This document shows, piece after piece, positions 1 to 64,000 of a stretch of DNA of 64,000 nucleotides. Below the pieces are notes generated by a model that saw nothing but the letters and a program-made list of their open reading frames with translations, was not told the origin of the DNA and did not search any database. The translations under genes were made by a program, and so were the position numbers. The DNA comes from an uncultured Methylomirabilota bacterium (GTDB lineage: Bacteria; Methylomirabilota; Methylomirabilia; Methylomirabilales; 2-02-FULL-66-22). How positions within the stretch are numbered: position 1 is the stretch's first letter; every line of letters starts with the position of its first letter. Where the stretch lies: the NCBI GenBank assembly GCA_963705305.1, contig OY970067.1:2336001-2400000 (forward strand). The letters are read 5' to 3'.

Positions 1-1
1 G

Positions 2-271
2 CTCCGCTTCATGGCCGGGCCCATGGCGGGGGTGACCGGTCTGCAGCCCATCCCTTTCCTGATCGCCAACCTGTTGGGAGCGTCGATGTACGTGCCCGGA
101 GCGGTGGGCATCGGTTACGGCATCGGCCTCGGCTTGGGCAGGTATCTCCGGCGCGTGGAACACCTCCTGGGCCAAGTGGAGCACCTGGTGCTGCTTCTCG
201 TGATCTGCGGCACGCTGGCCATCCTGGGGTGGCGGCTGTTCGAGATTCTCCGATCCCATCGGGCCAGCTAG
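2..271 (+). CDS. DedA family membrane protein, C-terminal part (truncated by window start)
   Basis: Frame reads LRFMAGPMAGVTGLQPIPFLIANLLGA, matching the DedA 'RF..P..AG...M....F...N..GA' segment, followed by two hydrophobic helices. Confidence 0.8.
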   Translation, partial: LRFMAGPMAGVTGLQPIPFLIANLLGASMYVPGAVGIGYGIGLGLGRYLRRVEHLLGQVEHLVLLLVICGTLAILGWRLFEILRSHRAS

Positions 272-272
272 C

Positions 273-395
273 CCATTCCGAAAATACCTCGCCGCAAAGG
301 CGCCGAGGGAAAATTCGGATTTCGAAATTCGAATTTCGAAATTGAAAGGGGTAGCTTTGGCGTCATGGCGGTTAAACAGGTCCTCCGGTTCAAGG
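273..395 (+). repeat. Dispersed hairpin element, copy 1 (4 heptamer core units)
   Basis: CCATTCCGAA...CGGTTCAAGG; aligns with 6063-6171 (-) and 45750-45851 (+); core TTCGGAT-TTCGAAA-TTCGAAT-TTCGAAA. Confidence 0.9.
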
Positions 396-557
396 TTGAC
401 AGACGGCCGCCATGGGCGCCGATGCCGGGGACCCGACGGTGGCAGCGGATAGGGGCGCCGCGGAGACATGCGAGAACCTTGCGTCGCTCCACCTGCGGTC
501 CTATCATGGCGTACGGACGCGAGCGCAACCCGGGCCGGCCGCCGGACGGAGGGGGCG

Positions 558-2054
558 ATGTGGCGCAACTGGAGCCTGCGGCTCAAGGTCCTGGCGGTGA
601 CCATCGGGGTGGTCCTGCCGGTCATGGCGGCCAGCACCGCCCTCACCGTCCGGTTGACGCGGGGCGCCTTGGAGGACGACATCCGCACGAGCGGGCTGGC
701 GCTGGGGCGCGAGCTGGCGGCCGCGGTGGCGGCCGAAACGGATCATTCCGAGGACGGCACGATCCAGCAGGAGCTGGGGAAACTCCCGGGCCGCGGCGGG
801 CTCGTCCGGGAGGCGGCGATCTACGCAACGGGCCCGCAGGGCCTCACGCTGAAGGCCCAGGCCGGTACCGTGCAGCCGCCCGCCCCCGAGGCGGAGATCG
901 CGGCCCGCGAAGACCAGGAAATCGCCACGATCAAGAACGCGGACGGGCAGCGCTTCTGGCAGGTGGCCGTGCCCATCCGCGAGGGGAAACGGAGCGTCGG
1001 CGTCGTGTCGCTGGCCCTTCCATTGAATCGCGTGGACGCGTTGGCCCAGCAGGAGGAGCGTCAGGCTATCCTGCTGGGGGCGGCCACCCTGCTGCTCGTG
1101 GTGGTGAGTCTCTCCGCCTTCATGAACCGGGCGCTCACCGCGCCGGTCGGGAATCTGGTGCGGGCGATGCGCCAAGCCGAGGAGGGCGACCTGAGGGTGC
1201 GAATCGCCGCGAGCGGTGAGGACGAAGTCGGCCAGCTCTCGCGAGGCCTGAACCAGATGCTGGAGCGCGTCGGATCGTTCCAGACCGAGCTGGGACGTCA
1301 AGTGGCCGAGGCCACGCTGGAGCTCAGGACGGTGAACCAGCGGCTGTTTGCGGCCCAGCAGCAGATCGCCCGCAGCGAGCGGTTGGCGGCCGCCGGGGAG
1401 ATGGCCGCCGCCATGGCGCACGACGTGGGGAGTCCCCTGACCGCGGTCTCGGGCCACCTGCAGCTCTTGGCAGAGCAGGTGGCCGACCCCGTGCTGCAGA
1501 GCCGCCTGCTCACCATCCACACGCAGGTGGAGCGGGCCGTGGCGGCGGCGAAGGGATTCCTGGATGCCGCCCGTCCTGAGCCGACGCGCGCCCCCCTGGA
1601 CATCAACGCGCTCCTGGACGATCTCCTGCTCTTGGTGGGTCCGGAGGTGGAGAGGAAGAGGATCGTCGCCAGGCGAGAGCTGGCGGTGGGTCTGCCCGCC
1701 ATTGCGGCCGACGCGAGCCAGATGCAAGAGCTCTTTCTGAACTTGATCACCAACGCCCTGGAAAGCCTGGGGAGCGGCGGCAGCCTCGAGGTCACGACTG
1801 GGCCCACGATCCGGGACGGCGGGCAGGCGGGCATCCGGGTAGTGGTCCGAGACACGGGGCCCGGCATGGCCGCCGAGGTCCTGACCCGCGTCTTCGAGCC
1901 GTTCTTTACGACCCGACGGGCCTCGGGCGGGACCGGCCTGGGTCTGGCCATCTGCCGGCGCATCGTCAAGGATCACGGCGGCGCCATCCGGCTGGAGAGC
2001 GAGCCGGGGCAGGGAACTCGGGCCATCGTGGAACTGCCCGTTCGGGCGGGGTAG
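558..2054 (+). CDS. Membrane sensor histidine kinase (periplasmic domain, HAMP, HisKA, HATPase_c)
   Basis: Two TM segments, HAMP (GEDEVGQLSRGLNQM), H-box MAHDVGSPL, N-box NLITNA, DTGPG, FEPFFTT, GTGLGL; ATG558 follows GGAGGGGG. Confidence 0.93.
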   Translation: MWRNWSLRLKVLAVTIGVVLPVMAASTALTVRLTRGALEDDIRTSGLALGRELAAAVAAETDHSEDGTIQQELGKLPGRGGLVREAAIYATGPQGLTLKAQAGTVQPPAPEAEIAAREDQEIATIKNADGQRFWQVAVPIREGKRSVGVVSLALPLNRVDALAQQEERQAILLGAATLLLVVVSLSAFMNRALTAPVGNLVRAMRQAEEGDLRVRIAASGEDEVGQLSRGLNQMLERVGSFQTELGRQVAEATLELRTVNQRLFAAQQQIARSERLAAAGEMAAAMAHDVGSPLTAVSGHLQLLAEQVADPVLQSRLLTIHTQVERAVAAAKGFLDAARPEPTRAPLDINALLDDLLLLVGPEVERKRIVARRELAVGLPAIAADASQMQELFLNLITNALESLGSGGSLEVTTGPTIRDGGQAGIRVVVRDTGPGMAAEVLTRVFEPFFTTRRASGGTGLGLAICRRIVKDHGGAIRLESEPGQGTRAIVELPVRAG

Positions 2055-2060
2055 GAGCGC

Positions 2061-3428
2061 ATGGAGCCATCCAAGGTTCTGGTTGTGGACGACGATCCGG
2101 ACATCCTGGCGGTCCTGACGGAGCTCCTGAAGAAAGAGGGGCATCAGATCACGGCCTGCCCCACCGGCGAGGCGGCCGTGGCCGCCGGGAAGGCGGAGGC
2201 CTTCGATGTGGTCCTGGCGGACATTCGCCTTCCGGACCTGGACGGCCTAGGGGTCCTGCGGGCCTTCCAGGAGATCAATCCGAATACGGCCGTGGTCCTG
2301 ATGACCGCCTTCGGCACGGTCGAGATGGCCATCCAGGCCATTCAGGCGGGCGCCTACGACTACGTTCCCAAACCGTTCAAGCTGGACGAGGTCCGCATCG
2401 CCGTGAAGCGGGCCCTGGAGCGCAAGCACCTGCTACAGGAGAACCAGCGCTACCGGCAGGAGTTGCGGCAGAAATACCGCCTGGAGAACCTGGTGGGGGC
2501 CAGCGGACCCATGCTGGATATCTTCAAGACGGTGGCCCGGGTGGCGGCCACCCGCAGCACCGTCCTGATCCAGGGGGAGAGCGGCACGGGCAAAGAGCTG
2601 GTGGCCCGGACCATCCACCACAACAGCGAGCGGGCTCAGGGCCCGTTCGTCACGGTGGATTGCGGGGCCCTGCCCGAAACCCTTCTGGAGAGCGAGCTGT
2701 TCGGCCACGAGCGCGGGGCCTTCACCGGCGCCACCAACATGAAGCGGGGGCTCTTCGAGGTGGGGCGGGGCGGCACCTGCTTCCTGGACGAAATCGGGGA
2801 CGTCTCCCCCGCCGTGCAGGCGCGGCTCCTGCGCGTCCTCCAAGAGCACGAGGTCAAGCGCGTGGGCGGTACCGATCCCATCAAGGTGGACGTGCGGGTG
2901 ATCGCCGCCACCAACAAGAACCTGGAGACGCTGGTCAAGGATCACCACTTCCGGGAAGACCTCTTTTACCGGCTGAGTGTCGTGACGATCACGCTGCCGC
3001 CCCTGCGGGAGCGGCTGGACGATATTCCGCTGCTGGCGGAGTTCTTCCTCCGCAAGTACGCGCGGGAGGTCGGAAAGCCGGTGGAGCGGATCTCCGCCGA
3101 GGCCATGGCCCTCGCCTGCGGATACGCCTGGCCCGGCAACGTCCGGGAGCTGGAGCACGCCATCGAGCGGGCCGTGATCCTGACCCAGAACCCGGTCCTC
3201 CTCCCCCAGGACCTGCCGCCCGAGATGCAGGCCCCGCCCAGCCGCCACGGGAGTGCGACCGCCCCAGTGCTGCCCTTGCGCGAGATGGAGCGGCGGCACC
3301 TCCTGTTCGCCCTGGAACAGTCCAAGGGGAACCGCAAGCGCGCTGCGGAGTGGCTGGGAATCACGCGGCGCACCCTGTATCGCATGGCGGTCCGGCACGG
3401 CATCGACCTGTCCACCCTGCAGGATTGA
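2061..3428 (+). CDS. Sigma-54-dependent response regulator (NtrC/AtoC/ZraR family)
   Basis: REC domain (VVDDD, DIRLP, KPF), Walker A GESGTGKE, ELFGHERGAFTGA, WPGNVREL, C-terminal Fis-type HTH. Confidence 0.95.
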   Translation: MEPSKVLVVDDDPDILAVLTELLKKEGHQITACPTGEAAVAAGKAEAFDVVLADIRLPDLDGLGVLRAFQEINPNTAVVLMTAFGTVEMAIQAIQAGAYDYVPKPFKLDEVRIAVKRALERKHLLQENQRYRQELRQKYRLENLVGASGPMLDIFKTVARVAATRSTVLIQGESGTGKELVARTIHHNSERAQGPFVTVDCGALPETLLESELFGHERGAFTGATNMKRGLFEVGRGGTCFLDEIGDVSPAVQARLLRVLQEHEVKRVGGTDPIKVDVRVIAATNKNLETLVKDHHFREDLFYRLSVVTITLPPLRERLDDIPLLAEFFLRKYAREVGKPVERISAEAMALACGYAWPGNVRELEHAIERAVILTQNPVLLPQDLPPEMQAPPSRHGSATAPVLPLREMERRHLLFALEQSKGNRKRAAEWLGITRRTLYRMAVRHGIDLSTLQD

Positions 3429-3463
3429 TCTCGCCCAGCCACCACACGCCGGGGGATTAAGGC

Positions 3464-3492
3464 TTGACAGGTGTGATTGCCCCACCTATCCT
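3464..3492 (+). promoter_or_regulatory. Putative sigma-70 promoter of the catabolic cluster
   Basis: TTGACA-17 nt-TATCCT. Confidence 0.6.
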
Positions 3493-3683
3493 CCCGCCGG
3501 AGGTTAATCCGATCGGCGTCGAGGTCCTGTCAGAAGGCTTGGCAGGATACAGAGACTTGAGCTGCCGGCCCGGGGAAACGCAGCCGTTTTGATGTTCCCT
3601 GCGCTCGCCTCCCATCTGATCGGATGAGGAGACAGTCCTGACGAATAGCGCACACGGAGTGTGACCGCCGAGCGGAGACCCTC

Positions 3684-4361
3684 GTGAAAAAACGTATTGT
3701 GCTGATCCATGCCGTGGCCACGGCGATCCCGCCAATGCGGCATGCCTTCCGCGAGGGGTGGCCCGAGGCGGAGGTCTGCAACCTGCTCGATGACGATCTG
3801 ATGCCGGCCTACACGCGGGAGGGGGGTCTCACACCCCACATCGTCGAGCGCATCTGCGAGTTGGCCCTCTATGCGGCCCGGACGGGGGGCGACGGGATCC
3901 TCTTTACCTGCTCCGTGTTTCCCGAGGCGGAGGACCTGGCCAAGCGGCTGGTGCGGATTCCACTGCTGAAACCGGATGAAGCCATGATCGCGGCGGCCCT
4001 GGACGCCGGGAAGCGGATCGGGGTCGTCGCCACCAATCCCCCCGCCGCTCCGGCCGCCGCCGCGCAGCTGAAGGCGGGTGCGGCGGCCCGCGGCATGGAC
4101 GTTGCGGTGTGCACGAGCGTGGCGGAGGGGGCCTTCGCCGCCGGGAACGCCGGCGACTCGGCCACCCACGACCGCCTCGTCATCGAGGCGACCGAGCGCC
4201 TCGCGGACGCCGTGGATGTGATCTGTCTGGCGCAGGTCTCCATGGCGTTGGTTCGCCTCCAGGCGCAGGCGAGGGTGCGCGTGCCGGTCCTGACCAGCCC
4301 CGCCACGGCGGTGGCCCGATTGCGCACCCTTCTGACGGGGGCGCCGGGGGAACGCACATGA
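3684..4361 (+). CDS. Asp/Glu/hydantoin racemase superfamily protein
   Basis: ILFTCS, PLLKPDEAM, RIGVVAT, VICLAQVSM, VPVLTSP motifs; GTG start after GGAG. Confidence 0.8.
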   Translation: MKKRIVLIHAVATAIPPMRHAFREGWPEAEVCNLLDDDLMPAYTREGGLTPHIVERICELALYAARTGGDGILFTCSVFPEAEDLAKRLVRIPLLKPDEAMIAAALDAGKRIGVVATNPPAAPAAAAQLKAGAAARGMDVAVCTSVAEGAFAAGNAGDSATHDRLVIEATERLADAVDVICLAQVSMALVRLQAQARVRVPVLTSPATAVARLRTLLTGAPGERT

Positions 4362-5176
4362 TGAAGTTGAGCTATGCGGTGGCCCTTCCGGACTGCCAGG
4401 CGAAGAAGATGCAGTGCTTTCGCGGGGACCTGGAGACCATTTGCTCGCAGCTCAAGGCCTTGGGTTACGAGGGGGTTGAGCTTTTCGCCCGGAACCCGAA
4501 GGGGCTGGATCGGCGCAGCATCGCCGCGACGATCCGGCGCCACAACCTCGCGGTGCCGGAGCTGAGCACCGGCCCGTCCAGCGAGGACGGCCTGACGCTG
4601 ACCGACCCGGATCCGGCGATCCGGCGGGCCGCCCAGGAGCGGCTGCGGGACTATATCGACATGGCCGCTGGCTGGGGGGCCAAGATTCACCTCGGGCGGA
4701 TCCGCGGCAGCGTCCCCGGGGGGCCGGAGGCCGAAGAGGCCTGGCGGCGGATGAAGGAGGGATTCCTGAATGCGGCGGAGTACGGCCAGCCCCGCGGCGT
4801 GCGGGTCCTCCTGGAGCCCCAGTGCCGCTTTCAGGGGAATACCCTGCTCTCCGTCCTGGACGGCATCGCGTTCGTCCAAGAGCTGCAGCACCCGAACCTC
4901 GGCATCGTCGCCGACACGTTTCACATGAACATCGAGGATGCCTGCCTCCCCGCGAGTCTCATGGCGGCGAAGGCGCATCTCGCCCACGTGCATTTTGCCG
5001 ACAGCAATCGATGGTACCCGGGGGCGGGTCACATCAACTTCCGCGAGGTGCTGGAGGCGCTCAAGCTGATCGGGTATGATGGCTTCATCACCATGGAGAT
5101 GGAGCAACTGCCCGACTCGCCGACCGCGGCCCGCCGGGCCATGCAGACGGTGCGGGCGCTCTTGGATACCCTGTGA
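4358..5176 (+). CDS. Sugar phosphate isomerase/epimerase (D-tagatose 3-epimerase/IolO-like TIM barrel)
   Basis: GYEGVEL, LLEP, DTFHMNIE, HVHFADSNRWYPGAGH, GYDGFITME; ATGA overlap with upstream gene. Confidence 0.9.
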   Translation: MMKLSYAVALPDCQAKKMQCFRGDLETICSQLKALGYEGVELFARNPKGLDRRSIAATIRRHNLAVPELSTGPSSEDGLTLTDPDPAIRRAAQERLRDYIDMAAGWGAKIHLGRIRGSVPGGPEAEEAWRRMKEGFLNAAEYGQPRGVRVLLEPQCRFQGNTLLSVLDGIAFVQELQHPNLGIVADTFHMNIEDACLPASLMAAKAHLAHVHFADSNRWYPGAGHINFREVLEALKLIGYDGFITMEMEQLPDSPTAARRAMQTVRALLDTL

Positions 5177-5198
5177 AGCAGGGGGAAAGGGCGCGAAT

Positions 5199-6068
5199 AT
5201 GACCGAGGTCTGCCAGGGGCCCGACCCGCACCCTCGGCAGCCGCGTCTGGCGGCTCCGGCCGGGGCCACCGACTGCCACTTCCACATCCTCGGGCCGGCC
5301 ACGCGCTATCCGTATGTTGCCGACCGGGAGTACACGCCGCCGGACGCCCTCCCGGCGGTCTGTCGCCATCTCTTCCACACGCTGGGCATCGCACGGGCGG
5401 TGCTCATCCAGCCGAGCGTGTACGGCAGCGACAATCGCTGCCAACTGGAAACGGCCCCCCAGCTCGGCCTCCCGGCGCGCGTCATTGTGGTCGTTCCTCC
5501 CGACACGCCGGACCAGGAGCTTGCGCGCCTGCATGCGGACGGGGTGCGCGGCGTCCGCTTCATCCTCGCGCATGCGGGCGGCCTGCCGTTGGATGCTCTC
5601 GAACGCCTCTCCGCCCGGGTCAAGGACATGGGGTGGCACCTCCAGCTTCTGCTGCGACCACATCATCTGGTCGAGCTGGAGCCCCGGCTTGCCAGGCTGC
5701 CATCGGACTTCGTGATCGACCACCTGGGCTTGGTTCGCCCGGCCGAAGGAGGGCTGGAGCAGCCGGCCTTCCGGGCGCTCCTGCACCTCGTCCGAGGAGG
5801 ACGCTGCTGGGTGAAGCTGACCGGTGCATACCGCCTTTCGGCCGAGGCGCCCCCCTACCTGGATCTGGTCCCGTTTGCGCGGGCGCTGGTCGAGGCGCGG
5901 CCGGATCGTCTCCTCTGGGGCAGCGACTGGCCGCACGCCGTCTTCAAGGGCAGGATGCCGAACACGACGGACCTCTTCGATCTGCTCATCGACTGGGTGC
6001 CCGATGAGACGGCCCGCAGAGGTATCCTCGTCGAGAACCCGGCAAGGCTCTTTGGCTTCCAGCCTTGA
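5199..6068 (+). CDS. Amidohydrolase_2 family protein (lactonase-like)
   Basis: DCHFHI, QPSVYGSDN, GVRGVRF, IDHLG, WVKLTGAYR, LLWGSDWPH, NPARLFGF. Confidence 0.9.
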   Translation: MTEVCQGPDPHPRQPRLAAPAGATDCHFHILGPATRYPYVADREYTPPDALPAVCRHLFHTLGIARAVLIQPSVYGSDNRCQLETAPQLGLPARVIVVVPPDTPDQELARLHADGVRGVRFILAHAGGLPLDALERLSARVKDMGWHLQLLLRPHHLVELEPRLARLPSDFVIDHLGLVRPAEGGLEQPAFRALLHLVRGGRCWVKLTGAYRLSAEAPPYLDLVPFARALVEARPDRLLWGSDWPHAVFKGRMPNTTDLFDLLIDWVPDETARRGILVENPARLFGFQP

Positions 6069-6171
6069 ACCGAATGAACTGTTTAACCGCCGTGGCGCCA
6101 AGGGCACCCCTTTCAAATTCGAATTTCGAATTTTCCTTCGGCGCCTTGGCGGTGAGATATTTTCGGAATGG
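6063..6171 (-). repeat. Dispersed hairpin element, copy 2 (2 heptamer core units)
   Basis: Reverse complement aligns end to end with copies 1 and 3; contains the TGA stop of the amidohydrolase. Confidence 0.9.
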
Positions 6172-6331
6172 GGCTAGCTGCGCCCGGCGGAAGCCTGCGT
6201 GCATCGAGCGTCGTACTGGGGGGTGTTCGAACGAGGGGGTGGATTGAGAGGTCCACACCTCGCGTGCCGGCCGGGAGACTCCCGGACGACAACTGGTGCC
6301 TGAACAAACGGTGAACATGGGAGGCGCAACA

Positions 6332-7354
6332 ATGAAGAATGTCAGCCGGAGACAGTTTCTCACCCGTGGGCTTGGCGTTGCGGCGGCAGCCACTGCAGGT
6401 GTCACGGCACTCAACCTCGGCGAGCGCTCAGCCCGGGCCGCGGGTCAGCCCGTCGTGCTCAAACTCGGCCACGCGGACACGGCACTCCACCCGGGCCAGA
6501 CGGTTGCCACGCGGTTCGCGGAGCTGGTCAAGCAGCGCACCGGAGGGTCGGTCGAGGTCCGCGTCTACCCGGTCGGCCAGCTGGGCACCATGGCCAATGT
6601 CATCTCCGGCCTCTCGACCGGGATCGTGGACCTGGCCATGGAGACGACGGGGTTCCTCGAATCCTACTTTCCCCGCATCCAGGTGCTGGATCTGCCCTTC
6701 CTCTTCAAGGACGCCACCTCGGCCGAGCGACTGCTCGACGGCCCGATCGGTCAGGACCTGCTCAATGACATGCCGGCCAAGGGGATCTATGGGCTGACCT
6801 GGGGTCATTACGGCTGGCGCGAATCGGAGACGAACGTGCACCCCCTGAAGACGCCGGCGGATTTCAAGGGGCTCAAGATCCGGGTCCAACCCGGCGCGGT
6901 GTACGCCGCCATGTTCAAGGCGATTGATGCCGTTCCGGTCGTGCTCGACCTCTCGGAGCTCTACATCGCGCTTTCCCAGGGCACGGTCAACGGGTACGAG
7001 CTGCCCTTCCTGGCGGTCATCAGCACCAAGCTCGTGGAGGTGACCAAGTACGTCGGTCTCACCAACCACGTGTACAATGCCGGGGTGTTGATGGCGAGCA
7101 AGGTGAGGCTGGATGCCCTCGCCCCCAAAGAACAGGAGGTCATTCGCGAGACGGCGAAAGAGATCATGCCGTTCTGGCGCACGCTCATGGCCGAAAAGTC
7201 GCTGGAGGACCGCAAGATCTGCGAGAAGAGCGGCCTGGTTATCGATGAGATCGATTACCCGGCCTTCAAGAAGGCCATGCAGCCGGTCTACGCGGAATTC
7301 CGGCCCAAAATCGGCCCCGAGTTCATGGACCGGGTGATGAAGGCGGCGAGCTAG
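6332..7354 (+). CDS. dctP: TRAP transporter substrate-binding protein DctP with twin-arginine signal
   Basis: SRRQFL Tat motif, LKLGH, DLPFLF, DFKGLKIRV, ELYIALSQGTVNG, TNHVY. Confidence 0.92.
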   Translation: MKNVSRRQFLTRGLGVAAAATAGVTALNLGERSARAAGQPVVLKLGHADTALHPGQTVATRFAELVKQRTGGSVEVRVYPVGQLGTMANVISGLSTGIVDLAMETTGFLESYFPRIQVLDLPFLFKDATSAERLLDGPIGQDLLNDMPAKGIYGLTWGHYGWRESETNVHPLKTPADFKGLKIRVQPGAVYAAMFKAIDAVPVVLDLSELYIALSQGTVNGYELPFLAVISTKLVEVTKYVGLTNHVYNAGVLMASKVRLDALAPKEQEVIRETAKEIMPFWRTLMAEKSLEDRKICEKSGLVIDEIDYPAFKKAMQPVYAEFRPKIGPEFMDRVMKAAS

Positions 7355-7541
7355 CAGGCTGCCGAAAAAGGCCCATCTGCCGGGTACCCATCTGATGGGT
7401 GCCCATCCTTCGGATGGGTACCCCGCCCGCTCGCGCACTCGCTGCGGCGTACCAGAAGTACGCCTCACTCGGCCCTTTGCGGGCCGCCTTGCACCTGGGC
7501 CTTTTTGAGCAGCCTGGTCGGAGCGGGTTTTCAGCAGCCTG
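7355..7541. mobile_element. 187-bp MITE-like non-autonomous element
   Basis: Terminal inverted repeats CAGGCTGCCGAAAA / TTTTCAGCAGCCTG (13/14), CTAG on both sides (7351-7354, 7542-7545), internal palindromes, no credible gene. Confidence 0.8.
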
Positions 7542-7666
7542 CTAGGGCGCGCACCGGAAGGGCAGTCTCCCAAACAGCAGTTCCGCGTGAGCTACCTGCT
7601 CGGGTTCGGCCGGAGCGGGTGGACCACAGAGGGTGTGTGCATCTTCGCAGGCTGAGGGAGGAAAGC

Positions 7667-9571
7667 GTGGAGGAGAGGACCGGCCCATTGCCTCCGGTCG
7701 CCATGGGGGCCGATGCAGCGGCATCGTGTTCGCGGAACGGAACGCGATGGAGCCGAGCCATCGACCTAGCGATGGGGGTGACTGTGGCTGCGGCTCTGGT
7801 GGGTGAGCTGGGGGTCGTCTTCTTCAACACCATGAGTCGCTCCTTTCTCGGTATGGCCTTGCTGTGGACGGACGAGACGGCGCAGCTCGCGCTCTCCACC
7901 ATCGCCTTCGCGGGCGGCGTCTTGGCCTATCGGCGCGGCGAGCACGTCTCCGTCCGCGCGCTGGTTGAGGCGCTGCCGCCCGCATGCCAGCCCGCCTGCC
8001 ACGCGCTGGTCGACCTGATCGTCCTCACCATGGCAGTCGTCACAGGACTCAGTGCGCTTCCCCTGCTCGCCGCCCGATGGCAGGAATTGACGCCGATCCT
8101 GCAGATACGCGCGGGCTGGTTCGTCATTCCGCTCGTGGTCAGCATGGTCCTGCTCGCCGTGACGGCGATCGAGCGACTCCTCCGCCAGCACCGGCCGACC
8201 GTGCTGGCGGTGGGCGCCGCCTTCGCGGCCCTCGTGCTCCTCCTCGTGCTGACGGGCGGGACTTGGCGACCCTGGTTCGCGGGGCCTGGGGCCCTCAGCC
8301 TCGCGCTGGGCCTCTTCTTTGGCCTCCTGATGTTCGGGCTGCCCGTCACCTTCGGGCTCCTCTTCGGCGCCTTCGTGTATCTGTATACCTCCGGCACGGT
8401 GCCGCTCACCGCCCTGGCCCAGAACGCGGCCGACGGCACCAACAACTTTGTCCTGCTGGCCCTTCCCTTCTTCATCTTTGCCGGCATGATCATGGAGAAG
8501 GGCGGCATCAGCCTCCGGCTGGTCCGCCTGGTGAAGGCGCTGTTCGGGCATCTCCGGGGCGGACTCCTCCAGGTGACCGTCGTCAGCATGTACATCGTCT
8601 CCGGGCTCTCCGGAGCGAAGACGGCCGACGTGGCTGCGGTGGGATCGGTCATGCGCGACATGCTGCGGCGGGAAGGCTACAGCATGGAGCAGAGCGCGGC
8701 CGTGCTGGCGGCCTCGGCCGTGATGGGGGAGACGGTCCCGCCCAGCCTGGCCATGCTGGTGCTGAGCTCGGTGACGACGCTCTCCGTCGGGGCGCTCTTC
8801 ATCGCCGGGATCATCCCAGCCGTGGTGATCGGCCTCTGCCTCATGGGGCTGATCTACCTTCAGGCCCGGCGGTCGAAGGCGCCCCGCGTACCCCGGGCGA
8901 GTTTCCGGGAACTCATGAGGGCAATCCTCGGAGGGGTGCTGCCCCTCCTCATGCCGGTGATCCTGTTCGGCGGGATCCTGCTCGGCATCGGCACCCCGAC
9001 CGAGGTGTCGTCCTTCGCGGTGGTCTACGGGCTCGTTCTCGCCGCCATCTACGGCGAGCTCGGCCTTCGAGGCTTTGTGAAGAGCGTGATCGACTGCGCG
9101 GCCCTGTCGGGGATGATCCTGTTCATCCTGGCAGCGGCTTCCAGCTTCTCCTGGACGCTCAGCGTGGCCAACCTGCCGCAAGCGCTCGCCGGGGTCCTGA
9201 CCCATGTCCACAACAACCAATGGGTGTTCCTGTTCGGCTCGATCCTGTTCCTCATCGTGATCGGGACGATCCTGGAGGGGCTGCCCGCCCTCCTCATCCT
9301 GGCGCCGCTTCTGATGCCCATTGCAGGCCAGGTCGGCCTGAATCAACTCCATTACGGCATCATGCTGGTGCTGGCCATGGGGATCGGGATCTTCATCCCG
9401 CCTGTCGGCAACGGGTTCTACGTCTGCTGCGCCGTGTGCGAAACCACCATCGAGAAATCCACCCGGGCCCTGATCCCGTTTCTGGTGGTGGTGGGGATAG
9501 GCCTCCTTCTGGTGGCGTTGGTGCCCTGGTTTACCCTGTTCCTACCCGCGAAATTCCACCTGGCTGGATGA
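7667..9571 (+). CDS. Fused TRAP permease DctQ-DctM
   Basis: N-terminal DctQ (WTDE, RRGEHVSV) then DctM (LLALPFFIFAG, GLSGAKTAD, VPPS, TPTE, PPVG); GTG7667 after GGGAGGA. Confidence 0.88.
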   Translation: MEERTGPLPPVAMGADAAASCSRNGTRWSRAIDLAMGVTVAAALVGELGVVFFNTMSRSFLGMALLWTDETAQLALSTIAFAGGVLAYRRGEHVSVRALVEALPPACQPACHALVDLIVLTMAVVTGLSALPLLAARWQELTPILQIRAGWFVIPLVVSMVLLAVTAIERLLRQHRPTVLAVGAAFAALVLLLVLTGGTWRPWFAGPGALSLALGLFFGLLMFGLPVTFGLLFGAFVYLYTSGTVPLTALAQNAADGTNNFVLLALPFFIFAGMIMEKGGISLRLVRLVKALFGHLRGGLLQVTVVSMYIVSGLSGAKTADVAAVGSVMRDMLRREGYSMEQSAAVLAASAVMGETVPPSLAMLVLSSVTTLSVGALFIAGIIPAVVIGLCLMGLIYLQARRSKAPRVPRASFRELMRAILGGVLPLLMPVILFGGILLGIGTPTEVSSFAVVYGLVLAAIYGELGLRGFVKSVIDCAALSGMILFILAAASSFSWTLSVANLPQALAGVLTHVHNNQWVFLFGSILFLIVIGTILEGLPALLILAPLLMPIAGQVGLNQLHYGIMLVLAMGIGIFIPPVGNGFYVCCAVCETTIEKSTRALIPFLVVVGIGLLLVALVPWFTLFLPAKFHLAG

Positions 9572-9647
9572 GCGTCGCTCTCGCCGGATGCGAAGGGAGA
9601 GCGGCAGACGCACGGACCGTTTCAGGCTGGCTCAATGGAGGAAGGTC

Positions 9648-10550
9648 ATGACAGCAAAAGCGAGGAACAACGAAAGAACCCTGGAGAAGCAGGCCAAGGA
9701 AATGCTGCGGGGAGCCATCGATTTCCATATCCATTCCGGTCCTGACATCTATCCCCGCCTGCTCAGCGATATCGAGGTGGCTCGCCAGGCGAAGCGGGCG
9801 GGGATGGCTGCGGTTCTGATCAAGAGCCACGTCACCATCAGCGCAGACCGGGCACAGATCGCCCAGGCCGTCACCGGCTTCCCGGTGTTTGGCGGGGTGG
9901 CGCTCAATTGGCCGGTCGGGGGACTCAACAAGTACGCGGTGGATTGCGCGGCGAAACTTGGTGCCCGTCAGGTCTGGATGCCCACGACCCATGCCGCCTA
10001 TTATCTGAAACATGTGAACCACGTCCCGATGTTCGCGAAGACCATGCCCAAAGACATCCGGGGAATTTCCATCCTCGGCGAGGACGGCAGCCTGGTCCCG
10101 GAGGTGGGGCCCGTGCTGGAGGCGATTGCCCGCCACGGGATGATCCTGGCCACCGGGCATCTCTCTCCGGAAGAAGGGCTGGCGCTCATTCGCGAGGCGA
10201 GGAGAGCCGGGGTCGAAAAGATCGTCGTCACCCACCCGCTGGCCACCTTCGTTAATTATTCGCTCGACCAGATGCGGGAAGCGCTCGTTGCGGGAGCCAC
10301 GTATCTGGAGCATGTCTTCAATGACTGCACGCGCCAGGTGTCCCATCCGATTCCGCCCAGCGCCTTGGGGGATGCCATCAAGGCCATAGGACCAGAGCAC
10401 TGCATCATGTCCACCGACTCGGGCCAGGTGGTCAACCCGCGACCGGTCGAGATGATGGCTTGGTACATTCGGGAAATGCTGCAGTACGGACTCCCGGCCC
10501 GGGCCATTCGCACGATGATCAAGACCAATCCGGGCAGGATTCTGGCGTGA
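9648..10550 (+). CDS. Amidohydrolase-fold metalloprotein (DUF6282-like)
   Basis: DFHIHSGPD, IKSH, VWMPT, LATGH, VTHP, STDSGQ, NPGRIL. Confidence 0.8.
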   Translation: MTAKARNNERTLEKQAKEMLRGAIDFHIHSGPDIYPRLLSDIEVARQAKRAGMAAVLIKSHVTISADRAQIAQAVTGFPVFGGVALNWPVGGLNKYAVDCAAKLGARQVWMPTTHAAYYLKHVNHVPMFAKTMPKDIRGISILGEDGSLVPEVGPVLEAIARHGMILATGHLSPEEGLALIREARRAGVEKIVVTHPLATFVNYSLDQMREALVAGATYLEHVFNDCTRQVSHPIPPSALGDAIKAIGPEHCIMSTDSGQVVNPRPVEMMAWYIREMLQYGLPARAIRTMIKTNPGRILA

Positions 10551-11108
10551 CGGGAATGGCGGAGGCGAGCGGGGGCCTAGCAGGCTTTTAGATTCTACTG
10601 GTCTGCTCATGGCCTCCGGACGTTGGCGCGTCGGCGTCTCCTTCGCGAGGCGCGACGGGTTCAGGGCACCGACACTCTCCGCATCCGTCTGCCATCTCCT
10701 TGTGCCACCTCCGCGGCCCGGCGATCCTGGCCTGGGACAACGGGAAGGTCCGCGCGGGGCCGAGCGTGCTCGTCCTTTGCGCCGCCTTCTCGTGCCTGAA
10801 ATGGGCGACCTTCCCGCCCAATGCCTCCCACGTGAAATCGCAATAAGATGAGAGGGGCCAGACGTTCGGGAGCTTCCCACCCGCCGGCGCTACCTCTTCA
10901 AAGTGTGTCGCCCGAGACCGTTTCCTGCCAAAAGTATCCACATCCGTCCAGCCTTGCGTTGACAGCCAGTTAGGCGGAATCGCCGGCCGGAAGCGGTCCG
11001 GGTGGCCGCCCGGTCAGGAGACGGCGAGCCGGTACCGCCGGGCCCGGAGTCACCACAAGACCGCTGATTCGTTGCGGTTAGGGGGCCGGGATGGGAGTGG
11101 GGCGATTC

Positions 11109-11124
11109 CGGCACGCCGGATGCT
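11109..11124 (+). promoter_or_regulatory. Putative sigma-54 (-24/-12) promoter
   Basis: CGGCACGCCGGATGCT vs consensus TGGCACG-N4-TTGCW, GG/GC spacing correct, ~40 nt before ATG11162. Confidence 0.55.
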
Positions 11125-11161
11125 TGGGAAGGAGCGCAGTCGACGCAAGAAAGGGGGGGCC

Positions 11162-11587
11162 ATGGGCGTGACGGCAGTCGGCGCCTCCGCAGATCGGACC
11201 CGGGTCTTGGTGGTGGACGACAATCCAAGCGTCCGCGAGATGGTCCTGCGGGGGTTTCGACAGATCGGGTGGCAAGCCGACGGGGCCGCAGATGGCCTGG
11301 AGGCGCTGGCGTGCCTTCGGCACGAGGGGTACGACGTCATCGTCAGCGACTTTGAGATGCCTCGCCTGAATGGCCTCGGTCTGCTCCGGGAGGTCCGGCG
11401 AGGAGGCGCTTCGCCGCCGCTGGTGATCCAGACGACCCTCCTGGACCCCACGTTGGAGTCCCTGCTCCTGGGGGCAGGGGCCTTCCGCGTCGTGATGAAG
11501 GGGTCCCCCATCGGGGACTTGGTGGGATCGGTCGAGGAGGTGTGTAGAGTGGCGCACGCCTCTGTCGGTTCGCACGGGCCGGGATGA
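11162..11587 (+). CDS. Single-domain response regulator (CheY-like)
   Basis: VLVVDDN, DGLEAL, VSDFEMPRLNGL, conserved Thr and Lys; no output domain. Confidence 0.85.
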   Translation: MGVTAVGASADRTRVLVVDDNPSVREMVLRGFRQIGWQADGAADGLEALACLRHEGYDVIVSDFEMPRLNGLGLLREVRRGGASPPLVIQTTLLDPTLESLLLGAGAFRVVMKGSPIGDLVGSVEEVCRVAHASVGSHGPG

Positions 11588-11835
11588 CGCGAGTGCCTCG
11601 CTCTGCCGCGGGCGGATCGCCGTGAACGGAGGGAAGAGCACGCTCCCGCGCCCGAAATCTGCGGGGGAGGCTTCCGGCATGCGACAGGCCGTGGCCCCTG
11701 AATGCGGCTCGGGCGCGGATGGCATCCATGAGTCCCGCATCGGTGCGGCCCGGGGGCTTCTCGCGGGTGGCGAGAGAGTCCCGAGGATCAGTTCCACCCG
11801 TCTGGATCGGCGCACAGCCGTAGGAGGATTGTTTC

Positions 11836-12258
11836 ATGCGTGGAATGCGAGTAGTGACGGCGCTCTTGGCCGCAGGCTCTCTGGTGCTGGCCGGGTCGGC
11901 CTTTGCGGCCACGGAGACCAGCCAGGCTCCGGCGGCCGCCAAGACGGCAAGCACCGCCGTGGAGGCCACCAAGGCCCCGGCGTCCCACATGGAGCGCGAG
12001 GCCCATCACATCGTCAGGGGTGAGGTGACGGAGGTGGACGCCACGACCCGGACGCTGGCCGTCAGAACCGCCAGGCACAAGAAGGAGCTGACCGTCGAGA
12101 TGCAGGTTCCGGAGAAAACGGTCATACGCGAAGGCAAAACCAGCAAGACCCTGGCGGACATTCAGGTCGGAAACCAAGTGTGGGTGAAGTACGACAGGAC
12201 CTCCAAGGAGAATTCCGCCGACACCATTCACATCCTGAAGAGCAAGCCCAAGGCGTAA
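11836..12258 (+). CDS. Exported protein with low-complexity linker and probable OB-fold beta-barrel
   Basis: Signal peptide ending SAFA, AGGAGG RBS, GEVTEVD...LADIQVGNQVWVKY pattern. Confidence 0.75.
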   Translation: MRGMRVVTALLAAGSLVLAGSAFAATETSQAPAAAKTASTAVEATKAPASHMEREAHHIVRGEVTEVDATTRTLAVRTARHKKELTVEMQVPEKTVIREGKTSKTLADIQVGNQVWVKYDRTSKENSADTIHILKSKPKA

Positions 12259-12386
12259 AACATGGCTGCCAAATAGCAGGGGAGGAGGGCAGCCGTAGTG
12301 GCCCCGGACCCGCGCAGAGGGGGCTACCCCCCTGCGGGTCCGAGTGCCGTTTCTACATGGCCACCCCCCTAGGTTCGGGACAGGTG

Positions 12387-13025
12387 ATGCGGCCGAGACC
12401 AGGTGCAGGCGACGGAGACTCGCGCGAGGTGCACGACAGCGGGGGCCCCGAGACTCCCCGGGCGTCCAGCCGGCGCCCGCTCCCCCGCACGGGGCTCGCC
12501 GGGGGAGCGGCTGCAGCAGCTGTCGTTCTGCTCGTCACCGGGTGGCTGGCGGTCACGTCGCTCACGATCGAGTCGGGCTCGATGATGGGCACCCTGCGGC
12601 CGGGCGATCGGATTCTGGTCAGCCGACTTTCCTATCGTCTGCATGCCTTCCGGCGAGGGGACATCATCGCTTTCCGATACCCCCAGGAGGAAGCCCGGAT
12701 ATTCATCAAGCGCGTGATCGCCCTGCCGGGGGATGTGGTTGAAGAGACCCACGGCCGCTTCTATGTCAATGGGCACCCGGCCGTGCGGGCGACGACGATC
12801 CGGGATGCCGACGACACGGACCCGCAGGCCGCCATGGCGGCATGGTCAATCTCACCGGGCCAACTGTTCGTCCTGGGGGACAACCGGGGGGCCAGCCTGG
12901 ACAGCCGATTCTGGGGGACGGTGGACGTGCGGAAGGTCGTCGGCAGGGCCATGCTCATCTATTGGTCTCAGGGGAGAGGCTGGTGGGACATCCGCTGGGA
13001 TCGGGTCGGGCGCTGGCTGCGCTGA
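12387..13025 (+). CDS. lepB: Signal peptidase I (start uncertain, 12357 or 12387)
   Basis: SGSMMGTLRPGDRILV (catalytic Ser), FIKRVIALPGD (catalytic Lys), VLGDNRGASLDSRFWG. Confidence 0.9.
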   Translation: MRPRPGAGDGDSREVHDSGGPETPRASSRRPLPRTGLAGGAAAAAVVLLVTGWLAVTSLTIESGSMMGTLRPGDRILVSRLSYRLHAFRRGDIIAFRYPQEEARIFIKRVIALPGDVVEETHGRFYVNGHPAVRATTIRDADDTDPQAAMAAWSISPGQLFVLGDNRGASLDSRFWGTVDVRKVVGRAMLIYWSQGRGWWDIRWDRVGRWLR

Positions 13026-13498
13026 GCCCGGTGCCGGCGGCCGGCCCGCCGCTCTCCTCTCCCCCTTCCTCAACTTTTCGGCCCGATGCGGCCGGGATCT
13101 TCTTCGCCGATCGGGCCCCCGCCGCGTCTGGCGGGTGCGACATCGATCAGCACCGACCGGCCTGGGCGAATCCCCTCGGCACCTTAAGAACGATTCCGCT
13201 GCGGCAGGCTCGAGTCGAGCGATGGGCCGGCCGCCTCGCCGCCCGTCTCGGTCGGCTGACTGCCCGAGCGGACAATCGCCGGGGCCGCAGATTTCCCCTT
13301 GACCTTGAAGAGCCAGGGGAAATACATTCTGCCGGCCGGTATCCGGAATGCCCGACTGGATTCTGTATCGGGCATGCATGGACGGGGCGGAACGATGCGG
13401 AGTGCGCGCCGCCGACGACAGGTGGCGCCCGTCCCGAATGGTCCCCGTTGGCGGCCGTCCAAGCCGCCGGCGACACCCGTGTGTTCTCGGAGGATACA

Positions 13499-14695
13499 AT
13501 GCGGTCCGATGAGCCGTTGGCCCTGCTGAAAGGGGTTCGCATTCTCAGTTTCACGCAGTTCCTCCTCGGGCCGGCCGGCGTGCAGTACCTCGCCGACATG
13601 GGGGCGGATGTCATCAAGATCGAGCCGCCGGGGGGAAAACTGTTCGAGCGCAACTGGGCGGGCTGCGACCAGTTCTTGAACGGGGTGAGCGCATTCTTCC
13701 TCTGCGCGCATCGCAATCAGCGCAGCCTGACGCTGGATCTGAAGCGGCCCGAAGGCGTGGCGGTGGCGAAACGGCTGGTCGCCGGGGCGGACGTGCTGGT
13801 GCAGAACTTTCGTCCCGGGGTCATGCGGCGGCTGGGACTGGGGTACGAGGACGTAGCGCCGCTCAACCCCTGCCTCATCTACGCCTCCGCGTCGGGGTAC
13901 GGGGAAGCCAGCACCTATCGGGAGCGGCCGGGGCAAGACCTGCTGATTCAGGCGATGAGCGGTCTTGCCAGCATCTCGGGGCGGGCGGGACAGCCCCCCA
14001 CGGCGGTGGGCGGGCCGGTCGTTGACCAGCACGGAGCCGCCCTGTTGGCCATGGGTGTCCTGGCCGCCCTGTTTGATCGCACCCGGACCGGTAAAGGGCA
14101 GCGCATCGAGGTGACCATGCTTCGCGCCGCGCTCGATCTGCAGATGGAAGTGCTGAGCTATTACCTGAATGGCGCCACCCTGCGGAAGAGCCCGACAAGC
14201 CTCGCCAGCATGATCCACCCGGGGCCGTACGGGATCTACGAGACGCGGGACGGCTGGATGGCGCTATCGATGTCGCCCCTGCCGGTGCTGCAAGAGGTCC
14301 TGCAAGTTCCCGCGCTGGAGCCGCTGGCCAGCCAGCGGTACAACCACGCCGCGCGCGAGCAGGTTGCCCGGATCCTCGAGCCGGTCATGCGGACGCGGAC
14401 GACCGCCGAGTGGATCGAGTATCTGGTTCCAAAGGGAATCTGGGCGGCTCCCGTGCAGGATTACGACGCGGTGCTCGCCGATCCGGCCGTCCAGGAGGCG
14501 GATGTCACGGAAGAGGTGGAGCATCCGATTGCCGGCCGGATCCGGCTGCTGCGCTTTCCACTGACATTTTCCGGCGGCCGGGCCGGAACGCGGCGAGTCC
14601 CGCCAACGCCGGGCGAGCACGGGCGGGAGATCCTGCGCGAGCTGGGATACAGCGACGCCGAGGTGGGCGCCCTCGCCCGGCAGCAGGTCATCTGA
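13499..14695 (+). CDS. Class III CoA-transferase (CaiB/BaiF family)
   Basis: LADMGADVIKIEPP, RNQRSLTLDLK, ADVLVQNFRPGVM, PGQDLLIQAMSG; ATG13499 after GGAGG. Confidence 0.93.
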   Translation: MRSDEPLALLKGVRILSFTQFLLGPAGVQYLADMGADVIKIEPPGGKLFERNWAGCDQFLNGVSAFFLCAHRNQRSLTLDLKRPEGVAVAKRLVAGADVLVQNFRPGVMRRLGLGYEDVAPLNPCLIYASASGYGEASTYRERPGQDLLIQAMSGLASISGRAGQPPTAVGGPVVDQHGAALLAMGVLAALFDRTRTGKGQRIEVTMLRAALDLQMEVLSYYLNGATLRKSPTSLASMIHPGPYGIYETRDGWMALSMSPLPVLQEVLQVPALEPLASQRYNHAAREQVARILEPVMRTRTTAEWIEYLVPKGIWAAPVQDYDAVLADPAVQEADVTEEVEHPIAGRIRLLRFPLTFSGGRAGTRRVPPTPGEHGREILRELGYSDAEVGALARQQVI

Positions 14696-14774
14696 GCCGG
14701 CGGCGGGCCGCGCCGGCAGCCACTCGGGACGGACCAGAGCACGGATCCGGGGCTCGCGGGAGAGGAACAGATGA

Positions 14775-14804
14775 TTGACAAGGGATCGGGGAGTGTGCTA
14801 GCTC
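14775..14804 (+). promoter_or_regulatory. Putative sigma-70 promoter
   Basis: TTGACA-18 nt-TAGCTC with TG upstream of the -10. Confidence 0.4.
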
Positions 14805-14850
14805 TTACTCCCCCTCCCTCCCATCCTTTTTTCAGGGGAGCTGTGGTGCC

Positions 14851-15207
14851 GTGACCACCAGGATCCAGAGATGGCCGTCGTCGATCAGGTGGACACTCCT
14901 GCTCTTGGTCTTCCTGGTCTTCAACTCCTACCTGGATGTGCAGATCCTGGGCCTTGACGGATCGTACCCCCGCATGACCTTGAAGGCGCCTTGGCCGGAG
15001 GATGAGTCGTCGGCGGAGGCCGTTCTCCCGATCCAGGATGCCAGTGCGCCCGGCGTTCCGGAGCCGACCGCACGAATAATCTGCAGCCGATGGACTCCTC
15101 CTTTGCCTTCCGGGCTCTGCGTTCAATCACGGTGCCGCCGCATTCTGCGGCGACCCGCGCGAACCCGCAGCTCCCGAAGCGGCTCTCTTTCGTCCGATCC
15201 CGTCTGA
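14851..15207 (+). CDS. Small hypothetical protein with N-terminal TM helix and Arg/Ser-rich tail
   Basis: GTG after GGGGAG, hydrophobic WTLLLLVFLVF, fills gap between promoter and TRAP operon. Confidence 0.5.
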   Translation: MTTRIQRWPSSIRWTLLLLVFLVFNSYLDVQILGLDGSYPRMTLKAPWPEDESSAEAVLPIQDASAPGVPEPTARIICSRWTPPLPSGLCVQSRCRRILRRPARTRSSRSGSLSSDPV

Positions 15208-15276
15208 CGCGTCCCCTCGCACTCTGGGTGTTTGTGCCTTTCCTTATTTTCCTCTTCACAGCGGAAGGAGAATGCG

Positions 15277-16293
15277 ATGCTCACTCGACGTGCGTTCCTG
15301 ATTCGGTCGACAGCCGCCGGCCTTGGCGCCGCGGTTCTGGGGACCACACGAAGCGGACGCGCCGCGGAGGTCCGGACGTTCACCTTCGGTCACGACCAGC
15401 CCGCCGGCACCGCCTACACCGTCTGCGCGCAACTGCTCGACAAGAAGCTGTCGGATCTGAGCGGGGGCACCCTGCGGGTCAAGGAGTTTGGCAACGGCGC
15501 GCTGGGGCAGGAGCCCGAGATGGCGCAGAAAGTGCGCCAGGGCGACATCGACTTTGCCATCAACTCCACCGCCAACACCTCGGCCACCGTGCCGCAATCG
15601 GGGGTGTTCTCCCTGCATTTCATCTTCCAGGACGAGGCGCACCTCGCCAAGGCCGTGAGCGACCCCACCATCAATGCGACCTTTAAGAAAATGATCACGG
15701 ACAATGTGACGGGGGCGTTCTCGCTGGGGCTGATGAGTCTGGGCATGCGGAACATGTACGCGAAGTTCGCCATCGGAGGGCTAGCCGATGTGACGGGGAA
15801 AAAGGTGCGGGTCCAGGCCACCAAGACCGAGGACACCTTCTTCGGTCAGGCGTACAAGGCGATCCCGGTGCACATGCCCTTCGGACAGGTCTTCACGTCC
15901 CTCGAGACCGGCCTCGTGCAGATTGCGGAGAACGGCAACGACAACTACCTCAAGGCGAAACACTACGAGGCCGCGCCCGTCCTGAACAAGACCGAGCACG
16001 AGGCGAACAATTTCCACCTGTGGATGAGCCAGAAGACGTGGGGCAGCCTCAATGATCAGCAGCGGAAGTGGGTTGTCGAGGCTGCCGAGTACGCTCGGCC
16101 GCTGGCGACGCAAAGGGCCCTCGAGCTGGGCTCGGCGGCCGTGAAGACACTCCAGGGCCTCGGGGTGAAGTGGAACGACCAGGTGGACAAGAAGAGCATG
16201 GTGACCGTGGCCACGCCTTTCCAGGATTCCCTGGCGAAGGAATTGGGCCCCTATTCGGTGCAGCTTCTCAGCCTGGTTCGGAACCTGAAATAA
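15277..16293 (+). CDS. dctP: TRAP transporter substrate-binding protein DctP with twin-arginine signal
   Basis: TRRAFL, GKKVRVQ, MPFGQVFTSLETGLVQIAEN, KHYEAA; AAGGAG RBS. Confidence 0.92.
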   Translation: MLTRRAFLIRSTAAGLGAAVLGTTRSGRAAEVRTFTFGHDQPAGTAYTVCAQLLDKKLSDLSGGTLRVKEFGNGALGQEPEMAQKVRQGDIDFAINSTANTSATVPQSGVFSLHFIFQDEAHLAKAVSDPTINATFKKMITDNVTGAFSLGLMSLGMRNMYAKFAIGGLADVTGKKVRVQATKTEDTFFGQAYKAIPVHMPFGQVFTSLETGLVQIAENGNDNYLKAKHYEAAPVLNKTEHEANNFHLWMSQKTWGSLNDQQRKWVVEAAEYARPLATQRALELGSAAVKTLQGLGVKWNDQVDKKSMVTVATPFQDSLAKELGPYSVQLLSLVRNLK

Positions 16294-16294
16294 G

Positions 16295-16882
16295 ATGGCG
16301 ACCGTCGGCAACGGGGAAACTTCCGGGGCGCCGAAGCCCCGCGTGACGGTGAAGGCGTTTCGGCACCTGAAGTGGCCCGTGCTCGATCCGCTCGAGCGGG
16401 GGCTCATGGTCCTGTGCGCGCTGCTGCTGCTCGGCTTCACGCTGGTCGAACTGGCAGACGTCACGCTTCGGACCCTGCATCGCCCCTGGCTGGATGCAGC
16501 CGAGTTTGCCAGCGGATTCTTCACCTGGGGTGTGTTCCTGGGCATGGGAGTGGCTGTACGGCGGGACCAGCACTTCCGGCTGACCGCCGTCAGCCAATCC
16601 CTCCACGGCACGAAGCGGCTCCTGATCGAAATCGCCAATCGCCTGGTGGTCCTGGGAGTGGCCGCCTGCATGATGGTGTTTGGATACAAGAATTACCTGG
16701 ACAGCTTCGGGACGTTCCTGATGCCTTCGATCACCCCCATCGCCGTGCTGACTGCGGCGATCCCCACCGCGGGCGGGCTCATCGCCCTGTTCGTGATCGA
16801 AGAGCTCATCAACGGATGGCGCCGCGGCTTCGAGCCCCCGGAGGGGGCGCAGGCCGGACCCGGCCCCGTTCCGGTTCTCTGA
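16295..16882 (+). CDS. dctQ: TRAP transporter small permease DctQ
   Basis: Four TM segments, FLGMGVAVRRDQHFRL, lies between dctP and dctM. Confidence 0.88.
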   Translation: MATVGNGETSGAPKPRVTVKAFRHLKWPVLDPLERGLMVLCALLLLGFTLVELADVTLRTLHRPWLDAAEFASGFFTWGVFLGMGVAVRRDQHFRLTAVSQSLHGTKRLLIEIANRLVVLGVAACMMVFGYKNYLDSFGTFLMPSITPIAVLTAAIPTAGGLIALFVIEELINGWRRGFEPPEGAQAGPGPVPVL

Positions 16883-16895
16883 AAGCGGATCGGGT

Positions 16896-18248
16896 ATGGA
16901 TCACAATTCGATTGCCCTGATTGTGATGGTGACGGTGTTCCTGTATCTCGGATACCAGGGGGTTCCCGTCGCCTTCTCCCTGTGCAGCGGCGCGATCGTC
17001 GCCACGGCCTTTTTCACGCCGATCTCGCTGCCCTCCATCATGGGCGAGCTGTTCAACGGCATCAACAAACTCGAATTCCTGGCCATCCCGTTCTTCCTCC
17101 TGGCCGGGGACGTCATGACGCAGGCCAACGTCACCGAGAATCTCATCCGGTTCGCCCAGGTGCTCGTGGGTCATTTCCGCAGCGGGCTCGCCCACGTGGT
17201 CAGCGTCTCCAGCATGATCTTCGCCGGGATCTCCGGCTCCATGACGGCCGACACCGCGGCCATCAGCACGGTCGTGATGCCGTACATGGAGAAGGAGGGG
17301 TATCCGCCGGCCTTCTCGGCGGCGCTCGTCGCCGCCGCGTCGACGATTGCCGCGATGGTCCCGCCCAGCATCATGGCCATCGTGTACGGGGCGGTGGGCA
17401 ACGTGTCCATCACCGGGCTGTTCCTGGGGGGAGCCGTGCCGGGCTTCATGGTCGGCATCGGCCTGATGACGTACAGTTACTTCTTCGGTCCACCCGGGAT
17501 TAAGAAGCGGCGTGCGACCCTCGGCGAAATCGGGATCGCGGCGCGGGCGGCGATCCTCCCGTTGATGATTCCCATCATCATCGTGGGGGGGGTGGTGAGC
17601 GGCATCTTCACGCCCGCCGAGGCGGGCATGGTGGCTGTCACGTACATCCTGGTCGTGCTCCTGCCCATATTGAACCGCCGGCACATCCGGAGCCTGCCCC
17701 GCGATTTCATGGAGGCGGCGGTGCTGTATTCCCTCCCCATGTCCGCGGTGGCGGCCGCCTCGACCGTCGGGTGGCTGATTGCCTACCTGGGGGGCCCGGA
17801 CATCGTGGACGGCTGGATCATGGCGGCATCCGGGGGGAACCGGATCATCATCATGTATCTCTTGGTGCTCGCCCTGACCATCGCGGGCGACTTCCTGGAT
17901 GGCGTTCCGGCGATCGCGATCTTCATGCCCATCATCGCCTCGTTGGAGAAGGTGGCGCATATCCATCCCGTGCACATGGGAGTGCTCATCATCGTGAGCT
18001 TGGCCTTCGGCCTGATCACCCCCCCGTACGGGCTCATCCTTCTCCTGTCTTCCACGCTGGCCGGGGTGTCGTTCCTCAAGGCCCTGCGGCAATCCGTCCC
18101 CTTGTACGGCGTATATTTCCTGGTGATCACGCTGATCATCATCTTTCCCGACGTTGCCCTCTGGCTGCCTCGGCACGTACTTCCCCAGTCGGTGGGCTGC
18201 TTCCCGAATCCGAGCGGGGCCGGGTACATCTGTCCGCCCATCCAGTAA
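16896..18248 (+). CDS. dctM: TRAP transporter large permease DctM
   Basis: LAIPFFLLAG, GISGSMTAD, MVPPSI, FTPAEAG, ITPPYG. Confidence 0.93.
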   Translation: MDHNSIALIVMVTVFLYLGYQGVPVAFSLCSGAIVATAFFTPISLPSIMGELFNGINKLEFLAIPFFLLAGDVMTQANVTENLIRFAQVLVGHFRSGLAHVVSVSSMIFAGISGSMTADTAAISTVVMPYMEKEGYPPAFSAALVAAASTIAAMVPPSIMAIVYGAVGNVSITGLFLGGAVPGFMVGIGLMTYSYFFGPPGIKKRRATLGEIGIAARAAILPLMIPIIIVGGVVSGIFTPAEAGMVAVTYILVVLLPILNRRHIRSLPRDFMEAAVLYSLPMSAVAAASTVGWLIAYLGGPDIVDGWIMAASGGNRIIIMYLLVLALTIAGDFLDGVPAIAIFMPIIASLEKVAHIHPVHMGVLIIVSLAFGLITPPYGLILLLSSTLAGVSFLKALRQSVPLYGVYFLVITLIIIFPDVALWLPRHVLPQSVGCFPNPSGAGYICPPIQ

Positions 18249-18286
18249 GAGCGGAGCCCCGGGACGAGCGCTCGCAACGGCCTCGG

Positions 18287-18994
18287 TCAGCCCCGGCCGG
18301 TCCAGGCGAATCCCGCCAGCAGCACCGCCACGATGCCGGTCAGGAAGACGCCGTCGAAAGTCCCCGCACCCCCGATGGAGGCCACGGGAGCGTTCAGCGC
18401 CTGGACGGATCCAAGATTCAAGAGATCGGCTCCGATGAGGGTTCCCAACGTCCCGGAGATATAGGCGGTCCGCGGGGTGGCGCGCCGGTCCAGCAGGATG
18501 GCCGCCCCGGCGGCCGTCAGGGCGGGGAGCAGCGGCGGCAGGGTGACCCCCACGCCGGCCACGGGCTGTGCCAGGAGGTGGGTCGCCACCGTCACCACGC
18601 CCAGGGCCAGCAGCAGGCGCCGGTTGGCGCCGTAGCGGGCCAGCAGGTACGTGCAGAGGAGGACGGGAATCACGGCGCCCCCCACGTTCACCGCGATGAT
18701 GGTGCGCTGGTGATCCACGACGCTGGGCACGACGTACTGCATGCCGAAGAGCTGGATGACCTGGGCCTCCACCACGCGCTGGGCCGGGATCTCGGCGACG
18801 GGGATGTTGATGGCGCTCCCCAGGAGGGAGGCGAACAATATCGCAAGGGCGGCCCGATGGCTCAGCCCCAGCCGTTCGTAGGCGTAATCGATCAGGTGGA
18901 ACACCAGCAGGAGCAGCAGGAAGCCCAGCAACAGGAAGAAGAAGAGCGTGTACAGCGGCGGGTGCGGGAAGAAGTGCAGCTCGTACGGATGCAT
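18287..18994 (-). CDS. DUF1614 family membrane protein
   Basis: GSAINIPV, IAVNVGGAVIP, AYISGTLGTLIGADLLNL, ASIGGAGTFDGVFLTG. Confidence 0.85.
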   Translation of the reverse strand: MHPYELHFFPHPPLYTLFFFLLLGFLLLLLVFHLIDYAYERLGLSHRAALAILFASLLGSAINIPVAEIPAQRVVEAQVIQLFGMQYVVPSVVDHQRTIIAVNVGGAVIPVLLCTYLLARYGANRRLLLALGVVTVATHLLAQPVAGVGVTLPPLLPALTAAGAAILLDRRATPRTAYISGTLGTLIGADLLNLGSVQALNAPVASIGGAGTFDGVFLTGIVAVLLAGFAWTGRG

Positions 18995-19039
18995 GGCGCC
19001 TCCGCGTGTCCGACCCCGGACAGAGCCGGGTGATGCCGC

Positions 19040-19480
19040 CTAGCCGACCCCGCCGAAGAGGCCGAACAGCAGCACCGAGAACACGATCAGCGTGATGGCG
19101 ACGTACAGCCGGTCGCGCTGCTCCAGAAAGAAGAAGACGGAGAGTGCGACGCGGATGACCGGGGTGGCGATGAGCAGGAGGATGCCCAGACCGATGATGG
19201 CGTACGGCTTCCCCGCTGCCGCGCCGCTGAGGACGGCGGCCAGCGAGGAGGGAAAGTAGCCGGGACCGCGGTCCTGCCGGTAGGCGATCAGATCGGACAG
19301 ATGGTGGGGGAGCACCGGGGCATAGCCGGTGTTGTGGTTGAGGGCGAACAGCGCGATCCCGGTCAGGATCACCGCCGCGCTCAGCAGGACCCCGATCAGC
19401 AGGGTGTGGCTGATCACCAGCTCCATGCGGGTGAGTTTCTCCAGGCCCTCGTGGTCGGATCCGTTCGGCGCCGGCGTCAT
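19040..19480 (-). CDS. DUF1634 family membrane protein
   Basis: LGILLLIATPVIRV, RDRLYVAIT; ATGA overlap with TauE gene, its usual partner. Confidence 0.85.
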   Translation of the reverse strand: MTPAPNGSDHEGLEKLTRMELVISHTLLIGVLLSAAVILTGIALFALNHNTGYAPVLPHHLSDLIAYRQDRGPGYFPSSLAAVLSGAAAGKPYAIIGLGILLLIATPVIRVALSVFFFLEQRDRLYVAITLIVFSVLLFGLFGGVG

Positions 19481-20325
19481 CGGATCGTCCCCGCCAGGCC
19501 CCGCCAGATCATCTGGAAAGCTACGATGGCCAGCACGACGACAAAGATGCGCCGGATCGCCCGGCCGGGCAGGTGGCGCAGCAGGTGGGTTCCGGCGATG
19601 GTCCCCGACAGGATGCCAAGGGTGACGGGGGCGGCGATGAAGGGATTGATGTCGCCCCGGGTGAAGTAGACGCCGGCGCTGGCCGCGGCCGTCACCCCGA
19701 TCATGAAGTTGGCGGTGGTGGTGGAGACCTTCAGCGGGGCCTTCATCATCATGTCCATGGCCAGGACCTTGAAGACCCCGGCCCCGATCCCCAGCAGGCC
19801 GGAGATCAGGCCGGCCATCCACATCATCCCGAACCCCTGAGGGACCCCCGTGATCTGGTACTCCACCCGCCGCTTGAGCGCCGGGTCGTAGTAGGCCCCC
19901 GGCAGGCGCAGCCGCGCCGCCAGCGAACTGGTCACCACGCCCGTGGGGACGTCCTGGTGGGGGGTGCGCAGCAGGCTCCAGACCGCGTAGGCCAGCATGA
20001 GGCCGAAGATGATCGACAGCACCCGGCCCGGCAGAAGTCCGGCCAGATAGGCCCCCGTCACCGCCCCGGTGGTCGTGGCCACCTCCAGAAACATCCCCAT
20101 GCGCAGGTTCGTGATCTTGTCCCTCACGTAGCTGGCCGCGGCGCCGCTGGAGACGGCGATGGCGGCGACAATGCTGGCCCCGATGGCATAGTGGAAGTTC
20201 AGGCCGACCAGGAGGGTGAGGGTCGGGACGACGATCACGCCGCCTCCCAGTCCCAAGAGGGCGCCCAGCACGCCCGCCCCCAGCGACGCGCCGAACAGCA
20301 GCAGGAAGAAGGTCAGCGGTTCCAT
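19477..20325 (-). CDS. Sulfite exporter TauE/SafE family protein
   Basis: GALLGLGGGVIVVP, SGLLGIGAG, KVSTTTANFMIGVTAAASAG. Confidence 0.9.
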   Translation of the reverse strand: MEPLTFFLLLFGASLGAGVLGALLGLGGGVIVVPTLTLLVGLNFHYAIGASIVAAIAVSSGAAASYVRDKITNLRMGMFLEVATTTGAVTGAYLAGLLPGRVLSIIFGLMLAYAVWSLLRTPHQDVPTGVVTSSLAARLRLPGAYYDPALKRRVEYQITGVPQGFGMMWMAGLISGLLGIGAGVFKVLAMDMMMKAPLKVSTTTANFMIGVTAAASAGVYFTRGDINPFIAAPVTLGILSGTIAGTHLLRHLPGRAIRRIFVVVLAIVAFQMIWRGLAGTIR

Positions 20326-20419
20326 GGATGCAGGATCCCTTCCCTCCCTCGGAGGGATGCGATGGCCGGTTGCGAGGCCCGCCGCGCCGCCGCGGCCTGC
20401 CCGGTGCGGGCGCCCATCC

Positions 20420-21103
20420 TCACCCGCGGCGCTGGCGAATCTCGACCCCGCCGGAGCCGCCGATGATCACCCGGTCCGCGACCTTCAGAAACAGACCCGT
20501 TCCCACGACGCCGGCCCGCTGCAAGAGGCTGGCCTCCAGGGCGGCCGGATCCCGGATCTCGCCAAAGCGGCAGTGGAGGATGTAGTTGCCCTCGTCGGTG
20601 ACAAACGGCCGGCCGTCGGCCTGGGTGCGCAGCTCGGGTCGGCCCCCCAGGGATTCCACGAAGGCGAGGTGGGTGCGCCAGCCGAAGGGCACGACCTCCA
20701 CCGGGAGGGGCGCCTTGCTTCCCAGGCAGGGCACCAGCTTGGAGTCGTCCACCAGAATGGCCACTTGGCGGGAGGCAGTGGCGACGATCTTCTCCCAGAG
20801 GAGCGCCCCGCCCAGGCCTTTGATCAGGTTCAGGTCGGGGTCCACCTCGTCGGCCCCGTCCAGATTCAGGTCCAGGACGGGGTGGGCATCCAGTGTGGTC
20901 AGCGGGATCCCCGCCTCCTTCGCCACCGCGGCGATGGCGCTGGACGATGGCACCCCGCTGACGTCCCGGAGGCCGCCATCCAGCAGTCGCCGGCCGATGG
21001 CCTGGACCGCGAGGGTGGCGGTCGAGCCACTGCCCAGTCCCAACACCATGCCGGATTCCACCAGGCTAGCGCCGCGCTCTGCGGCCAGTTGTTTCGGATT
21101 CAC
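20420..21103 (-). CDS. rpiA: Ribose-5-phosphate isomerase A
   Basis: GLGSGST, DGADEVD, IKGLGGALLWEKIV, PVEVVPFG, TDEGNYIL; GTG after GAAAGGA. Confidence 0.95.
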   Translation of the reverse strand: MNPKQLAAERGASLVESGMVLGLGSGSTATLAVQAIGRRLLDGGLRDVSGVPSSSAIAAVAKEAGIPLTTLDAHPVLDLNLDGADEVDPDLNLIKGLGGALLWEKIVATASRQVAILVDDSKLVPCLGSKAPLPVEVVPFGWRTHLAFVESLGGRPELRTQADGRPFVTDEGNYILHCRFGEIRDPAALEASLLQRAGVVGTGLFLKVADRVIIGGSGGVEIRQRRG

Positions 21104-21116
21104 GGCTCCGGTCCTT

Positions 21117-21866
21117 TCAGTGGGAGTGAGTGAGGCGGGCGGCTGCCTCCCGGTCGAGCAGCCATTCCACGCGTCCTTCCGTCGGCGCCACGAGCTGGGC
21201 GGGGAGCCGACCGGGATCCCGCGGCCCCTCCAGCACGGCCTGCACGACCGGGGCCTTGTCGGCCCCGGTGACCAGGAAGAGGACATGGCGGGCGGCATTG
21301 ATCACCGGCAGGGTGAGGGTCAGCCGCCAGGCCTGAAGCTGTTCCACCCAGGCGGGACGCACCCAGGAGCGCGCCTCTCGCAGGACGGCCGTGCCGGGAA
21401 AGAGCGAGGCTGTGTGCCCGTCCGGCCCCAGGCCGAGAAGCACCAGGTCCAGCCGCGGCGGCCGATCCCCCAGCGGGCGGAGCGTCGTCCGCAGGACGGC
21501 CTCGTACTCCCGGGCGGCGGTCTCGGGGTCTTCCAGCTCGCCGCGCAGCCGGTGAATATTCGCCAGCGGAACGGGTACCCGGGAAAGCAGAACCTCGCGC
21601 GCCATGCGAAAGTTGCTGTCGGGGTGGTCCGGGGGAACGCAGCGCTCGTCTCCCCAAAAGATTTCCAGCCGGGACCAGTCCACCGCCTCGCGGCAGGGAG
21701 GCTCCGCTAAGCGGGCATAGGCCTCGCGGGGGGTGCGTCCACCGGCCAGGGCCACCGCCGCCCGGCCCCGCGCGGCAACGGCCGCCTGCATCACCGACAC
21801 GATCCGCGCCGCCGCGGCCGCGGGTGTTTCGACGATAGTCCATTGGAGGGGCCGGTCGGATGCGAT
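21117..21866 (-). CDS. pgl: 6-phosphogluconolactonase (start uncertain, possibly ATC at 21866)
   Basis: ALAGGRTP, FWGDERCVPPDHPDSNF, LLGLGPDGHTASLFPG, RLTLTLPVIN. Confidence 0.92.
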   Translation of the reverse strand: MASDRPLQWTIVETPAAAAARIVSVMQAAVAARGRAAVALAGGRTPREAYARLAEPPCREAVDWSRLEIFWGDERCVPPDHPDSNFRMAREVLLSRVPVPLANIHRLRGELEDPETAAREYEAVLRTTLRPLGDRPPRLDLVLLGLGPDGHTASLFPGTAVLREARSWVRPAWVEQLQAWRLTLTLPVINAARHVLFLVTGADKAPVVQAVLEGPRDPGRLPAQLVAPTEGRVEWLLDREAAARLTHSH

Positions 21867-21928
21867 GGTGTCCCCCGCCGTTCGCCGACGGCCGCCCCCG
21901 GTCGAGAAGAGCCGTCGGCCGCGTCCGC

Positions 21929-23659
21929 TCAGAGCTCGCCGGCGGCCTTGACCACCTGCCGGAGGCCCGCCTTGACGGGTCCCGTGATGTGCAAGCGCAG
22001 GACCCGGCGCCCGTGGCTCTGCAGGGACGCGAGATCCCCCAGCGCCTGCGCCGCCTTCATCGTCCCGAAGGAATAGGGCTCGCCGGGAATAGGCAGGTCG
22101 ACCGGCTCTTCCCCTGTGAACTGGAGGAAGATGCCGTGGTCGCCACCCCCCTTGTGCAGCTGCCCGGTGGAATGCAGGTAGCGGGGGCCGTACCCCAGGG
22201 TCGTGGCCGTCCGATACCGATTGCGGATCGCGAGGCGGATGGCGGCCAGCAGTTCGGCATTGCCGGCCATCCCGGGCAGGTAGGAGAGAAGGGCCACGTA
22301 CTCGTTCACCTTGCGGTGCCCCAGGTAGGTCCGGAGCGCCTCCGCGAGGCTCTGGGCCCCCTTCAGGCTCGTCGCTGCCGCTGCATCGCCGTAAAGGCAC
22401 ACCGCGTCCGCCTTGAGCAACGGTTGACTCTCGGGGAGATGGCCCTTGGCCTTGAACTCCTCCAGGAGGCGGCGGGTGTTGTCCTTGCTTTCTTGGACGT
22501 TGGGCTGGTCGAAAGGATTGACGCCCAGCACGGCGCCGGCAAGGGCGGTGGCCACCTCCCACCGGAAGAACTCGGCCCCCAGATCGTATCGATCCTTCAG
22601 CAGGATCGTCACCACCGGATGCCCCGCCTGTTCGAGCGTCCGGATGGACTGATCCCGGGTATGATCCTGCGACTCCTGGAGCTTGGCGTAGACGAACAGC
22701 CGGTCCCCCCGATACGCGGCGGGGTCGGGGACCCCTTCCCCTTCCACCGGCACGATCCCGGTGCCATCCTTGCCCGTGCTCTCGGCGATGAGCTGCTCGA
22801 CCCAGGTGCCGAATGAGGCGATCTCGGGGGAACAGATGAAAGTCAGCTTGTCCCGTCCGGCCTTGGCCAGGGTACCGATGACAGCACCCAGCCAGGCGCC
22901 CGGGTTCTCCTGGAGCGGAACCGCGGCTCCGCAGGCCTGGGCCATGTGGTCGGCGCGCTCCAGCAGGCGGGGCGCGTCCACACCCATCAGGGCTGCGGGC
23001 AGCATGCCGAACAGCGACAGGGCGGAATAGCGCCCGCCGATGTCCGCCGCGTTGAGAAAGATGCGTCGGAAGCCCGCCTTGGCCCCGGCCCGCTCCAGCG
23101 GCGTTCCGGGGTCCGTGATGGCGACGAATTGCTGGCCGGCCCGGTCACCCAGGAGCGCCTTTACCTTGGCGAAGAAATACCGGCTGAAGGCGGCGATCTC
23201 CGGGGTGGTTCCGGACTTGCTGGCCACGATGACCAGCGTGTGGGCCAGATCCAGCGACCAATCCAGGGGCTGGATCGTGGAGGGATCGGTTGAGTCCAGG
23301 ACGGTCAGACGAAGATGGCCGGCTCCCTGGCCGAAGGTGAGCCGCAGAACATCGGGGCAGAGACTGCTGCCTCCCATCCCCAGGAGCAGGGCGTCCGTGA
23401 TACCCGCCCGCCCGACCTCCGTGGCGAAGGCGGCCAGGTCGGCGGCCTGCTGGCGGGAGGTCTCCATGACGGTGAGCCACCCCAAGCTGTTCTTGATGAC
23501 CGCCTGGTGCGCGGGCTCCGCCTTCCAGAGGGCCGCATCCTTGGCCCAGAGCCGCGACACAGCCTGCCGCTCGGTGAGGTCCGCGAAGGCGGCCGACAGC
23601 GGAACGGCATAGGCGTCCAGGCCGACCGCGTGAAGCCCCGACGGGCTCTTGATGTTCAT
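21929..23659 (-). CDS. pgi: Glucose-6-phosphate isomerase (type seen as the C-terminal half of Tal-Pgi fusions)
   Basis: GMGGSSL, ASKSGTT, AITDPG, IGGRYSALS, EQLIAESTGK, NPFDQPNVQESK, GPRYLHSTGQLHKGG. Confidence 0.88.
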   Translation of the reverse strand: MNIKSPSGLHAVGLDAYAVPLSAAFADLTERQAVSRLWAKDAALWKAEPAHQAVIKNSLGWLTVMETSRQQAADLAAFATEVGRAGITDALLLGMGGSSLCPDVLRLTFGQGAGHLRLTVLDSTDPSTIQPLDWSLDLAHTLVIVASKSGTTPEIAAFSRYFFAKVKALLGDRAGQQFVAITDPGTPLERAGAKAGFRRIFLNAADIGGRYSALSLFGMLPAALMGVDAPRLLERADHMAQACGAAVPLQENPGAWLGAVIGTLAKAGRDKLTFICSPEIASFGTWVEQLIAESTGKDGTGIVPVEGEGVPDPAAYRGDRLFVYAKLQESQDHTRDQSIRTLEQAGHPVVTILLKDRYDLGAEFFRWEVATALAGAVLGVNPFDQPNVQESKDNTRRLLEEFKAKGHLPESQPLLKADAVCLYGDAAAATSLKGAQSLAEALRTYLGHRKVNEYVALLSYLPGMAGNAELLAAIRLAIRNRYRTATTLGYGPRYLHSTGQLHKGGGDHGIFLQFTGEEPVDLPIPGEPYSFGTMKAAQALGDLASLQSHGRRVLRLHITGPVKAGLRQVVKAAGEL

Positions 23660-23756
23660 GACGCATCCCCCCAGGATAGCCGGGCAGCGCGCCGGTCGGA
23701 GGGCCCGCCGTGTCCGAACTGGACGGGCGGACGTGCGACCGGCGGACTGCCGCGCC

Positions 23757-25763
23757 TCATCGCTTCAGGATCGCCAGGGCACGAGCAGCCACGTTCTCGG
23801 GCGTGAACCCGAACTGCTCGAAAAGCACCTTGGCGGGCGCCGATGCGCCGAAACGGGTCATTCCTACGATACCGCCCCCGGTCCCGACGTACTTGTCCCA
23901 GCCCAACGGGACTCCCGCCTCCACGGCCACCCGGGCGGTGACGGTCGGGGGCAGGACGCTCTCACGATACGACCGGGGCTGGCGATCGAAGAATTCCCAG
24001 CAGGGCATGCTCACCACGCGGGCCGCCACCTGCTTGTCCGCCAGCAGTTGCCGGGCGCCCAGCGCCACCGGGACTTCGGAGCCGGTGGCGATCAGAATTA
24101 CGTCCGGGCTGCCGTCCGGGGCATCGGCCAGCACGTAGGCGCCGCGCTCGACGCCGCCGGCCTGGAGCTCCGTCCGGTCCAGGATGGGCAGTGCCTGCCG
24201 GGTCAGGACCAGACAGGTGGGGCCAGGGTTGGCGAGGGCGGCCCGCCAGGCCTCCACCGTCTCGGTGGCGTCGGCCGGCCGGATCACCGTCAGTCCGGGA
24301 ATGGCGCGCAGGGCCATCAGGTGCTCGACGGGCTGGTGGGTCGGCCCGTCCTCCCCGAGGCCGATGCTGTCGTGGGTGAAGAGGAAGATCACCGGGATTT
24401 CCATGAGGGCGGCCAGACGGATGGCCGGGCGCATGTAGTCGGAGAAGATCAGGAAGGTCCCCGTGTACGGCCGGAGGCCGCCGTGAACCATCATTCCATT
24501 GGCGAGGGAGCCCATGGCATGCTCCCGGACGCCGAAATGGAAGTTGCGCCCGGCGGGCGAGCCCGCCGCGAAGACGCCCGCCTCCTTGACCAGGGTGTTG
24601 TTGGAGGGGGCCAAGTCGGCCGAGCCGCCCAGGAGGTTCGGGACCCTGGGAGAGAGCGCCTGCAGGACCCTGCCCGAGGCGGCTCGGGTGGCCAGCGGGG
24701 GGTCGCCGGGCGCGAAGCGCGGCAGGCCGGCGTCCCAGCCGGGGGGAAGCGCGCCGCTCGCACACTGGTCCCAGCGGGCGGCGTCCGCGGGGAAGGCTGC
24801 GCGATAGGCCTGCATCCGCTGGTCCCACTCGGCCCTCCAGGCGCGGCCCCGCTCCACGGCCCGACGGAACTCGCGCAGGGCCTCGTCCGGGATCAGGAAG
24901 GCCGGGGAGAGGGGCCAGCCCAGGCTCTCCTTGGTGAGCCTCACCTCGTCCTCGCCCAGCGGCTCGCCGTGGGCCTTGGACGAGTCCTGCTTGTTCGGGC
25001 TGCCGTAACCGATGTGGGTCCGGGCCAGGATGAGGGAAGGCCGCAGACTCTCCGCCTGGGCCGCCCGGATGGCGGCGTCGACGGCCGCCAGGTCGTTGCC
25101 GTCGGCCAACCGCTGGACGTGCCAGCCATAGGCCTCGAAGCGGCGGGCCACATCCTCGGTGAAGGCCAGGTCCGTGCTGCCGTCGATGGAGACATGGTTG
25201 TCGTCGTAGAGGTAGACGAGCTTCCCCAGCTTGAGATGGGCAGCCAGCGAGGCGGCTTCGGAGGCGACCCCCTCCATCAGATCGCCGTCGCTCACGATGG
25301 CATAGGTGTAGTGGTCCACGATGGCACGGCCGGGTCGATTGAACTGGGCCGCCAGCCAGCGCTCGGCAATGGCCATTCCCACGCCGTTGGCGAAGCCCTG
25401 GCCCAGGGGACCGGTGGTGGTCTCGATTCCCGGCGTGAGCCTGTATTCCGGATGGCCGGGGGCCTTGCTGTCCCACTGCCGGAAGCGCCGGATCTCGTCC
25501 AGGCTCAGGTCGTAGCCGGTCAGGTGGAGCAGGGCGTACTGGAGCATGCAGCCGTGGCCCGCGGAGAGGACGAAGCGGTCGCGATCCGGCCAGTGCGGAT
25601 CGGTCGGATCGTGTTTTCGGAAGCGCGTCCAGAGGACGTAGGCCATGGCCGCCGCCCCCATGGGCATCCCGGGATGGCCGGATTTGGCCTGCTGGACGGC
25701 ATCCACCGCCAGCATGCGAATCGTATTGATGCAGAGCTGGTCGAGGCGGTCCTGCTGCGTCAT
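23757..25763 (-). CDS. tkt: Transketolase
   Basis: [62 protein letters not shown]. Confidence 0.97.
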
Positions 25764-25880
25764 CGGCACGCTCCTCTGGACGAATCCGCGTCGGGCGCCC
25801 GGCGGCATCGCCGCACGGACAGCCCCCCTAGCCTATCACATCAACCCCGGTGATGGCACCTGGAGCCGTCCTTCCCCCGG

Positions 25881-26648
25881 TCAGCCCCGACCAACCTCTT
25901 GCAAGAACGAGCGGGCGGCCCCGATCAGGAGGCCGGTGAGGCTCACCATGAGGATCTGGAAGCCCTGTGCGTAAAGCGCACGGCCGTCGGTAGGGTCCAG
26001 CGCCACCAGCATGGTGGGTTTGCCGGCCGCGGCTGCGGCCGCCCGGATCTTCTCCACGTTGGCCTGAACCCGCGGATCCTTCCACCCGCCGGGAATCCCC
26101 ATGGACAGGGCCAGGTCCCCCGGTCCGATGAGCACGATGTCCACTCCCGGGACGGAGCAGATGCCGGGAAGGTGGTCCAGCGCGGCCTCATCCTCCAGCA
26201 GGGGAATGCACAGGACTTCTTCGTTCGTCTTGGTGAAGTACTCCACCTGGGTCTGCGTGATGCCGTAGTTGGCGGCGCGGGAGCGGCCGAAGCCGCCGCG
26301 CACGCCCACCGGCGGGTAGCGCATGGCCGCCACGGCGGCCTCGGTCTCGGCCCGGGTGGTGATGTTGGGGATGACGATCCCGCCGGCCCCCGTCTCCAGG
26401 AACTCGAGGATGACGGAGGGATCGTTGCGCGGAACGCGCACGATGCTAGTCATGCCGGTGACGTCGGCCGCCCGGATCAGCCCGCGCGCCGTCTCCGCGC
26501 CCACCCCGCAGTGCTGCCCGTCGATGAAGACGAAATCGATCCCCAGGTGGCCGAGCAGCTCGATCACTTCCGGGTTGCTGAATTCCACCAGAGCCCCGCA
26601 GGCCCGCTTGCCAGCTGTCAGCTTTCGCTTCAGGCTGTTGGTGCGCAC
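25881..26648 (-). CDS. HpcH/HpaI aldolase family protein
   Basis: FVFIDGQH, IVRVP, RYPPVGVRG, IGPGDLALSMG; GTG after AGGGAGG. Confidence 0.88.
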   Translation of the reverse strand: MRTNSLKRKLTAGKRACGALVEFSNPEVIELLGHLGIDFVFIDGQHCGVGAETARGLIRAADVTGMTSIVRVPRNDPSVILEFLETGAGGIVIPNITTRAETEAAVAAMRYPPVGVRGGFGRSRAANYGITQTQVEYFTKTNEEVLCIPLLEDEAALDHLPGICSVPGVDIVLIGPGDLALSMGIPGGWKDPRVQANVEKIRAAAAAAGKPTMLVALDPTDGRALYAQGFQILMVSLTGLLIGAARSFLQEVGRG

Positions 26649-26841
26649 AGTGGCCTCCCTTGCATGTTCGCCGATCGTGAACAATCCTACACGGTCGGGC
26701 GGTCACCCGCCGCCGGCCTGCGCGGATTCCGGTGCCCCCGGCGCGTGCCGGCCGCTCGGAGGTGTACGCCATTCCTGCGCCGGGACCCGGCCGGGGAGTG
26801 CTCCCGCTGAGCCGTTCGCCTCCGGAGCGGCTTGAAGGGCC

Positions 26842-28656
26842 TCACTCGATCCCGGGGGCAGGGCCCTCCACCCGCTCGCGGTTCTGCACGAAGGCGCTGA
26901 AGACCGCCTCCTCGGCAGCCAAGATCACCTGGTCCCCCCGCTCCAGCGGGCCGGCATGCGTCGGGGACAGGACGGTCTCGTTCCGGATCACGGCCACGAC
27001 GGCCAGGTCATCATGGTGGGGGAGGAAGGCCTCGGCCGGCGTCTGGCCGAGGAACGGATCGTCACCGGATTCCAGGATGACGGAGAAGATGCGGCCCTTT
27101 CCCCCTTGAATCCCGATGGAGAGGCCGGAGCGGAGCAGGTTGCCGAGGTCGGGCAAGCTTACTCCCCGCAGATCCTGGATCAACCGCCCGCCCAGGATCC
27201 GGAGCGCCCCCTGGACGAGGCGGAGGTGGTGCACGGGAGAGTCCATCCGAGCCTCCACCTGTGACTCCGTGAGAATGGGGTAGCGCGCGCCTGCAACCAG
27301 CGTCCGCTGGACCAGGAAGCTCAAGGAGGTGGCCAGCATGGACGGCACGATCAGGCGGTAGCCTCCAGTCAGCTCGGCCACCATGATGAGGGTGGCCATG
27401 GGCACGCGAGCCGACCCGGCGAATACGGCTCCCATGCCGACGGCGGCAAAGGCCGCCGGAACCAGGTGCGCCTCGGGGATCCACTTGTCCACGACGAACG
27501 CCACCCAGCCCCCGACCAGGGATCCGATGAAGACGTTGGGGCCGAAGGTCCCCCCCGAGCCGCCGGAGGACAGGGTGAGGGACATGCTAATGATCTTGGC
27601 GAAGGCCAGCAGCAGCAGGCCGTTGCCGACCAGGGTTCCGTTCAGGACCATCTGAATGTACCCGTACCCCGTGGCCAGCGTTTGGGGAAACGCGATGGCG
27701 AAGAGGCCCATCAGGAGCCCGCCCAGGGCCGGCTTGAAGTAGACGGGAATCTTCAGTCTTCGGAAGACATCCCGGGTCCTCCAGAAGATGGTGGGCTGGA
27801 TGGCCCCCATGGCGCCCGCGACCACGCCGACCAGGGCGTATCCGACCAGCTCCACAGGACGGTTGAAACCCATGCCGGATGGGAGGAGAAAGATGGGCGT
27901 CCACCCGGCGAACAGGCCGTTCACGGCATAGGCCACGACCGAGGCGACCAGGGTGAAGGGGAGCGCCTCGTACTCGGAGGCCAGGCCGCCGTACAGGATC
28001 TCAATGGCGAAGATGGCCATCCCCAGCGGAGAGCGGAAGATGGCGGCCAGGCCCGCCGCCATCCCCGACAGGACCAGAATCCGCCGCTCGGTGATCCCCA
28101 AGCCGAGCAGGTCGCAGAAGATGGAGGAGGCGCCTACGCTGATCTGGGCGGTGGGCCCCTCGCGGCCGGCCGATCCGCCGGAGCCGATGGTGATGGCTGA
28201 AGAGATGGCCTTGATCACGGGGGCGATCGGCCGCACCCGGGCGCCGCCGAAATGGTACGAGCGCACGGCGGCGTCGGTGCCGTCGCCCTCCGCCTCGGGG
28301 GCGAAGGTATAGACGAGGAATCCGCACAGGAGCCCGCCCAGCGTGGTGCTGATCGGGAGCAGCCAATACCAGCCGTGTCCGAAATGGTTCGTCGTGTTGG
28401 CCAGGCCCGGCCGGCCGAGGAAGACGCCGGCAATGCCCCCCATGAACAGCCGCTCTCCCCAATCCAGCATCCAGGTGAAGAGGGGGGCTCCCAATCCTCC
28501 GAAGACGCCGCAGACGGCCGCGTACAGGAAGAGCCTGTTCACGCGCCAGGCGTTCCGGGCTGCGATACGGGCCCGCCGCAATCGTCGGATGTGAGAGAGG
28601 TCGGAAGCGCTGCGAGGGCGGCGGTGTCCGGGAGGCTGGTCGGGGTCCGGGGTCAT
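26842..28656 (-). CDS. ClC family chloride channel/transporter with C-terminal RCK_C (TrkA-C)-like domain
   Basis: APEAEGDGTD, GSGGSAGREGP, SGGSGGTFGP, VAELTG; C-terminal VVAVIRNETVLSP...LERGDQVIL. Confidence 0.9.
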   Translation of the reverse strand: MTPDPDQPPGHRRPRSASDLSHIRRLRRARIAARNAWRVNRLFLYAAVCGVFGGLGAPLFTWMLDWGERLFMGGIAGVFLGRPGLANTTNHFGHGWYWLLPISTTLGGLLCGFLVYTFAPEAEGDGTDAAVRSYHFGGARVRPIAPVIKAISSAITIGSGGSAGREGPTAQISVGASSIFCDLLGLGITERRILVLSGMAAGLAAIFRSPLGMAIFAIEILYGGLASEYEALPFTLVASVVAYAVNGLFAGWTPIFLLPSGMGFNRPVELVGYALVGVVAGAMGAIQPTIFWRTRDVFRRLKIPVYFKPALGGLLMGLFAIAFPQTLATGYGYIQMVLNGTLVGNGLLLLAFAKIISMSLTLSSGGSGGTFGPNVFIGSLVGGWVAFVVDKWIPEAHLVPAAFAAVGMGAVFAGSARVPMATLIMVAELTGGYRLIVPSMLATSLSFLVQRTLVAGARYPILTESQVEARMDSPVHHLRLVQGALRILGGRLIQDLRGVSLPDLGNLLRSGLSIGIQGGKGRIFSVILESGDDPFLGQTPAEAFLPHHDDLAVVAVIRNETVLSPTHAGPLERGDQVILAAEEAVFSAFVQNRERVEGPAPGIE

Positions 28657-29133
28657 CCTGTTCGCTCCTCCAGGGTTGGGGTTGAAGGAAGATTTTGACA
28701 TTGTAATGGACCGAACCGGGGCTGTCAAAAAACAGGCGCCTGTTCACAGCCAATCCGCCGGGTGTTGCCGCAGCGCGCGGGGGAGTCTGTCTTGGCGAAA
28801 GGCGGAGTTTGGGTCGAGGCAACAATAAGCCTGCAGGTGGTGTCTCGGGCGATCATCCCGCCATCCGGGGGGATGGCGGGACTGTCGAGAATGCGTTGCG
28901 GGCGGCCCCGGATCCCCGTTGCGCCCAAGCGTTCGACGCCCGCTCCAGGGAGATCGCGCGGAGCCCGCATAGGTCGGCGCTCGGCATTCTCTTGGACCCG
29001 TTTTCGGCCCGGCCCTCGCCTCGGAAGCATTCCGCAGTCTCGGCGAGGCGGGAACGGTCCGGGCCGGGATCCTGACACCCAGTATTGCAGAAGGGTTGGT
29101 GTGCTCTCTCCTTTCAAGATGAAGGGCAGCTCG

Positions 29134-29150
29134 TTTATACGCTTTTTATA
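29134..29150 (+). promoter_or_regulatory. KdpE-like direct-repeat box
   Basis: TTTATA-CGCTT-TTTATA (11-bp period) in an AT-rich patch upstream of a TrkA-containing operon. Confidence 0.45.
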
Positions 29151-29552
29151 TGGTCCAGAAGCTCATCGTCCCATCTTCCGTGATGGCCGAATGCCTTCAA
29201 TTACTCTTGGTTGCTGGACTTTTTCACTTTTTTTCGCTGGCGGCCTCTGGCGGAGATTTTATATCGATTGATACTCCGCGCCGGTTTTTCTACACGAGAT
29301 TGATTTGCCTTCGCATGGGGTTTCCGATTGTAATCTGGCCATGTCGCAACGCCGGCTGGCCCCGGAGGCGGCCGCAGGTCGGAAGACTTGTCGACCTTGA
29401 CTCCGGAGAGAGGCGCGGCTTCCGAAGATCTGGAGCGGAGGAGGCGGGCAGACGCGTGCCCCGGTGGACCCTCCCCGGACATTCCGGGCGGCAGGGACGT
29501 CACGGGTGGTGTGGCGAGTGTTCGGTGCATGTCGAACGGACGGAGGCGTACG

Positions 29553-31283
29553 GTGGCGGTATCCGAATCAGAAACAGCCGGGGAGCAGCTTCAACTCCGA
29601 CGCGATGTCACCATCTGGGGCTCGTACATGTGGGGCTATGCGGATGTGGGGGCGGACATCTATGCAGCCCTGGGCCTCGTCATAGCGGCTGCCCAAGGGC
29701 TGGCGCCTGCCGCCTTTGCACTGGCCGGTGTCGTGTACATCATGATCGGCCTCGCGTACACGGAGCTGGCCTCGACCTATCCGGTCGCCGGGGGGGGACA
29801 CTACTTCACCCTCCGCGGCCTCGGCGATTTCTGGGGATTCGTGGCCGGCGCAGCCCTCCTCCTGGATTACACCATTGACATCGCGCTGTTTGCCGTGGCC
29901 TCGGCGGGGTACATCAACTTCTTTTCGCCGCCGCTCTTGGGCATCGACCTGCGCCAGGTCACATTGCGATCGCTCGGCCTGGTCTCGACGGGATTCTTGG
30001 CCAATCTTCCGATCGTCTGGGAGCTCCAAACGCTGGCCCTCATCGCCCTGTTGATCTACTTAAACATCCGAGGCGTGCGGGAGTCCTCCTTTCTCAACGA
30101 GTCCTTGGGGTGCGTGGATATCATTCTCGAGTCATCCGTCATCGCGTTCGGGTTTGTCCTGGCCTGGAACCCCCAACTGCTGGCCGCGCAGTGGAGCGAA
30201 GCCCTACGGACTGTTTCTCCCGCCAACTTCATGTACGGATCATCCCTCGCCATCATCTCGTTTGTGGGCCTGGAGAGCATCAGCCAGGCCGCACAGGAGA
30301 CGCGGCGGCCCGCGACCATCATCCCGCGGACTTCCATTTCTTTGATCTCCACCGTGTTCATTTTCGCGCTGGCGTTCTCGACCGTCACCCTGGGCATCAT
30401 GCCCTGGCACCAGGTCAGCGAGGCGGACCCGATTGCCCAGCTCGCCCAACGCATTCCGTACCTGGGGATCCTAGCCGGTCCCTTCGCCGCCGTCCTCGGG
30501 GCGACCATCCTCTTGATCAGCGCCAACACCGGGGTCATGGGCGCGAGCCGCCTCACCTATTCCATGAGCCAGCTGCACCTCGCCACGCGCTGGCTGGAGA
30601 AGGTGCACCCCCGATACCGGACGCCGGTGCGCACCATCGTGGTGTTCGGGGCCATGGGGGCGCTGGAAGCGGTCCTCGCCTTCTTCGCCTCGCGCGTGGG
30701 CCCCGACGGGACGCTCCAGAGCGGGGCGCTCGACACGCTGGGGAACATGTACGCCTTCGGCGCGACGCTCGGATATGCCCTGGTCTTCATCGCGCTCATC
30801 CGGCTCCGCATCGTGGACCCGTACTCCCCCCGCCCCTACCGGATGCCGGGCAACATCAAGCTCTCCTGGCGGGGCCAGACCGTCGACTTTCCGGTCCTCG
30901 GAGTGTTCGGATTGCTGGGCGTCTCCTTCATTTTGTTTGAAGTCATCTTGACGCACCAGATCGGGCGTATTGCAGGGCCGGCATGGGTTCTTCTCTGTAT
31001 CGGCTACTACCTCCTGTATCGGCGGAGCCAAAACCTGCCCCTGTATGGCGACGTGCCGCACGATTGGGAGCAGGAGCAGATCCGGGTCCTCACGTCCGCC
31101 GAGGAGTATGCCCTGGTCGCGCAGTATAAAGAGGCCCTGCGCCGCCGGGATCGCCAGCAGATGCGCCACGTGCCAGGGCCATCCGAGAACGGAAGAAACG
31201 CGATTCCGCGGAATAAGGAGGGTGGGAGCAATGGAGCCCCGTCGGCGACGGCTGCCGGCGCCGGAACGCTTCACCGGCGCTGA
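29553..31283 (+). CDS. APC superfamily permease (amino acid or K+ transporter)
   Basis: GYADVGADIYAALG, YTELASTYPVAGG, SFVGLESISQAAQE, GASRLTYSM, HPRYRTP; GTG after GGAGG. Confidence 0.9.
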   Translation: MAVSESETAGEQLQLRRDVTIWGSYMWGYADVGADIYAALGLVIAAAQGLAPAAFALAGVVYIMIGLAYTELASTYPVAGGGHYFTLRGLGDFWGFVAGAALLLDYTIDIALFAVASAGYINFFSPPLLGIDLRQVTLRSLGLVSTGFLANLPIVWELQTLALIALLIYLNIRGVRESSFLNESLGCVDIILESSVIAFGFVLAWNPQLLAAQWSEALRTVSPANFMYGSSLAIISFVGLESISQAAQETRRPATIIPRTSISLISTVFIFALAFSTVTLGIMPWHQVSEADPIAQLAQRIPYLGILAGPFAAVLGATILLISANTGVMGASRLTYSMSQLHLATRWLEKVHPRYRTPVRTIVVFGAMGALEAVLAFFASRVGPDGTLQSGALDTLGNMYAFGATLGYALVFIALIRLRIVDPYSPRPYRMPGNIKLSWRGQTVDFPVLGVFGLLGVSFILFEVILTHQIGRIAGPAWVLLCIGYYLLYRRSQNLPLYGDVPHDWEQEQIRVLTSAEEYALVAQYKEALRRRDRQQMRHVPGPSENGRNAIPRNKEGGSNGAPSATAAGAGTLHRR

Positions 31284-31479
31284 CCGGTATCGGATATTCC
31301 TCGGCGGCCTGGCCGTCCTGATCGGCTTCCTGATGGTGTACCGGATGCTGGCGGCAGACGCCGTGAGCGTGCCCGGCGGGCTCGCGGCCGCGGCCTTTCT
31401 CGTCTTCGGCGCGCACCGCCTGCATCTGGCCCGCACGCGGTACCGCGTCTTTCGCCAGGTGACCAGGAGAGAGCCATGA
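31231..31479 (+). CDS. Small two-TM hypothetical membrane protein (82 aa)
   Basis: ATG after AAGGAGGGTGGGAG, two hydrophobic segments, ATGA coupling to next gene. Confidence 0.6.
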   Translation: MEPRRRRLPAPERFTGADRYRIFLGGLAVLIGFLMVYRMLAADAVSVPGGLAAAAFLVFGAHRLHLARTRYRVFRQVTRREP

Positions 31480-32063
31480 TGAGCCCCACCGTGCAGCTGA
31501 GCCCGCTTGGCGTCATCCTGGCGCTGAGTTTCCTGTCGGCCATGACCTACCTGTTCCTCTGGATGTTTCGCGTGCCGCCATCACTGCCTGAGACGGTGGC
31601 CGTCGCCCAACAATCCGTGGCAGCTCTCCGACGGATCTTGGTGCCGGTGGTGGAGGCCATCCCCTCGACCCGGGCCGTGGAGATCGCCGCCCGCCTCGGG
31701 GAGACCCAGAAGGCGGAGCTCATCCTTGCCTTCGTGATCGAAGTGCCGTTAAGTCTGGCGCTGGTGACTCAGTTGACGGAGGTCGAGGCCCGCGGGCAGG
31801 CGGTCTTGGATGATGCAGCGCGATTGGCGGCCCAGCACGGGCTGCCCGTCGAACGACGCCTGGTCCGGCACCGCCAGGCGGCCGAAGGCATCCTGCAAGT
31901 CGCCAGGGACGAAGACGTTGATGCGATCATCCTCGGCGTGGGCGGCAAACGCCGCATCATCCCCAGCGACCTGGGGCGCACTATCGGCGAAATCATGCGT
32001 CGGGCGTCCTGCGAGGTGATCGTCGATCGGACCCCGATCCTGGCAGAGGGAGGCCAAGCATGA
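31476..32063 (+). CDS. Universal stress protein with N-terminal TM anchor
   Basis: RRILVPV, ILQVARDEDVDAIILG, LGRTIGEIMRRASCEVIV. Confidence 0.88.
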   Translation: MMSPTVQLSPLGVILALSFLSAMTYLFLWMFRVPPSLPETVAVAQQSVAALRRILVPVVEAIPSTRAVEIAARLGETQKAELILAFVIEVPLSLALVTQLTEVEARGQAVLDDAARLAAQHGLPVERRLVRHRQAAEGILQVARDEDVDAIILGVGGKRRIIPSDLGRTIGEIMRRASCEVIVDRTPILAEGGQA

Positions 32064-32470
32064 AAGTCATCATTCTCGGCTGCGGGCGGATGGGCAGCCG
32101 GGTTGCCGCCGACTTGGCCCGGGGGGGCCACCACGTCACAGTGATCGATCGGAACGCGGACGCGTTCCGTCGATTGGACCCGAACTTCGAGGGGGCCACC
32201 GTGGTGGGGACCGGCATTGACGAAGATGTGCTCCGAGCCGCCGGCATCGCCCAGGCGGATGCCTTCGTTGCCACCAGTGACAAGGATTCCACCAACATCA
32301 TGGCGGCCCAGGTGGCTCGAACCGTGTTCGGGGTGCCGAAGGTCCTCGTTCGGATATCCGATCCGAACCGGGTGGAGATCTACCGCCACCTCGGCCTCGA
32401 GCCCATTGCAACGACCACCGTCGGGGCTCAACTGGTCAAGCAGGCCTTGATTACCGGACAGCAGGAGTAA
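32060..32470 (+). CDS. trkA: TrkA/KtrA family protein, RCK_N only
   Basis: MKVIILGCGRMG, VTVIDRN, GTGIDEDVLRAAGI, 136 aa. Confidence 0.88.
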   Translation: MKVIILGCGRMGSRVAADLARGGHHVTVIDRNADAFRRLDPNFEGATVVGTGIDEDVLRAAGIAQADAFVATSDKDSTNIMAAQVARTVFGVPKVLVRISDPNRVEIYRHLGLEPIATTTVGAQLVKQALITGQQE

Positions 32471-32473
32471 TCC

Positions 32474-33145
32474 ATGTACATCATCGTGGTCGGCGGGGGC
32501 AAGGTCGGGTTCTATCTGGCCAAGAGCTTGCTGGCAGAGGGGCACGAGGTCGTGGTCGTCGAACGGGATCCCGGGAAGGTCGCCGTGCTTTCCCAGGCTC
32601 TGGAGACCGTCGTGCTCCAGGGGGACGGCTCCGACACGGTGATTATGGAGCAAGCCGGCATGCAGCGCGCCGCGGTGGTCGTGGCGGTGACCGGAGAGGA
32701 CGAGGACAACCTCGTGGTGTGCCAGGTGGCGAAGACGAAATATGCGGTCCCGCGGGCCATCGCACGGATTAACAACCCCAAGAATGAAGGAATCTTCAAG
32801 AAGCTCGGGATCGATGCGACCGTCAGCAGCACGGACGCCATCCTGTGCCAACTCGAGGCCCAGATTCCGGCTCACTCACTGGTGCATCTCCTGAGGCTGC
32901 GTGCGGCGGGCGCGTCCATCGTCGACGCCAAGCTCCCGCCGGACTCTCCGGCGATCGGGCTTCCCCTGCGAGATCTCGATCTGCCCAAAGATGCCACCAT
33001 TTCCCTGGTTGTCCGGGGCAACACCGCCGTGATCCCCCGTGGCGAGACGATCCTGCAGCCCGAGGATGATGTCATTGCCGTCGCCTCCGTGGACAGCGAG
33101 GAGGCCCTGCGAAAGCTTCTCATCGGACCCCGGCTACAGGATTAG
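32474..33145 (+). CDS. trkA: TrkA/KtrA family protein, RCK_N + RCK_C
   Basis: IIVVGGGKVG, GDGSD, VTGEDEDN, IARINNP, C-terminal IPRGETILQPED. Confidence 0.9.
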   Translation: MYIIVVGGGKVGFYLAKSLLAEGHEVVVVERDPGKVAVLSQALETVVLQGDGSDTVIMEQAGMQRAAVVVAVTGEDEDNLVVCQVAKTKYAVPRAIARINNPKNEGIFKKLGIDATVSSTDAILCQLEAQIPAHSLVHLLRLRAAGASIVDAKLPPDSPAIGLPLRDLDLPKDATISLVVRGNTAVIPRGETILQPEDDVIAVASVDSEEALRKLLIGPRLQD

Positions 33146-33323
33146 GCCCCGGTCCGGATGGGAAGCAGGCAGCAGAGGGGCGCGAGGATCTCCGCAGCCT
33201 CGAAAGTTCTCCGGGGGTGTGGCGCGGCAGACGGCCGGCGGAGGATGCGGAGTCCCGGAATTCGGGTCGGGGATGGGCCGACGGCGGAGACCAGAGGCAT
33301 AGGGGCGCGCGTTGCCGTGGCGG

Positions 33324-33992
33324 CTACTGCGCTACCAAGACTGTTCCCGCCGGTGTTATCCTGAGCACTTCCAGAGTCGGCACCGTCCAGGTGGCCTCCT
33401 CCAGACCCATCGCCCCCCGCCCGCGATTCACCGCCGCGACCGGCATCCCGGCTGCCCGGGCGGCGGCCACGCCGGCGGGGCTGTCCTCCAGAACCAGACA
33501 GGCGGCCGCCGGCAGGTCCAGGCGGCGGGCCGCTGCCAGGAACGGGTCGGGGGCCGGCTTGGCGCACCGGTAATCCTCGGCCGTGACCAGGGCATCGAAG
33601 CGGCGCGTCAAGCCGAGGCGGTTGAGGATGCGCTCCACTTCGGCGCGCCGCGACCCCGTGGCCACCGCCAGCCGGGTTCCGACCGGCAGCTGCCCAAGGA
33701 AGCGGAGGGCGTCCGGGAAGGCCGGCACCTCGTCGAGGCACGCTTCGTAGAGCGCGTTCCGTCGCAGCACGACCTGCCGGCCGTGGGCCTCGAAGCGGTC
33801 GCCCAGCAGATCGCGAAGCGCCGCCTCGTCGGTCCGGCCAAGCCAGGCCTGGATGAAGCGCCCCCAGGTGAGCGTCACCCCGACTTCGGCCAGCGCCTGC
33901 ACGCCCGCCCGGAAACGGACCGGCTCGCTGTCCACCAGCACGCCGTCGAAATCGAAGAGGACGGCCCGAATCGAGGCCTCGGGTACGCTCAC
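33324..33992 (-). CDS. HAD family phosphatase (beta-PGM-like)
   Basis: FDFDGVLVDSE, AVATGS, KPAPD, LEDSPAG; GTGA overlap with upstream gene. Confidence 0.9.
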   Translation of the reverse strand: MSVPEASIRAVLFDFDGVLVDSEPVRFRAGVQALAEVGVTLTWGRFIQAWLGRTDEAALRDLLGDRFEAHGRQVVLRRNALYEACLDEVPAFPDALRFLGQLPVGTRLAVATGSRRAEVERILNRLGLTRRFDALVTAEDYRCAKPAPDPFLAAARRLDLPAAACLVLEDSPAGVAAARAAGMPVAAVNRGRGAMGLEEATWTVPTLEVLRITPAGTVLVAQ

Positions 33993-35113
33993 AAGTCCAC
34001 CCAACGTCGCTCCCGGGCGGCCAGGTCGACGGCGTCCACGACCCGCTGCGCTTCGGCGCCATCCCGGAAGGTGGGATAGTCCTGCGTCTCCCCACGGAGA
34101 GCTCTGAGAAAAGCCACCCCCTGGTCCAGCTTGTATCCCAGCAGGGGATCGTCCGCACGGGGATTCCGGGGGGAACCGGGATACTTGCGGAGGTCCAGCG
34201 GCACCTCGGCCCGGACCCACTGCTGGGTGCGCGTCATGGCCGGCCCCAAGCTGAACTGCAGCTCGAACGGCTGCGTCAGCTCGTAGACGGCCGCTCCGCC
34301 CGTTCCGTGGACCTCGATGGACTGGTAGTTCTGCCGGCCCCTCCCGCCGCGGCCGGCCACGGCCCGGTTGAAGTCGAAGGTTCCAATGGCCCCGTTCCGG
34401 AACTCCACGGTGAAGGCGCAGGCATCCTCGGCGTCCACCGGCACCATCCCGGTTCCGGTGGGGCTCGGGCGCTCGCGAACGTACAGCCGGCTCACGGCGC
34501 ACACGGCCGCGATATCCCCCAGCAGATACCGGGCGAAGTCGATCCCATGCGAGGCCATGTCCGCCAGGATCCCGGAGCCGCCGTGGGCGCGCTGGTTCCG
34601 CCAGGCGGCGGGCGCGGCCGGGTCCAGCATGAAATCGGTGAAGTAGGAGAGCCGCCAGTGGCGGATCTCGCCGAAGTGGCCTTCGCCGACCAGCCGCTTC
34701 AGGTACCGTAGGGCCGGGACGAACCGGAAGGTGAAGGCCACCATGTGGACGAGCCCCGTGCGCTCGACTGCCGCCAAGAGGTCGCGCGCCTCGGCAAAAT
34801 TCAGCCCCAAGGGCTTCTCGCACAGGATGTGCTTCCCCGCCGCGATGGCCGCCCCGGCCACGGCGGCCGTGAGGTCGCTGGGGGGGCAGACCACCACCGC
34901 GTCCACATCCGGATCGGCCAAGAGTGCCCGCCAGTTGGGGTGCACCCGGGGGATGTCCCACCGCTTGGCAAAGGTCCGGGCCGCGGCCTCCAGGCGGGAG
35001 GCGACGGCGAAGACGTCGCAGAGATCCGGGCAGAGCTTCAGTGAGGGCACGTGGACCATGTCGGCGATATGGCCGGTGCCGATCACGCCCACACGAATCT
35101 TAATCTGGCTCAT
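33989..35113 (-). CDS. Gfo/Idh/MocA family oxidoreductase
   Basis: VGVIGTGHIA, GKHILCEKP, GGSGILADMASHGID. Confidence 0.92.
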   Translation of the reverse strand: MSQIKIRVGVIGTGHIADMVHVPSLKLCPDLCDVFAVASRLEAAARTFAKRWDIPRVHPNWRALLADPDVDAVVVCPPSDLTAAVAGAAIAAGKHILCEKPLGLNFAEARDLLAAVERTGLVHMVAFTFRFVPALRYLKRLVGEGHFGEIRHWRLSYFTDFMLDPAAPAAWRNQRAHGGSGILADMASHGIDFARYLLGDIAAVCAVSRLYVRERPSPTGTGMVPVDAEDACAFTVEFRNGAIGTFDFNRAVAGRGGRGRQNYQSIEVHGTGGAAVYELTQPFELQFSLGPAMTRTQQWVRAEVPLDLRKYPGSPRNPRADDPLLGYKLDQGVAFLRALRGETQDYPTFRDGAEAQRVVDAVDLAARERRWVDL

Positions 35114-35533
35114 GCGAATGCTCCTCTCCCGCCGGCACCCGGCGCGCGCGAGTGTTCTTGCGGCGACGGCAAGTCCGGGCGATCAGCTAGCCGCCTGCTT
35201 CATACCACAGCCCCGATCGGATGGCAAAGGCGGGTGAGTCCCCAGTGGCGCGGGCCGCCCCGCCTCGCTCGACACGGGGGAGCCGCGGGGTGGACAAGCG
35301 CGGGTTAATCGCGCACTATAGCAGCGGAGCTATCCACATCATCCGGCGTGGCGCATGCGGCGTCAGGGTGCAATCGGACCGGCTGAATCTTCGCTTCTTT
35401 TTCCATTTCGGTCGGGTGAGTTCTCTCGATGGCGGTTCGGTGCTCTGCAGGGGTGTGGTGCGTATTCGTCCGCCGGGGACGTCCCACCCGCGTTCTGTCG
35501 GCTCCTCCGCCCCTCCCTCGCGACTGATACCCC

Positions 35534-37159
35534 ATGGGCCAGACACATCCTCTTGCCTATCCGGGAAGTCCAACCGTGGTGCCTCCAGTGCCCGCTCCGG
35601 AGGCCGCGAGAGCGCGGCCAGACACCAATCGCTGGCTGATCGCCCTGACCATGACGATCGGTACCTTCATGGTCGTGATGGACATCAGCGTGGTCAACGT
35701 CGCGCTTCCGTATATGATCGGGAACTTCGGCCAGAGCCTCTCGTCCATCACCTGGGTGGCCACGAGTTACAGCATCGCCGAGATCATCATGCTGACCATG
35801 GCGGGGTGGTGGACGGCCTTGCTGGGACGGAAACGGCTCTACCTGGCCTCTTACGCGCTCTTCACGGCGGGGTCCATCCTGGCGGGGACCTCCCAGAGCT
35901 TCACCCAGATGCTGGTCTACCGCACCATCCAGGGCATGGGCGGCGGCAGCCTGATCCCGCTGTCCCTGGCCATCCTGCGGGAGACGTTCCCGCCGGCCGA
36001 GCAGGGGATAGCCATGGGGGTCTACAGCATGGGGGTGGTGGTGGCGCCCGCGCTGGGTCCGGTCGTGGGCGGATACCTCACGGATCGGTTCGGCTGGCCG
36101 TGGATCTTCTACATCAATGTTCCCTTCAGCATCCTCGGCATGTTCCTGGTCTCCGCCCTGATCCACGATCCCCCCTACCTGCGGCGCGGGGTCGGGCGGG
36201 TCGACTGGACGGGGATCGCCCTCCTGACAGTGGGGCTCACCGGGCTCCAGGTGGTGTTGGAGCGGGGCGAGCAGTACGGCTGGTTCGAGTCCCGCTGGAT
36301 CGTGGAGGCCAGCGTGGTCACCGGGTTGGCCCTGGTCCTCCTGGTGGTGTGGGAGTTCCTGGCGCGCTCCCCGGTGGTGGACCTCCGCCTCCTTCGCGAC
36401 ATCGCCCTGAGCGTGGGGTCCGCCATGGGGCTGATCTTCGGCGTGGCCCTCTACGGCACGACCTTCGTGCTGCCCGAGTTCACGCAGACCCTGCTGGGAT
36501 ACACGGCCTTCGATGCGGGGCTGGTTCTCCTGCCGCGCGCCCTGGTCATCTTCATCCTCAACCCCGTGGTGGGGTGGCTGTATAATCATGTGGACGCCCG
36601 CTGGCTCATCGTGTTCGGATCCGTGGTCGTCTTCGAGGGGTACCGCGAGCTGGCGCAGCTCTCCCTGGCGGCGGCCTTCTGGAACATGGTGCCCGCCATG
36701 GTCCTGCTGGGCACCGGGATGCCCTTTCTGTTCGTGCCCATGACCACGGTCTCCGTCTCCACGGTCTCCCGGGAGGATGTCACGTCCGCCTCCGCCCTGT
36801 ACACGCTGGCGCGGCGGGTCGGGGGAAACATCGGCTACGCCCTGGTGGCAACCCTGGTGGACAGCCGGTCGCAGTTCCATCGCGCGCGCCTGGGCGCCAA
36901 CATCAGCGCGCTGAACCCGACGTTCCGGCAGTTCGACTCCGGCCTGATCGCCATCCTCAAGGATCGCGGAGTGGGTGCCGCCCAGGCGCCCCAGAAGGCG
37001 CTGGGGCTGATCGACCAGCTGTTGAACCAACACGCCGCCATGCTGGCCTACAACAACGTCTCCTGGCTGTTCGGGATCATCTTCCTGGTCGCGATGCCGC
37101 TGGTCCTGTTGCTTCCGGGGCGAAGCCGGACGGCTCGCCGATCCCGGGCCGCCAATTGA
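35534..37159 (+). CDS. DHA2 (EmrB/QacA) 14-TM MFS efflux permease
   Basis: MDISVVNVALP, WVATSY, RTIQGMGGG, APALGPVVGG, WPWIFYINVP. Confidence 0.92.
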   Translation: MGQTHPLAYPGSPTVVPPVPAPEAARARPDTNRWLIALTMTIGTFMVVMDISVVNVALPYMIGNFGQSLSSITWVATSYSIAEIIMLTMAGWWTALLGRKRLYLASYALFTAGSILAGTSQSFTQMLVYRTIQGMGGGSLIPLSLAILRETFPPAEQGIAMGVYSMGVVVAPALGPVVGGYLTDRFGWPWIFYINVPFSILGMFLVSALIHDPPYLRRGVGRVDWTGIALLTVGLTGLQVVLERGEQYGWFESRWIVEASVVTGLALVLLVVWEFLARSPVVDLRLLRDIALSVGSAMGLIFGVALYGTTFVLPEFTQTLLGYTAFDAGLVLLPRALVIFILNPVVGWLYNHVDARWLIVFGSVVVFEGYRELAQLSLAAAFWNMVPAMVLLGTGMPFLFVPMTTVSVSTVSREDVTSASALYTLARRVGGNIGYALVATLVDSRSQFHRARLGANISALNPTFRQFDSGLIAILKDRGVGAAQAPQKALGLIDQLLNQHAAMLAYNNVSWLFGIIFLVAMPLVLLLPGRSRTARRSRAAN

Positions 37160-37262
37160 ATCCGCAGAGCGCAGTGCAACCGCAGAGCACGCGAAGACCG
37201 CGGCGGTGAGAGTTCCGGGCTGAGCCTCACGGGGAGGGCGGCGGGAGGCAGGGGAGATTGCC

Positions 37263-38339
37263 ATGGCCATCGTGACGGTCGTGGGCGCCGGGATGATGGG
37301 CACCGCCATCGCCTATCCCCTGGCGGACAACGGCCACAGCGTGCGCCTGGTGGGCACGCACCTGGACGCCGAGATCATCCAGCACTGCCGGGACCAGGGA
37401 GTTCATCCGCGGCTCCGGCGAGCACTGCCGCCGGGAGTCCGCCCGTTCTTCATCGAGGAGCTGGCGGGGGCCCTGGACGGGGCCGAGATCATCGTCAGCG
37501 GGGTGAACTCCCTGGGGGTGCGCTGGATCGGACGGAGGCTGGCGCCGCATCTTCGTCCAGGGCAGGCAATCATCGCCGTCACCAAAGGCCTGGAGATCTC
37601 GGCCGAGGGAGAGCCGGCCATCCTTCCCGACGTCTTGGCCGGCGAGCTGCCGGAAAGCGTTCGGGCTGAGATCGGCCTGGCGGCGATCGGGGGGCCGTGC
37701 ATCGCGGGGGAGCTGGCGGCCCGCCGCGAAAGCTGCGTCGTCTTTGCCTCTCGTGACGGCCGGCTGGTCGAGGGGTTGGCGGCGGTGTTCCGCACTGCCT
37801 ACTACCATGTCTGGACCACCACCAACCTGGTGGGTCTGGAGTACTGCGCCGCGCTGAAGAACGCCTACGCGGTGGCCGTCGGCCTGGTGCTGGGGATGCT
37901 CGAGCGAGCCGGGGGGCCGGATCCCGCCGGAGCGCACATGCACAACCTGGCGGCCGCCGTCTTCGGCCAGGCCTGCACCGAGATCGCGCGGGTGCTGGAG
38001 GTGGTGGGAGCGCCGCGCCATCTCGCCTCTGGGCTGCCGGGGGCCGGGGATCTGTACGTCACCTGCCAGGGCGGCCGCACGGTGCGGTTCGGCAGCCTGC
38101 TCGGGATGGGCAAGAGCGTCCGCGAGGCTCGCGAGATCATGGCGGGCGCGACGCTGGAGGGGGCGGAGATCATTCGCGGCATGGCGCGCCTCCTTCCCCG
38201 CCTGGCGGAACAGGGCCGCCTCGGTCCGGACGAGCTCCCGTTGATGCTATTCCTCATCGACGTTCTGGTCCGCGGCCGCCCGCCGGAGCCTTGGCTGGAC
38301 CGTTTCTTCGGCGGGGCGGACATGGGGCATAGAGCATAG
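37263..38339 (+). CDS. gpsA: NAD(P)H-dependent glycerol-3-phosphate dehydrogenase (divergent)
   Basis: VVGAGMMG, VTKGL, GGPCIAGE, ALKNAYA, GAGDLYVTC, TLEG. Confidence 0.82.
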   Translation: MAIVTVVGAGMMGTAIAYPLADNGHSVRLVGTHLDAEIIQHCRDQGVHPRLRRALPPGVRPFFIEELAGALDGAEIIVSGVNSLGVRWIGRRLAPHLRPGQAIIAVTKGLEISAEGEPAILPDVLAGELPESVRAEIGLAAIGGPCIAGELAARRESCVVFASRDGRLVEGLAAVFRTAYYHVWTTTNLVGLEYCAALKNAYAVAVGLVLGMLERAGGPDPAGAHMHNLAAAVFGQACTEIARVLEVVGAPRHLASGLPGAGDLYVTCQGGRTVRFGSLLGMGKSVREAREIMAGATLEGAEIIRGMARLLPRLAEQGRLGPDELPLMLFLIDVLVRGRPPEPWLDRFFGGADMGHRA

Positions 38340-38400
38340 CGCATGGAGCGGGGCATTGGCCCCACCCTCTGGCCCTATGCCCCATGCCTTGGGCGCCATG
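38321..38400. repeat. Inverted pair of heptamer tandem arrays (CATRGNG type)
   Basis: CATGGGG-CATAGAG-CATAGCG-CATGGAG (38321-38348) and CCCTATG-CCCCATG-CCTTGGG-CGCCATG (38373-38400). Confidence 0.75.
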
Positions 38401-38448
38401 CCAGAACGGCACGTCCTGACCACACCACAGAAAGGCGGGTCGAGAGCC

Positions 38449-38961
38449 ATGACAAAGATGATCTACAGCGGCCGGGTGGTCACCCTGACTCTGGAGACGG
38501 TCCGCCTGCCCAACGGCGAGACGGTCGACCTGGAGATCGTCCACCACCCGGGGGCGGCCGCCATCGTGCCGATGAAGGACGAGCGGACGGTGCTGCTCAT
38601 CCGGCAGTACCGTCACGCCGCCGGCGGCTACATTCTGGAGATCCCCGCCGGGACGCTCCGGCCGGGGGAGGAGCCGGGAGCCTGCGCGGCCCGGGAGCTG
38701 GAGGAGGAGATCGGCTATCGCGCCACCCGGCTGGAGCACCTGGCCAGCTTCCTCACCACCCCGGGATTCTCGGACGAGGTCCTGCACGCCTACCGGGCGA
38801 CCGGCCTCACGGCCGGCCGGCAGCACCTCGATCGGGACGAGGTCCTGGAGATCGTGGAGATGCCGCTAGAGGAGGCCCTCCGGCGGATCGCCGACGGCAC
38901 CATCCGGGACGGCAAGAGCATCGTCGGCCTCCAGGCAGTGGCGCTGCGCGGGCGGACCTGA
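38449..38961 (+). CDS. Nudix hydrolase, ADP-ribose pyrophosphatase-like
   Basis: HPGAAAIVP, IRQYR, Nudix box EIPAGTLRPGEEPGACAARELEEEIG, IRDGKS. Confidence 0.9.
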   Translation: MTKMIYSGRVVTLTLETVRLPNGETVDLEIVHHPGAAAIVPMKDERTVLLIRQYRHAAGGYILEIPAGTLRPGEEPGACAARELEEEIGYRATRLEHLASFLTTPGFSDEVLHAYRATGLTAGRQHLDRDEVLEIVEMPLEEALRRIADGTIRDGKSIVGLQAVALRGRT

Positions 38962-39009
38962 CGGCCCCGCGATCCAGCCGGCCGTGGCCCGATGCGCGCG
39001 CGGCCGCTG

Positions 39010-39921
39010 TCAGCGGGAGGGCGCGCCGTTCAGTGCGGGGGCCGCGCCCGTCACCTGCCAGACCGACTCCAGAAATGCCCGCAGCGCGGGCGAATCATCG
39101 TGCTCCCGCCACATGGCGGCCAGGTCCGTCGTCGGCGCCTTCAGCGGCCGGTACACGACGCCCGTGCGCTGGAGGTTGCGAAGCGATGCCGGCACCAGCG
39201 ACACACCCATGCCGCCGGCCACCAGGCTGATGATGGTCTGCATCGCCCGGGCCTCCTGGACGACCTTCGGGGTGAACCCCGCGCTGGCGCACAGCCGGAT
39301 GATCTCGTCGTAGAATCCCGGACCCAGCCGCCGCGGCACCAGCACGAACGGCTCCCCGGCCATGGCCCCCAGTGGAATCTCCCGCCGACGGGCCAGTCGG
39401 TGCGTCTCGGGTACGGCCGCCATCAGCGGCTCCCGCCAGATCACCCGCACCGAGAGCCCACCGGCATCCGCCACCGGCGGGCGCACCAGCCCCACGTCCA
39501 GCTGATCCCTGCGCATGGCCTCGACCTGCTCCTCGCTGGTCATGTCCTGGAGCGTCAGCGACAGGTCCGGGAACCGCCTGCGCACCTCCTGGAGGATCTC
39601 GGGGAAGATGCCGTACGCCACGGAGCTGACGAACCCAACCGCCAGCTGCCCGATCTCGCCGCGAGCCGCCCGCTGGGCGGCGCGCACCGCGTGCTGCGAC
39701 TGATCGAGCACCTTGCGGGCCTCCGCCAGGAACGCGGTTCCGGCTGCGGTCAGCCCGACGCGCCGGTTCGTGCGGTGCAGCAGGGCGGCGCCGATCTCGG
39801 CCTCCAGCGCCTTGATCTGTTGGCTCAGCGGGGGCTGGGCGATCCCCAGGCGCTGGGCGGCGCGGCCGAAATGCAGCTCCTCGGCCACGGCGACGAAGTA
39901 TTTCAAGTGTCGAAGCTCCAT
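39010..39921 (-). CDS. LysR family transcriptional regulator
   Basis: MELRHLKYFVAVAEELHFGRAAQRLGIAQPPLSQQIKALE, LVAGGMGVSLVP. Confidence 0.95.
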   Translation of the reverse strand: MELRHLKYFVAVAEELHFGRAAQRLGIAQPPLSQQIKALEAEIGAALLHRTNRRVGLTAAGTAFLAEARKVLDQSQHAVRAAQRAARGEIGQLAVGFVSSVAYGIFPEILQEVRRRFPDLSLTLQDMTSEEQVEAMRRDQLDVGLVRPPVADAGGLSVRVIWREPLMAAVPETHRLARRREIPLGAMAGEPFVLVPRRLGPGFYDEIIRLCASAGFTPKVVQEARAMQTIISLVAGGMGVSLVPASLRNLQRTGVVYRPLKAPTTDLAAMWREHDDSPALRAFLESVWQVTGAAPALNGAPSR

Positions 39922-39929
39922 GTGGAAAA

Positions 39930-39948
39930 TGATATCCATTACGTCTCA
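39930..39948. promoter_or_regulatory. Putative LysR recognition box in the divergent promoter
   Basis: Imperfect palindrome TGATA-N9-TCTCA directly upstream of the LysR start in an AT-rich patch. Confidence 0.55.
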
Positions 39949-40118
39949 TTCATTCAAGAGAGATATATTGGACATCAGAGGAATGTGGCAGTAGTTTCAC
40001 ACGCACATGAGGCCGCCGCCCGGCGGGAGGCGGGCGGCGGGAGGCCGGTGTGCGCAGCCGAGTCGATCCCCTCTGGGCAAGAAGTGAAACAGCTCCCCAA
40101 GCAAGTGTCTCGGTGAGG

Positions 40119-41330
40119 ATGATCGAGGTGCCTGCCGTATCACAGTCGGTCGACTGGACCAAGCCGCCCCGCGCGGCATCCGCGCGCCGGAGCGGGCGCG
40201 AGGTGGCGCTGTTCCTCACGGGGTTCGGCACCTTCCTGACCCTCTACGCCCCCCAGCCCCTGCTCCCGCTGTTCCGGGAGCTCTTCCAGGCCTCCGAGCT
40301 GCTGGTGAGCCTCACCGTCACGGCATCTGTGATCGCCGTGGCGCTGGCCGCCCCGCTCGTCGGGCTGGCGGCGGATGCGGTGGGCCGCAAGCGGGTCATC
40401 GTGGCCTCCATGATCGGCCTCTCCATCCCGACCGTTCTGGCCGCCACGGCCGGCAGCCTCCCGGCGCTCATCCTGTGGCGATTTCTCCAGGGCCTCTTCG
40501 TGCCGGGCATCATCGCCGTCGCCATGGCGTATATCAGCGAGGAGTCGCCGGCCCACGTGGTGGCCGCGACCATGGCCACCTATGTCACCGGAACGGTGGT
40601 CGGGGGGTTTTCCGGCCGTTTCGCCAGCGGCTTGGTCGCCATGCACCGGGGGTGGCCGGCGGCCTTCGTCGTGCTGGGCGTGGCGGCCATGTTGGGGGGG
40701 CTGGCGACATGGTGGCTGCTGCCCCGCTCCACCAAGTTCATCCGGCAGCGCACCGCCTTCGCCTCCCTCCGGGCGTTCCGCGAGCACGTGCGGAACCCGC
40801 GGCTCCTCGCGACCTACGCGGTCGGGTTCAACGTCCTGTTCGTCCAGGTCGCCTCATTCACCTACGTCAATTTCTACCTGGCCGACAAGCCCTTCGGCCT
40901 CGGCCCCGGCGCGCTCTCCTCGATCTTCGCCGTGTATCTGATCGGCGCCGCCGTGACCCCGTCCGCCGGCCAGATCATCGACCGGGTGGGGTATCGCCGC
41001 GCCCTCGTGGGAGCGGTCTGCCTGGGCAGCGTGGGCATCCTCCTGACCCTCCTTCACGTCCTGGCGGCCGTGATCGCCGGGCTGGCCCTCTCCTGCACCG
41101 GAGTCTTCGCGTGCCAGGCTGCGGCCTCCAGCCACGTGGGGGAGGCGGCGGGTCACGCCCGCTCGTCCGCCGCCGGTCTGTACGTCTCCCTCTACTACCT
41201 CGGCGGCGGGGCCGGCTCCGTCATCCCGGGCCTGCTCTGGAGACAGGCCGGCTGGCCCGGCTGCGTCGGACTCATCCTGGCCGTGGAGGCCGTCACCGCC
41301 TGGATCGCCTATACGGCGTGGAAGGATTAG
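40119..41330 (+). CDS. MFS transporter (YnfM-like); start approximate
   Basis: LYAPQPLLP, ADAVGRKRVI, RFLQG, AMAYISEE, GGFSGR; divergent from LysR. Confidence 0.9.
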   Translation: MIEVPAVSQSVDWTKPPRAASARRSGREVALFLTGFGTFLTLYAPQPLLPLFRELFQASELLVSLTVTASVIAVALAAPLVGLAADAVGRKRVIVASMIGLSIPTVLAATAGSLPALILWRFLQGLFVPGIIAVAMAYISEESPAHVVAATMATYVTGTVVGGFSGRFASGLVAMHRGWPAAFVVLGVAAMLGGLATWWLLPRSTKFIRQRTAFASLRAFREHVRNPRLLATYAVGFNVLFVQVASFTYVNFYLADKPFGLGPGALSSIFAVYLIGAAVTPSAGQIIDRVGYRRALVGAVCLGSVGILLTLLHVLAAVIAGLALSCTGVFACQAAASSHVGEAAGHARSSAAGLYVSLYYLGGGAGSVIPGLLWRQAGWPGCVGLILAVEAVTAWIAYTAWKD

Positions 41331-41357
41331 CGCGCCGGGGGGAATCCCTGGCTCTGG

Positions 41358-41399
41358 AAAAATGAAGCGCCGGTCGGAGTCCGACCGGCGCTTTCTTTC
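41358..41399. terminator. Probable bidirectional intrinsic terminator
   Basis: Perfect 13-bp stem AAGCGCCGGTCGG-AGT-CCGACCGGCGCTT with T-rich 3' side and A-run 5' side between convergent genes. Confidence 0.8.
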
Positions 41400-41424
41400 A
41401 TCCTTGAACAGTCTGCCTGGATTG

Positions 41425-42879
41425 TCAGCGGCCTGTTCCGGGCCGTCGGCGGAAGGCCGGACGATTCTCGCCCCCCTGTTGGAAGCGGGCCGCGCCGGCC
41501 GGCCGCTCGGAGCGGTCCGTGATCTGGCGGAGCCAGGCGAGGCCTGCCCCTTGGCGGTCCGACCCGGCGCGGCGAGGTGCCGGCCTCCCCGACAATCCCG
41601 TGGCGACCCTCCGGTTGGCGGCGGGGCGTGCGGCGGTGTCTCCCGGGATGGAACGGGCCGGGCTCGCGGCGACGCGGAAGCGCGCCGCCCGGTTCCGGGC
41701 GCGCATGGCGGCGATGCGGTCGGCCAGGGGGATCTCCAGCCGCTCCGCAGGCCGGTGGGTGTAATCGAAATCGGCCACCTTCAGGCGCGGCAAGGGCTTC
41801 CCGATGTGCCGCTCGATGGCGCGCAGATTTCCCTCCTCGTCCGGCGAGACGAAGGTGTAGGCGTCCCCCGTCGCCTGGACCCGGGCCGTGCGCCCGACGC
41901 GGTGGATGTAGTCCTCCGGCAGGTGGGGGACATCGAAGTTGACCACCAGCGCCAGCGCCTCGACGTCTATGCCCCGGGCGGCGATGTCCGTGGCCACCAG
42001 GACGCGGAAGCGGCCGGTCTTGAATCCCGCCAGCGCCTCGGTCCGCTGCGTCTGGCTGCGGTTCCCGTGGATGCGGGCGCAGCAAACTCCCTGCCGCTCG
42101 AGGAAGTCGGCCAAGCGGTTGGCCCGGTGTTTGGTCCGGGTGAAGGCCAGGACACTCTTGGCCGGTCCCTGCTTGAGCAGCCTGAGCAGCAGGTGCGATT
42201 TCAGCTCGTGCGGCACCGGGTACACGCTATGGGTGATGCCGGCCGCCGGTGCGGATCTCCGCTCGACGTTCAAGGCCACGGGATTGTCCAGAAGATCGTC
42301 CGCCAGCTCCACGATGGGGGCCGGCAGGGTCGCCGAGAACAGGAGCGTGCGGCGCTTGGCAGGCAGATGCTTGAGCACGCGGCGGATATCCGGCAGGAAG
42401 CCCATGTCGAGCATGCGGTCCGCCTCGTCGAGGACGAGATACTCGATGCCGGACAGGCGCGCGTAGGGGTACTGGAAATGATCCAGCAGCCGTCCCGGCG
42501 TGGCGATGATGACATCGACGCCCTTGCGGAACGCCTGCTCCTGGGGCCCCATGGCCACCCCACCGTATACCGCCGCGCAGGTCAGGCGGGTGTGCCGCGC
42601 CAGGCTGCGGAGGTGGTCGGCGATCTGAGCGGCCAGCTCCCGCGTGGGGGCCACGATCAAAGCCCGGGTCACACCCCGCGGCTTCTCCAGCAGGTCGTGG
42701 AGGATGGGCAGGAGGAACGCAGCGGTCTTCCCGCTGCCGGTCACGGCGGTGGCCAGGACGTCCCGGCCCTGCATGAGGGGCGGGATGGCCGCCCGCTGGA
42801 TCGGCGTGGGCTCCTCGAACCCCATGCCCTGGACGGCCTTCAAGAGATCTGCATCGAGTCCGAATTCGGCAAACGACAT
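41425..42879 (-). CDS. DEAD-box RNA helicase (RhlE-like)
   Basis: PTPIQ, TGSGKT, PTRELA, TPGRL, DEAD, SAT, ARGID, YIHRVGRTAR. Confidence 0.95.
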   Translation of the reverse strand: MSFAEFGLDADLLKAVQGMGFEEPTPIQRAAIPPLMQGRDVLATAVTGSGKTAAFLLPILHDLLEKPRGVTRALIVAPTRELAAQIADHLRSLARHTRLTCAAVYGGVAMGPQEQAFRKGVDVIIATPGRLLDHFQYPYARLSGIEYLVLDEADRMLDMGFLPDIRRVLKHLPAKRRTLLFSATLPAPIVELADDLLDNPVALNVERRSAPAAGITHSVYPVPHELKSHLLLRLLKQGPAKSVLAFTRTKHRANRLADFLERQGVCCARIHGNRSQTQRTEALAGFKTGRFRVLVATDIAARGIDVEALALVVNFDVPHLPEDYIHRVGRTARVQATGDAYTFVSPDEEGNLRAIERHIGKPLPRLKVADFDYTHRPAERLEIPLADRIAAMRARNRAARFRVAASPARSIPGDTAARPAANRRVATGLSGRPAPRRAGSDRQGAGLAWLRQITDRSERPAGAARFQQGGENRPAFRRRPGTGR

Positions 42880-43081
42880 GCGTTTTCCCTGTACTTTCCG
42901 CGGACACACGACATCCGCGCAGGGATCGAGTGTGACCGCTGTGGTTTCCGGCTGGATTGTGTGAGAGGGGATAACGGAGGAATCGCCGGAGAGGCCGCCG
43001 TTCAGGCTGTGAGACCTGCCCTATTCAGTCCGTCTTCCGCCGGGGCCTACATGGCTTCGGTCTGCGGGGGAAGAACATAAC

Positions 43082-43109
43082 ATCATACCACACTATCCGA
43101 TTCTGTCCA
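43082..43109 (-). promoter_or_regulatory. Putative promoter of the DEAD-box helicase
   Basis: Minus strand TGGACA-16 nt-TATGAT with extended TG. Confidence 0.5.
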
Positions 43110-43274
43110 GGAAACTTTAGGAGCCGGATCGGGCGCAGCCGCTTGCGGCGTGCGCTCTCTGCCGCGCACGCCACCCGGCATCCCCTTGAATCCGGCGGTC
43201 CGCCCGCCCGACTGCTGCTATAATGGGCGGTACTGAATTTGTCGAGTGGCATCGAGCCCCGGGAGGAGTCGCGC

Positions 43275-44147
43275 ATGTCCAACGTCGTGGTCGTGAACGT
43301 CTTCGCGGCGGCCGAGGGGGGCGGCAACCCCACGCCGATCGTCCTGGACGCCGCGGGGTACGATGAGGCCGGCATGCTGGCGCTCGCCCGCCGGTACGGC
43401 CTGGAGAGCGCCTTCGTCCTCCCGCCGACCGATCCCGCCGAGGCCGACTTCCGGTTTCGCTTCTTCGTTCCCCGCCAGGAGATGAGCATGTGCGGCCACG
43501 CCACCGTGGGGACGCTCTGGCTGCTTTCGAAGGCCGGGCGACTCGGCGCAGCGCATGCCAGGGTCGAAACGAAGAGCGGCGTGGTGCGGGGCTTCGTGCG
43601 GGCCGCCGGGAAGCCCGGCGAGTACATCGAGATCACCCAGCCGGCGGGCCATCTCGAAGAGATCGGCGAGCCCGAGTCGAGACGGGCCATCCTCGATGTG
43701 CTCGGCCTCACCGAGGCGAAGGTGTCGCCGCTCCCGATCCTCAACGCCACCACCAGCCGGACCAAGACCCTCGTTCCGCTCACGGGCGTGGAGATCCTGG
43801 ATGGGCTCAAGCCTGACTTCGCGCGCATGGAGGGCCTCTGCGGGTCCCTCCAGTCCACCGGCCTCTACCCGTTCGCCGTCCGGTCGCTCGAGCAGCGCGT
43901 GTTCGAGGCCCGGCAGTTCCCCAGGGCCTCCGGGTTCCCGGAGGATGCGGCCACCGGCGTGGCGGCCACGGCCCTGGCCTTCGGCCTGGTCGCCTACGGA
44001 TTGATCCCGTGCGACGGCGAAGGAATCACCGTCCGGCAGGGGCGGGCAATGGGCCGTCCTTCGGAGATTTTCGTGCGCTTCGATCTGCCGCCCGGCGCCT
44101 CCCACCCCGTCGGCTGCTTCCTCGGCGGCCGGGCCATGCTGGCATGA
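43275..44147 (+). CDS. PhzF family isomerase/epimerase
   Basis: VFAAAEGGGNP, ESAFV, EMSMCGHATVG, EDAATG, QGRAMGRPS; GGAGG RBS. Confidence 0.92.
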   Translation: MSNVVVVNVFAAAEGGGNPTPIVLDAAGYDEAGMLALARRYGLESAFVLPPTDPAEADFRFRFFVPRQEMSMCGHATVGTLWLLSKAGRLGAAHARVETKSGVVRGFVRAAGKPGEYIEITQPAGHLEEIGEPESRRAILDVLGLTEAKVSPLPILNATTSRTKTLVPLTGVEILDGLKPDFARMEGLCGSLQSTGLYPFAVRSLEQRVFEARQFPRASGFPEDAATGVAATALAFGLVAYGLIPCDGEGITVRQGRAMGRPSEIFVRFDLPPGASHPVGCFLGGRAMLA

Positions 44148-44160
44148 GGGTCGCTCGGGC

Positions 44161-45720
44161 TCAGAGCGCCAGCTCGATCAGGAACGGCGCCCGGGCTTCC
44201 AGGGCGCGCCCAATCGCGGCGCACAACGCCCGGAACGTCGGGGTGCGCTCGCCCGTCACGCCGTAGCCGCGGGCCAGCGATACCCAATCGATCGGCGGGC
44301 CGTCGAGGCCGGTGAGTGCCGCGGCGTGGCCGGTGACGGCCACGCCGGCCCGGGTGAGCTCCGTGCGCACGACGCCGTACGTGCGGTTCGCCGCGACGCA
44401 CAGCACCACAGGAAGGCCTTCACGGGCCATGGTCCACAGCGCCTGCGCCGTGTAGAGGGCGGCCCCATCACCGGCCAGGGCCAGCACGGGCTGCCCCGGC
44501 TCTGCGAGCGCCGCCCCCAGGGCCGCGGGCGGCGCAAAGCCGATCGAGCCGCCGGACAGGCAGAGGGCGCGATGGCGCCTGCCTGCCGCCGCCGCGGCAA
44601 AGTATGGGTAGCCGAGCGTCCCGCCTTCCACGACCACCGCCGCGCCCTCGGGGATCCGGGGGATCAGGGCCGCCATCACACCGGCCGGGGTGAGGGGCGC
44701 GTCCGGCGGAGGTGCCGCCGGCGGATCCAGGCGCGCGTCGGGCGCCCCAGCGGCCCCCACCGCGTCCGCCAGCGCCTCCAGCGCTCCCGCGGCATCCTCC
44801 TCCGGCCGGGCCAGCGACAGCGTGGTCCCCGGCCTGGTGATGGTGCTGGGAACTCCGGCGTACCCGAAGAAGGTCACCGGCTCGACCGCGCCGGCGAGCA
44901 CGACCAGATCGTGGGCCGCGACGAGGGCGATGGCGGGCTCCGGGAAGTAGGGGAGGCGCGGGATGGAGGGCAGCCCGCCGCCCCGGTCGCTGGTGGAGGG
45001 AAACGTCTCGCTGACCAGGCGCGCGCCGCACCCGGCGGCCAGCCGCCGCGCCGCCCGCTGCCCGCGCGCCGCCAGAGCGTTCCCGCCGAGAAGGAGCAGC
45101 GGGGCGGTGCTGCGGTGCATCCGGTCTACCGCGATGCCGATGCGGGCTGGATCGGGCGGGGGCGCCGCCCGCAGGGACAGCGGCCCATCGCCTCCCGCCG
45201 GTGCCGGCGCCTGCTGCCAATCCATGGGGAAAATGACCGTCGCCACCTGGCCCGGCGGAACGCGCGCAACCGCAATGGCCTCGCGGATCCTGGCCGAGAC
45301 GGCCGAGGGGGAATCGATCGTTCCTACAAAGGCCGACACGGGCCGGGCCAGTGACGCGATGTCGCTGGTCAACGGGGCGTCGAAGGGGAGGTGCCAGGTG
45401 GCGTGCTCGCCGATCACGTTGACGACGGGGCTCCTGCCTCGCCGCGCATTGTGGAGGTTGGCAATCGCGTTCGCGAACCCCGGGCCGAGGTGGGTGAGGG
45501 TCATGGCCGGCTTGCCGGCCACCCGGCCGTACCCATCCGCGGCGCCGGAGCAGACCCCCTCGAAGAGGCACAGGATCGGTCGAATCGCTCGCTGCCGCTC
45601 GAACGCGGCCACCAGCGGCATCTCGGTCGTTCCGGGGTTGGCGAAACAGAGCTCGATGCCCGCGGCTGCGGCGGTCGCCAGGAGCGCGTCCGCTCCGGTC
45701 AAGCCCGATGGTTCCATCAT
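44161..45720 (-). CDS. TPP-dependent enzyme (acetolactate synthase large subunit-like)
   Basis: CFANPGTTEM, LFEGVCSGAADGYGR, HLGPGFAN, TPP motif GDGAALYT...N. Confidence 0.9.
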   Translation of the reverse strand: MMEPSGLTGADALLATAAAAGIELCFANPGTTEMPLVAAFERQRAIRPILCLFEGVCSGAADGYGRVAGKPAMTLTHLGPGFANAIANLHNARRGRSPVVNVIGEHATWHLPFDAPLTSDIASLARPVSAFVGTIDSPSAVSARIREAIAVARVPPGQVATVIFPMDWQQAPAPAGGDGPLSLRAAPPPDPARIGIAVDRMHRSTAPLLLLGGNALAARGQRAARRLAAGCGARLVSETFPSTSDRGGGLPSIPRLPYFPEPAIALVAAHDLVVLAGAVEPVTFFGYAGVPSTITRPGTTLSLARPEEDAAGALEALADAVGAAGAPDARLDPPAAPPPDAPLTPAGVMAALIPRIPEGAAVVVEGGTLGYPYFAAAAAGRRHRALCLSGGSIGFAPPAALGAALAEPGQPVLALAGDGAALYTAQALWTMAREGLPVVLCVAANRTYGVVRTELTRAGVAVTGHAAALTGLDGPPIDWVSLARGYGVTGERTPTFRALCAAIGRALEARAPFLIELAL

Positions 45721-45749
45721 GGAAGCCCCCATATTCAGCCGAACGGACT

Positions 45750-45851
45750 CCATTCCGAACATATCTCACCGCCAGGACGCCGAGGGAAAATTCGAATTTG
45801 AAAGGGGTGCCCTTGGCGTCATGGCGGTTGAACACTTCCTTCGGTTCAAGG
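45750..45851 (+). repeat. Dispersed hairpin element, copy 3 (1 heptamer core unit)
   Basis: CCATTCCGAACATATCTCACCGCC...CTTGGCGTCATGGCGGTTGAACAC...CGGTTCAAGG aligns with copies 1 and 2. Confidence 0.9.
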
Positions 45852-46246
45852 TGCGCCCGCCGATGCGAGCGGGCCGGCGGGTCGAAGGCTAGCAGGGAGG
45901 GGGGGCCCGTCAAGACGGGCGCTGCCGCGCGGGCCGCTGCGTGGCGGGAAATTGCGGGCAGGACCGGATGACTCTCCCCGCAGCAAGCCCCGGCTGCCGG
46001 GCTGGAGATCAGGCAACCAATTCGGCGCCCACCCTGGCGCATCCGGGGACCGCCCGGCCTGTGCCTTGGGCGGGGACGCGATGGTCATGCAGTTGAACGG
46101 GGCCCGGACCCTGCGGGTGCTGGGCATCGATCCCCTGACGCCGGCCCACGAAGACAGAGGCTGGTTCCGACCCATCTCGTTGTGCTATAATTATAGGTGT
46201 TGATGCGCAGCTCGTAGAGGGCCGCGACTCCGCGCAGGAGAGATCC

Positions 46247-46552
46247 ATGATCCCAGAACCGCGGTCCGACATCCGGGTGAAAGTCCGCCCCAGTCGACCG
46301 GCGTCGGCGGCACTGGCGGGCGTCGGCCTGCTGTTCCTCCTGGTCGGCTATGCGCTCTTCGGAGCTGCGGAGGGGGAGGATTCGGCGCTCTACCTCCTGG
46401 TCCGGGCGCTCCGGCTGATCTGGCTGGCAGGCTGCCTGACAATCAGCGGCTTCGGCGTCTACTCCCTGGTGTGCAGCCGTCCCACGGCCATCCTCTCCAT
46501 GAAGATCAAGGACGGTCGCACACCCGACGGGCAAAACCCGTCCCCGCACTAG
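46247..46552 (+). CDS. Small two-TM hypothetical protein
   Basis: AGGAG RBS, upstream extended -10 TGCTATAAT (46183-46191), two hydrophobic segments. Confidence 0.6.
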   Translation: MIPEPRSDIRVKVRPSRPASAALAGVGLLFLLVGYALFGAAEGEDSALYLLVRALRLIWLAGCLTISGFGVYSLVCSRPTAILSMKIKDGRTPDGQNPSPH

Positions 46553-46812
46553 TCTCCCGAGTTGGAAGTTCGGTGACAAATTCGCCGGCCTACCAGGCCA
46601 CCCCTGCGAGCACCGGACCTCGTCGAGAACCGGCCAGCCTTGCTCCGGCGGCGCCGCCCCGGCCGGGGCGCGTCGCGCCGCGGGGTGCCTGTTCATAGGC
46701 CATTCGGGGCCTGCGAGGCCGCGGCGACCGGACCCGGCTGGCCCGCGGGTCCGGCGCGCTCGGGGTGCCCTGGCAGGCCTTGGATTTGTTCATGGATTTC
46801 TGACCCGGGACA

Positions 46813-47634
46813 CTAGACCCCCTTCTCCTGGGCGGCCTCGAACGCCCGGACTCCCGCCTCGTAGGTCCGGGTGATCTCCTGCATCGATTGCAGACTCTCG
46901 CCGCGTGCGGCCAGAGCGTCGGCATGGGCCAAGCCGGAGGCGATGGCCGGATCGGCCCCCGGGGGCAGGGCCGTGGTCGTCAGGCCCGCCAGCAGCCGCC
47001 GCTCGGCGGCCCGGCTCAGGCCCAGGTACGGCAGCTGATCGTACCAGAGCAGCCGCTCCTCCAGGCTGGTGAAGCGATGCCGCTCGCCCGCCATGCCCGC
47101 GAGGCGGGCCCCCAACTCGCCCGCCCGCTCGAGAGCGGCGCTCCAGTTGAACCGCGTCGCGGGGAGCGGCTCCAGCGCGCGCATCTGCAGCACCTGGAAG
47201 AAGTGGTACAAGGGCCGCAGGCCGGAGACCAGACCGTTTCCGGTGCCGCCGGCGACCCCGATGCCGAAGGCCGGCAAGCCCGCCAGCGGGGCCGAACGGG
47301 CGTACACGCGGAACATCTTGAGGATGAAGTACTTGACCATCCCCGTCGCGTCCCACCAGTAGATCGGGCTGCCCAGGATCAGCGCGCCGCAGCCGAGCAG
47401 CTTGCCGCTCAGATACTCGAAAGCAGGATCCTCGTGCCGGCACCGCTGCGCGGTCATGCACTCCCACGGCAGGCAGTCCTTGCAGGCGTCCACCACGTGA
47501 TCGGCCATCTGGACCAGCTCGACATTGGCGCCGGCTCCTGCCGCACCCTCCAGCGCCGCCGTCATCATCTGAAAGGTCCGTCCCTCTCGATTCGGGCTGC
47601 CCACCAGCCCCAGGATGTGTCCCGCTTTCCTCAC
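46813..47634 (-). CDS. Flavodoxin-like / iron-sulfur flavoprotein family (NADPH-dependent FMN reductase fold)
   Basis: GSPNREGRT, CKDC-x3-C-x5-C, LILGSPIYW; GTG after GGAGG. Confidence 0.85.
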   Translation of the reverse strand: MRKAGHILGLVGSPNREGRTFQMMTAALEGAAGAGANVELVQMADHVVDACKDCLPWECMTAQRCRHEDPAFEYLSGKLLGCGALILGSPIYWWDATGMVKYFILKMFRVYARSAPLAGLPAFGIGVAGGTGNGLVSGLRPLYHFFQVLQMRALEPLPATRFNWSAALERAGELGARLAGMAGERHRFTSLEERLLWYDQLPYLGLSRAAERRLLAGLTTTALPPGADPAIASGLAHADALAARGESLQSMQEITRTYEAGVRAFEAAQEKGV

Positions 47635-47747
47635 GTCTGATTTCCTCCCGTGTTGTTGCTCTCGGATTTCCTTCGTCCTCTCCCGCCTGTCCAGGGGCGC
47701 CCGGGGGAGCGGACTGCCTCCAATTGAGAGATTCCCCAGGGAATCCC

Positions 47748-48821
47748 CTAGCGAGCAGGCGGGGCCGCGGCGGCGTCCAGTTGCTGCTGGAGGCGACGCT
47801 GGTTCTCCCACTCCTTGCGCTTGGCTTCGAGGTACTCCGATTTATCCAGATCGTGCAGCTGGAGCGGATACCGCTCCATCAACTCGGAGGCCCGAGTAAT
47901 GCGGGCCTCGAACCGGAGCGAGTCCGGGACGGCCTGCGTATCCAGGAGCGCTTCGAAGGCGAGGTAGTAGCGCATGATGTTGCGTTCGACCATCCCGCGC
48001 AGTCCCTGGACGTATTGGGGGGGGCCGCCCGGGCCAGCGTCCGTCCGGGTGAAGCCGACCTTGTCCCGTCCCGCGGTGGCGAGATAGATGGCGGTGGCCA
48101 GCTTGCTGGCGGCGCTCTGCACGTAAGACGTGCGCAGGGCCAGCACGGTCCTTCCCCGGATGCCGGCGGCAACCAGCTCAAGCCGGTGGGCCGTGATCCC
48201 GTACAGGCCGTTGAGCGCGCTGAGGGTGACCGTGAGGATGCCCTCGTCCGTCCTGCGAACCGCGAATTGGTAGGGCTGGGCGAAGGCTTCCGCGGGGCTC
48301 TGGTAGACCTTTCGTCCCAAATACAGGGTGAGCCGCGATTCGTGCCCCTCCCCTTGGTAGGTGCACGCTTTCACGTTCACGTCCAGTGGGAGGAACTCAC
48401 ACCAGCTGAAGGGGGCGGCGAGAGCCCTCGCGACGACATCGAAAGGATGGTTGATGATGGCGTGCATCTTAGCGGTCAACTGATCGTTGTGCTCTTCCGA
48501 CTGGATTTGGATGGGGGCGCCGAAGCGGCTGCGCTGGGCCGGGTCGCGGAGCTCCTGGTACCACCGCTGAAGGCGCGCCACACTGCCTTCAGCGGGTCGG
48601 GCCGTCAGAGGAAGCAAGGCCAGGAGACATACCAGGAAAGCCGACCGGCCCCGAGGTCGCCGGGGCGGCTGCCGGCGACCGCGGCGCGATCGGGGCTCGC
48701 GTGGTGCGATATCCTCGGCGGCGAACCGCGCAGGCGCACGGCCCTTCTGTTCGGCGGCGGTCGGCCCCGAAAGTACCCCGACTCCCTGCGGACCGGCGGC
48801 TTGCCGGTGGCCCGGGATCAT
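47748..48821 (-). CDS. Hypothetical exported protein (start uncertain)
   Basis: Signal-like FLVCLLALLPLTARPAEG followed by ~280 aa of globular sequence (WCEFLPLDVNVKAC, GRDKVGFT, GLRGMVERNIMRYYLA). Confidence 0.7.
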   Translation of the reverse strand: MIPGHRQAAGPQGVGVLSGPTAAEQKGRAPARFAAEDIAPREPRSRRGRRQPPRRPRGRSAFLVCLLALLPLTARPAEGSVARLQRWYQELRDPAQRSRFGAPIQIQSEEHNDQLTAKMHAIINHPFDVVARALAAPFSWCEFLPLDVNVKACTYQGEGHESRLTLYLGRKVYQSPAEAFAQPYQFAVRRTDEGILTVTLSALNGLYGITAHRLELVAAGIRGRTVLALRTSYVQSAASKLATAIYLATAGRDKVGFTRTDAGPGGPPQYVQGLRGMVERNIMRYYLAFEALLDTQAVPDSLRFEARITRASELMERYPLQLHDLDKSEYLEAKRKEWENQRRLQQQLDAAAAPPAR

Positions 48822-49017
48822 GCAGGACAAAATACCCGCAGCCGGCATCGCGCCCCTCCGAGGCGGTCCCCGGATCTTGCTTCCCGCCGGATCAGACGCT
48901 ATCCCCCGCGAGCGGGGGAAGTCAAGCCAGAAAACCCGGCGCCGGCCCCGCCCGTGTCGAGGCGCGTGGGCGCCGGTGCGGGTCCCCTGCGCCCCCCTCC
49001 TCACCGGCAAACCGTTC

Positions 49018-49046
49018 TTGACAAGCCGCCAACTTAGGCGTACTTT
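49018..49046 (+). promoter_or_regulatory. Putative sigma-70 promoter
   Basis: TTGACA-17 nt-TACTTT immediately 5' of the RNA candidate. Confidence 0.65.
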
Positions 49047-49051
49047 TCCGG

Positions 49052-49248
49052 TCCGAGTGGTCAGGCCCCCGGTGTGGAGGCGTGTCGGATGCCTCCCGCA
49101 ACGGGCTGGCCCGGCCATCAACTGCAGTCTCCGAATGTGCACGTCGGGGGGCGAGCGAATTCTCCCCCCATCGAAAATACAAGAGAGCGGGTCCGGTGGG
49201 CGTGTAACGCGGAGGCAGTGGTTGTCGGGGAAGCAGGCCGACCTCGGA
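49052..49248 (+). ncRNA. Candidate structured RNA, ~197 nt, family unassigned (6S-like rod or riboswitch-like leader)
   Basis: Nested long-range complementarity TCCGAG/CTCGGA, CCCCGG/TCGGGG, TGCCTCC/GGAGGCA, GCTGGCCCG/CGGGTCCGGT; bracketed by promoter and terminator. Confidence 0.6.
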
Positions 49249-49249
49249 G

Positions 49250-49293
49250 CGCCCCTTTGTGCCATGACGATGGCCCATGGGGCGATTTTTTTT
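49250..49293 (+). terminator. Intrinsic terminator
   Basis: CGCCCC..GCCAT-GACG-ATGGC..GGGGCG followed by A and T8. Confidence 0.75.
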
Positions 49294-49480
49294 ATCTGCA
49301 GGCTGGAGGCCAAGCCCCCGGTGCATGGGTGGGCGCGGTCGGGGCTTCCGCGCTTGTGCGGGGCGGCCGTCGCGGGAGATGCGACCGGCCCGGTGGGTGC
49401 GGGGGCCTTGGTCGGCGCCGCCCGATGGCGAGGCGGGCGGGGCTGGCGGCAGGGTTGATGCGGTGAGCGAAGCGGAAGCG

Positions 49481-50662
49481 ATGGACGTGCAGGCTCTTCG
49501 ACAGCGGCTCCGGGAGCTCGAGGCGCAGGTCCAGGCGCAGGGGCGCGAGATCCGTGCCCTGGAGCGGATCGAGGGACTGCAGGATCGCCAGCGGGAACTG
49601 GAGGAGGAGATCCACACCCTGCGGGAGCGGGTAGGGGAGCTGCATACCTTCCTGAACCTGAGCCAGGCCCTGTCCGCCACGCTGAACCTGGACGAGCTCT
49701 TCCGGCTGGCCCTCCACCTCATCGGGCGGTCCCTGCACGTCAACGCATATTCGATGATGCTGCTGGACGAGCGACGGGAGCGCCTGGTGGTCCGGGCGGC
49801 GTTCGGCCTCCCCGAGGTCGAGGGCGAGCCGCCCACCCTTCGATTGGGAGAGGGGATCTCCGGACTGGTGGCCCAGACCGGCCAGGCGATGCTGGTGCCG
49901 GACATCCGCAAGGAGCCGCGCTGCCTGGAGCAGCGGTGGTTCCGGCTGCCCTACGGATCCTTCATCTGTGTGCCGCTGCGGATCAAGGGGACTCAGGTGG
50001 TAGGGGTCCTGAATGCCCAGAAGCCGGATCCTCACGGATTCACCGCAAGCGACCTGGACCTGTTTCAGTCCGTGGCCACCACCGTGGCAGTGGCCCTGGA
50101 GAACGCCCAGCTGTTCCAGCGGACGAAGGAGCTGTCCAGCCGCGACGCCCTCACGGGCCTGTTCAATCGACGCCATTTCCAGGAGACATTGGAAAAAGAG
50201 GTGCAGCGCTCGGCCCGCTACCAGCGCGCATTCTCCCTGCTGATGGTGGATCTGGACGACTTCAAGCAGTACAACGACACCCACGGCCATCTCCAGGGGG
50301 ACGAGGTGCTGAAGTCGCTGGCCGCCCTGCTCCAGCGCACGACGCGCCGGGCGGACATCGTGGCGCGCTTCGGCGGGGAGGAGTTCGTTGTCCTGCTGCC
50401 GGAAATCAACAAGGCGCGGGCGGCCGCGGTGGCGGAGAAGATCCGGGCCGCGGTGGCGGAGCATCCCTTCCCCGGCCGGGAGACCCAGCCGGACGGCCGG
50501 ATCACCGTGACGATCGGAGTGGCGAGCTGCCCGGCAGACGCCAGGGACGCCCTGGTGCTGGTCGATCTGGCGGACCGGGCCATGTACTTGGGCAAAGAAC
50601 AGGGGGGAGACCGCGTCGAGGCTTCACCCGAGCCTCCTCCAAACGGAATGGGCGATCCGTAA
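49481..50662 (+). CDS. GAF-GGDEF diguanylate cyclase with N-terminal coiled coil
   Basis: GEGISGLVA, DALTGLFNRR, DLDDFKQYNDTHGH, I-site RRAD, GGEEF. Confidence 0.95.
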   Translation: MDVQALRQRLRELEAQVQAQGREIRALERIEGLQDRQRELEEEIHTLRERVGELHTFLNLSQALSATLNLDELFRLALHLIGRSLHVNAYSMMLLDERRERLVVRAAFGLPEVEGEPPTLRLGEGISGLVAQTGQAMLVPDIRKEPRCLEQRWFRLPYGSFICVPLRIKGTQVVGVLNAQKPDPHGFTASDLDLFQSVATTVAVALENAQLFQRTKELSSRDALTGLFNRRHFQETLEKEVQRSARYQRAFSLLMVDLDDFKQYNDTHGHLQGDEVLKSLAALLQRTTRRADIVARFGGEEFVVLLPEINKARAAAVAEKIRAAVAEHPFPGRETQPDGRITVTIGVASCPADARDALVLVDLADRAMYLGKEQGGDRVEASPEPPPNGMGDP

Positions 50663-50752
50663 GCGCCCCGGACGGGCCATGGACGGCCCCGCCCAGTTCG
50701 ATTTACGATGGAACACTAGATTCCCGCCAACAGTCTCTCGCAAAGGAGGAGA

Positions 50753-51142
50753 ATGCCAGTGGAAGAGAAGTTGGTGTCCGAACGGCGGCTCGCGCCTCGA
50801 TACCCGGCCGAGCACGAGGCCGAAGGAACATCGCCGAATGGGGGGATCAAGTTCCGGGGGCTCCTCCACGATCTGTCGGCGACCGGATGTCAACTCCTCC
50901 TGGACACACGCCTCCCGCCGGGTGACACCATCGAGCTCCAGTGCGATATCGCCGGAATCGGCGTGTGGCTCCGCGGCGAGGTGGTCTGGAGCAGCCCGAC
51001 CGGTCAGGGGTTCAACCACGGCGTGGTTTTGACCGGGTTCGGCTCGCAGGGGGACTCCCTGTTTTATCGGCTGTATATTCGGCGCATCGCGTCGCGCCAG
51101 ACAGGCTCGCTCGCAAGTTTGGATCGTCCCCGCCCCAATTGA
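50753..51142 (+). CDS. Single-domain PilZ protein
   Basis: RxxxR (ERRLAPR), DxSxxG (DLSATG), GEVVW; AGGAGGAG RBS. Confidence 0.88.
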   Translation: MPVEEKLVSERRLAPRYPAEHEAEGTSPNGGIKFRGLLHDLSATGCQLLLDTRLPPGDTIELQCDIAGIGVWLRGEVVWSSPTGQGFNHGVVLTGFGSQGDSLFYRLYIRRIASRQTGSLASLDRPRPN

Positions 51143-51345
51143 TGGGGAGGGGACCGCGGCGGGACGTGGACCCCTGTCCTCTTCGAGCCGGCCGGGATCC
51201 CCGCCGTCGTCCCCTTTTCTCTCCGCACCCTCCGCACCGTCCGTAGAGCGGACGAGTGCCGGATGGACCGTCAACCCGCCCGGAAGATCCGATCCAGCCG
51301 CTCACGATCCGCCTCCGGCAGGTCCGGAGGCCGCCGGGAAACGCT

Positions 51346-51374
51346 TTGACATTCCATCCTACGCCTCCTAGACT
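51346..51374 (+). promoter_or_regulatory. Putative sigma-70 promoter of the AAA+/vWA/tld cluster
   Basis: TTGACA-17 nt-TAGACT. Confidence 0.6.
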
Positions 51375-51466
51375 CGACCTGAAGCGGACCCCGGTCCGGC
51401 GGTTTCTGCGAGCGGCCCTCGAGCACCGGCGAGGGCTCTCGGTGTCTTTGGGGAGGGAAAAAGCGC

Positions 51467-52972
51467 ATGGTGAAGGGTAAATTGGAGCTGCGCCCGAAAA
51501 CGCTGGGAGAGCTCAGGCAGAGCGGATGGGGGCCGGGCCGGATGGCCGAACGCTCTGTTCGGGACGAGATGCGGGAGAACCTGCTCGGCAAGCTGGAGCG
51601 GGAAGAGTCCCTCTTTCCCGGGATCATCGGCTACGAGGATACGGTCGTCCCGCAGCTGGTCAACGCCGTCCTGTCGCGCCACCACATGGTCCTTCTGGGG
51701 CTGCGCGGGCAGGCCAAGAGCCGCATTCTGCGCAGCCTGGTGTCGCTGCTGGACGAGGACATCCCCGTGATCGCGGGCTGCGAGATCAACGACAACCCGT
51801 ACGTCCCGCTCTGCCGCGCCTGCCGGGAGCGAACGGCGGAGGAGGGAGATGGCACCCCCATCGCGTGGCTGCCCCGCGATCTCCGCTACGTGGAAAAGCT
51901 GGCCACCCCCGACGTCACCATCGCCGACATCATCGGCGACGTGGACCCCATCCGGGCCGCCCGGGGCGGCCTGGATCTCTCCAACGAGCTGACCATCCAC
52001 TACGGGCTGCTGCCCCGCGCCAACCGGGGGATCTTCGCCATCAACGAGCTGCCGGACCTGGCCGGGAAGATCCAGGTGGGCCTCTTCAACATCATGCAAG
52101 AGGGGGATGTCCAGATCAAAGGCTACCCCGTGCGATTGAAGTTGGACGTGGCTCTGGTGTTTTCGGCCAACCCCGAGGATTACACGGCGCGCGGGAAGAT
52201 CATCACGCCGCTGAAGGACCGCATCGGCTCCGAGATCCGGACCCACTATCCGGTCGACCTCGCCCAGGGGGTCGCCATCACGGCGCAGGAGGCCTGGATC
52301 CGGCGGCATCCCGACGGCCGGGCAGTCATCCCGGAGTTCATCCAGGAGGTGGTCGAGCAGGTGGCGTTCGCCGCGCGCGAGAGCAAGCATATCGACCGGC
52401 GCTCGGGCGTCAGCCAGCGCCTGCCCATCTCCTGTTTGGAGAACGTCGTGAGCAGCGCCGAGCGGCGCGCGGTGACGAACCGCGAGACCCGCATCGTCCC
52501 GCGGCCGTGCGACGTGTTCGCGGCCATGCCGTCCATCACGGGAAAGCTGGAGCTGGAGTACGAGGGGGAGATGAAGGGGGGCGAGGTCATCGCCAAGGCA
52601 TTGATCAAAGAGGCCATCGGCCGCGTGTTCGGCGCCCGGCTGGGCGGGGCCCCCGTCCGGGAGACGGTGGAGTGGTTCGACGCCGGCGGGGCGGTGAAGA
52701 TCGCGGACATGACCCCCGCCAAGGAGGCCCTGCGCTTCTTCGCGCAGGTCCCCGGCCTGGTGGAGATGACGGCGCTCCTGGGCGTTCCCGAGCGGGCCGA
52801 TCCCGCGCTCACGGTCTCGGCCTGCGAGTTCATCCTGGAAGGGCTGCACGTCCAGCAGAAGATCGACCGGACGGAGCAGCGGGGATTCGTCGGCACCCCC
52901 AAGGTGGAGCGGAAGCCGCAGGACGACATGCGAACCGGTCCCCCGGGGGGGCGGCGGAGGAGCTTCAACTAA
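51467..52972 (+). CDS. AAA+ ATPase (Mg-chelatase/MoxR-related)
   Basis: GLRGQAKS, EKLATPD, RANRGIFAINELPDL, SANPEDYT, PLKDR. Confidence 0.88.
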   Translation: MVKGKLELRPKTLGELRQSGWGPGRMAERSVRDEMRENLLGKLEREESLFPGIIGYEDTVVPQLVNAVLSRHHMVLLGLRGQAKSRILRSLVSLLDEDIPVIAGCEINDNPYVPLCRACRERTAEEGDGTPIAWLPRDLRYVEKLATPDVTIADIIGDVDPIRAARGGLDLSNELTIHYGLLPRANRGIFAINELPDLAGKIQVGLFNIMQEGDVQIKGYPVRLKLDVALVFSANPEDYTARGKIITPLKDRIGSEIRTHYPVDLAQGVAITAQEAWIRRHPDGRAVIPEFIQEVVEQVAFAARESKHIDRRSGVSQRLPISCLENVVSSAERRAVTNRETRIVPRPCDVFAAMPSITGKLELEYEGEMKGGEVIAKALIKEAIGRVFGARLGGAPVRETVEWFDAGGAVKIADMTPAKEALRFFAQVPGLVEMTALLGVPERADPALTVSACEFILEGLHVQQKIDRTEQRGFVGTPKVERKPQDDMRTGPPGGRRRSFN

Positions 52973-52977
52973 AGAGA

Positions 52978-53016
52978 CAGCTGTCAGCCATCAGCAGTCA
53001 GCTTTCAGCCGTCAGC
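52978..53016 (+). repeat. Heptamer tandem array (CAGCNNT)x5
   Basis: CAGCTGT-CAGCCAT-CAGCAGT-CAGCTTT-CAGCCGT-CAGC between AAA+ and vWA genes. Confidence 0.8.
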
Positions 53017-53037
53017 GGAGAGCGGGGGCGGAGTCGG

Positions 53038-54309
53038 GTGCGGGTCACACGCTACAGCCAGTACACCGGTCGGTGGTGGGACGATCTGAGCCTGGAGGAT
53101 CTGCTGGGCGAGCTGGGCGATTTCCTCCTCCAGAGCGGCTTTCGCCAGCAGTTCCTGCAGGAGTACTTCGACTTCGACGAGGCGAACTCGGATCAGACCC
53201 TCCAGTCGCTGTACCAGGCCATCCTGCAGGCGCTGGCAGAGGGGGGACATATCCGCTCCGAGGACGTCCAGGACTGGCTGGACGGGGAGGAGGCCGAGTC
53301 CGCCAAGCAGCTCGACCAGATCCTGAAGGCGCTCGTGGAGCGGATGCTCCAGGAAGGATACATCAGCCTCCCCGGCCGGGAGGCCGGGCGGACACCGCAG
53401 GATCCGCAGGGATTCGTGGGGGGGTCGGGGACGGACACCGGCCAGGTGAAGTTCGAGTTGACCAACAAGGCCACCGACTTCCTGGGGTATCGCACCCTGC
53501 GCGATCTGCTCTCCTCCTTGGGCCGCAGCAGCGTCGGCCGCCACGACACCCACGAGCTGTCTACCGGCGTCGAGGCGTCCGAGGCCCCCAAGCGCTACGA
53601 GTTCGGAGACACCCTCAACCTGGACATTCCCGGCACGCTGCTGCATGCGATCCGGCGCGAGGGCCTGACGAGTCCGCTTCCCCTGGAATACGACGATCTC
53701 CTGGTGCACCAATCCGAGTACCAGAGCTCCTGCGCCACCGTGCTCATGCTGGACTGCAGCCACAGCATGATCCTGTACGGCGAGGACCGCTTCACGCCGG
53801 CGAAGCGCGTGGCCCTGGCCCTGGCCCATCTGATCCGCACCCAGTATCCGGGCGACACCCTCAACGTCGTGCTCTTCCACGACAGCGCCGAGGAGGTGCC
53901 GGTCGGCCGGCTGGCCCGGGTGATGGTGGGGCCGTACCATACCAACACCCAGGAGGGGCTGCGTCTGGCTCGCCGCATCCTGGGCCGGCAGCGGAAGGAC
54001 ATGCGGCAGATCATCATGATCACGGACGGCAAGCCTTCGGCCGTGACGCTGCCCGATGGGCGGATCTACAAGAACTCCATGGGGCTGGATCCGTGGATCC
54101 TGCAGCAGACCTTCGCGGAAGTGGCGAACTGCCGCCGCTCGGAAATCCTGATCAACACCTTCATGCTGGCCCGGGACTACGATCTGGTCGGGTTCGTGCA
54201 GCAGGTGACCGAGATGTGCCGCGGGAAGGCCTACTTCACCACCCCCATGACCCTGGGGCACTACCTCCTGATGGACTACATGAAGAAGAAGGTGCGGACC
54301 GTCCACTGA
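53038..54309 (+). CDS. vWA domain protein
   Basis: MIDAS DCSHS, TNTQEGL, MITDGKP; GTG start at VRVTRYS. Confidence 0.88.
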
Positions 54310-54346
54310 CGGCAGGCTGCGCCCTCCTCGACAAGGCGATCTGCCC

Positions 54347-55807
54347 ATGACCACCGCAATCGGGCGTCCCGAGCAGTTCTTCCTGGAAAAGTTCGACCTG
54401 ACGTCGCAAACGCTGGAGCGCACCCTGGGGACGCTCCTCGGGAAGCGCATCGACGGCGCCGACCTCTTCTTCGAGTACCGGGCGGCGGAGGAGATCGGCC
54501 TGGAGGAGGGCATCGTCAAACAGGCGGCCCGGCACGTGAGCCAGGGAGTCGGCGTGCGCGCCATGGCGGAGGAGAAGACCGGCTACGCCTACTCGGACGA
54601 GATCACGGCGGCCCAGCTGCTGCTGGCGGCGGAGCGCGCGCGGTATATCGCCGCGGATTCGGCCCGGTCGGGACGGGTGGCCGTCCGCCAGGCCGGCGGC
54701 TCGCCCCATAACCTGTACCCCGTCCGGACTGCCCCCACGGACGTTCCCCTTCAGGCCAAGATCGACCTCCTGCACGCGGTCGACCGCGCCGCGCGGGCTT
54801 TCGATCCCCGGATCAAGAAAGTGATGGCCTCGATCTCCACCACCATGAAGCTGGTCCTGATGGTCGACTCCAACGGGCGGATCGTGGGGGATGCGAGGCC
54901 GCTGCACCGGCTGCAGATCACCTGCATCGCCGAGGGCGGCCGCGACGGCTCGAGGGCCCGCCAGGTCGGGAGCTTCGGCGGCGGCGGCCGCCAGGAGTAC
55001 GAAGCCCTGCTGGACGGGGAGCGCTTCATCCGGTTTGCACGCGAGGCGGCCCGGCAAGCCATCGTCAATCTGGACGCGGTGGAGGCGCCGGCCGGCACGA
55101 TGGATGTCGTCCTGGGGCCCGGCTGGCCCGGCATCCTGCTGCACGAGGCGGTGGGCCACGGGTTGGAGGGGGACTTCAACCGCAAGGGGACCTCGGCCTT
55201 CTCCGGGCGGCTGGGCCAGCGCGTGGCCTCCCCGCTCTGCACCGTGGTGGACGACGGCACCCTTCCCGGCCGCCGCGGGTCCTTGAACGTGGATGACGAG
55301 GGCACGCCGACCCAACGGACCGTCCTGATCGAGCGGGGCATCCTCCGGGGGTACCTGCAGGACCGCCTGAACGCCCGGCTCATGCGGGCGGCGTCGACGG
55401 GCAACGGCCGCCGGGAGAGTTACGCGCATCCCCCCTTGCCCCGCATGACCAATACCTTCATGCTGGCGGGGCCGCACGAGCCCGAGGAGATCATCCGCGC
55501 GGTCCCCCGCGGGCTCTATGCCGTCGCCTTCGGCGGCGGCCAAGTGGACATCACCAGCGGGAAGTTCGTCTTCTCCGCCAGCGAAGCGTATCTCATCGAA
55601 GAGGGCAGGGTCGGCCGTCCCGTCAGGGGGGCCACCCTCATCGGCGACGGTCCGGATGCGCTCACCCGGGTGGCGATGGTGGGAAACGATCTCCGCCTGG
55701 ACGAGGGAATCGGAACCTGCGGAAAGGACGGGCAGTCGGTGCCGGTCGGGGTCGGGCTGCCCACCATCCTGATCCGGGGGATGACGGTCGGGGGCACGCA
55801 GAGCTGA
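54347..55807 (+). CDS. tldD: Metalloprotease TldD
   Basis: GVGVRA, LGPGWPGILLHEAVGHGLEGDFNRKG, PRMTNT, GTCGKDGQSVPVGVG. Confidence 0.96.
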   Translation: MTTAIGRPEQFFLEKFDLTSQTLERTLGTLLGKRIDGADLFFEYRAAEEIGLEEGIVKQAARHVSQGVGVRAMAEEKTGYAYSDEITAAQLLLAAERARYIAADSARSGRVAVRQAGGSPHNLYPVRTAPTDVPLQAKIDLLHAVDRAARAFDPRIKKVMASISTTMKLVLMVDSNGRIVGDARPLHRLQITCIAEGGRDGSRARQVGSFGGGGRQEYEALLDGERFIRFAREAARQAIVNLDAVEAPAGTMDVVLGPGWPGILLHEAVGHGLEGDFNRKGTSAFSGRLGQRVASPLCTVVDDGTLPGRRGSLNVDDEGTPTQRTVLIERGILRGYLQDRLNARLMRAASTGNGRRESYAHPPLPRMTNTFMLAGPHEPEEIIRAVPRGLYAVAFGGGQVDITSGKFVFSASEAYLIEEGRVGRPVRGATLIGDGPDALTRVAMVGNDLRLDEGIGTCGKDGQSVPVGVGLPTILIRGMTVGGTQS

Positions 55808-55839
55808 CGGGCCGAGGGGCGGGGGAGCAGGGGCGATCC

Positions 55840-57185
55840 ATGGACTATCTGGAGCTGGCGCACAGGGTGGTGCGGGACGCCGTCGCAGGCGGGGCGGACG
55901 CGGCCGAGGCGATCCTGATGGAGGACGAGTCCTTTTCGGTCCAGGTCCGGATGCGCGGCGTGGACACGGTGAGGAGCGCCCGCGAGAAGCGCCTGGGGGT
56001 GCGCCTCGCGGTCGGGCAGCGCATGGCCAGCGCCTCGAACGTCGGACCTGGCGCGGGATACCCTGAAGCGCCTCGTGGAGGAGACGATCGGCGTGGCCCG
56101 GGCGACGGCCGAGGATCCCTGCGCGGGCCTGCCGGAGGCGGGGAGCTTTGCCGGCGAGCTTCCGGACCTGGCGCTCTGGGACGGCGCCGCCGCGGCCCTC
56201 CCTTTACCCGACCGGATCGGGATGGCCGAGCGGGCGGAGGCGGCGGCGCTGGACTTCGATCCGCGCATCAGCAACTCCGAGGGAGCCGAGTACAGCCACT
56301 CGGAACGTCCGCGTCATCCTGGCGAACAGCCGCGGGTTCGGGGGCGAGTACCGAACCTCGTCCGTGATGCTGTCGGTATCGCCGGTCGCGCGCCAGAACG
56401 GGCGGATGCAGCGGGATGGCTGGTACTCTGTGGGCAGGCGCCTGCAGGGGCTGGAGCCTCCCGAGGCCGTCGGGACGACCGCGGCCCGTCGGACGCTGCG
56501 GCGGCTGGGCGCGCGCAAGGTGCCGACTCAGCATGTGCCGGTGGTCTTCGACCCCGACATGGCGGCCAGCCTGCTGCGCAGCATATGCGCCGCCGTGTCG
56601 GGTCCCGCCCTCTACCGGGACGCGTCATTCCTGGCGGGGAAGCTAGGCCAGACCGTAGCGGCACCGAGCCTCACGGTCGTGGATGACGGCCGCATGGCCG
56701 GCGGCCTGGGATCCAAGCCGTTCGACGGCGAGGGCCAGGCCACGCGGCGCACGGTCGTGATCCAGGACGGGCGCCTCGCCAGCTATCTGTTGAACACGTA
56801 CACCGGACGGAAGCTGGGATTGGCCTCGACGGGCAACGCCCTTCGATCGCTCGGTCAGCAGCCCACCGTCGGGCCCACGAACTTCTACATCCCGCCAGGG
56901 CCCACCCCGCCCGAGGAGATCATCCGATCGGTGGATCAGGGGCTGTACCTGACCGAGATGATCGGCTTCGGCGTGAACCTGGTGACGGGCGACTACTCCC
57001 GGGGGGCGGCCGGCATCTGGATCGACGGCGGGGAGCTGGCCTATCCGGTGGAGGAGGTCACCATCGCCGGCAGGCTGCCCGAGATGCTCTGCGACATCGA
57101 GATGGTCGGCAGCGATCTCACCTGGCATGGCTCGGTCGCCGCGCCGACCCTGAAAATCGGAAGCATGACGGTCGCCGGCGTCTAA
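55840..57185 (+). pseudogene. pmbA: TldE/PmbA, interrupted by two +1 frameshifts (about 56038 and 56304); may be sequencing error
   Basis: Three consecutive frames give GADAAEA...ASAS / TSDL...DPRISNSEGA / VILANSRGF...PFDGEG, STGNA, GVNLVTGDYSRGA; removing 2 nt yields 447 aa. Confidence 0.9.
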
Positions 57186-57198
57186 GGCGGCTCAGTCT

Positions 57199-57286
57199 GA
57201 AATGTAAAACTGACAATGCAAAACCGACAACCGGGCGCTCCCTCCAGTTGTCCGGTTTTCCATTGTCGGTGGTCGGTTTTCAATTG
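57199..57286. repeat. Inverted pair of heptamer arrays (AMAAYNN type)
   Basis: AAAACTG-ACAATGC-AAAACCG-ACAACCG then CAGTTGT..CGGTTTT-CCATTGT-CGGTGGT-CGGTTTT. Confidence 0.75.
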
Positions 57287-57298
57287 AGGAGGTGTTCC

Positions 57299-57649
57299 AT
57301 GATTGTCGTGTCAAACCGCATCCCGGTGGCCAAAGGTCAGGAGGCGGCCTTCGAGCAGCGATTCCAGCATCGGGCCGGGCTGGTGGAGAACCACCCCGGC
57401 TTCATCCGCCTGGAGATCCTCCGGCCGAAGATGCTGCCCATGCACGGACAGGTCCTCGGCGGCTCCGACTACTACGTGGTCCTGACCACGTGGGAGGATG
57501 AAGAGGCCTTCCTCGCCTGGACCGAGAGCGAGGATTTCCGCCGCGCCCACGCCGATCGGCCGCCCAAGGAGATGTTTGCCGGCCCCAACGTCTTCGAGAT
57601 GCATGAGGTGATCCAATTCGCCGGCGCCCCGCGGGCCGCCCGAGGGTGA
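57299..57649 (+). CDS. Antibiotic biosynthesis monooxygenase family protein, IsdG/MhuD-like
   Basis: MIVVSNRI, FEQRF, PGFI, WEDEEAFLAWTESEDFRRAH; GAGGAGG RBS. Confidence 0.88.
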   Translation: MIVVSNRIPVAKGQEAAFEQRFQHRAGLVENHPGFIRLEILRPKMLPMHGQVLGGSDYYVVLTTWEDEEAFLAWTESEDFRRAHADRPPKEMFAGPNVFEMHEVIQFAGAPRAARG

Positions 57650-57686
57650 ACCCGGATCCCGTCGTTCGGTCGCCGACCGCCCCGCC

Positions 57687-57715
57687 TTGACAGCGGTTCG
57701 GCCTGCCTCTACTCT
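57687..57715 (+). promoter_or_regulatory. Putative sigma-70 promoter of modABC
   Basis: TTGACA-17 nt-TACTCT. Confidence 0.55.
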
Positions 57716-57777
57716 CAGGGTGTTCCCCTGCCCCGCTCGACCGAAGACGATCCCCCTGGCGGGAAAGGGATGTCCGG

Positions 57778-58605
57778 ATGCGCCTCCGCCGTGCTCCGAT
57801 CCGCCGCCGTGCGCCGCGTACCCAGACGACCATCCGCCGGCTGGCGTTCGCCGTGCTGGCCGGCCTGCTGGCCAGCGGGGCGGCCGCGCCGGCGTCCGCC
57901 CAGGAGCTCACCGTGTCCGCCGCCATCAGCCTGAAGGACGCCGTGGCGGAGATCGGGCGCGCGTTCGAGCAGGCCCATCCCGGCGTGGTCCTCCGCTACA
58001 ATTTCGCCTCCTCGGGGGCGCTCCAGAGCCAGATCGAGGCCGGCGCACCGGTGGATCTGTTCCTCTCCGCCGGCCAGGCGCAGATGGACGCCTTGGAGAA
58101 GCGGGGGCTGATCCTGCCCGCGACGCGCCGGGTTTTTGCGGAGAACGTCCTGGTCGCCATCGTGCCGGCGGGTTCACGCCTGATCCCGGCCGGGCCGCGC
58201 GATCTCACGCAAGCGGCCGTGGGGCGAATCGCCGTGGGCGATCCCCGGACGGTCCCGGCGGGGCAATATGCGGAGGAGTGCCTCAGGACGCTCGGCCTCT
58301 GGGATCGCCTGCGCCCCAAGCTCATCTTCGGTGAGAACGTCCGGCAGGTGTTGGAATACGTGGCGCGCGGCGAGGTGGAGGTCGGTTTCGTGTACGCGAC
58401 CGATCTGGCGGTCCGGAAGGACCAAGTGCGCGAGGCCTTCCGCCCCCCCCGGGACAGCTACCGGCCCGTCCAGTATCCCGGGGCCGTCATCTCCGGATCG
58501 AGGCACGCCGCCCTGGCCGAAGCCTTCCTCCGACTGCTCCTCGCGCCGGCGGGGCAGGCGATCCTGGTCCGCGACGGGTTTGGATCGCCGGGGGATATCC
58601 GGTGA
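57778..58605 (+). CDS. modA: Molybdate ABC transporter substrate-binding protein
   Basis: VSAAISL, FASSGAL, IEAGAPVDLFLSA, VPAGQYA, ENVRQVL, VYATD. Confidence 0.93.
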   Translation: MRLRRAPIRRRAPRTQTTIRRLAFAVLAGLLASGAAAPASAQELTVSAAISLKDAVAEIGRAFEQAHPGVVLRYNFASSGALQSQIEAGAPVDLFLSAGQAQMDALEKRGLILPATRRVFAENVLVAIVPAGSRLIPAGPRDLTQAAVGRIAVGDPRTVPAGQYAEECLRTLGLWDRLRPKLIFGENVRQVLEYVARGEVEVGFVYATDLAVRKDQVREAFRPPRDSYRPVQYPGAVISGSRHAALAEAFLRLLLAPAGQAILVRDGFGSPGDIR

Positions 58606-59267
58606 GCCCCGAGAGCGTGAGCGCCCTGCTCCTCTCCGTCCGGGTGGCGGTGGTGGCCACGTGCCTGGACGCCCTGGTCGGCATCCCCCTGGCCTATCTC
58701 TTGGCGCGCCGGCGCTTTCCCGGGAAGTCGGTTGTGGACCTGGCGAGCACCCTGCCCCTCGTCCTGCCTCCCACCGTGACCGGCTATTACCTGATCGTCC
58801 TCCTGGGGCGGCGCGGCTGGCTGGGGGCGCCGCTCTACACCCTCACCGGGTGGAGCGTCACGTTCACGTGGTATGCCTGCGTGGTCGCCGCCGCCATCAT
58901 GGCCCTGCCGCTCCTCGTGCGCACCGCGCGGGCCGCCATCGAGTCGGTCGATCGGGATCTGGAGCGGGCGGCCCTCACCCTCGGCCGCTCGGAGCTCCGC
59001 ACGGCGCTGGAGGTGACGCTGCCCCTGGCGCGGCACGGGATCCTGGCCGGGATGGTCCTGGCGTTCGCCCGGGCCCTGGGGGAGTTCGGGGCGACCCTGA
59101 TGCTGGCGGGGAACATCCCCGGCAGGACCGCGACGGTCCCCCTGGCCATCTACACGGCCGTGGAAACCGGCGCGATGAGCGAGGCGCTGATCCTGGCGGG
59201 GGCGCTCACCGCGGTCTCCTGTATCGTGCTCTTCGCCGCCTCCCGCCTGGGGGCGCCGGCGCCATGA
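58602..59267 (+). CDS. modB: Molybdate ABC transporter permease
   Basis: LPLVLPPTVTGY, FARALGEFGATLMLAGNIPGRT. Confidence 0.95.
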   Translation: MSPESVSALLLSVRVAVVATCLDALVGIPLAYLLARRRFPGKSVVDLASTLPLVLPPTVTGYYLIVLLGRRGWLGAPLYTLTGWSVTFTWYACVVAAAIMALPLLVRTARAAIESVDRDLERAALTLGRSELRTALEVTLPLARHGILAGMVLAFARALGEFGATLMLAGNIPGRTATVPLAIYTAVETGAMSEALILAGALTAVSCIVLFAASRLGAPAP

Positions 59268-60391
59268 GCGTGCGCCTGGAGGTGAGCCTGCAGACCCGCC
59301 GGGCCGGCTTCAGCCTGGACGTGGCCTGGACGGCCGGCGACGGCACGGCGGTCCTGTTCGGTCCGTCCGGCTCGGGGAAGACGACGACCCTCCAGTGCCT
59401 GGCGGGGCTGTTCCGTCCGGACGCGGGGCGGATCCTGCTGGACGGCCGGGTGCTGTTCGACGCTCAGGCCGGCATCCATGTGCCGCCGCAGGACCGGCGC
59501 CTGGGCTACGTGTTCCAGGGCTACGCCCTGTTTCCGCACCTGAGCGTCGAGGGCAACGTGGGATTCGGCCTGCGGGATCTTCCGGCGGCCGAGAGGGCGA
59601 GGCGGGTGGCCGACGTCCTCCAGCGACTCGGCCTCACGGGGCTGGAGCGGCAGCGGCCCCACGAGCTGTCGGGAGGGCAGCGGCAGCGCGTGGCGCTGGG
59701 CCGGGCCCTGGCGATCGAGCCCGCGCTCCTGCTCCTCGACGAGCCGCTCTCGGCCCTGGACCTGCCCCTGCGGCGGCTGCTGCGGGAAGAGCTCCGGATG
59801 ATCCTGGCCGAATGGAAGGTACCGGCCGTCCTGGTCACCCACGACCTGGCCGAGGCCTACCAGCTGGGGGACCGCGTGATCGTGTACGAGGCGGGGCGCG
59901 TCCGGCAGTCGGCGCCCCGGGGCGAGCTGCTCTCGAGGCCGGCCTCGGAGGCGGTGGCCCGCATCCTCGGGTTTCGCAACCTGCTGCGGGGCGTCGTGTG
60001 CGAGGCGGATCCCGAGCGGCTCCGCGTGGAATGGCGGGGGCAGGTGCTGGAGATGCAGAACCTCCCCGAGGTTCCCTACCTGCCGCCGGCCGGGAGCCCC
60101 CTCGTGTTCTTTGTCCGGCCGGAAGATCCGCGGCTCATCCGGAAGGATGGGCCCCCTCCGGACCCCATCCACCACGGCAACATCCTCTCGGGGACGGTCG
60201 TTCGGGAGCTGGACCTGGGGGTGACCCGCACGCTGTTCTTCCGTCTGGATGCCCCGGGGCCTCCCGCCCAGGGCGATTTCGACCTGGAGGTGGAGATCCC
60301 TCGCTTTGTCCACCAGCTGCTGACGATCGAGCGGGACCGCTGCTGGCAGGTGTCCATCCATCGGGGATCGATTCACGCGTTGCCGGCCTGA
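59264..60391 (+). CDS. modC: Molybdate ABC transporter ATP-binding protein
   Basis: GPSGSGKTT, GYVFQ, LSGGQRQRVA, LLLDEP, VTHD; ATGA overlap with modB. Confidence 0.92.
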   Translation: MSVRLEVSLQTRRAGFSLDVAWTAGDGTAVLFGPSGSGKTTTLQCLAGLFRPDAGRILLDGRVLFDAQAGIHVPPQDRRLGYVFQGYALFPHLSVEGNVGFGLRDLPAAERARRVADVLQRLGLTGLERQRPHELSGGQRQRVALGRALAIEPALLLLDEPLSALDLPLRRLLREELRMILAEWKVPAVLVTHDLAEAYQLGDRVIVYEAGRVRQSAPRGELLSRPASEAVARILGFRNLLRGVVCEADPERLRVEWRGQVLEMQNLPEVPYLPPAGSPLVFFVRPEDPRLIRKDGPPPDPIHHGNILSGTVVRELDLGVTRTLFFRLDAPGPPAQGDFDLEVEIPRFVHQLLTIERDRCWQVSIHRGSIHALPA

Positions 60392-60514
60392 GGCGGTGAC
60401 CCCCCCGGGACGCGGCGGACGCGAGGCTGCGGGGAAACCGGTGCCTGCTCGGACTGCCGGCGACCGGCGGCGGATCGGGGAGGCCCGGTCCGGGACCGCC
60501 AGAAGGAGGGGGCC

Positions 60515-61153
60515 ATGGGCATGCCGTTGCCGCGATTGACGCCCGACAGCCTGCGGGATGCCATCCTTGAGATGTGCGAGCAGGCCGAGAAGATGCTGCG
60601 CCTGGCCCGGGACGGCTTCCAGCGCGGCTCGGGTTCGACCCTGGAGGGGGTGGCTCCCCTCTCCCGGACGCTGCATCTGCGCGAGAAACGGCTGACGGAG
60701 CACGTCGCCATGCAGATGCGGGAATACCCCGGGTCGCTGGGGGCGGCCGAGGGACTGGCCTTCCTGCCAGCCGCACTGGAGCGCATCGCCGATTCGGTCG
60801 AGGCCCTGGCCGAGCGCACGGACCGCATCCATCGCGAGGGGATCTCGGTCAGCGAGCGCGGCCTCGCCGAGGTGCGGGAGCTCTTTAGCCGGGGGCTGGA
60901 CCTGCTGGCGGCCATTGCCGAGGTCGTGCGCTCGGGGGATCAAGGCCGGGCCGCGGCGGTGCGCGAGGCGGGGGAGGGATTCCAGGCCCTATGCGACGAG
61001 GTGGCCTCGAGCCACCAGGACCGCCTGCTGCGGGGGATCTGCGCCCCCAGATCCTCGTCCATCTTCCTGGCGATGCTGGATAATTTCCGGGAAATCGAGC
61101 GCTACATCCGCCGGATGAGCGTCGACCTGGGAAAGGCGCTGCGACCGATGTGA
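60515..61153 (+). CDS. Stand-alone PhoU-like domain protein
   Basis: All-helical, LERIAD, HQDRLLRGICAPRSSSIFLAMLDNFREI resembling the PhoU-like tail of Na/Pi cotransporters; AGGAGG RBS. Confidence 0.75.
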   Translation: MGMPLPRLTPDSLRDAILEMCEQAEKMLRLARDGFQRGSGSTLEGVAPLSRTLHLREKRLTEHVAMQMREYPGSLGAAEGLAFLPAALERIADSVEALAERTDRIHREGISVSERGLAEVRELFSRGLDLLAAIAEVVRSGDQGRAAAVREAGEGFQALCDEVASSHQDRLLRGICAPRSSSIFLAMLDNFREIERYIRRMSVDLGKALRPM

Positions 61154-61245
61154 CCGCCGGCCCCTCGGCCGGCGGGTGGGCTGTGGCCGGATCCCGGTGG
61201 GGCGTCCCGCTTCCGCTTGACGCCTTTCTCCTGATTCCTGCCATC

Positions 61246-61416
61246 CTTTGCGACCTTGGCGTCTTTGCGTTCGTTCCTGCCTTGCCGTACGCACTTGTTC
61301 TTTCGCCCCAGCTCCCGCTCGACTCTGCTCGCGGCCCTAAGCCTGTCGAAGGGCTCTGCGCCCGAGCGCAGCGGTGCTCCCCTGCGATTCTTTCCTCACG
61401 CCAAGATCGCCAAAAA
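61246..61416. repeat. Inverted short-unit repeat arms enclosing a REP-like palindrome
   Basis: GCGACCTTGGCGT (61250-61262) vs ACGCCAAGATCGC (61398-61410); inner CCCGCTCGAC...GTCGAAGGG (61314-61353). Confidence 0.55.
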
Positions 61417-61511
61417 GACTCACTATACATGATCCTGAAGGCCGTTGGCCGAACCGTGATGGGGCACATCTTTGGGTTTGCGGTCGAACTGCAATGGTCG
61501 GGTTCCGGCCC

Positions 61512-62747
61512 TTAGCTGCCGTCAGTCCGGATGGACAGGTAGGCCAGCATACAGAGGGGGCCGAGCAGCACGCCCAGTCCGAGCAGGCCGAAGGCGGGCC
61601 CCCACTGCCACGCCGAGGCGGCTGCGGCGGCCCGGCCGGCGGGCCGCAGGAAGTCCAGCAGGAATCCGAATGCCGTGGGCGAGACCGCCGCAGCCAGAAA
61701 GCCGAGACAGGACTGGAGGGCGAGGGTGGCGCCCAGCCGGGAGGGATCGGCGGCCTCCGTGACTCCCGTCGAGAGAGCGCCGGAATCCGCGCTGACGAAG
61801 GTGCCGTACAGGAGAGCCAGCGTCAGGATGATCCCCAGCGGCGCATCGAAGAACCAGCCGATGGTCAGCGAGCAGGCGGCACTGGAGACCTGCGTGGCGA
61901 TGATGACCCGGGGGCGGCTCCAGCGATCCGACGCCCAGCCGCCGAAGATGTTCGACGCGGCGCCCAGGAGCAGGATGCCCGAGATCCAGGCGGCCGCCAG
62001 GCTGCTGGCCTCCACCAGGCCGGAGCCGTTCCGGACCAGCCGAGCCGCCAGATAGGGGGTCAGCCACGCCCGCATGCCGAAGAGCTCCCAGTTGTGCGCG
62101 CAATAGCCGGCGATCATCCAGAGCGCCTTCCGGTTCCTGATCACCTCTGGATCCAACACCCCGACGCGTTGCGGCCGGGGGCGGGACGAGGCCTGGATGA
62201 CCAGGAGCCCCAGCGCGGCAGCCAGCAGGGGCCCCGCCGCCGTGAGGCCCATGGCCGCCCGCCAGCCGGCCTGACGCGTCAGATATCCGGTGAGGAAGAG
62301 GGAGGCTGCGGATCCCAGCCCGAAGGCGCTGGCGTAGCAGGCGATGGCGAAGCCCCGGTGGGAAGAGTCGAATCGCTCGGCCACCAGCCGCATCCCCGGG
62401 ACGTAGGTTCCGGCCAGCCCGATGCCGGCCAGGGCCCGCAGCAGGGCGGCGCTGGCAAACCCCCGGGCGAAAAAGGGAAAGGCCGCCCCCGCCGCGGCCG
62501 CCCACAGGGCGGAGCCCAGATAGATGGCGCGCGTGTCGATCCGGTCGGTGAGGCTGGCCAGGACCAGCACCGCCAGCAGGTAGCACGCCTGATAGGCGGA
62601 GAAGATCAGCCCCGCCTGCGCGTTGGCCATCCCCCATTCGGTCTGGAGGATGGGCAGGACGGCCGTGTAGTTCAGGAAGAGGAGCATCGTGGCCATCTCG
62701 CAAAGGCAGATGGCCCCGAGCCAGAACACATCCGGGCGTCGCATCAA
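61512..62747 (-). CDS. MFS transporter
   Basis: About 12 TM segments, LTDRID, LAGTYVPGM, HNWELF, GGWASDRW. Confidence 0.9.
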   Translation of the reverse strand: MMRRPDVFWLGAICLCEMATMLLFLNYTAVLPILQTEWGMANAQAGLIFSAYQACYLLAVLVLASLTDRIDTRAIYLGSALWAAAAGAAFPFFARGFASAALLRALAGIGLAGTYVPGMRLVAERFDSSHRGFAIACYASAFGLGSAASLFLTGYLTRQAGWRAAMGLTAAGPLLAAALGLLVIQASSRPRPQRVGVLDPEVIRNRKALWMIAGYCAHNWELFGMRAWLTPYLAARLVRNGSGLVEASSLAAAWISGILLLGAASNIFGGWASDRWSRPRVIIATQVSSAACSLTIGWFFDAPLGIILTLALLYGTFVSADSGALSTGVTEAADPSRLGATLALQSCLGFLAAAVSPTAFGFLLDFLRPAGRAAAAASAWQWGPAFGLLGLGVLLGPLCMLAYLSIRTDGS

Positions 62748-62962
62748 TGATCTCGCTTCTGGCTCCGCCGCGGGGATCCGGGGGGGTGGTCAGCCGGAGC
62801 GGAAATGCCGGCCGGCGGCAAGACGCTAGCGCGTCTCCTTCCCCGGTGTCAAGAGGCGGGCGCGCCGGCCGGACCGACGCCGGGGAGAGGTCGGGCGCCG
62901 AGGCCAGGGTCCGGCGGCGGCTCGGCCCGATCCCCGGGACCGGCCGGCCATGGCGATTGTGC

Positions 62963-62992
62963 TTGACACGGAGGGGCGAATCCCCGTAGAAT
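62963..62992 (+). promoter_or_regulatory. Putative sigma-70 promoter of rpsU
   Basis: TTGACA-18 nt-TAGAAT. Confidence 0.6.
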
Positions 62993-63118
62993 CGTTATGC
63001 TTCTGGTTCAGACGGTTCCGTGTTAGTTTTCCCGCGCCGCGAGGACCCAAGCCTTGCGGCGTTTCTTTTTGGACGGCACGGGGGCCTAACGCGGTTGGCA
63101 GTCGGGAGAGGTGGACGC

Positions 63119-63400
63119 ATGGGGTTCCATGAGGGAGTGCCGGGGGACGCCGTTCCCTCCGGCGAGAGGGAGCGGACGCGCCATCGTCCTCTGGAGGTGT
63201 CCGTCGGAGAGCGGGGCGTGGAGGGGGCCATCCGCACCTTGAAGCGCCTGGTCCTCCGGGACGGGATTCTCCAGGAGCTGAAGCGACGGGCCCATTACGA
63301 AAAGCCTGGCGATCGCCGCCGGCGCAAGAAGCGGGAGTCTGTGAGACGCCTTCGCAAGCAGCGCGTGCGGGCCCTCGCCCGCGGTGAGCGCTTCGACTAG
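63119..63400 (+). CDS. rpsU: 30S ribosomal protein S21 with N-terminal extension
   Basis: VEGAIRTLKR, GILQELKRRAHYEKP, RRRRKK. Confidence 0.9.
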   Translation: MGFHEGVPGDAVPSGERERTRHRPLEVSVGERGVEGAIRTLKRLVLRDGILQELKRRAHYEKPGDRRRRKKRESVRRLRKQRVRALARGERFD

Positions 63401-64000
63401 TCTAGTGTGTCATAAATACGGTGACTTATAGTACGTACTCTGGTATGCTCCTCGGTGAGGAGGAGCAAGCCATGCGTGTGGCGGTGCCGATTGTGCTGAG
63501 CCCGCAGGAACGCACCATCTTGGAACGCTGGGCACGGGGGCGGCGCACCCCCGCGCGCCTCGTGCGCCGGGCGCAGATCGTCCTGCGCGCGGCGGCGGGG
63601 CAGCGGAACGACGAGGTCGCCCGGGCCCTGGACACGGATCGCGAGTGTGTGGGTCGGTGGCGGACTCGCTTCGCCCAGCAGCGGCTGGCCGGGATCGAGC
63701 GGGATGCCCCGCGCCCCGGCCGGACGCCCGCCATCGCCCCGGCGGTCCTGCAGCGCATCGTCACCCTGACGACAACCAGCGCGCCGCCCGCCGCCACCCA
63801 CTGGAGCACGCGGACCCTGGCGGCCGCGGTCGGCGTGAGCCCGAAGACCGTGCACCGGGTCTGGCAGGCCCACGGCCTGAAGCCGCATCGGGTCCGCCCG
63901 TTCAAGGTGAGCCGCGACCGGCGGTTCCTCGAGAAGCTGACCGATGTGGTGGGGCTGTACCTGAATCCCCCTGAGCACGCGTTGGTGCTGTGCGCCGACG
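63398..64000 (+). mobile_element. IS630-family insertion sequence, left part (truncated by window end)
   Basis: End sequence TAGTCTAGTGTGTCATAAATA starts at the TA of the rpsU stop; transposase follows. Confidence 0.85.
63472..64000 (+). CDS. IS630-family transposase, N-terminal part (absent from ORF track because no stop in window)
   Basis: MRVAVPIVLSPQER...RAQIVL...RWRTRF...DAPRPGR...THWSTRTLA...VHRVW...LKPHR..FKVSRD..F.EKL.DVVGLYLNPPE.ALVLCAD; GAGGAGG RBS. Confidence 0.93.
   Translation, partial: MRVAVPIVLSPQERTILERWARGRRTPARLVRRAQIVLRAAAGQRNDEVARALDTDRECVGRWRTRFAQQRLAGIERDAPRPGRTPAIAPAVLQRIVTLTTTSAPPAATHWSTRTLAAAVGVSPKTVHRVWQAHGLKPHRVRPFKVSRDRRFLEKLTDVVGLYLNPPEHALVLCAD

Follow-up and report, generated by a model that had tools for sequence, protein, structure and literature searches.

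Upstream of a diguanylate cyclase gene and a PilZ-domain gene in this uncultured Methylomirabilota genome lies a short noncoding stretch with the outward form of a complete transcription unit. This raises the question of whether the unit serves the two genes behind it as a leader, represents a small RNA gene that merely adjoins them, belongs to an RNA family that is already known, or is a by-product of a rearrangement. We assessed these readings across the window, meaning the whole stretch of 64,000 nucleotides that was analysed, and against the genome, its relatives, and Rfam. The organism itself is apparently known only from genome sequence.

Organization of the locus

The first-pass annotation had described a noncoding plus-strand unit with its own promoter and terminator, located 5' of a cyclase-PilZ gene pair. 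This description held, with both genes identified by Pfam, and the motifs and helix strings that had been named, including those of a proposed switch, were all found in place (TCCGAG 49052-57 and CTCGGA 49243-48, TGCCTCC 49090-96, GGAGGCG 49076-82, and GGAGGCA 49211-17). The unit begins with a sigma-70-type promoter, TTGACA-N17-TACTTT (49018..49046, plus strand; TTGACA at 49018-23 and TACTTT at 49041-46), which has the same TTGACA/TAnnnT shape as both conserved neighbouring promoters. It is followed by an RNA body of 197 nt (49052..49248, plus strand) that RNAfold predicts to be closed by TCCGAG pairing with CTCGGA. The intrinsic terminator (49249..49293, plus strand) has a hairpin that begins one base 3' of the body and comprises an outer stem (CGCCCC 49250-55 / GGGGCG 49279-84), an inner GCCAU-GACG-AUGGC hairpin, a single A, and a T8 run (49286-93), with the stem interrupted by an internal loop.

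A G-rich spacer (49294..49480, plus strand; 77% GC, GC skew +0.29) separates the terminator from the GGDEF start. It was noted that not one TA dinucleotide occurs in 186 nt of this spacer (49295-49480), which leaves no room for a TAnnnT -10 box. The GAF-GGDEF diguanylate cyclase gene (49481..50662, plus strand; Pfam GGDEF 1.6e-48, GAF_2 3.2e-22) starts at ATG 49481 or at an in-frame GTG at 49463, and it is followed by the PilZ-domain gene (50753..51142, plus strand; 129 aa, Pfam PilZ 9.1e-12). On the left side lies a divergent gene (47748-48704, minus strand) that matches no Pfam family and has the promoter TTGACT-N18-TAGCGT (48896..48925, minus strand). On the right side, a MoxR/ChlI-like ATPase gene (51467-52972) is preceded by the promoter TTGACA-N17-TAGACT (51346..51374, plus strand).

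The RNA region is noncoding by its codon-position GC, since the open frame at 49074-49466 showed values of 0.76/0.66/0.67 compared to approximately 0.7/0.45/0.87 in the neighbouring genes. A tblastx search of 48937-49480 against the genome for a pseudogene remnant returned only many weak, low-complexity Pro/Ala/Arg matches, most of them in the GC-rich spacer.

Promoter and terminator against the genome background

The two signals were compared with the background of the 5.65-Mb genome (66% GC, both strands). TTGACA-Nk-TAnnnT sites numbered 163 at k=17, 105 at k=18, and 34 at k=16, while each remaining spacing from 8 to 30 yielded only 4-16 sites. Judged against these control spacings, approximately 94% of the N17 sites exceed background, and approximately 19 of every 20 TTGACA-N17-TAnnnT sites are real promoters. 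The -10 hexamer TACTTT agrees with TATAAT at three of six positions.

Runs of at least eight T were encountered 25 times in the genome and runs of at least seven T 121 times (both strands). The 50 nt upstream folded at -25 kcal/mol or better in only 12 of the 121, among them the terminator at 49249..49293. When the limit on the upstream fold was relaxed to -20 kcal/mol, 22 such runs qualified, six of which had a TTGACN-N16-18-TAnnnT promoter within 450 nt; promoter-terminator mini-units are therefore a real feature of this genome. Two of the six proved to be small protein genes (ArsR-like and SWIB-like), and the rest resemble small RNA units. Both the promoter and the terminator of the candidate are well above chance. 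The terminator also looks efficient, with its T8 run and a modelled contribution of approximately 22 kcal/mol. It was noted that a strict scanner reported no promoter or terminator for the unit, and no promoter-like site at all in 48000-50500.

Predicted fold of the RNA body

The minimum free energy of the RNA body was -98.4 to -100.3 kcal/mol (RNAfold). In both the MFE and the centroid structures, a side hairpin branches off at a three-way junction near the base, and the apical multiloop includes approximately 30 unpaired nt in an asymmetric arrangement. The basal stem, with 13 predicted base pairs, is formed by the first and last bases of the body (pair probabilities 0.39-1.0). In the predicted side hairpin (49069-49104), GGAGGCGU pairs with AUGCCUCC, and a long irregular arm is predicted to be capped by GGGGGG..CCCCCC. 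The only A/U-rich segment of the body (approximately 49169-49186) is predicted to be unpaired.

Against shuffled sequences, the plus strand of the unit (249 nt) folded at -121.7 kcal/mol with a z of -3.44 (0 of 200 shuffles as good), compared to a z of -1.38 for the minus strand of the same region, and the 201-nt body gave a z of -3.08 (1 of 200 shuffles as good). Because a shuffle null flatters native DNA, the values of -3.08 to -3.44 are to be read against native windows, and in the identical test 3 of 52 random native 200-nt windows from the same 64 kb reached a z of -3.0 or lower. By composition-regressed MFE, the body ranked 132 of 3190 windows. The fold stability is thus in the top 4-6% of native 200-nt windows, which is real yet unexceptional. 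It is because a promoter, a terminator, and a fold closing exactly between them occur together that the unit is probably transcribed.

Switch and attenuator readings

We then considered whether the RNA could control its own terminator. A conformational switch had been proposed in which TGCCTCC exchanges between two mutually exclusive partners. Both partner strings exist, but when the distal TGCCTCC/GGAGGCA pairing was forced, the structure reached only -83.5 kcal/mol compared to -98.4 kcal/mol, a penalty of 14.9 kcal/mol, and its ensemble probability was 0.0; the local GGAGGCG/TGCCTCC hairpin had pair probabilities of 0.4-1.0. The switch can therefore be set aside. When the terminator pairs were forbidden, the energy rose from -121.3 to -99.2 kcal/mol, the fold of the body did not change, and no replacement pairing formed, so that constrained folding yielded no antiterminator competing with the terminator. 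With no antiterminator and no realistic alternative pairing, the terminator appears to be unconditional.

The layout of the locus does have the order expected of a leader. The terminator ends at 49293, and the start codon of the GAF-GGDEF gene on the same strand (49463 or 49481) lies 170-190 nt beyond it. No c-di-GMP-I, c-di-GMP-II, or other Rfam riboswitch matched 48900-49400 at E <= 10. The suggestion of a riboswitch-like attenuator failed on both counts, as there was neither a riboswitch match nor any pairing to take the place of the forbidden terminator.

A terminator without an RNA switch could nevertheless be regulated if a factor or ribosomes, and not the RNA itself, controlled its read-through. 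In a ribosome version of this reading, translation from AUG 49089 would run through the terminator to a TGA overlapping the in-frame GTG 49463 of the cyclase. This version draws on a GGAGG located 8 nt before AUG 49089 (49076-91), a side hairpin that pairs the SD with an anti-SD, an open frame spanning 49074-49466 in which stop and start codons overlap as GTGA (49463-66), and the observation, made by eye, that both possible starts of the cyclase lack a good ribosome-binding site. In a polymerase version, a put/EAR-like RNA would render RNA polymerase resistant to the terminator, and a structured RNA between a promoter and an unconditional terminator is, by analogy, the anatomy of processive antitermination. 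However, the open frame lacks a coding signature (codon-position GC 0.76/0.66/0.67), and by an estimate from base composition, a frame of this length would arise by chance in approximately 9% of frames at this GC content, with all three plus-strand frames being long. The hairpin holding the SD had pair probabilities of 0.4-1.0, no antitermination RNA in Rfam matched, and the region is not conserved. A regulated attenuator of this type is accordingly quite improbable in our assessment. A newly evolved leader that gates c-di-GMP synthesis through controlled read-through, whether by ribosomes or by RNA polymerase, also strikes us as improbable; if true, an attenuation device would have been built de novo at the junction created by a gene relocation.

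Known RNA families

Across the whole 64-kb window, no Rfam family was matched at gathering thresholds. At E <= 10, the interval 48900-49400 returned only two chance-level matches, both to unrelated sRNA families: Bp1_162 on the minus strand (E 0.25; 21.9 bits, cut-off 50) and a nematode sRNA (E 1.2; 16.6 bits). The first-pass annotation had considered the RNA as a divergent 6S RNA with some likeness to SRP RNA, and had asked whether canonical ssrS and ffs genes exist elsewhere. Both do, with the 6S RNA at C1:4757152-4757341 (87.2 bits, RF00013 gathering threshold 46.4) and the SRP RNA (RF00169) at C1:1355410-1355509 (68.9 bits), while the candidate itself matched neither 6S RNA, even at E <= 10, nor SRP RNA.

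A divergent member of a known family, such as a second 6S RNA, an SRP-related RNA, a c-di-GMP or other riboswitch, or a Y RNA, was suggested by the earlier arguments of a length of approximately 200 nt, paired ends, and a position before c-di-GMP genes. These are outweighed by the missing Rfam matches, by the canonical 6S and SRP RNAs that lie elsewhere, and by a covariance model of the candidate that found no second match in the genome. The predicted structure, with its three-way junction and apical multiloop, also has no single central bubble, and for a Y RNA both the tRNA-like module and the Ro protein were missing. This reading is largely refuted and scarcely credible, and the divergent 6S, SRP, and riboswitch readings can be dropped.

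Search for relatives of the RNA

We sought relatives of the RNA by sequence and by structure. A blastn search of 49018-49295 in 60 relatives recovered only fragments of 28 and 32 nt, and a search of 48560-49480 in 20 congeners, which are distant enough that orthologous proteins are 54-78% identical, recovered only fragments of 21-99 nt. One fragment, from the congener G020, falls in the conserved region upstream of the divergent gene and outside the RNA. As a positive control, the same blastn recovered 6S RNA in 17 of the 20 congeners at 79-87% identity, and the three congeners lacking a 6S match have genomes that are 68-82% complete.

The covariance model was built from a single sequence (201 positions, 71 pairs) and has limited reach accordingly. 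In the 20 congeners it recovered only the RNA of this genome itself, with the next best match at E 0.79, and in 65 genomes of the order (the same 20 congeners and 45 others) as well as in a 150-genome phylum sample it recovered only the self-match. When run without filters over 17 syntenic or paralog loci (75.6 kb), its best score was 15.6 bits (E 0.067), and none of the matches lay at the leader position. Homologs of the RNA were thus found in none of 215 other genomes (20 congeners, 45 of the order, and 150 of the phylum sample).

Other collections gave the same picture. No match to 48945-49480 was found in plasmid and phage collections (blastn), and neither blastn nor the covariance model found a second copy of the RNA within this genome. 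When metagenomes were scanned for exact occurrences of a 21-mer of the unpaired stretch, one match was returned, in an AT-rich marine contig with dissimilar flanks, which we regard as chance. Nothing similar was found upstream of a second cyclase copy in G020. A protein search with the cyclase across genome contigs returned 80 loci, the best being 40% identical over most of the protein, and none was useful for synteny. Higher identity among these 80 loci was confined to the GGDEF domain. A literature search on Methylomirabilis small RNAs and transcriptomes yielded nothing relevant, and among the papers listed for diguanylate cyclase leader RNAs, terminators, and sRNAs we found no such unit described.

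The candidate had also been put forward as a new sRNA class, which would require further members; the 215 other genomes and the other collections that we searched supplied none. With no homolog, there is likewise no covariation, and nothing shows selection on the RNA. Its orphan status weakens the case for a conserved function, yet leaves room for the RNA to be functional. Another promoter-terminator unit in the same genome (C1:1755385-1755585) likewise had no full-length match in the 20 congeners.

Protein partners and possible targets

An alternative is that the unit is an independent gene for a trans-acting or protein-binding sRNA that merely adjoins the cyclase, with the rod protecting both ends of the RNA. 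In one version of this reading, the A/U-rich stretch at approximately 49169-49186 or the C-rich loops may contact targets or a protein. An sRNA gene would have just such a complete promoter and unconditional terminator, the bases directly 5' of the terminator pair with the 5' end of the RNA, and the predicted fold leaves the only A/U-rich segment unpaired. As the unit at C1:1755385-1755585 illustrates, orphan units are also not unusual in this genome.

The usual partners of such RNAs were not found. In the 98.9%-complete genome, there were no matches to Hfq (PF17209), for which a control search was positive in 5 of 14 named genomes, none to CsrA (PF02599), and none to Ro/TROVE (PF05731), so that trans-acting or sponge RNAs would lack their usual partners here. 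An Hfq-dependent trans-acting sRNA would fit the promoter and the U-tailed Rho-independent terminator, but it was rejected since Hfq was not found. A sponge of the CsrB/RsmZ type was ruled against by the missing CsrA and by the presence of only four GGA motifs in the RNA body, mostly within predicted stems (counted by eye). A Y RNA or YrlA was rejected as well, in that no Ro protein was found and ARAGORN found no tRNA-like module over 48800-49500.

Searches for base-pairing targets were similarly unrewarding. Exact complements to 49166-49200 reached 10-13 nt genome-wide and were generic and GC-rich, with none at an obvious ribosome-binding site; complements to the A/U-rich core were 12 nt at most, with none at a recognisable start site. 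The independent sRNA is thus opposed by the three missing proteins, by the lack of any complementarity in the genome beyond 12-13 nt, the longest being generic GC-rich matches, by the lack of a homolog and hence of covariation, and by a fold that is merely in the top 4-6% of native windows. We consider it possible, though rather unlikely.

Gene relocation and insertion borders

We examined how the cyclase gene came to its present position. Its orthologs (54-75% identity, tblastn) were found at nine loci, and in six of these a sigma-70-family gene precedes the cyclase, directly in four, at a distance of approximately 130 nt in a fifth, and with a small gene inserted between them in the sixth. 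A REC-HD-GYP gene follows the cyclase ortholog in five of the nine. In the genome studied here, the sigma ortholog (C1:3948278-3949132, 78% identity) is followed approximately 30 nt later by the REC-HD-GYP gene with no cyclase between them. As the sigma gene stands directly before REC-HD-GYP in this way, the cyclase has left an ancestral sigma-GGDEF-HD-GYP operon.

The new site could be delimited by comparison with G017, the one congener that keeps both flanking genes, in which the divergent gene and the ATPase gene lie back to back. The left side of the G017 locus matches the window up to 48935, and the match resumes with GGCGGAAACGCTTTGACATTCC..TAGACT, corresponding to window positions 51337-51374, so that 48936-51336 represents approximately 2.4 kb of lineage-specific DNA. 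This insertion (48936..51336, plus strand) comprises 80 nt of GC-rich sequence, the promoter, the RNA, the terminator, the spacer, the GAF-GGDEF and PilZ genes, and a tail. It is flanked by GAAAAC on the left and GGAAAC on the right, compared to a single GGAAAC in G017, and the direction of the event at this junction is read from that one 70%-complete genome. The last conserved sequence on the left is the promoter of the divergent gene, whose motif AGACGCTA..AAGTCAAG is common to the upstream regions of five orthologs. The first conserved sequence on the right is the promoter of the ATPase gene, which is nearly identical in G017.

The RNA unit therefore forms the 5' edge of the approximately 2.4-kb insertion. 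The cyclase aligns with its orthologs from a point within about ten codons of the gene start, which places the DNA upstream of approximately 49470, including the RNA, outside the ancestry that could be traced. For the PilZ gene, only paralogs of 45-57% identity were found in the genus and in this genome.

A MITE or other repeated mobile element was also considered and rejected on two grounds. The DNA is single copy, and for the one inverted repeat that brackets the unit (48932-59 / 49429-56, 79% over 28 nt), 20 other pairs at least as good occur within the same 2.8 kb. A blastn-short search of 48700-51480 against the genome returned only three matches of 21-24 nt, all within the GGDEF coding region.

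This position exactly at the edge of lineage-specific DNA suits a further reading, in which the unit is a functionless by-product of the rearrangement, its promoter-like and terminator-like sequences either came in with the inserted DNA or formed at the junction, and its fold is what GC-rich DNA produces. Such an origin agrees with the absence of the RNA from all 215 other genomes when the same blastn recovered 6S RNA in 17 of 20 congeners, with a fold stability inside the native background, and with the lack of an encoded switch. Yet a near-consensus promoter and a top-12 terminator, 240 nt apart on the same strand with a fold closing between them, are unlikely as junk, and the relocated cyclase needs some promoter. 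We judge a functionless origin to be unlikely.

A proposed leader with a leaky terminator

The spacer without a -10 box, together with the lack of any other visible plus-strand promoter, makes the unit most likely the leader of dgc-pilZ. The reading that we favor, while holding it tentatively, is that the unit may well be a lineage-specific leader of the relocated gene pair, in which a strong promoter is followed by an unconditional but leaky terminator and a short RNA is the main product.

According to this leader model, the insertion would have brought the cyclase and PilZ genes to the interval that separates two divergent promoters. The relocated cyclase would have lost its old promoter, and the TTGACA promoter at 49018 would now serve dgc-pilZ. 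Transcription would start at approximately 49052 from this consensus-like sigma-70 promoter, the first approximately 197 nt would fold back such that the 5' end pairs with bases just 5' of the terminator, and most transcripts would stop at approximately 49290 to give an RNA of approximately 240 nt. A small read-through fraction would then provide low-level expression of the cyclase and the PilZ protein. Transcription itself, the position of the transcript end, the read-through into the cyclase, and a body that works without a ligand or partner are inferred; the sequence elements, their genome-wide rarity, the missing homologs, the relocation, and the lack of an encoded switch are observed.

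Several considerations weigh against the leader reading. Read-through may be too low to matter, given how efficient the terminator looks in the folding model, and the cyclase promoter may belong to another, unrecognised sigma factor. The 170-190 nt from the terminator to the start codon is long for an attenuator, and a plain attenuator needs no folded body of 197 nt.

Comparison with known systems

Terminated leaders that persist as small RNAs are known from the Listeria SreA and SreB riboswitch RNAs. The candidate resembles attenuator leaders in the order of promoter, structured RNA, intrinsic terminator, and gene on one strand, in that no other promoter is visible before the gene, and in that a short terminated RNA is the predicted main product. 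It differs from them in lacking a terminator/antiterminator alternative, a known aptamer, and conservation, and in the 170-190 nt that separate the terminator from the start.

The likeness to 6S RNA (RF00013) includes the length of approximately 200 nt, the largely double-stranded form with paired ends, and the possession of a promoter and a terminator. However, the candidate fails the family model and was found in none of the 20 congeners, compared to 17 of 20 for the real 6S RNA, and it is predicted to have a three-way junction and an apical multiloop where 6S RNA forms a single rod with a large central bubble.

The processive antitermination RNAs, HK022 put and Bacillus EAR, share with the candidate a structured RNA right after the promoter and then a terminator without a competing structure. 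No match by sequence or model was found, and the candidate is much larger than put.

Orphan bacterial sRNA genes are comparable as intergenic, noncoding promoter-to-terminator units of 100-250 nt that occur in one lineage, and three other such units were found in this genome. The candidate stands apart from them in its physical tie to a relocated gene pair, and in that no Hfq or CsrA and no standout target were found for it. The unit is probably a leader or an orphan sRNA of recent origin and not a new RNA class. If it is transcribed as predicted, it would provide a dated example of a relocated gene acquiring its expression signals, and would bear on the birth of both leaders and orphan sRNAs.

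Genomic context of the cyclase gene

Among the congeners, the operon common to the loci carrying orthologs of the GAF-GGDEF cyclase gene (L090-L094) comprises a sigma-70-family factor, the cyclase, and a REC-HD-GYP phosphodiesterase. The sigma factor and HD-GYP genes are retained in the source genome outside the window, at positions 3948278-3950166 of its contig (C1) with a gap of about 30 nt between them, and the cyclase has moved and now lies 1.56 Mb from this pair. It was also noted that one congener (G015, L090) carries a small gene inserted at the sigma-cyclase junction and bounded by GTGTAACGTG-type repeats.

Two conserved sigma-70-type promoters, TTGACT-N18-TAGCGT (window 48896-48925, minus strand) and TTGACA-N17-TAGACT (window 51346-51374, plus strand), stand back to back in the congener G017 and are separated by the insertion in the source genome. 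Because these promoters show TAGCGT and TAGACT, the -10 boxes of the lineage read TAnnnT. The spacer preceding the cyclase start (window 49294-49480) was found to be 77% GC, with a strongly G-rich coding strand (GC skew +0.29), numerous GGG/GGGG runs and no TA dinucleotide, and is possibly a G-quadruplex-prone 5' region.

Other structured and promoter-terminator elements

Among 200-nt windows across the 64 kb, over-folding was greatest at two plus-strand sites: 7350-7500, a nested palindrome directly 3' of a stop codon (GGGTACCCATC..GATGGGTACCC within CAGGCTGCCGAAAAAGGCCC..GGGCCTTTTTGAGCAGCCTG), and 41340-41400, where TTTCTTTC comes after a clean GC hairpin. Both are more stably folded than the studied RNA, and each resembles a terminator or an intergenic palindrome.

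Besides the studied unit, the source genome contains three further mini-units in which a TTGACA-type promoter is followed 134-176 nt downstream by a strong hairpin and T7: L149:136-336 (C1:1755385-1755585, minus), L150 (C1, about 3117750-3117900, minus) and L151 (C1, about 4504450-4504620, plus). None of the three matched Rfam. A full-length match to L149 was not found among 20 congeners, and L151 includes a 20-codon ORF preceded by a GGGGG box.

More distant cyclase homologs in G010 and G005 (54% identity, tblastn) have in common a non-coding leader of approximately 250 nt that is conserved, very rich in GC and contains CCCCCTGTCGGCCCCCTTTACACTCC (L097:1237-1491, plus; L098:2580-2835, minus). 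Compared with the studied RNA, this leader shows no sequence relationship, and it could be a conserved leader element in its own right.
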